Shown here in pieces: positions 1 to 34,760 of a DNA stretch of 34,760 nucleotides; within the stretch, counting starts at the first letter, position 1, and every line of letters starts with the position of its first letter. The position numbers were made by a program, and so were the translations under genes. The stretch comes from Catajapyx aquilonaris (taxonomy: Eukaryota). The stretch is from positions 1 to 34,760 of the forward strand of contig JYFJ02004102.1 of assembly GCA_000934665.2 (NCBI GenBank), in the 5' to 3' direction. Below the pieces are notes generated by a model that was given only the letters and a program-made list of their open reading frames with translations, did no database searches and was not told the DNA's origin.

Positions 1-1
1 T

Positions 2-877
2 GATCGGGATGCCAAATTTACTAGTGCTTTTTGGAGGGCTTTGTTCAAGAGATTGCAATCTCGACTTTTGATGTCCAGTAGTTTGCATCCACAGACGGAT
101 GGGCAAACGGAGAAAGAAATACAGGTGCTGACAACTACGCTCAAGGCGTTTGCTTTGGAGCTGCCCACTTCATGGGATAAGAATGTGGGTTATGTAGAAT
201 TTGCCATTAACAATTCTATGCATTTGTCGACGAAGGTGTCTCCATTTTTTGCGAATTATGGATTTAATCCCACTACACCTGGGGTTTTGTTGGGAAGGAC
301 GCAGGTCCATGAGCAGGTCCAGGCGACCGGTACTATGTTGGAAACTATCAGAATGATAAATGTACGGATCAAAGACTGTATGAGTCAGGCGCAGGAGAAA
401 AATGTGGTACACTATGATGCTAAACACAGGCCAGTGCAGTTCCAGGTGGGAGATGCAGTCCTGCTGGACATGAAGGCGGTGCGTTATGGGAATGTGCGGG
501 GGAGTAGAAAGCTTCGCCCACGTTATGAAGGTCCTTTTGTAGTAACTGCTGTCATATCTGATGTGTGCTATAAATTAGATCTACCTGTATCTATGCGAAT
601 ACATGATGTAGTGCATGTGTCAAAGTTAAAGTTGTATGTTGAGAGGGTAAGAGAGTGGCAGGATAGCTCAGCACTGCCGCCACCCCTACACGTCGATGGC
701 CAGGGTCCCACGTATGTGGTACAGAAATTGCTTGCGAAAAAGAGGGTCCATGGCAAAGTGTTTTTTTTAGTGAAATGGAAGGGCTACCCTGTCGGTGAAG
801 CTTCATGGGAGCCACATGCCAGTGTGAAACATTTGCATCGTTTGATACATCAATTAGCCTCGAGGACGATGCCTTGA
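2..877 (+). CDS. pol: C-terminal part of Ty3/Gypsy Pol: integrase core, GPY/F module and chromodomain (chromovirus type); runs off the window 5' end
   Basis: Frame is open from position 2 (DRDAKFTSAFWRALFK). Contains HPQTDGQTE (integrase catalytic E region), EFAINNS...SPF..NYG, KLRPRYEGPF (GPF), HDVVHVSKLK and a chromodomain YVVQKLLAKKR...FLVKWKGYPVGEASWEP. Stop at 875-877. Confidence 0.93.
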   Translation, partial: DRDAKFTSAFWRALFKRLQSRLLMSSSLHPQTDGQTEKEIQVLTTTLKAFALELPTSWDKNVGYVEFAINNSMHLSTKVSPFFANYGFNPTTPGVLLGRTQVHEQVQATGTMLETIRMINVRIKDCMSQAQEKNVVHYDAKHRPVQFQVGDAVLLDMKAVRYGNVRGSRKLRPRYEGPFVVTAVISDVCYKLDLPVSMRIHDVVHVSKLKLYVERVREWQDSSALPPPLHVDGQGPTYVVQKLLAKKRVHGKVFFLVKWKGYPVGEASWEPHASVKHLHRLIHQLASRTMP

Positions 878-893
878 TTTTGGTGTGGGAGTT

Positions 894-1223
894 TGTAACA
901 GGGTGTGAAGGATGTGAGATAATTTTTGTGTGTGATGTAATCCTGCATTCTATTCGAGGGACAATTTGACTGACAAAGGTAATAAATATATGGGAGAGGG
1001 TCTCCAGAGGAGGACTCCCAGGGTGGTGGACAAGGGGAGCGGTTGTGCTCGCCCTTTTCGGATTTGGGGTAGTGTGTTGCACACCCCTTCATCACAGTGT
1101 AAAGTTTGAAGGAAGCTGTATACAAAAAAGGAATAAGATATATATGACAGTACACCCTGGAGTTTATTCAGAAGATCCTAATCCATTACGTTTGACCTTG
1201 CGATTGAAGGACACAAGGTTACA
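894..1223 (+). mobile_element. 3' LTR (about 330 bp) of the chromovirus-type element
   Basis: Starts TGTAAC at 894, just after the pol stop and a short G-rich PPT-like tract. Ends GTTACA at 1223 (6-bp terminal inverted repeat). Sequence after about 1229 aligns with host repeat copies at about 3855 and 7235, supporting the boundary. Confidence 0.7.
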
Positions 1224-3969
1224 GAATGTGACAAATATTGCGCCTTTTATTTTCCAAAGGATAATTACGGTGCCAATGGAAGAGCAACTAGAACATCTGG
1301 ATGACGCCCTTAATGGACGACTGCACACGCACCATACAAGAGCTTATTGGGCAAATTGAAAAGTACATACAAATTTACCTTGAAGATGAATGCAGCCTTG
1401 CTACTATTACTGGGACACACCCGGTGTGACGAGAATGATAAACCAACATTTTGTGTGGTATACCATACGACACATCCAAGTTATTTAGTTTACATTGACA
1501 AATGGCTCGTGAACGCAGGCTTGGTTAAGAAAGATTATAATCACGGTTAACGCTGATTGTATAAGTATAGCCTACAGTCTACACAGCCATATACGTACAG
1601 GGGAACTGAAACATAGATCAAGTTCCCGCCAGACCTGTGGATGGTTTCAGGTGTGCTCTTTACCAAACCTATCTGGGACCATCGGCAAGCAGGAGGGTTG
1701 AAACTGACTCTGAAATCTTCCAATGGGCACCTCGTCATTCCCCTTGTCATAATTATTATGACCGGAGACCCCAGGAAGTACGAAGCAGCAATTTCATACG
1801 ATGGTGGATGGAAAGCATACTGCGCCATTTTTTACTAACAAGTAAGATGTCACTGCACCTATGGGTTCTTCTCTTCCCACGCCTCTTCCATTTCACCTGA
1901 TGTCACCTTTCAGATTGTGACAAATTGCAAAGCTTGCATAGTTACAAGGACATGTAGGCTAAAAGTAGTAATGTTATCTGAGTCTACACTCGAAGGATGT
2001 GACACTCATGTGCGCCTAACATGAAGAGGTAAGCTTAATAGTGTCTATACAACGCAACAAAAATTTCGAAACAAATATCATAACATACAGTATACATAAA
2101 CACATTTATGAGATTCGCCTGCGCTATCGGGGATGCAACAATGCAAATTTTGAAGCAGTATCGATCTCTGAAGGAATACAATGTACGGTTGAACGAAGAA
2201 ATTATTGTACATACGAGAACGTATCTTGTGTTTGTGTGGCATTGCTAATAAACCACGATTTGATGGCTAACTTCCCTTCAGAATTTCCAGGGATGTGAAA
2301 CCATGCCTCATCATAACAACCATCAAGAAAAATAGCCAATTCCTGTGAGACAGCCTCACGGACATTACAAACAGAAGAAAATAAACGACGCCGGCGCCAG
2401 TTGACTTCACGAGCATTATTGACCACCAGAGACCGAAAAGAAGCGTCACAATGTTCTTAACAGTCCCGCGTGAAAGTGGTATTTAAGTTACTTACAGTTA
2501 GTCCGGCCGCAGAATATAAACACAGTAAAGCTTGACAGCAACAGGTGGAAATCATTCTCGATGCACAGACAACAATTATCTAAGTGCATGCAATAACAAA
2601 AAAAAAATCTCAATAATACTGCCAAATATGTTTTTATTTGCAACGGAGCATTCCGTCACTCTTTCGTAATTATATACGAATATGTGGCATAGAGTGTGAC
2701 AGATGTACAATGCCAAGAACCAATATAAGCGCTGGAAGAAGATAAAGCGGTAATAATTATTGCGCCCATCTCTTTCCAAAATAGGTAGTGCCACTGAAAG
2801 AGCAAGAAGAACATTTTAATCATGTATCATACATACAGCTATACCAGACCATGCTTCGGGGCTAACTGCACTGGCGCGAAGCCAGTTTGGAAGTGATACA
2901 AGGCAGCATTGTGACTGCCACTAAGAAACAGTACCCTGGTCAAATGACTTCGAAGCGAAGAAGGGTAAGTGTTAGTGTCCCACTGGCAGCGGTTGCATCC
3001 AGCAGAGCAAACATGAGTGCAAGCCTGAGCGATACCACGGACTGACGAGAGGGATAAACCTACATTTTGTTGGGGTATAAATTACAGGAAGCTCAATACA
3101 AAGCAGTCACCTTTTCCCCAGCTTCTCCAGCGTACGAGACTAAAAGCGTAATTACTGTACTAATTGTAGACACAATTTTGGAAAAGGTGAACATTCCTGC
3201 AATGAACAAATTCAGAAAACATCAGGCGACACTCCCGGCGTTACTCTAAAATTTGTGCCGTAAAAGGACAGCCTTTCAAGTAACAAATGCAGCATAAATA
3301 GCAGCATGAACCTATAAATCAGAAAATATTAATCAAGATACTACAAGGACGTATGCCTACAAGTAATATTGTTTTCAATAATTATAGGTAAAAATGAGGT
3401 CAAATGCAACTTTCCTTCTCGTTGTAGACACCTCATTTTGTATCGATGATAGTAATGCATAATACATTTATGCAAAGAGAGTATAAAGCACTGATTACAA
3501 TGAAACAAACGATGATGAGAGGTCCCTTCATCAAGTCATGTCGCGACTGTCACCATATCTACTACCTCTTTGAACGTATCATAACCAGGGGAGTAACATC
3601 CGTCTAGCATTCTGGCTCGTTTTAAAAGACACAAAAAACGTCAGACCTAGTTATTTGGAATGCTGGGCAATAAGTTGTGGACCCAAAGTTACATGAGTAT
3701 AGCAATATATAATTTGCCTTCGATAGTGCCATGTGCACATTTTACCATTGTCGTTTACAGTACCCTTCCGACATAATATATTTATTGCCAACATGTGGTC
3801 CAAACTATTACTTCACGAAGCAACAGGAGACCATGACATCAGTTTGAAGAACAATAATGCGCCTCTTATTTTCCAAAGCCGATGGTGCCAATGCAATAAG
3901 CGCATCTGGATCTTAAACGATGACCGTATACGAACTATACCAGGCCGTGTTGACCTAATTGAAAATGAC

Positions 3970-4092
3970 AGCCCGATCTACTGTTTTCTGGGGCTTATGG
4001 CGCTAGAGGTGTGTCTGGAGTCCCTGCATATTTATAAATATTTTATATAAAGGATTTCTTGGGTTTGTGGCGCTAGATGAGCCCGATCTACT
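3970..4092. mobile_element. About 97-bp insertion flanked by a 13-bp direct repeat (TSD-like)
   Basis: AGCCCGATCTACT at 3970-3982 and 4080-4092. The intervening sequence is absent from the paralogous copies near 1370 and 7390. Confidence 0.6.
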
Positions 4093-7000
4093 CGATGACG
4101 ATGGTACAATGCAGCCTTGGGACTATCACTAGGACACAGTAACCCAATGATTGAGATGCGAAGAGAAATGACGAGTACGTGAAGGCTAGGCAGTAAGCAT
4201 CCACTTCATGACAGTCTACATAAGCCTGTTAATTCCAGGGCGTGACGAGACGAGTGACAAACCAACATTTTGTGTACAGTACGGAACATCCATGTTATTT
4301 ATGTAATTTACGAATGGTTCATGATGGCTTGGTTAAGCACGATTATATTTTCCCTAATTCTAGTAGCATAAGAAAAAAATTACGTTCAAATTGTCTCTTA
4401 AGTAATCGTTATAAACCAATATGTGAATACCATCTTCTTTTCTGACATGAGAAGGTACACAGCTGGGACAAGTGGAGCTACGTGATATTGAGGGCAGCTC
4501 AACAAAAACCAGTCACCTTTTCCCCAGCTTCTCCTATCTATTACAAGGGGTACGAATTTGGAAAGCGGAACACAACAGGAACATACCTTTGCCCAAGACC
4601 ATGATCTATTTAAATATACATCCGGCGACCCCTCTCCGCACTTACATACAGAGAATGTAATGCTAATAAATGGACTGTCTTTCAAGCAACAACAGCATAA
4701 ATAGCAACATGAACTTCGAGAAAATAAGCCACTCCATAGGCGTAAGAACGGGCGTACATGTAACTGTTTTGATTCTTTAGTAGCAAATTATTCCTGGTAA
4801 AAACACATGAGTTGAATTACGTAAGACTATCTCTGATGTGGGAGCAGATAATATTATAGCAGCCTACTACTCCATCATTACCATTTGATTCATAAAAGAC
4901 TCCCATTAAGAGATGGATTGAATTTACTTCAACCTGAAACACTCTCCGCCGCCTATTGTGAGACACACCGTTCAATTTCGGTTCAATTAAAGAAGACAGA
5001 AGGCGCTCCCAGGCATATCTGAGATCATGGTGTCTGTGTGTGTGGCTGAAGCTTATCCAACTTCATACCAACGAATGTGTCGCCAGGACCAACATCAGAT
5101 GATGAGGTGATTCCAATTCGCATTTGGACTTGTTTCAGTCTCACGAATCGAGTTATTAACACATACAAAGATGGGACAGAGGTACACATACCCGAAAACC
5201 CATGGTAGTTTATGTCTTTGATTTCATATAAACCAGTACGTGGCGGATAAGTTGACTGAAACACAAGACTAATAAACTGTGTTTTGGGTCCCTTACAAGT
5301 TTGAAGCCACGAACGTCGAAACTAATAAAACAAAAAACAGTGCTAATCTAACACGATAATTGTAAGTATACGTACTCTAGATATAAACCAGGGAACTGCA
5401 ACCGAGGTCACGTCTCGCCCGACCTGTGCTTGGTTTGTGTCTACAGGGCGACAAAAATGTCCAAACAGTATGTCATAATACTATACAACAGCACACACAT
5501 GTATGAGATCGCCTGAGCTATCGGAGATGCAACAATGCAAATTTTGAATAAGAATTCATCTTTGAAGGAACACAATGTGCGGATGATCGAGGAAATTCTG
5601 ATAAACATCTTGTGTGGTCTTGCATGGTTGGTGCCGAAACATCTTTCAAGAGAATGAAAAAAAATTGGTGGGTTGATGGCAACTCAACAACTACTCGAAT
5701 GCCAGACGACATTGACCAGAGGCCCTGTTGAGGATGGCGGGCACCAGGCAGTCTTGCAATACCCATACGGCATCAGAAATGAACCGGACACTTCTGATTG
5801 GCATGAACCATATCTGTTGCTGGCAACATTGGATTACTGAGTGAGATTATGATTCTATGTTGTAGTCAATAAGGGCATATTCTATCGCATACTTTGCACT
5901 TCTTCGGAGTGAAATTCAGGTTCAGGTTTATTTGGAGGAAGTATCTATGGCTATCTGGGTATAAGAAGACGTAAAGTTCAGAATTTTGGTCAGTTCAATT
6001 CAGTTATTCATAATAAGACGTGAAGTTCAGGATGAGATAAGCTCACAGCAACGAGTAACTATACACATATATGCAAGGGCGCATGTAAGCAAGTAAAATA
6101 ATACAGTATATGTATAGATCCATTTTTTACAACTTAGATTATTGTAAACACGGGAAAACAGATACATTCACCTTATGATTATCAAGATTCTCTAATCCAG
6201 TTTCCACAATAATCCCAGGGACATTTTTGGAAACACGAAATTGATAAGAAACATTCACATTGCGCCTCTCATTGCAACAAGTATAGGTTGGGCCAATGGA
6301 AAATATGGAAAATCATCTTAGTGTACGTCTGCCTTCCTGTACACACAGCTATACCAGACCGCACTTGGCTAGTTCCAAATGTATGAAGGCACCTTGAAAG
6401 GGATTCTAAGCAGAATTATGAAAACATACGTCATCACAAGCAGCCAGAAAACAGCAAGAGGGGAGAGTTCCACATAAATCAGTGAGAATCTAATTTTTCT
6501 GGAATAGCGCACCATGGTATTAAGATTACAGACATGCGGCTCGCAACGACCGACTCTTATTTAAGCAGGATTTTGATAACTTCACTAATTCTCTGTATGA
6601 CCGTGCATAAAAAAAGCAAACAATATTATTTGTGTGTTCTTGGCACTACTAATGAACCTGCGTGAGGACGAGTTACATGAGGTCAAGTGCAACTTTCTTT
6701 CCCTTTGTAAACACCTCATTTTACAATATTGTATCGGAATTATTGTAATGGGTAATATGTATACTAACGCAATGCATGTATAATGCACTAATTACAATGA
6801 AACAAGCGCCATCATCCCTGATGGTTAGTCCTCACGTCACGAGGGCAAGTCACCATAAAATTATCCCCTACCTCTTTGAACACTGCAACGATCAATTATA
6901 ATGAGGGAAGCTCGTTTCATAAGGCAGCACTAAGAACAACAGACCTTAATTAGTTATTTGGAATGCTGCTGATCAATTAGTTGTTGATCCAGAGTTACAT

Positions 7001-8229
7001 GAGTATAACAATATAATTTTCTGATTATACAGGTAATTATTGGGTGCTCATACAGTACTAATAATGCACAAACAGTATTGAATAAGCTGGGGAGTGAGTC
7101 AAAAGTATTTGATATAGGGCCAGCACAATGTAATTTATCATTGTCTTATGTAAAATACTTTCCGACTTAATATATTTATTGGCAACATGTGATCCAAAAC
7201 ATTATTTCCAGTAACACGACGGAACAGGAAAATATGATGACAAACAATGCGTCTCTCATTTTCCAAAGCAGGTGGTTCCAATGAAATAGCAACTTGCACA
7301 TTTGAGCGACTCCCTTAATGGATCTTTATGGACGACTGTACTGTACACGCACTACACCAGGCCATGTTGGGCTAATATTGAAAACGTCACCCTAACTTAC
7401 CACGAAGTCCGATGCAGCCTTGCAACTATCACCTGGATACAGTAACCCAATTATCAAGAAGCGAAATGGCAAGTAAGTGAAGCAAGGCAGTAAGCATCCC
7501 ACCTCATGACAATTGCAGTATGTAGTGGTTCGACTACCACTACAAGTAGCTACTTATTCCTGGAAGTGATGAGAGTGACAAACCAACATTTTGTGTGTAG
7601 ACGAAACATCCATGGATGTTATTTAGATAATAGACGATGAGAGGAAGAATACCACTGAGAAGCTTCGCGCAATGCCAATGATCTTCTGTGTGATTTTGAG
7701 GAGTAACTACAGCAACAGGCAGGTCAACACAAATCAGTCACCATTTCCCCAGCATCTCTCTGAGTATATTACAAGGCCTACGACTACTACACTTGTAAGC
7801 ACAACTTTGGAAAGACAGGAAATGACCTTTATCCCAGCAGAGCAACGAACTGTTTCAAAAAAAGTCAGGCGACGCGTACACATGTACAGACAAAATACAG
7901 TGACATAAATGGACGGTCTTTCAAGCAACAACAGCATAAATAACAGCATGAATTTCAGGCAAAGAAGTCACTCAATAGGCGTACTGTACAGCATGTAATA
8001 CTGCATTTTCATTCTTTGGTAGCAAGTTATTCCTGGTGAAAACCTTAGTAGATTAACACAATGGGCATGTATTTTCGAGTCCTACAACGCATGGACGGTG
8101 CAGTCATACAGGTTACAGCACACCACTGCTTTATAATTACCATTCGATTCGCAAAGGACTCCCATTAAGAGATGGAGTCAACTCATTTCCTAAACCTGAG
8201 ACTTTTCACTTGAACTGATTGTATAATTA

Positions 8230-8790
8230 CGCCAATAGTTATTGATGTTTATTGCCCTTAAAACTTAACATCCATATTTTCATGTGATGTGAGTCTTTTT
8301 CGTAGCTGGTTGTAATTCATATTTTGAGGTACGATAAGGAAAATTATAGTCGCAAGTACAATGATATTTTATGCCATGGTGCTTCTGTAATATGAGGTCA
8401 ACACAATATTATCCTGAAGGTGAGACATTCTCTAAACACCTTTAGTTTCATGTGACTGTCGTGGGTTTTGTTATGCACTTTACATGATGCTGGATGGGAC
8501 TTTATCGCCAATATTTATTGTTGTTCATTGCCCTCCAACCTTAACATCCATATGGTCATGTGATGTGTCTTCTTCGTTGCTGGTTGTAATCGACATTCGC
8601 TGTGGAAGGATCAGTAGGATTAAAGTCGCAAGTACAATTTCATATTTTGTGCCAGGAGCTCTTGAAATATGAGGGCGCAATGTATGCTACAGAGATAAGG
8701 GATCCTCTTAACACATGTTAAGCCATTTAGTTTCATGTGATCCTTGTGGGTTGTGTTCAGCACTTGACATGATGCAGGGTGGGACCTTTA
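8230..8790. repeat. Diverged tandem dimer of a unit of about 277 bp
   Basis: CGCCAATA...CTTAACATCCATA...GTCGCAAGTACAAT...TTTAGTTTCATGTGA...CATGATGC..G.TGGGAC occurs at about 8230-8505 and again at about 8506-8790. Confidence 0.85.
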
Positions 8791-11186
8791 ACGATGACAG
8801 AAGACGCTTCCAGGCTTATATACGATCCTGATGGCTGGAGCCCAAGCCAATGTTGTTGCAGGACCACCAACTGATGACGCATGATTGCAAACGCATCTAG
8901 TTATTAAAACATACAAAGATGGGACAGAAGAATACACCCGAAAAACCATGGGAGTTTATGACTTAGATTTCACATAAACCAGTACGTGGCTGGATAAGTT
9001 GATTGGATCACAGCCCTCAACTGCGGTTTGGGTCCCCAAGCCACGAATGTCAAACTAATAAAACGAAGAACAGGGCTAATCTAACATGCTGATTTACAAA
9101 CATGGGAACTGCAACAGAGGTCATGTCCGGCCACCCTGTGCTTGGTTTGTGCAGGTTTGCCTTTTACCAAACCAATTTGGGGGCATTGGAAAGAAGATCG
9201 GTTGAAACTGACTCTGAAATCTGCCCATGGATAAGGCACACCTCATTCCCCTTACTTGTCGTCATATTATCACCAGAGACCATTGAGCAGCACTCAACAG
9301 CTACTCAATCTCTGTTTCTCCTGCTGGTGTGATTGTTTGATTTGAAATGAGCCAAAGGCATGAAGGCTACCTGACTATTTGAAGATGGAGCCACAACTGA
9401 CAAAGAGATAACACTGTTGGACTCATATTGCATCATACCCAACGAATCTTTTTCTTTGGGATAACAAGGATATATTGTGGCTCTCCAGACCCTTCCACGA
9501 ATCTTGGAAACTGCATTTTAAAAATAAGTCGAATGTGACTGAAGCACACATACTCATCAGCTGACAATCTCCACAACTCGCCTTTCTAAGATTCGAATGC
9601 GCTTAGGTATATTACCTGCTCTGGCTAATGTAGGATAGATAATACATGATATCGTAATATTAGGTTGTCAGCTGTCACTAGGAATCCGGAGTCGGCGAGT
9701 ACTTTTTGGGGATCTACATTATACTTGTAGAAAGTCAATTCAAACTTACAGTGAATAGTTTAGTAATAAGACATACTGCACCATTTTTGACTAGATGGCG
9801 ATGCAGAGCTATGATTTGTTATTTTCCCACATCACTTCTATTTCATCTTTCACTAAAGAACGCTCCTCTGAATATATCTCAATAAGTACCGGTAACCATT
9901 TTGACAAAAGCAAATTGCCAAGTTTTCACAGTTACATCAGGTTACATGTAATATCTTACTCCCTTCCACTTTACAAATAGAGTACCAGTTATGCCACAAG
10001 AGACTGGCAGACTCTGCACCTCCTTTCACTTCCATTCAGCAGCAAAATATGCGACCAGAACCTGGCAGACCAACCCTAAATCCATTGTCAATCCATCAAT
10101 AACCGACCAACCATTAAGAGAAATAATAAAAAAATAAATACTCCAGGGAAGGAGGCACACTAAATTGGTCATTAGCCTACCCAGATTCTCAGCTGGTTAA
10201 CCAACACGCGACAAAAATTTAAGTCGGTGAACACAACATCAGTTGCAACAAAGGATACCCAAAGTGTGACAGAAGAAAAGGGGGACATGATGAAAAGAGA
10301 CTGTCAGCGAGTAAGGGGGTGTGACAAGATGCCAATTGTTTCAAGTTATGGATTTCTTCATATTAGCCCCATAAATACATATATCATGCAGTTAACATGT
10401 AGTACAGCACTCCTACATGCATGTAAATATATATTTAATTAAATGTTTGGGTTCTTATTTGTACAGGATGCACATTTTGGGCTCATCCACTTGCTCATCC
10501 AATACCAACTATATCAACAACAAAAATCAGATTCTTGACACAAAACCTGCTTGCTCTAACTGTAAACCTCTACAAACCATTTCTGTACCAAATAACCTCA
10601 TACATAACTTCAGTTCAAAGATAAAATATTTTAGATCCTAGAATAGATTAGCATCCGACTTATGAAGTGCACCTCTCTCAGGAAGAGAATGTAACCAAAT
10701 TCTGTGACACGCAGACTGCGACACCAAAACCAACAATATGCTCACATGACTAACTTAATTACATATAAAACTTCATTCAATGAAATAATTAGTATATACG
10801 GAGTAAGAGTAATAAGCACCTCCGTCAAAACTATTGTGATGTGCAGGCCTAGTCCTGGATGAATACCTTACAATATTTAAGTCAGTTTTCTTATAGAGAA
10901 ACTGTAGTCCCCAACAAAACTTTTCAATGGTGAGTAGGCTAACCATATGAAGGCTCACCATCAGTAATAAACAAACGAACAAGAGGAAGAGGTACCACAA
11001 CTTCTGACACATGTGATATGCCAGGCCAAAAACAAAATTACCTATGATTATTATCAGTATTACAATACAAAAGTCAGTTGACACAGATTTCAGTTGCATG
11101 ACTATACAAAACCAGCAGTACTTGAACATGGCAAATGTATGAGCTGGAAGTGATGCTAAACCAACTGAGCAAGACAGCAGGATTAC

Positions 11187-11505
11187 ATGAACACACCAAG
11201 GACGGAAGGGCCGTCTCACAACCAGGTACTCCAGATAGATGCTGGTATGATGGAGGAAGCCTTGCTGGATGATTTGGTGATTGGTTTCCCTGAGTTGTTG
11301 AGAAACTATCACCCTATTCACGAACACATCAGGAAAGCTTCTCATCATCATTGGAAGAATCCAGTGCGGGAGAACTGGGTGTTGTAAGTGACACCTGACT
11401 TTCATGGTAGAATATACTGGAGGAGGGCAGGTTCCGGGTGGACCTGCTGATGTGCCAGGTGGAGGACCACGTCAGGCACAATCGCTGCTGGAAATGCCTA
11501 ATGCG
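11187..11505 (+). pseudogene. Decayed ORF1 (gag-like) fragment of an R1-like non-LTR retrotransposon
   Basis: ENWVL*VTPD, then after a frameshift NILEEGRFRVDLLMCQVEDHVRHNRCWKC (from 11411). This resembles the 'WV.EV.P...L..GR..I.W..C.V.D.....RC.KC' region preceding the CCHC knuckle of R1-clade ORF1. Confidence 0.55.
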
Positions 11506-12881
11506 CATGAAAGGAAGGAATGTCAAGTGAAACCCAGGCCATCAGTTCAGACAAGGGAATGAGCTATGCAAAGATATGACTCCAAAGTGAATGGGTGGAG
11601 GAGCTTGTTCAGTGATTGTTTTCAGCCAGAAAATAATTATCCTTTCTTTCTAGCTCTTGAGCTACTTGAAATCATTGAACATAATTACCATATGGCCATG
11701 TCACGGACCACTTTGCGCACAGATGTGAAAAGTCACCACTGCAAAAAATTTCTCACTCGGAAATGACACATGCGAGTTTTTGGAGACATTACCATAATCT
11801 ACTCTTATTTGACTCCCATCATTTATACCTTATCAAACCCAGACTCCAATGTCACAATGGTTTTATTGTCTCATTAAAAGATGCGAGTAAAAACAGCAAT
11901 AAGCGAGTGGTATAATATTATATTTATTAAGGACAGTGTGAACTAAACCCAGACTGGTTTGTCATCATACTTGCAAGGAACACTACTGACACTTATTATT
12001 ATGAAATCCAGCTCTTCTCTTCCTTTGCTGATATTGCAGCTACATGGTATTGTACATACGGACCTTCTTCCAAATGCAGGTCCGACGTTTTAAAACAGAA
12101 ACCATATACACTGCATTCAATCTCAATAAGTCAGTCAATGGCTTCATCTGCATTGCCAACTGCGGTAATAAACAGTATCAATAAGTTCACCATGCCCAGA
12201 AATGTGTCGTTACGTACGTGCTAAACTATTACTTTCTAGAAGTACAATAATTATATCATGTAGGAATTGAGACTGGTAATGTTTCCTGTAAGCCTACTGC
12301 AAATTGCTGTACTGTACTGTAAGTGTTTCTGCAAATTTATTCGATAATTTTGCTACTAAAATAGTTTCATTGATGAAAGAAACTTGGGCCATCTGCCCTG
12401 AGATTTGTGAGACGACTCAGACTTACTGTCATGTTCTAATAGGCAGCATTTTTCATCATTTGAAACTTGACTGCTATATAATTAGGTACCGGTAGTACTT
12501 GTTCACCACAGAAAGAATATAAAACTTGAACCAACAAGCTGTATTGGTAGCCTACAATTTGAGTGTCATAAAAGACACACCTGCTTCTTCCTTGCAAAAG
12601 TTTTAAGTTGCAAAAATTAGGTGACAGAAGTGGGATGGTAAATGAGTATGCAGAAAACACCAGTTTGATTGGAGAACCTATAGTTATGTAAGAAAGAGGA
12701 CTTCCTGTTGCCAAAGTAATCTCATCTAAGTATATGAGTCTCCATCTCACTAATATGTTGTAAATATTGATGTGCGGGGTATAAGTGGTGCCCTGAAATA
12801 CAACTGTAACATAAAAAGCAGTGTTTTACCACAGTCGCCAGCGCCCATAAGTGCAAAGGATTACAATTGATCGTGCCACAG

Positions 12882-13392
12882 GCAAAAAAACCCACCAATC
12901 ATCGACCTCACCCTCCGTAAGCATACAGCACCGGCCCCAATGAAAGCAGCGAAGAAAACTGAACCTATTAGGACAGAAGTAGTGGCAAAAAGGAAAATCC
13001 CGAATCCCGTATTAGACCTATTACTCCCAACCAAGGAAGCCAAGAGGGCTAAAATGGAAAAGGAGAGGGAAGAAGCAAAGAAGAAACAAGCAAAAATTGA
13101 AAAGGAGAAAAAAGAAGCAAGGAGGAAACGACAGGCGATCCCACTAGCCATAGAAGAGCCGGACCTGGACGTTATAGAATTAATGAAAGAGTTTGACACC
13201 GCCTGGATGAACGAAGAAATGGAGGAGGAGGAGCACCTGATGGACTCAATACGGAGCGATGTTTTTTTTCCGGAGCGACCAGTGTCCCCACTCCCCCCCA
13301 CGACCCCACCCAGACGCAGCATTTTTTCGCCCTCGTCCTCCCCAGTTTGGAAGTCCAAAATAAAAGCCATCCAAAAAAAATGGAGTATCTGA
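12882..13392 (+). CDS. Unknown K/E-rich protein segment, possibly a terminal exon of a mobile-element or viral gene
   Basis: Frame open from 12871 to the stop at 13392, with a possible acceptor CCACAG ending at 12881. Protein-like organisation: PIIDLT motif, basic/acidic helical run with NLS-like RRKR, acidic tract, S/T-P-rich tail. No family recognised. Confidence 0.5.
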
Positions 13393-13880
13393 TGTCCAAT
13401 AGAAAAAAAATAACACCTCAGTATGGATGCAGATTCATATAATATAATCATTCCCATCTTTAGTCCTCAACATGAATTATTATGATGCGCAGTTTCATAC
13501 GCTTGAAATCGATTTTCAGCTCCCAGGAGAGTCACACTATAAATATAGCAAGTGAGTTTCATCAATGTTACACTGACAAGTGAGCAAATACACTATCTGA
13601 TTGCAGATTGGAATTAACATTGCATATTAAATAAGACATTAAGTCTGACATATTATTAGTAGACCTCTCCTGACCCACATAAGGATCATGTGCGTTTTCC
13701 AGAAAAATTACAAATTCATGCCAACAATCATCTCATATTATATTATATACGGTACGTTATATTATAAATATGATATATTAGGCTACATATTTAATTAGTT
13801 ACAGTAATCATAATAATGCATTATTTGCAGTTATATATTATTTTACAATGACACATTTGAGTTACCTTGCATGTAAGTAA

Positions 13881-14075
13881 CAATTACTGATGATAAATTA
13901 ATCGCCAATTTAATTACCTATGATAAATTAATCACCAATTAATGTAATATATTAACAAAATACTTGTTAATTAATTAGAATAAATTAGACATCAATTAAC
14001 GTAATAATCATCAATTGATGCATAATTATTTTTAATAAATTAGTATAAATTAATCGCCAATTAATGTACTTATTA
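13881..14075. repeat. AT-rich tract with three copies of ATAAATTAATC(G/A)CCAATT
   Basis: Copies at 13893-13910, 13923-13940 (30-bp period) and 14045-14062, within very AT-rich DNA (about 13730-14140). Confidence 0.8.
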
Positions 14076-14168
14076 ACTGTATTAATCATAATCATGTTAA
14101 TTGCAATTACATATCGTAATTAAATGTTTTTTTTTTTTTGGTTTGTCATCCAAATAATCTAATCTCAA

Positions 14169-14934
14169 GGAACATTCTAGAAGTGTCGATTATTGTTCCT
14201 CCCTGCCTTATTATTCCGCCTTCCCCCGCCGCCTCTCTCTCCTCCCACTCACAATCCATGCCCTGGGGGGCCTTCCCCTGAGCGTTAGGCGTCCCCCAGC
14301 AGCAACACGGGGCGGGCAAACCCAGGGTTGATGCCGCCCCGAGGCGAGACCCGGCGACGTTCCATCTTCAAAGAGACGCCATCTTCAACTATGACGCAAT
14401 CGACACTTTTTTCCCGCCAAAATATCACCTACGTTCTAGTCGCGGCTGTAAGCACGCATGCGCTCCATATAAGCCAATAGTAGCTAAGAGCTTCCCTCTG
14501 CCGCCCAATCAAGAACGGGCAGTTCAGGATGTCGGGACGTGTAAATTGTGTAGGGCTTAGCGAATTTAACATGATTTGCACATTTGATGTATTATTGGTT
14601 CAGACTGCCTGATGAGTGTGGGTAAGTCAATCAGAGCGAGGCGATCCTTACCATGTTAAACTGTGTGGTGTTCCCGCCTTCCCGCTCGGAACTCGGGCAG
14701 TGATGGCGGCTTGTTGAGTCGTGTTGGGTCTGGTCGCCTCGGGGCAGCCCAGCACCAGGGCTTATTGCCCGCCCCGGGCAGCAGCTAGGGGCGGCCACGG
14801 TTTGGTAACACGATGGAGCTGCCAGGGGGAGTGGAGGCTGACACGGGTCGCCACAGACGCAGGTTGAAAAGGGGTGGGGGAAAAAAAAGGGAAGGGAAAT
14901 TTCTAGAACGTTCCATCCGCCATGCGCCATCTTG
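14169..14934. promoter_or_regulatory. GC/CpG-rich, mirror-symmetric promoter-like module bracketed by heat-shock elements
   Basis: HSE GAAcaTTCtaGAA (14170-14182) and four-unit HSE GAAatTTCtaGAAcgTTC (14896-14913). GC boxes at 14309-14317 and 14767-14775. YY1-type CGCCATCTT at 14377-14385 and 14925-14933; TGACGCAAT at 14392-14400; E2F-type TTTTCCCGCCAAA at 14409-14421; NRF1-like CGCATGCGC at 14455-14463; CCAAT at 14474 and 14505. Confidence 0.6.
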
Positions 14935-14942
14935 AAAATTCT

Positions 14943-14972
14943 GTTTAGCATTGCATTAATGCAATGCTAAAC
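14943..14972. repeat. Perfect 30-bp palindrome
   Basis: GTTTAGCATTGCATTAATGCAATGCTAAAC equals its own reverse complement. Confidence 0.95.
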
Positions 14973-14974
14973 TG

Positions 14975-15078
14975 AATTCACACCTTAAAACAGGCAGGCA
15001 ATCATCAAGGTCGTACACATCAATAATTATTGATGTGTACGACCTTGATGATTGCCTGCCTGTTTTAAGGTATGAATT
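14975..15078. repeat. 104-bp spacerless palindrome (perfect over 14982-15071)
   Basis: Centre between 15026 and 15027 (CAATAA|TTATTG); one mismatched pair, 14981/15072. Confidence 0.95.
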
Positions 15079-16389
15079 TGATCAAGAGTGATTTGATACA
15101 CTGGCGCACACATTTGGTAGAATTTATTTTGTTAAATGGTATGGCAGAGAGCAGTTAACAATTTTGTGGTAATTGACATTGAAATTGGCGGGGTTCATTT
15201 TATAAAAGGTTGACTATGGTTGAAAAATTATTTCATGTTTAGTTGTCTTTTTTAAAAAATATTATTCTTTAATCAAGTGCATGTTATGTGATGTCTGACC
15301 ACGTAGCAAAATGAGTTCATACCCAAGGAAATTGAAGTGTGTAGATACATAAATAATACCAAAACGTCTAGTACATCATAAATTAATAAATATTAATAGA
15401 TAGGAATGCAAGTCATTAACTAGTACTCAAATAATGAGTGAACACGGTGAACATATACAAGTATGCAAATAAACAAGCACAGTGCGTAAATACGTCATCA
15501 AGCCGCATCAAGTATACAAATAAGTAAATAATAGTTATAAATTAATAAGGGACAGTGACAATAAACAGCTTTTAAGCTGAAGATTGTGATGCACAGAATT
15601 ATTCAAATTGATTACGTCCAGATTTTCTCCCAACCATGGCAGTCTGCTAATGTGGAACTGCTGTTTCATTTTATCTTCATGTGTCAAGGACACACGTGCT
15701 ATATGGTGCTTATGATACAAAACACTACTTGGCCTGGTATTCCTTCCAGTGCTTTGCCACTTTTATATAATTACGTGATAGATTGGGTTTTTTAGGGTGC
15801 AAAAGCAGTGTTGTAATTATTTGTGTAGTCCAAACTATCAAGTCAACATGTGGAGGCCAAAGAGTATAACAACTATATTCTTAGTCTTCTTTGGTGGAGG
15901 CATAACAAGCCATAGTACTTTGAACAATAGAACATCTCAAGTGCTTTTTTCAAGGTCAAATGAACTTGTTCTCTCATTTTGGGCTCCATGAATTTGAGTG
16001 TGAAAGTGATGCCATAATCACTGATGTTAAGACTGTTACCAAGGATTCCCTTACCTTTTCTTCAGCTATTCTTGCGGTGGAAATGCCCTTGCAGATGGGG
16101 CATGGTGTATTCAATTACCCTAGACGGGTGTGAACGGTTGAGCGTTGGAATATGCCATCGCAGTAGGACCTCACCTGCCATGTGCATTGTGTCGTTGATA
16201 GGTATGGTGTTCCCATTGCAAGCTAGGGATATATCAGTTGTATCTGGTGTAGCTATTTGATGAGTTGCTGATTCCTCTGGAGTAGTCCTTCTGGAAGTTC
16301 CTGTATGTACAGTGCAGTACATGAGAAGAATTAGTGGGGTTGTTCACCTCTGGTGTTGGTGTATGGAACAACTTTACATTTCACTTTTC

Positions 16390-17330
16390 TGAAGACAAGT
16401 TTAGGATTTAATGGCGGAATGCATCACTTCTTGAGTCAAAGGATCATATTGTAAAGTGGATATGCTCTTGGGGCGTTATTTAGACATGAAATATCTTCTT
16501 TTCCTATATTCTTCTAACTGCAAATTGAGTGTTAATCTTCAGTAATCCTACTTTAACAGGTTTGAAAGCACGAACATCCATCGGTTGTAGATTGTGCAAT
16601 GGATTAGTTGGGAGTGTTATGATGCTGTTGTTAGTTTGAAGAGCCAAGCTACTAACAGTATATTACAGCTGGTTGTCATGACCATCTATAGCTTCAGACT
16701 TACATGGGGTAATGGCATGGTTTCCCAGCAAGAAGCTAGGGAACCACTCTTCACCAGATGCATTGTCCTTGTTGCGAAAGGAGTCGGAATATGTCATCCA
16801 AGGATATGACCTTCAGTTTGATTGTTGAATATAATATGATGAAAGAAACCGTGAAATATGCTTGCAATGGGCTGGTATTGCCCATAATTCACCTGAGGTT
16901 CAATCATATTATTCTTGTTACAAATGTAGAATGGTGTGGATGGGAAGTATTTCCAGAGACAATCTCTATTAAACAGCAGCAATTTGTCACTGCCAATCTT
17001 CTGGACTTGGTCTTATGTATACCCTGTAGAGTCCATCCAATGCAATGGGAGGAATACTTGATGCGAAGATGCTGAGTCCTGCGAGGCATTGTGGTCAATT
17101 TATTGGCAAGGAGCATGCCACCTTTCTTGTTGAGGATCTGTCTTGACGCCTTTGTCGTGTTGGCATTTTTGCATGGCAAAGGCTTCCAGTTAGCCATTCG
17201 TGGCAGGTTAGTTACCGTTCGCTTAACAAATCGAGGGTTCAATTTTTTGTGTTTATTACAAGCCTATAGCATCTTTTCCTGTAATTCTATGGTAAGCACT
17301 ACATGTCAAACTGGTGCAACAACTGACTTT
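16390..17330 (-). pseudogene. Decayed pogo/Tigger/Fot1-like transposase (DDE_1 family, Tc1-mariner superfamily); ends approximate
   Basis: Minus-strand translation of about 16700-16550 gives IDGHDNQL*YTVSSLALQTNNSIITLPTNPLHNLQPMDVRAFKPVK, matching DDE_1 motifs 'LDGH' and 'LPPHTTH.LQPLDV..F.PLK'. CIPPLNP near 16400 resembles 'GIYPLNP'. Many stops and frameshifts. Confidence 0.75.
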
Positions 17331-17863
17331 TTTCAGCTGCTTAAGGCAAATAGGTTCTAAAAGCTAATGTTTACTCCCATCACAATGGCATTAGTACAGC
17401 CATTACAAGTCTGTTCATGGATCTCTTCTTTGGAAGCTACTCTGAACTTTGATTACCGTAATTCAAGTTGATTACTGTTATATGTTGGAATCTGACAGTT
17501 TGGATTGTAGTTGTCCGATAAGTCTGGGTCAACAAGGGGCTGCATTTTACTGTTGTGGTTGGATGCTCACATTACTATGATAGTTTGGATGACTCAATAG
17601 ATAATATGAATTAATCAGTTTGTGGCCGTAGGTGTAAGGAATATTGAGTTCAGGCAAATGTTTTTGTACACTTTACTTCCATGTGCTACAAATTAGAAAT
17701 AGAACTTCCCACTTAACATATTGAGTTATTGAAATATCGCTGTCGCCAGACTGATTAACTTACTATTGCAAATAGTTCACTATTCATTTTATCAAATAAG
17801 TAAGTGTTGTGAATGAGGCAATCCAAACATTGTGGCCTTACAAGGCTCTTTCGATATTTGGTC

Positions 17864-18133
17864 CCCTCGATGGTATCTCCACCTTATCGTGGTGGTGGGG
17901 TTTGCGTTTCTCCCATGACCCCAAGAGCTATACCGGCGGTAGCTTCGTCTACTGGTAGGGCCACCCAAGCCGGACAGGTCTTTGGGATAGGAGACAGACT
18001 AAGAGAGATGCCAGTCTTTCCTCTCTTCTTTTTCCTCTTCGTTTCTCCCTCCATCTGTCCCACCTTTGCTTCTTCTTACAGCCAGATAGCCACAGTTGCT
18101 TTGGCTTCTTCCAAATAAACCAAACCAAACCAA
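17864..18133 (+). mobile_element. 270-bp SINE-like retroposon: RTE-clade 5'-UTR-like structured head, pyrimidine-rich body, (AAACC)n tail
   Basis: Perfect 17-bp TSD TCTTTCGATATTTGGTC at 17847-17863 and 18134-18150. Head CCACCTTATCGTGGTGG...AGGGCCACCCAAGCCGGACAGGTC resembles RTE (Expander/BovB-type) 5' UTRs. Ends AATAAACCAAACCAAACCAA. Confidence 0.85.
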
Positions 18134-19049
18134 TCTTTCGATATTTGGTCTGTTTTAATTAGAATTAATGGAATTTTGAAGCAACATCACAATCACAATT
18201 AAAAGTATTTTCTTGTAGGCCCTACGTTGTAATCCAAACATTTATGACTCCCTGGATGATTTCTGCGTAAATCAAATCTTACAATGAGCATATGATTGTC
18301 ATGATTATCTTTAGAAGTCTGCGTATTTATTCTGCTTTGATATATCCGGCGGGATCTACACTACCAAACCTTCATTTTATTAAGGAAAATGATGAACACT
18401 AGATGGAAAGTGTGTCATTAATTCATCACATTCACACACCTCGGCCTATTTTAAGTTCATGTGTTATTCTTTGTGTTTGAATAATATTGTTTTTTGAGCA
18501 ATACGTTTTATTGTCCAGCCATATGTTTGTCTCCATACCATTCAATCAAATGAACAAGTGTGCCTTGATTCCTCAATTTAAATGGTTGATAAGAACACTC
18601 CTCAATTTACCTGGTCTCCTTTCAATTTATGGTGCAAAAAATAACATCATTAGTACCCTGAAATCAGACAATAAGTAAGTCAATTCCAATATCCTGCAGG
18701 TAATGAACACTTTTAGTGTCCTCAAGCAATAAGAGAGAAACCTACACATGAAAGAGCTTTTATAGCTTCACGTGAAAATTCTTCCTGCTGGTCGAGTGAT
18801 GTGTTATCCGTCGGCTACTACTCCTCCACGTCTGCCCCTCTGTTTTTCAATGCATGGCCTGAGTGATTACAGAAGTATCTCTCCAATAATAATTGTGTCA
18901 ATAATGGGTGTGTATGGCTTATGCATGACATGTCGTGGTGGTGGTGGTGGTGGGGATTACAGAGTGGAGTGCCAGCTTTGTCTGCGTATGATCTCCGTAA
19001 CCCTCGCCGTGACCATTGTAAACCGGTGACAATGTCTGTTGATTTCTTG

Positions 19050-21710
19050 TGCCATAGTTTAAATACTGCTGTGTCTACATTTTAAAGGTACAGCATAATG
19101 TAATGAAAATAAATGACCTTTCTTCTGAAAACATGAAATTGTTCGCAGGTGATTCACTATTCACACTATGCATCCATGTTGGTCAAGGTACAAAATCGAC
19201 CCTGGTGACATTTTCATAGCCAGGTCTCTATAATTTTATTATTATTGCAGGGCGTGTATTGCAGGGCGTGTATGAACAGAACATATACAGATCCAGGACA
19301 GACAACCACATCTGAGTCATGGTGTGCCCTAGTTGTCTTCACAAAAGGTCGTTTCTCCAGGACATGGGGAGTAATGAGTCCTCATCGCTCAGTGTAGGAG
19401 TGAGGTGTTGGCAATACTTTGTGAACTAGAAGATTTGCCGTATGTTCTGGCACGTAATTAATATTTTGACTCTCTGCATGAAGTTGTTTTGACTGGGATT
19501 TGGACCAATAGAGTCATGCTCAGATACCATTCCCGCCATATTCTGCCTTCAGAGTGACATTTTGGGGATGCCAATTTTTAGTCCCAAGTAATAAGTAGTA
19601 ATATGTCACTGCTTATTTACCTGATCTAATGTCGAATATATTCATTGGGATTTACATACATCATACATATGCATCACGGCTTTTCCCAAACATTGGAGTG
19701 CCAGTGGATAATGAGGAGGATTTGAAAGGTATTCTATAAATATATTGTAAATCTTGGAAATCCATTAGCTGAGCCTTTTACATTGTCAAGTATAAGCAGT
19801 AATCTTATCTTGCATATCAGTATTTCGTACATGGTGCGCTCTGGTGTGATTATTCGTTCCGCAGTGTCCACTGCCCAATCTGTGCGCAGGCTGGTGGCCT
19901 TGGGCTGCCGTCTTCTGCAGCATATTTTATTCCGTATGTTTCTTTGTACCAAATATCTCCACGTTATGGGCCGGAAAGGATAGCTAAATTGGTTGGGTTG
20001 CATGTTGTCCCTATAGTCATGATTGACGCAGCGAAACTGTCAGCGAAGCAACAGTTTTGAGTTCCAACTGGACGTCCGTGCTCTCTGTCAACTCGTATGT
20101 CGCTGCAGGTTCTTTCTTGATTCCGTGTGGTGCAGTTTCAATATTGTTGTGTCTATATTTAAAAGCTACAGTATATGTAACTGAAATAAAATTTATCATT
20201 TCTGACGAAAATATGAAGTTGTAGTTCACTGGTGACTTGCCATTTCACATTATTTACCCATTTTGGTCAAGGCACAAATTCAATTCTTTTTGACGCGACG
20301 TTTCTGTTGACAGGTTCCTAATGGCAGACCGTGTGTGAACACAGCCTACAGATGCAAGATAGACACCACGTCTGAGTCATGGTGTACTGAAACAGTTTTG
20401 TCCCGGCGCAGTGATGCCCTAGGTTTAACTCGCCTTTTGCACTAGTGCAAGTGGTTCCATCTGACCCACCTTTGCCATCGACTGGCGTGCTTAAAGGCTT
20501 CCGTGTGATCATCGTACATGTGTTATTTTTGCAAAATGTTGCTCCAGGCTATGTGTAGCAACAAGTCCTCATCACGTAGTGTGGGAGTGAGGTATTGGAA
20601 ATTCTTCGTGAACCAGAAGATTTATCACACGATGGGTCGTTGGAACCTCAAAAGTGCGTAATATGTATATTGTAACGGTCGCACTCCTTATGTGTACAAG
20701 TGATTACGGATAGACTTTGCCATAATTTGACAACGGCCACATTGACCATACTGACTTGAAACTGTGAGCAAAGATTTCTCTGGTCTGAAAATCAGTATTG
20801 TGTTATAATTTGAGCGTAATATTTTGGCTAATTTAGGAACAAACTTGTGCTATATTCGACCACCTGCGAGTAATGGGGCAATTGGATCTCGGATCAACAA
20901 GCTACATAAAGATAACTGCTTCGGGATATATTAGTGATAACTAAATACGACCCACGAGCTGGGAACACCTTCTATATTGTTGAGTTACAATCGAAAAATA
21001 TTTTCACATTGTATGTTAAGTAATGAGACTTTGGCATTTGGTACTTAAGGTTTCTTTAAAAAATTTCTGTCGCCAGAGATATCACACCCATTACATATTT
21101 AGAAAAAAACTTTTATGTTTCGGGTGTTTTGCTAATAAAAATTGCTTGAAGGAAGTCACTCATATATCATTAGTCATGAATTTAATCAAACCATAATTGC
21201 AGCATTTGGTATACGCATGTCATGTTTAGTAATAATGGCTAGAGAATTTGTAATCTGATATGCAGCATCCCTCTCCCTGGCCATGTTGAGTTATATTGGT
21301 ACCATGCAGTCTTAACCTTGACATGTTGGTAATTATAGCAAGAAACCCCCCTTTTAAGCTGGTCGTGCTCTTATTACAGCATTCTTCTGCTCTCTATACT
21401 GCTCTCCGTATTTGGAGGTTTCCAGGGAAGCCTGGTGTCTTCTTTTTGATGGCCACATTTTATGCATGCCATCAGGTCTCATGATTCATCAGTGTGGCGT
21501 ATAGTTTCAATGCTATTGTGTTTATGTTCTAAAGATACAGTTTTCGTAACAAAATTTAATTACCTTTCGGCCGAAATAATGACATTTCAGTTTAAGGGTC
21601 GCACACTATTTCACACTCCGCACCCACATTGGTTCAGGAACAAAACTACACATTCGTCGCCAGATCATGTGTGTACCGAGCATATAGATAACAGAAGAGA
21701 CAGGTAAACA
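19050..21710. repeat. Three diverged copies of a non-coding-looking block
   Basis: GTTT.AAT...TGTGT.TA...AAAG.TACAG...TTCACA.T...TTGGT..AGG..CAAA at about 19057, 20134 and 21503. The first two copies also share TCTGAGTCATGGTGT and AGTCCTCATC...GGAGTGAGGT.TTGG blocks. Confidence 0.75.
20671..20988. mobile_element. Possible solo LTR
   Basis: TGTAAC...GTTACA termini, 318 bp long, beginning where homology with the 19.4-kb copy stops. No convincing TSD. Confidence 0.25.
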
Positions 21711-21994
21711 ATATGTGACTGGAGGGCATCTTCTTTTGCCACTTTGTCTTTCTAGCAATCAACTTGGACCTCCTGGCTTCTCGGCCGTACACTTTGTAAA
21801 AAAGGAAAACCTCTCCTAATGCATTTTCTTAGTGTACTACATCGCTCAAAATGATGAAGAAGATTTGGCATTGAAGCCGAATGCAAAAGTGTCTCCATCA
21901 TTTTGAGAGATACAGATACATTCTTCATCCGTCGGCTTCATGTAATATGCTTATAACATGAATTCAGTCGCTCAATATGAGGCATAATGAGGTG

Positions 21995-22055
21995 TGACAA
22001 GATGCTGATTTTTATGCTTATAATAATTATAATCATAAAAATCAGCATCTCGTCA
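21995..22055. repeat. 61-bp near-perfect palindrome (30-bp arms, 2 mismatches, 1-nt centre)
   Basis: TGACAAGATGCTGATTTTTATGCTTATAAT-A-ATTATAATCATAAAAATCAGCATCTCGTCA. Confidence 0.9.
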
Positions 22056-22428
22056 TAATTATTAATATTAATATTAAGAATAGTTATTAATATAATTATT
22101 ATATTGGGCAATTATAATAAATTATATATCAAAAGAAGAGAAGAGACTTTCTCGTTTCCATGTACAATCCTAGCCGACTATCAAACATTGCATGAGTTTA
22201 ATAAATGAAATGTGTTAAGGCCTAGCACTGAAGTATAGCTTGCCAAGCGACATGTCTTCTCGTTGTGGCGCTCCAGTTCCTGGACCTTCCTCTCTCCCTC
22301 ATCTTCAATGGCCTGCTCCACTGACTCAACGCCAGCCTGGACGCTGCAGAGCAGACTTTCCAAAGCAGCGTCCAGGGTCACCCCATCCCTTGAGTTGAGT
22401 AGCCGCCAGAAGAGCTTAATTGTTCCAA

Positions 22429-22818
22429 CTACCTGTCGATGGCTTGGATGCTTGGATTATCAGTGGTAGGAATTGTGGCTGGTTCTGGGCTGACGTCTTC
22501 TTCGGCTACGATGAAATGTACTATCTTGGGATCTTGGTATTATGGTGTAAAAAAAAAAAAATGAGGGGGAGGGGGGGGGGNGGGGGGAGTGATCACCCCG
22601 ATCTCCCCCCCATAGATCCGCCACTGATCTGTATGAACTGCAGATGCATATGATATGGAATGCATGAACAGTCTGCAAAATGGAACTAAGCTCACGCCCT
22701 TCCCGCTTCCCCTTATGGCTATAGATAGGAAGTTGCTGATCGAACCTGTCGATGGCTTGGATTATCAGTGGTAGGAATTGCGGCTTGTTCTGGGCTGCCA
22801 TCTTCTTCGGCTACGGAC
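22429..22818. mobile_element. 390-bp insertion with terminal direct repeats of about 72-80 bp and a 6-bp TSD, inside the importin pseudogene
   Basis: TTCCAA at 22423-22428 and 22819-22824; direct repeats at 22431-22510 and 22744-22815. Removing the insert restores the frame FSLG|TIKLFWRLLNSRD. Confidence 0.7.
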
Positions 22819-23087
22819 TTCCAAGACTGAAGAAGGTGATCAGCTGGTCCCTGCTTCCATTTCGTGCAACATTTCTCAGGGCCATACATGGTGGCCATTT
22901 TCTGAGCTTCCAAAGGACCCTGAACAAAATTGCAAACGAAAATTATTTCATACCCACTGTGACCAAAGCTCTTAGACTTACCTTCTCCAAAATTGCAATA
23001 ATGGCTGGTAGCAGGGCGGCTTTGATGATGGTCTCTACCTGTGTCTCATTTCCTGCAGTCAAAGTTGAGAGAGTCCATGTGACTGCC

Positions 23088-23143
<56 letters not shown>
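23088..23143. repeat. (ATA)n microsatellite, about 18 units
   Basis: Read directly from the sequence. Confidence 0.97.
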
Positions 23144-23144
<1 letters not shown>

Positions 23145-26100
23145 GATACCTCGTGATAGGCCTTGGGCCTCTAAGGGGGTCTTCTTTTCGTGAACAAGTC
23201 TACAATCTTGTCCATCTACACACATGGGACATACCGAGTGAGACATTGTCAGTCTGGTAAACCAACTGGGTCAGTGCGGGAATCAGCTGCTCAATGGCCT
23301 CTGAAGGGATTACCAAATTAAAGTTGCGGCACATGTTGCACAGAGTCCATGTGATGGTTTGCAAGAAGTCAGGCTGCAACAATGGACACGAAGTAGTTAA
23401 TCAGGATGTTCAAAATTTATACTAGACTTATTACAGGAGTGACGGGCCTCCTCAGGCTTGACTGCGCTGATGATGTCAAATGCTCTTGCAATGTTTCCGA
23501 GGGCCAACACAGCCTGTTTTGCGACCCGTGCATCACATGAGCTCAAACAGGTCTACGAGGTAGGGGACACTCTCTGCGTCCATGACCTCCTTCTAGCTTC
23601 TTGTTGTACTTACCTGCCTCAATAATAGTTAATACAAATGTGGCCTCAAACTGAAGGTCAGCCCTGCAATGACAAAATGATGGTATCTACCAACTAATAT
23701 ATTCTGGTCACGCATGATTCAATATCAGTGATGCACTGTTCTCCGGAACACTTTTTTATTCCATATCTGGACGAATTATTTTGTGACAGTGATGTGCATT
23801 ATGGACGTTCGAATACGGTGAAAAATTGCTGTTGTGCCATTATTTTACCATGTCCACAAATTTATGTGGGCAATTTCCAGCTGGGGGCCATGACTGTTGG
23901 GATCATCATGGTGTGGAGTAGCCAGTGGAGGTGGAGGCGGACAGGTTGAGGGTGATAAAGAAAATGGGAGGGGAGAGTTCTGGGACTGAATCGGCCATGC
24001 TAATAATATTAAATCAGGGTTTGATTTATTGGCGCTTCTTGGTGAAATTTGTCTTAATATTTGGCTGCTCAAGGTAATCAAAAGCTGGAGTTCAGGTAGC
24101 TGAATTTTGAGCTGATAGTATGGGCAGAAGGTGTTTTGATCACCATGGCCTTCATGTGAGAATGTGATCATATGATCTCTCGCGCAAAATATTCAGGCTT
24201 GGGTTAAAGAGCCTAAGTAGAAAACCAAATTTTATGTGAGTTGGTGATACAATATATCAGATTGCCAGTACTCTCAGCTCATAATAATTTTGTAGACGTA
24301 TGCATGAGTAATATGCAGAAGGACTTTTCTTTGACGTAGTTGTCATTATAACTGCCTTGACAGAAACACATTATTGTAACAAAGTTATTTTGTGACATTT
24401 ATATTATACAGTGCATTACTGACCTCTGGCGTCTTCACGTACACTGCATGGATTATAGAAAGTAAAGGCGGTAGGCAAAGTCACTATTAGTCACTATTAT
24501 AGTCACTTCGTACCAATTTGCAGCTGGATTCACAGTAATTGGCATCCTGTCAAGATTAATGTGCATGTCGGACTCTATAGCTATCAGTATATTATTGTTA
24601 GGAGCGATGTATGTCACGTCATTCTCATTTTATCATGATGTATTAAAAGGTATAATAAGGTATAATGCGAAAGCACAAATCTTTCACACATTTCAACCAT
24701 GTTAAAAAATACATTTTTTCTCTGCATTATTGCCAGGTCGTATAAAACTGGAGGTTGTCCATGCACCATGTTTGGTCAAATTCCTCATTCTCTTCATCTT
24801 GTGTTGGAGAGGTTTCACTCATTTGTTGCCTTGAGGCACATGAAATAATTTCCTTGTTACCAACAACCATGAATTCAAGTTACTGTGTCACATGTAATGT
24901 ATATTAAAAGATGTCGGACGTCGGAGTATGTTACCCCCGATATATGAACCGGTGAGAATAATTGAACATGTTCCTCCTCTATATGCCGACATGTCGGTGG
25001 TTGGCGTCACTCCTTGCTATCTGCCACACGGCTCATTCGCATATTAGAAATATTTCGCCAATACTCCGCAGTAGTCGTGGGCCATCTCTTAGTGGTTCGC
25101 TGGAAGTCTTCAGCAGTTTATTAGGAATATCTTCGCCTGTGTGAGGTGCACCTTCCAGGTAATTGCTCTTAACGTCGAACTAACAATCAGTACATCTATT
25201 TCTTGGCTGGTATGGTGGATCCTGTTCTCCCGTCCCGTGAGTTTTATTTCATCTTATTATGACGTTGGTCTAATAATAAGGCTATGAATAAAATTATACG
25301 TATCCTGCAGAATATTCAAAGAAACGTCTTGTGGATGTTGGCGAAGACTTGTGTCTTTCTGAAAATTCAATAGTATATCAATACGCAGCTACTCTTCCCG
25401 TTGTGTAAGCTTTTTTGTTACATAATGTCGTCGCTCTTCTTCGCTTCTTTCCTTTCTGGTTGTCATGTGGGATGTGCGTGGCGAAAGTGTGAACGTCGCA
25501 TACTGTAGATTTGGAGGTGATTGGTCCACCGAATTTCGCACAGACCATAGGCGGCAGCGCTTTGTGCCCAAGTGCTGTGTCTAGTTCTTGGCTTGCAATG
25601 ACGTATCTTCGAGATTCCTGAGGACTCGGATGGCTCCAGATAGCATTATCCGCAATGTTTTATTATATGTAATATATGAACAATAATGCGCTTTCACAAA
25701 GCATGAAATGTCAACATGGATTGAGTGCATGGTTGTGTCACGTTGTGGTTTCGACTGGTTCAAGGGGTTCAAGATGTTGCCACAATTGACAACCATCTAA
25801 GCCCATTGCAACGCGTGAATGTGTCATACATTTGGGAAAAAGCAAAATGGCAACGAAAATTTCTGTTGTAGAAATACTTGTGTATAAACCCATATCATCA
25901 GACTTCATTATAATGACGAGTTTTCGAAGTGCTTGATTGCTACCTCATGGCTGCATGACTCGTTGCAGTGGTACTTAGGTCTCCCTACTGCCCTTCTTCC
26001 CTGTCATCTGGGCATGGCTTTCTGTGGCATCAATGTGGCATTGAGTACATTCTACCGCGCTGTTTATGGCTCCACGTCACGTCGCTACGTGAAGCGATAA

Positions 26101-26616
26101 ACTGGCGACTTTGGGAAAGAAACTCATATGCAGGATAATTATTTTAGACGTGCTTTTCTATCGTCCAGTACGAATTCGTACTAAAGTGGCGGGGCCTCTT
26201 TTAGGACGGACAGACAGCAAGGCTGCCAGTTCTTTTCGCCTAGCTCACACTCCGTTTCCACATGCGCGCCCGCCCAGCGACAGCCTCCCGCTTCGTTGTA
26301 TATATCTTCTGTATTTTCATTATGTCCGCATTGCGTGATTCCTGAAGGGTGTTCAGATCCTTTCTCAAACCTACGTTTTCCACCTCCAGGTATTTGACTT
26401 CCAGTAGGCTGTGATTCCTCTATACTTGCTTGAGGTCAAAAGTGTCCTAGATGTCATTATTTGGGGACTCTGGAAACTCTAAAGAGTGTTGCAATTTCTG
26501 AAAAATATTGTAACAATTTGATAGGTATCCGATGCCGCATGCAGTTATCCGAACATTCCCTACTCCCTGATTTGTGCATGTTGCAAATCGCATGTCTATT
26601 GTCAGATAGTCATGAT

Positions 26617-26618
<2 letters not shown>

Positions 26619-26662
<44 letters not shown>

Positions 26663-26753
26663 TGTTTATTCCCCTTCGCCCTAGAGCATCTAGGGGATGA
26701 CTTCTCAGGCATTATTTTACATTCAACTCCAAACATACAATTTACAAAACAAT
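26619..26753 (-). mobile_element. 5'-truncated LINE/SINE 3' end with stem-loop, AATAAA and (CTAT)n tail
   Basis: 15-bp TSD AGATAGTCATGATTA at 26604-26618 and 26754-26768. On the minus strand: CCCTAGA-TGC-TCTAGGG hairpin, then AATAAA, then a tetranucleotide tail (GATA repeats on +, about 26619-26662). Confidence 0.8.
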
Positions 26754-28270
26754 AGATAGTCATGATTATTCTCCCTGTCAGCATGACTGTTGATCTCTAA
26801 TTGCTAAGTGTATAGCAGTTGGACTCATGTTGTGGATAATGAAGGCTCGTAATTGCAGCCGTGAATGTGGCGGAAGCCTGGCCTTTGTGTGGTCATACAG
26901 TAGTTGGTGATTTCAAGGATTGTATTCTTGGACAGTTGTGATGGTATGGCCAAGCAGCTGTGAAGGGATCGTTTCCGTCAGTGAGTGANTGCAAGGAATA
27001 CAACGGCGTAAGTCCGACGTCTCTCCGACCCCGGGAAGTGCGAAATCTTTTTCATCCTATATCCTCCTCCTCGGCGTGGGGCTTTATGTATATTAGATTT
27101 TGTTCTTTTTCTGAGGTAATGAGGCGGACCATCTGTCTCTGGAACGGTCACGTGTTTTCCTGGGAAATGTCTTTTATTCATGAGTTTTATAACTGAAAAT
27201 TTTGTTCACGGGATAAATGTTGGGAGCCCTTTCGATGTCCCTTTCCAACTGTACTGTTCTTGTTGACGTTTATTTTAGGCTGGCCCCTTACCTGCGCAAC
27301 GGATCGGAGAGTCGTTTATCTGCAAGAATTAGTATGTCCCAAAATGCTGACATAATGCAGCCTGAGAAAGCCAATGTCATGTACTGTACGATATCATCTG
27401 TTTGTGTTAGGCCCCTACTGTTATATTGTTATATCGTATATTGATGGTTGCAGGATGAGCTAAATAGCTTTGAATACGTCTAGTTCCTCTATGTACTCAA
27501 ATTGGAGTAGAGGTTGCTGAATTTTGAGCAGATAATGTGGGCAGTATGGGCAGGTGTTTTGAGAACCATCCCCTTCATGTGAGACATTGATCTAATGATC
27601 TCGGATCTCATTACATGCAATGCGATTTACATTGCACTAAATAATTGGTACTAACTTTTCTACAATCATAGCATATGGTTAGACATTTTTTTAAAAAATT
27701 TGGTTACCCAGGCCGCCCAGGCCGAAGCCTCCACCGGCGACCTGGGGGGGGGAGATTGAAGGAAGACCACCTGATACCGACGAGGGAGCACGACTTTAAC
27801 CTGCGACCTTTAACCTACCAAATCACGACCAGCGCCATCTCATGGCAATTGATTGACATATATACATGTGACATGAACACACCTGAAGCGCCATTAAACT
27901 GTTGCATTTCATTTCATTTATATACATTATATGTAGTTCTCAATTCCCCCTCCCCCCGTATGGTTTGACAATGTGTATCTACAAGTAAATTACGGAACAC
28001 ATCCTGCACCTGGTCAGCAATATATTGTTGGCTGGGGCAGGCCAGAAACGCAGACCAGATATGAGCATTTCTGGACTCTTGTCGCTTCAAGCAAGGATTT
28101 ATTACTTGTACTGGGGCAATGAGCTTTTAGGAGAAAAATAATAAATTCCTGAGCATTAATGCGCGGATGTTGCTGTCGTAATTGAAGTGAGAGGTTGCAG
28201 AAGCCCATCAGATGAGGTGTCTTCATTTGACTTGAGTTTTCTTCATCCAAATCCAAAACTTCTTCATCCA

Positions 28271-28356
28271 AAACTGACAAAGCCCCACTGCTCCAATAGG
28301 ATATACCCATGACGTCATGGGTATATCCTATTGGAGCAGTGTGGCTTTGTCAGTTT
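28271..28356. repeat. 86-bp spacerless palindrome, one mismatch
   Basis: Centre ...ATATACCCATGAC|GTCATGGGTATAT... between 28313 and 28314. Confidence 0.95.
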
Positions 28357-28406
28357 CGTGGAACAAATTGGATAACTTCCTTGAATAGCCGTATCGTACG
28401 CAAGAG

Positions 28407-28502
28407 TGTACTATGGGCGCCAAAAGAATTGACCGGAGTTGATGGGTATATGGCACTATATACCCATCAACTCCGGTCAATTCTTTTGGCGCCCATAGTA
28501 CA
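28407..28502. repeat. Inverted repeat with perfect 45-bp arms and a 6-nt spacer
   Basis: TGTACTATGGGCGCC...GATGGGTATAT-GGCACT-ATATACCCATC...GGCGCCCATAGTACA. Confidence 0.95.
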
Positions 28503-29489
28503 TAATCATGACACACAATATCAGTGATATAGAAACATCTGAAATATTTATTGTAGTGAATCCACTAAATTTTACATAGGCCCCTATACCCATAGGCGGC
28601 AGTGCTTTGGGGCCACTGCTACTTGTGTGTATTTTCGCGATTCCTGATGATTCTGATGGAATCGGGTAAGCATTGTCTACATTGTCTTATAATGTGAATT
28701 ATAGATGCAACAAATATTGTGTAACGTGCAATTAAGATAAAATTACCATGGGAAATTTCAGTTTGATTGGGGGAGTCGGTATCATCTTCAAGGAAGAAAA
28801 CGCTTAGAACGTGAAAAAAAAGTTACAGTTTATAGTGGACTTTCATTCGCGAACATTGTGCTTGAAGGAAGTGCATGGCGACATTGTGTCCTGCATGTGT
28901 GTGCTGCTGTAAGATACAAGCCATTCGCTCTCGGAGTCGCCCGATGGAGAAATGGGCATATGACACACGTTGTAGTTGGAATATAACAAGAGTATTATAC
29001 TGTAATTGCTATTTTGATTGTCCTTCTCCTTTTGTAGAAAAGTGATTTCAGATTATATGACGTTACAAGATGAACTTTTCAGTATATCATATTATCGATA
29101 ACAAGAGGAATGGAAGTCCCTTTTGAGTTTCTCGTTGTTCATAACTTATCCGCATATATGACATTTGGCTACCTACATAGAAATGTCTGTTTGCTCCTTC
29201 TGTTGGCTCGTTTGGCATTGTGTAGCGCAATAGTTATAAGGGTTCCAAGGTAGGCCACCACCTTTCTAGGTAGTCGCCCCTAGTAGCAAACGAGAGCTCT
29301 GTCGTTTATAAATAGAAACTAATGTAAGGATATGTCACTCTTAAGGTGCAAGTTTTCTTAGATGCGGCGTTTTGTGGTCTCCATTATAACTTGATTATTA
29401 TCGTTGCAACTACTTGAAGATGTGCACACAATGGAGGGAATCCGCATCCAGTTAAAAGCAATGATGGTGGATATGATTCTATTCTATTT

Positions 29490-29570
29490 TTATATATATT
29501 TATTCTAGTTACTCCATTCTGGAGCATAGCTCCTTTAGGTGGACACACCCTTTAACCCACACACAAGGAC
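29490..29570 (-). mobile_element. Possible LINE 3' terminus
   Basis: Minus strand GGAGCTATGCTCCAGAATGGAG...AATAAATATATATA: short hairpins, poly(A) signal and (TA)n tail. No firm TSD or ORF remnant. Confidence 0.3.
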
Positions 29571-31089
29571 ATATATTTACTAACATACCAGTAGAAATGC
29601 CCCTTCCACAATGTTACAGCTTTCTTAATATGCTCACACTTGGGTTGCATCAGTTGGCAGACCTGTTGGCGGAGAGGGAATTTCGCTGCCAGGGCGGAGA
29701 CCCGACGAAAAGATCTGGCTCATATTACACCTGTCGCATATTTGATCTGGGGGAAATGCAATTTTACAGCCCGCCAAAAAACAACAACGACAATATTGAA
29801 TTGTTCTTCAAATTGACCCAAAGTCTTAGATGAGATAATGGCAGATTGTAAGGAAAATTATTTTCCATCACCGGCGAAACTTTTGGGACTGACCCATATG
29901 TAGAAGAAGATAATAAGATTCTATCGAGACCACAATTATTCCTTCATTTCACGCCTTTTGATGCCGAAATTATAGGCCTATGTTGTCGGCATCCAATCTT
30001 CTTCAACAATATTTGCAGCATCTTCATTGACATTGTGATAATGATGGTATACGTTCAAAGCGCTTGAAATTATGACTTGGAATGAATCGTTTCGCCTTGT
30101 GGCTTTGATATATCATAGTCATATATATCCATCATGGACAAACCAGAAGCTACAGTCATGCGCAGAGTGGAGAGAGCATCATAACTCTGCGTTTGTGGAA
30201 AATGTCGCTATATTTTTATTGTCAATTTTTCATAACTATTTTCTAAGGTCCTCTTTAGGATTGGTTTTTGGTGTAATTCGTACGAAAAAGTTCTTAAATT
30301 GTCCCGTTACTGGCATGTGGCATTTAATGGGAAGAAGGTAAATTAACCATTTATATGTGGCGTAATTGAGAGCAGTTGATGGCGATTTGGCTATAACTGA
30401 CTTTTTCCATGGTTCCGGAGTCAGCTGTACTATATAAGTTTTCTGCACAGATTGTTAACCAAAAGTTTTTAGACTTTTGGCAACTCTTTTCAATGGTTGA
30501 GAAAGCGACAAATGTATCTAGACCTATTAAGACACATCTTCCTCCGGTGTACCTATTTTCGATATCGGAATTGGGCATTGGCTTCCTATCTTTAAATGAA
30601 CTCTCTAGGCCTGAGTCGTGCTCTATAGAGTGACTGGCTACCTACTGATTGATGCCATCTAAGTGAATGATGCTGCCTTCTTATTCTTAGGGTGTCCTCT
30701 TTTGTCACTTGCATTTTCCATGGCACGTCTTGAATGGCCAGTGAAATAGTCGTGTGCCGTGGTAAGGTTTCCCATGATGAGGCGTGAGACATTTGGAATA
30801 ACACAACACTGTCATTGCTTGCGTGAAGAGAATGTTTTTGCTCTTATTTCACTTACTTTTAAATACGAGACAACGGGCGTCAAAAAATGTGTTTGTAATG
30901 TGCATCATTCCAAAGAGCACTCCATTAGTTGTGAAGTGGATGGTTTCTTACTTGCAATGTGTTTCGAGCATTGAAAGCATGGTTCATTCTTGACATCTGA
31001 AATGACCATTGGCTATGTCACTTGAATTATATAAATGGAATAAATTTTTTGTCCGTTTAGAACCGAGTTTGTAAGAGAGAAAATTGAGT

Positions 31090-31500
31090 TTTTTTGTGCT
31101 GAATGTTTCGCTCGAATTGTGACCCGCCCTTGTTCAGAACTACCCGAGTGTTTCTGAGCCTCTTGAAGGGAAGAAGGAATGACCTAGTATACGCGTGATA
31201 CACGGCTTATTTAGTGCTAATTAATGGTTTTAAGTCTGTCCTGGCTTTTGTGACTCGATGCCCCTGAACATAAAGCTTCAATTCAGGCAGCAGAATATTC
31301 TTGAGCTGATACACTGCAGCATATGGGCATGTAGCTCCACTCTGAAAGGACTGCCCATATTATATATTATGAATTCATCAGCAGCTCTCTCTTTACACGT
31401 CCTCTTCTGGACTATATCCAATTCCATGAGGACTGCCAACATAGGCCCAACTAACAGTTGCCTAAGGACGCGACTGTCGTACTTGGTATTAATGCTCGAC
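31090..31500 (-). mobile_element. Possible decayed Penelope-like element 3' part (GIY-YIG remnant plus degenerate hammerhead-like motif)
   Basis: Minus-strand frameshifted YQV...AYVG(Q)SS near 31485-31425, and downstream CTGAACA...CGAAAC near 31137-31104. Both matches are weak. Confidence 0.3.
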
Positions 31501-34498
31501 TGGAATACATTTTGCTCTGGCACTAAGGACCGGGGCAGGGGGCACTTGGGCATACTCTTCATTATTTACATGTCGTTCCTTTTTGAAGCCCGTCACCTGT
31601 AATGATGAGAATGTGGTCGCTCTCTGTAATTAAAAGGGGAACTTGATGTTGGTTGATATGAAATACACACCCAAAACCATGATAGGGGGAGCAGTGTCCT
31701 ACCAGGAGATTTTCTTTTATCACACTTTTAGTGCTATGCGGTATGTTACGACTCTGCAATAATAATTGTGCCACATAGTTAGACGGTGGTTCTAGTGACT
31801 AAAGTTGCTGCGTGTCAGACTGTCATTTAGTAATAATTACATACATGCAGCTCTAGTCACTGACTCCGACGAGGCATAGTCTTGGCTCTCAGTTGCTTAT
31901 GACGCAAGAATAACACTTTATAAGCTTCATATGACACTTGACTTATACCAGGCATATGCAATGCAACGCACCACTTCTCCAGGTCGTCCTACCTATTAGC
32001 AAACCGGAGCTGTTATTTATAAGGAGAAACTAATTTACTGGATAGATCACCCTTAGGATAAGCTCCTGGACTATTGTCTTATGCTTTGGCTTTGTGCAGA
32101 ATCATTATCGATGTTGACATATGAGAGACGCCAGAGACGCGAGATCTGTCCGGTAATGTTTTCTTCTTTATCAAATGGTTCAAATTTTGCCAGCTTCTTT
32201 GTAAACGAATTTATACTATAGGAGGGATGCATACTCTAGGTGCTATTATAGGTGTGATAAACTAGACATGTTCTGCACAGATTGGTAACCAAAAGTTTTT
32301 GAACTTTTGTCAACAATTTTCTATGACTTATAAAGTTAGACATGCAGATTATATTCAGTTGCAGCTTCCTCCGGTGTATACTCTTGACATCTGAAAGGGG
32401 CATGAGTCGTGTTGTACAGCCCTACCCTTTTTTCACCTCTGACTCTTTCAGGCAGACTGGACGCCTACTGATTGATGCCATCGGAGTGAATGAAGCTGCC
32501 TCCATATTCTGGATGGCATCTTCTCTTTCCAATAGTCTCATTCGGCCTCCTGCCTTCTGGGCAGTACAATTTGTAGAGCGGGAGATCTTCTCCTGAGGCA
32601 TTGTCATAGTGTACATTCATTATATGTCATATAACTTATATGTGAGTCGTCTTGATGATGTGAATCGTCTCTCTCAATCACGATAGTATTAATGTCGAGC
32701 CTGCAATATATTTATTACACTCTGCAGTAACTGGAAGTTCGAGCATAACCGCCGGCATAATTCACACTCATATTGTTGTCTCAGAGTGTCCTTGTAACAT
32801 AATTTCAGTACGGTAACTTACTGGAAGCATTCCATTAAAAAATAACGAGGATCAAAATTACGGAAATATGCCTTGGTTATTGCGACATGCCGGGTTATAC
32901 CGGCATGGAGTTTTATGTGAGGTAATACGGTATTTAAATTAATTGCGCCTGAGTCGTGTCATGGTTTTCTTCAGCAAGTATGTTTTTGTAAGACTCGAAA
33001 CATACTCTTATGGATTTCCATGTCCTTGAATGTTGCTGCATTATTATTCTGGAAGGCGTCTTATTTTGTCATATAGTTTTCTCTTTCCAGTGTGCTTGTT
33101 CGTGTATACCGCGCCCTTTTATTGCAGTATTAGTATTTGCAAGAAGGTACAAAGTGAAGGTGACTTCCTTTGCAGCCATGTTTCACACGATGTCATGTAA
33201 TTATGCGTACAAATGTTGTCGTAGAGAAAACTGTAGCAAAACTAAAATATGTGCCACTTTGCCGTTCCAATTATGTAGTTGTGTGAGGTTATTTTTCCTT
33301 CTCTGGTCTCGGCTAGATTACTGATTCGCAATTTAGAAATGCCGCACAACCGTTTGCACGTTGTAGTTGTCATGGGCCATAACTCGATGTTGCTGATGCG
33401 ACCGTACGGGCGTGTGGGTACACCAAAGCAAAAAGCGTCGTGGTGACAACGTATGTATTTGGCTATGATACAGATGGTATGGTTGGAGGGGAACAGGGAT
33501 TGACCAGCGCGACTGGCCATGTAGGTTATGGGTGGCGACCAGGGCGACTGGTCCAGAACATAGGTGAAGACCGCAAAGCATGATGGTTAAATGAGCAGAT
33601 AAGACAGGGTACCAAGGTGACATGAGGTGATAAGAGGTTGGGTTTACACAGTTGTCATTTTACAAATAATGGGCCGTCAAATACTGTCACACTGCTAATT
33701 TGGGTGTTCAGTAAGTTTCTCATATCTTCCATCTGTATAATGTGTTCCTTGAAAGCAATTGCTAGCCTCGTCGTAGATTTTCTCCGCACAATCTGCCCTA
33801 TTTGGCTGTTGACCACATACAATTATTATGCTTTGCAGGAAATGTGGCCTTATGATTTATTTTCTCAGCTCACAATATTCGTGCATATGATGTAGGCTCG
33901 GAGTACCAATCTACCAGGGAGGATAAATGATAAGATCACATCGCAATTTATTTACGCCGCTTTATATGATTTTGTAGGAGCCACAGGGTGTCAAACTAAC
34001 AATTCAGAAACAAGGCGCCATTGATATAGTAGAGAGAGATGAAATATGGACTGCAACAGAGCCAGTAAGGAAGGTAATGTTTTTTGTTCCTCTTTGCTAT
34101 GTGTATATTATTGATTATTATTATTTATTTTCAACATGTGCAATTTGATTGGTGCGTTTGGCAATAAAATCATCTTCACCGTGGTTTAAGTCACCTTTCG
34201 CCATGCACATCTCTACCTTAAAGAGATCCCCTATGTCACGTTTTATGGATTCATCAAGTGTCTAGCTATCTTCGTTTGGTAATTTTCTACATTGCTGTAC
34301 ATTGTACGAGGTAATTATGTAAATGATTTGTGTCTCCTTTGAGAGATTTTATAGCTTCAATATGACCTTGATGAAGGAGCTAAATCCAAGAGGTGAAAAG
34401 GGGAACGAGAATCTCACACGTGTTCTTTCAAGTTGGCCATAATTTATTGGTTCTCAACACACATGTGTAATACAGTACGTATATGCAATCACATATGT

Positions 34499-34760
34499 GA
34501 CAGGCTGGACCTGAGCTGCGTGGCCGAGTTCACTGGCCCACCGGCCCCTCCGTGGGCCCTGGTGGACGTGGACTGCTGCCTGGCACTCTCCGGGAATGCC
34601 AAGGCCGACACAGCGGACTGCGTTTACCGCATCCTCTTTGCCCAGCTTAAGAGGACAAGATATGAAGACTGGGCCCACGTGTACACCGACGGATCCAAGT
34701 CGGCTGACCACGTGGGGTGCTCTTTCGTCTGCTGCGGAGAGGCTCACTCTGAGTCCCTCC
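34499..34760 (+). mobile_element. 5'-truncated non-LTR retrotransposon (I/Nimb/Loa-type) ORF2, start of the RNase H domain; continues beyond the window
   Basis: Abrupt GC rise at about 34500 and an uninterrupted frame ...PPAPPWAL...YRILFAQLKRTRYEDWAHVYTDGSKSADHVGCSFV, with the PPW and (I/V)YTDGSK..G motifs of LINE RNase H. Confidence 0.88.

What the first reader, a model, noticed from the sequence alone, without database searches (positions are those of the whole stretch)
17847..18150. Young SINE whose RTE-derived head folds in HDV-ribozyme helix order
Seen: a perfect 17-bp TSD, no tRNA-like A/B-box head that I can recognise, and pairings in nested-pseudoknot order. These are P1-like CCCCTC (17863-17868) with GGTGGGG (17894-17900, imperfect); P2 TGGTATCTC (17871-17879) with GAGATGCCA (18005-18013); P3 ACC/GGT closing the 7-nt loop TTATCGT; a large branched P4 (TCTCC/GGAGA, CCGGC/GCCGG); and CTAA (17999-18002) shortly before P2'. 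The element's 5' end coincides with the start of P1. Known: HDV-like ribozymes process the 5' ends of some non-LTR retrotransposons, including RTE members. Inference: a ribozyme-headed non-autonomous retroposon that cuts itself out of read-through transcripts. Against: L3 lacks the canonical CC, there is no GG after P1' and no G at +1, so it may be a variant fold or an inactive copy.
Basis: partly seen in the sequence, partly recalled or inferred. Interest (0 to 1): 0.72.

Follow-up and report, generated by a model that had tools for sequence, protein, structure and literature searches.

The report
Ribozyme-headed SINE with borrowed tail
This is one of hundreds of copies of a 270-base jumping element whose front end folds like a self-cutting RNA and likely frees it from host transcripts, standing where ordinary SINEs carry a tRNA-derived promoter, while its back end is the same docking hairpin found on this animal's tRNA-headed SINEs.

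Summary
Confirmed, with a corrected fold and one new result. The element (17863-18133) belongs to a young family of at least 302 copies. 30 of 55 copies sampled by an internal motif start at C17863-65. Its first 151 nt fit the complete HDV-like order. The head is closest to RTE LINE heads, and the similarity stops at the ribozyme's end. The tail is not RTE-like. It is shared with tRNA-headed Vhc SINEs of this genome (24 of 30 loci) and resembles an I-group LINE end. Best reading: a chimeric SINE in which a ribozyme replaces the Pol III head. Precedents are R2/R1 hybrid SIDEs, NARTc and bipartite RTEs. Cleavage is untested and no exact partner LINE was found. This scan noted the ribozyme head before, in this genome and in others.

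The parts
17847..17863 (+). Left target-site duplication (last base shared with element +1)
   Evidence: sequence
17863..17868 (+). P1 5' strand; C17863 is the predicted +1 (cleavage 5' of it); six C in the family, C17867 is T in this copy
17869..17870 (+). J1/2 (2 nt)
   Evidence: sequence; structural inference
17871..17880 (+). P2 5' strand; C17880 pairs with G18003
   Evidence: top pair C-G 14, T-A 3, unpaired 1 of 18 families
17881..17893 (+). P3 (17881-83 / 17891-93) closing the 7-nt L3 (17884-90); A17886 is the P1.1 base
17894..17900 (+). P1 3' strand (U17896 bulged or mismatched)
17901..17901 (+). P1.1 partner U (A-U here; G-C 10, A-U 4, U-A 2, G.U 2 across 18 families)
17909..17994 (+). 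Extended P4 domain; basal stem 17909-13 / 17990-94
17999..18002 (+). J4/2 CUAA; C17999 is the predicted catalytic cytosine (HDV C75 position)
18003..18013 (+). P2 3' strand (A18004 bulged); similarity to LINE heads ends here
18014..18079 (+). Pyrimidine-rich linker, origin unresolved (low complexity)
   Evidence: sequence
18080..18106 (+). 3' hairpin shared with tRNA-headed Vhc SINEs and similar to an I-group LINE 3' end; predicted recognition site for the LINE reverse transcriptase
18114..18133 (+). AATAAA followed by AAACC repeats (variable-length tail)
18134..18150 (+). Right target-site duplication
   Evidence: sequence

Best explanation
The element is a chimeric non-autonomous retroposon made of an HDV-like ribozyme fold related to RTE LINE heads and a 3' hairpin shared with the genome's tRNA-headed SINEs; the head likely cuts the RNA out of longer host transcripts just before C17863, and the tail likely recruits an I-group LINE's reverse transcriptase. 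Shown: the family, the duplications, the sharp start plus scattered 5' truncations, the covarying fold, the absence of Pol III boxes, and the two separate ancestries of head and tail. Inferred: read-through transcription, Mg2+-dependent cleavage by C17999 leaving a 5'-OH end, target-primed reverse transcription by an I-group (Nimb-like, label recalled) partner, and origin by template switch between an RTE 5' end and a SINE or LINE 3' end.
For: Sharp start: 30 of 55 copies found by an internal 23-mer begin at 17863-65, and the other 25 start anywhere from element base 6 to 96. In 41 resolved junctions a single extra base is T 6 times, A twice and never G; a capped Pol II start would be expected to favour a purine or an extra G (recalled knowledge). 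Swap test over 18 families: cognate versus swapped duplex energy is P2 -11.4 vs -4.8, basal P4 -6.1 vs -2.4, P1 -12.9 vs -11.2 kcal/mol, reached by 0, 0 and 1 of 100,000 permutations; P1.1 by 9 of 100,000; two wrong-region controls are not significant. On a 15-row tool alignment P3 plus P1.1 are 100% paired, 0 of 500 shuffles, with slid partners at 25-50%. P1.1 type needs 6 changes on the head tree. Within this element's own lineage older copies are G-C and young ones A-U, with no unpaired case among 69 copies from sets where these bases were not imposed. Without conditioning on the catalytic C, the best partner of the P2 5' strand falls just after the C-N-A-A motif in 39 of 61 rows, and in none of the 12 rows that look like chance matches (counted by eye). 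Trypanosome ribozymes cleave at C1 (PMC4035085 section 8) and carry A at the third L3 place with T or C after P1' (supplement sequences, my reading). Head: 76-79% identity to five RTE-type heads, ending at 18008-18013; a full RTE LINE carries this head (L199). Tail: 24 of 30 loci with a near-identical hairpin have a tRNA-like head region and Vhc-like body (Vhc motif seen in PMC4758252 supplement); 15 of 19 match to the I-group LINE end at the same distance from the terminus, background 7 of 200,000.
Against: No cleavage or expression data. P1 is imperfect in this family (bulge or mismatch at U17896) and weaker in the window copy (-7.5 vs -10.3 kcal/mol). J1/2 is only 2 nt, and a 1-nt spacer nearly abolished cleavage in another HDV-like ribozyme (PMC4908430). 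Only 18 of 28 5'-intact copies pass my descriptor. The search pattern imposed the inner P3 pairs, most of L3, the GGG and the TTG, so their conservation is by construction; the C-W-G-A-C anchor was imposed. Related families inflate permutation tests and the head tree is mostly unresolved (3 of 16 branches well supported). No LINE with the identical tail was found (0 of 38 loci; 0 of 30). The 19-nt tail core was chosen after seeing the match, and the I-group LINE sits on a long branch. The same head type also occurs on R1-like LINEs (67-68% identity), so the RTE donor is the nearest, not the proven, source.
Confidence: 0.7

Rival explanations
1. The element is a plain internal-deletion derivative (SIDE or bipartite type) of one LINE, not assembled here, that carried both this head and this tail; the tRNA-headed SINEs took the same tail independently.
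For: LINE heads of this type occur on more than one clade (RTE and R1-like). An I-group LINE in this genome has its own C-rich HDV-order head. The assembly is fragmented (20,583 contigs) and searches score only the best candidates. Bipartite RTE derivatives with this head and RTE-type tails exist in the metagenome set (L167, L236).
Against: The one RTE family recovered has an unrelated 3' end with GAT/GTT repeats (scores within shuffle range). None of the metagenome loci with this head holds the tail core (best 17 of 27). No locus with this head had an I-group protein as best hit (33 rows). The I-group LINE's own head is a different sequence.
Confidence: 0.15
2. The head acts mainly as an internal Pol II promoter at the DNA level, and the ribozyme fold is inherited but dispensable or inactive in this family.
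For: Pr77 is both promoter and ribozyme (PMC3185411). LINE-headed LP-SINEs were read as promoter-driven (PMC4758252). The element has AATAAA before its tail. P1 is imperfect.
Against: Helix covariation points to selection on RNA structure, including a G-C versus A-U switch within this element's own lineage. The start is a C with no extra G at junctions.
Confidence: 0.12
3. The pairings are chance in a GC-rich repeat head and there is no ribozyme fold.
For: MFE z-score -0.18. No Rfam hit.
Against: Four helices covary, wrong-region controls are null, and the descriptor has 0 hits in 1.39 Mb of shuffles. MFE programs cannot form this pseudoknot.
Confidence: 0.03

Closest known systems
R2/R1 hybrid SIDEs of Drosophila (Eickbush and Eickbush 2012, PMC3414825; abstract and section 7 read)
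   Same: Non-coding element with a ribozyme from one LINE clade and the 3' end of another. Identity to the donor is confined to the ribozyme plus a few bases. Those ribozymes were shown to cleave.
   Different: They are rare and confined to one rDNA site. This family is dispersed, has hundreds of copies and variable 9-17 bp duplications, an RTE-type head, and a tail shared with tRNA-headed SINEs.
L1TcRz / Pr77 of L1Tc, NARTc, ingi/RIME, SIDER (PMC3185411 passages and sections 12, 18 part 1; PMC4035085 passages, section 8, supplement passages)
   Same: C at +1, single-pair P1.1, A at the third L3 place, ribozyme at the 5' end of non-autonomous elements.
   Different: 77 nt with a short P4 versus 151 nt with an 86-nt P4. 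Trypanosome host. [quoted passage not shown]
Bipartite non-autonomous RTE elements (Kojima 2018, PMC5786205; parts 1-3 of 5 read) and RTE 5' ribozymes (Ruminski 2011, not held, seen only as cited)
   Same: Keeps the extreme 5' end of an RTE-type LINE, no ORF, no Pol III head.
   Different: The 3' part is not RTE-like. I could not check whether Ruminski's RTE ribozymes include this build.
LP-SINEs of molluscs (Matetovici 2016, PMC4758252; section 10, passages and supplement passages)
   Same: A LINE-derived 5' module replaces the tRNA head on a shared SINE body or tail.
   Different: The LP head is a different ~70-bp sequence, read there as a promoter. Here the head is a covarying ribozyme fold.
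V-SINE / Nimb partnership in bivalves (PMC11481361 passages)
   Same: V-domain SINEs with Nimb-derived tails, and tails shared between SINE superfamilies.
   Different: All have tRNA heads; the word ribozyme does not occur in that paper's main text.

Membership tests
HDV-like ribozyme | Nested order P1, P2, P3, P1.1, P4 with 3-bp P3 and 7-nt L3 | tested here: met
HDV-like ribozyme | Catalytic C at the start of a short A-rich J4/2 directly before P2' | tested here: met
   C17999-UAA; 39 of 61 rows without imposing the C; C-N-A-A in 17 of 18 families when anchored
HDV-like ribozyme | Covariation of helices | tested here: met
   caveats on relatedness and imposed pattern positions
HDV-like ribozyme, canonical HDV/CPEB3/R2 build (G at +1, C-G P1.1; recalled) | G+1 and C(C) in L3 pairing with G(G) | tested here: not met
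   First pair is pyrimidine-G in 19 of 19 rows; P1.1 is never C-G; no Rfam hit
HDV-like ribozyme, Pr77/L1TcRz build | C at +1 and a single non-C-G P1.1 pair | tested here: met
   (figures not visible; pairing read from supplement sequences)
HDV-like ribozyme | Mg2+-dependent self-cleavage 5' of +1, lost on C-to-U change | not testable with these tools
   needs in vitro assay
Non-autonomous non-LTR retroposon | Dispersed copies, variable target duplications, repeat tail, 5' truncations, no ORF | tested here: met
Classical SINE (Pol III head) | tRNA, 5S or 7SL head with internal promoter boxes | tested here: not met
Bipartite non-autonomous RTE | 5' part from an RTE 5' end | tested here: met
   76-79% to five RTE-type heads, 72-74% to two more, 67-68% to R1-like heads; RTE proteins downstream
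Bipartite non-autonomous RTE | 3' part from an RTE 3' end | tested here: not met
   only one RTE family of this genome and the metagenome loci were available
SINE mobilised by an I-group (Nimb-like) LINE | Tail homologous to the partner LINE's 3' terminus | tested here: inconclusive
   15 of 19 in the loop at the same position, similar duplication lengths (7 values, 8-15 bp); outer stem and repeat unit differ; exact partner not found
Nimb clade (for LINE L083/L398) | Placement with named Nimb reverse transcriptases | not tested
   No named references. It has two ORFs and EN-RT, a partial RNase H motif seen by eye, and groups apart from RTE. The Nimb label is recalled.

The most novel reading that the evidence does not exclude
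The HDV-like ribozyme is a fourth, promoter-free kind of SINE head: a portable module that repeatedly replaces the tRNA head on ordinary SINE bodies and tails across animals. This family carries it on a V-SINE-type tail. Two metagenome elements (L197, L213) carry it directly upstream of Nin-domain-like motifs. The I-group LINEs that move such elements begin with HDV-like ribozymes of their own, in a clade not listed among ribozyme-bearing LINEs.
Probability: 0.45. Interest if true: 0.72.

Novelty: new variant of a known kind. Interest (0 to 1): 0.5.

Why it matters
SINEs are defined by a Pol III head that supplies both transcription and a precise 5' end. This family suggests that a self-cleaving RNA can do the second job and let host read-through do the first, on the same tail that tRNA-headed SINEs use, and can reach hundreds of dispersed copies. 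It also shows a widespread animal ribozyme build (C+1, purine-pyrimidine P1.1, long P4) that Rfam does not detect. Active copies inside genes would cut host pre-mRNAs on the sense strand. RTE 5' UTRs are used in gene-writing templates (PMC13708176 passages), so knowing that their first 150 nt fold as a ribozyme is of practical use. The basic idea, a ribozyme-headed non-autonomous retroposon, is already in print.

Tried and rejected
Rfam at gathering and E-value thresholds: no HDV-like family for the window, the element or 18 homologous loci. MFE folding was uninformative. The pattern scan of viral contigs gave 0 hits. The Pfam DUF6451 search for RTE gave nothing and rang in no control. Forty long non-LTR loci chosen from the RVT_1 list held no matching head or tail apart from an inserted copy. 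The RTE family of this genome was rejected as tail donor. 38 tail-only sites were all full, diverged or truncated copies of this element, none running into a LINE. Expression: no RNA holder listed; the single run of unknown type gave only short contigs inside the element; neither bears on expression. A register with a host-supplied G at +1 and a 4-bp P3 was considered and rejected because 17862 is random flank and the covarying pair is 17886-17901. A one-base alternative remains open, in which an upstream U pairs with G17900 (extra T in 6 of 41 junctions). The LP-SINE head was checked and is a different sequence. My first anchor mis-placed the catalytic C in 3 rows and favoured P2 by construction; it was replaced, where L225 was dropped as a near-duplicate of L190. 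Pfam found nothing informative in 18 window ORFs, so the transcriptional context of this copy is unknown. Ruminski 2011 was not held; its figures and supplement may already show this RTE build.

Full report
Observation. The motifs are as described. The element runs from 17863 to 18133 on the + strand between direct repeats at 17847-17863 and 18134-18150. A DNA search of the own genome gave 1,087 candidates, of which 40 were scored at 96-100% identity. Exact 23-mers give 151 hits for the head region and 302 for the tail, so the family has at least 302 copies. The 30 best copies differ from their majority by a median 1.1%, and older subfamilies go down to about 65-85%.

The 5' end. The top hits are biased to full length, so I sampled 55 further copies by the internal 23-mer (55 of the 100 places listed). 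30 of 55 start at 17863-65, and 25 start at scattered points from base 6 to 96, the usual pattern of reverse-transcribed elements with a defined RNA end. Of 41 junctions with a resolved duplication (9-17 bp, 17 of 41 at 12 bp), 14 abut exactly six C, and most others share one or more C with the duplication. A single extra base is T in 6, A in 2 and G in none. So the RNA begins at C17863, not at a G. Five of 28 intact copies have a C/N run of nine or more at the junction, which may be slippage or assembly error.

The fold. With C17863 as +1 the spacing is canonical: P1 17863-68 / 17894-900 (six pairs, U17896 bulged), P2 17871-80 / 18003-13 (A18004 bulged), P3 17881-83 / 17891-93, a 7-nt L3, a single P1.1 pair A17886-U17901, an 86-nt P4 domain, and J4/2 CUAA starting at C17999. 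One scan of metagenome contigs gave 111 loci. The 50 with a complete head fell into 17 clusters; I used one member of each plus the window (18 families). Swapping strands between families destroys P2 (-11.4 to -4.8 kcal/mol), basal P4 (-6.1 to -2.4) and, less so, P1 (-12.9 to -11.2); 0, 0 and 1 of 100,000 permutations do as well, while two wrong-region controls are null. P1.1 is paired in 18 of 18 (G-C 10, A-U 4, U-A 2, G.U 2; 9 of 100,000). A tool count on 15 of these rows agrees (100% paired, 0 of 500 shuffles). The tree needs 6 changes of P1.1 type but is poorly resolved. Within this element's own lineage, 65 copies are A-U, 4 older ones G-C and none unpaired, in sets where the bases were not imposed. 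Caveats: the pattern imposed the inner P3 pairs, most of L3, GGG and TTG, and imposed the C-W-G-A-C anchor. One search did not impose it, and there the P2 partner falls right after C-N-A-A in 39 of 61 rows (by eye; 10 real-looking rows miss, and 12 rows look like chance pattern matches). A descriptor finds only this site in the window and nothing in 1.39 Mb of shuffles, after I relaxed its P1 cut-off to admit the window copy; 18 of 28 intact copies pass. Rfam finds nothing and MFE folding is uninformative.

Trypanosome Pr77 ribozymes were mapped to cleave at C1 (PMC4035085 section 8) and have a one-pair P1.1 (PMC3185411). Their sequences show A at the third L3 place and T or C after P1' (supplement, my reading). 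The same paper says earlier screens were too restrictive on P1 orientation and P1.1 bases. So the missing CC, GG and G+1 mark a known active build, not decay. Real weaknesses are the P1 bulge, the private C-to-T change in this copy (-7.5 vs -10.3 kcal/mol) and the 2-nt J1/2 (PMC4908430, part 1 of 4).

Origin of the head. A complete single-ORF EN-RT LINE of RTE type carries this head (L199, 1,064 aa). Of 33 rows with enough downstream DNA, 10 have RTE as best protein match, 2 an R1-like zinc-knuckle ORF1, and 21 none. The element is closest to RTE-type heads (76-79% for five), and in all nine comparisons the alignment ends at 18001-18013, the end of the ribozyme.

Origin of the tail. The RTE family recovered from this genome (42-49% to L199) ends in an unrelated sequence with GAT/GTT repeats, and no metagenome locus with this head holds the tail core. 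A loosened tail pattern led instead to tRNA-headed SINEs. Of 30 loci fetched from 52 exact hits to the tail variant, 24 carry a tRNA-like head region and V-like body, 1 an old ribozyme head, and 5 were scored tail only (one of the 5, L464, is tRNA-type by eye). Their body matches the Vhc SINE motif printed in the supplement of PMC4758252. Shared sequence starts at 18081 (80-83% in five of eight alignments; three extend into low-complexity DNA). The hairpin loop also matches the 3' end of a two-ORF I-group LINE of this genome at 15 of 19 bases, at the same distance from the terminus (background 7 of 200,000; alignment), and that LINE's duplications are of similar length (8-15 bp, 7 values). V-SINE/Nimb partnerships are reported in bivalves (PMC11481361 passages). 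No LINE with the identical tail turned up, so the partner is inferred by class only.

Mechanism. Most likely the copy is transcribed passively inside a host transcript, the head folds and cuts 5' of C17863, the 3' end forms near AATAAA and the repeats, and an I-group LINE protein binds the hairpin and reverse-transcribes the RNA at a new site. About half of the copies are completed to +1. Family structure, fold and dual ancestry are shown. Cleavage, transcription route and partner are inferred. I put this at 0.70, a one-LINE deletion derivative at 0.15, promoter-only at 0.12 and chance at 0.03.

Comparison with what is known. It works like an R2/R1 hybrid SIDE (ribozyme of one LINE, 3' end of another) with a Pr77-type catalytic core. 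It fails the membership test for bipartite RTE elements on the tail, and for classical SINEs on the head. LP-SINEs show LINE heads replacing tRNA heads, with a different head read as a promoter. Nine full-text searches returned no paper whose title, abstract start or passages I read describe an HDV-like head on a tail shared with tRNA SINEs, or a ribozyme on Nimb LINEs. [quoted passage not shown] Ruminski 2011 could not be read, figures are not held, and subscription papers and Repbase were not searched. This scan has noted the ribozyme head before, in this genome (e1-9004237, e1-7832045) and in others.

Wider hints. Two single metagenome elements have this head followed directly by Nin-domain-like motifs (L197, L213, compared by eye); no target duplication was found for them. 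The I-group LINE's own 5' end starts sharply at a C run in seven copies and passes the HDV-order descriptor, with U-A at P1.1.

Verdict. A real, young, ribozyme-headed retroposon and a new variant of a known kind. Interest 0.5.

Noticed in passing
L398:3396-3483 (G000:C2786) and L401, L402, L404, L406-L408: The 5' end of a two-ORF I-group (Nimb-like, label recalled) LINE starts sharply at a C run and fits the HDV order: 6-bp P1, U-A (possibly also G-C) P1.1, C-U-R-A before P2'. This clade is not among the six listed as ribozyme-bearing.
   Followed up: partly
L410-L413, L416, L417 (G000:C6304, C12722, C14224, C13317, C6014): A tandem repeat of about 500-640 bp per unit contains that LINE's ribozyme-like head, alternating intact and P2/P3-deleted versions: a possible ribozyme-bearing satellite.
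   Followed up: partly
L197:396-554 (-) and L213:3977-4535 (+): Non-coding metagenome elements with this ribozyme head followed by Nin-domain-like SINE motifs; L213 ends in AATC repeats. Single copies, no duplication found.
   Followed up: partly
L186:2200-2360 (-), L176:1754-1893 (-): The same head on R1-like LINEs with a zinc-knuckle ORF1, inserted next to TTAGG repeats (SART-like, label recalled).
   Followed up: partly
L006, L038, L042 (this family) and L400 (I-group LINE): Short tandem duplications of the first 10-15 bases at the 5' junction, suggesting re-priming at the template's 5' end in both elements.
   Followed up: no
L101-L103 (G000:C320, C2474, C3842): An older G-C subfamily copy embedded in a larger repeated unit with a shared upstream flank and a degenerate tail, apparently multiplied as cargo.
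   Followed up: no
window 34340-34747: Degenerate fragment of the same I-group LINE (71% protein identity, 3 stops).
   Followed up: no
window 14937-15078, 28271-28356, 28407-28502, 21995-22055: Long near-perfect palindromes (arms 21-52 nt, 0-6 nt spacer).
   Followed up: no
window 14288-14796: 32-nt terminal inverted repeats 445 nt apart, MITE-like.
   Followed up: no
window about 1200-9300: Several diverged copies of a 1.1-3.7 kb repeat unit without Pfam hits.
   Followed up: no
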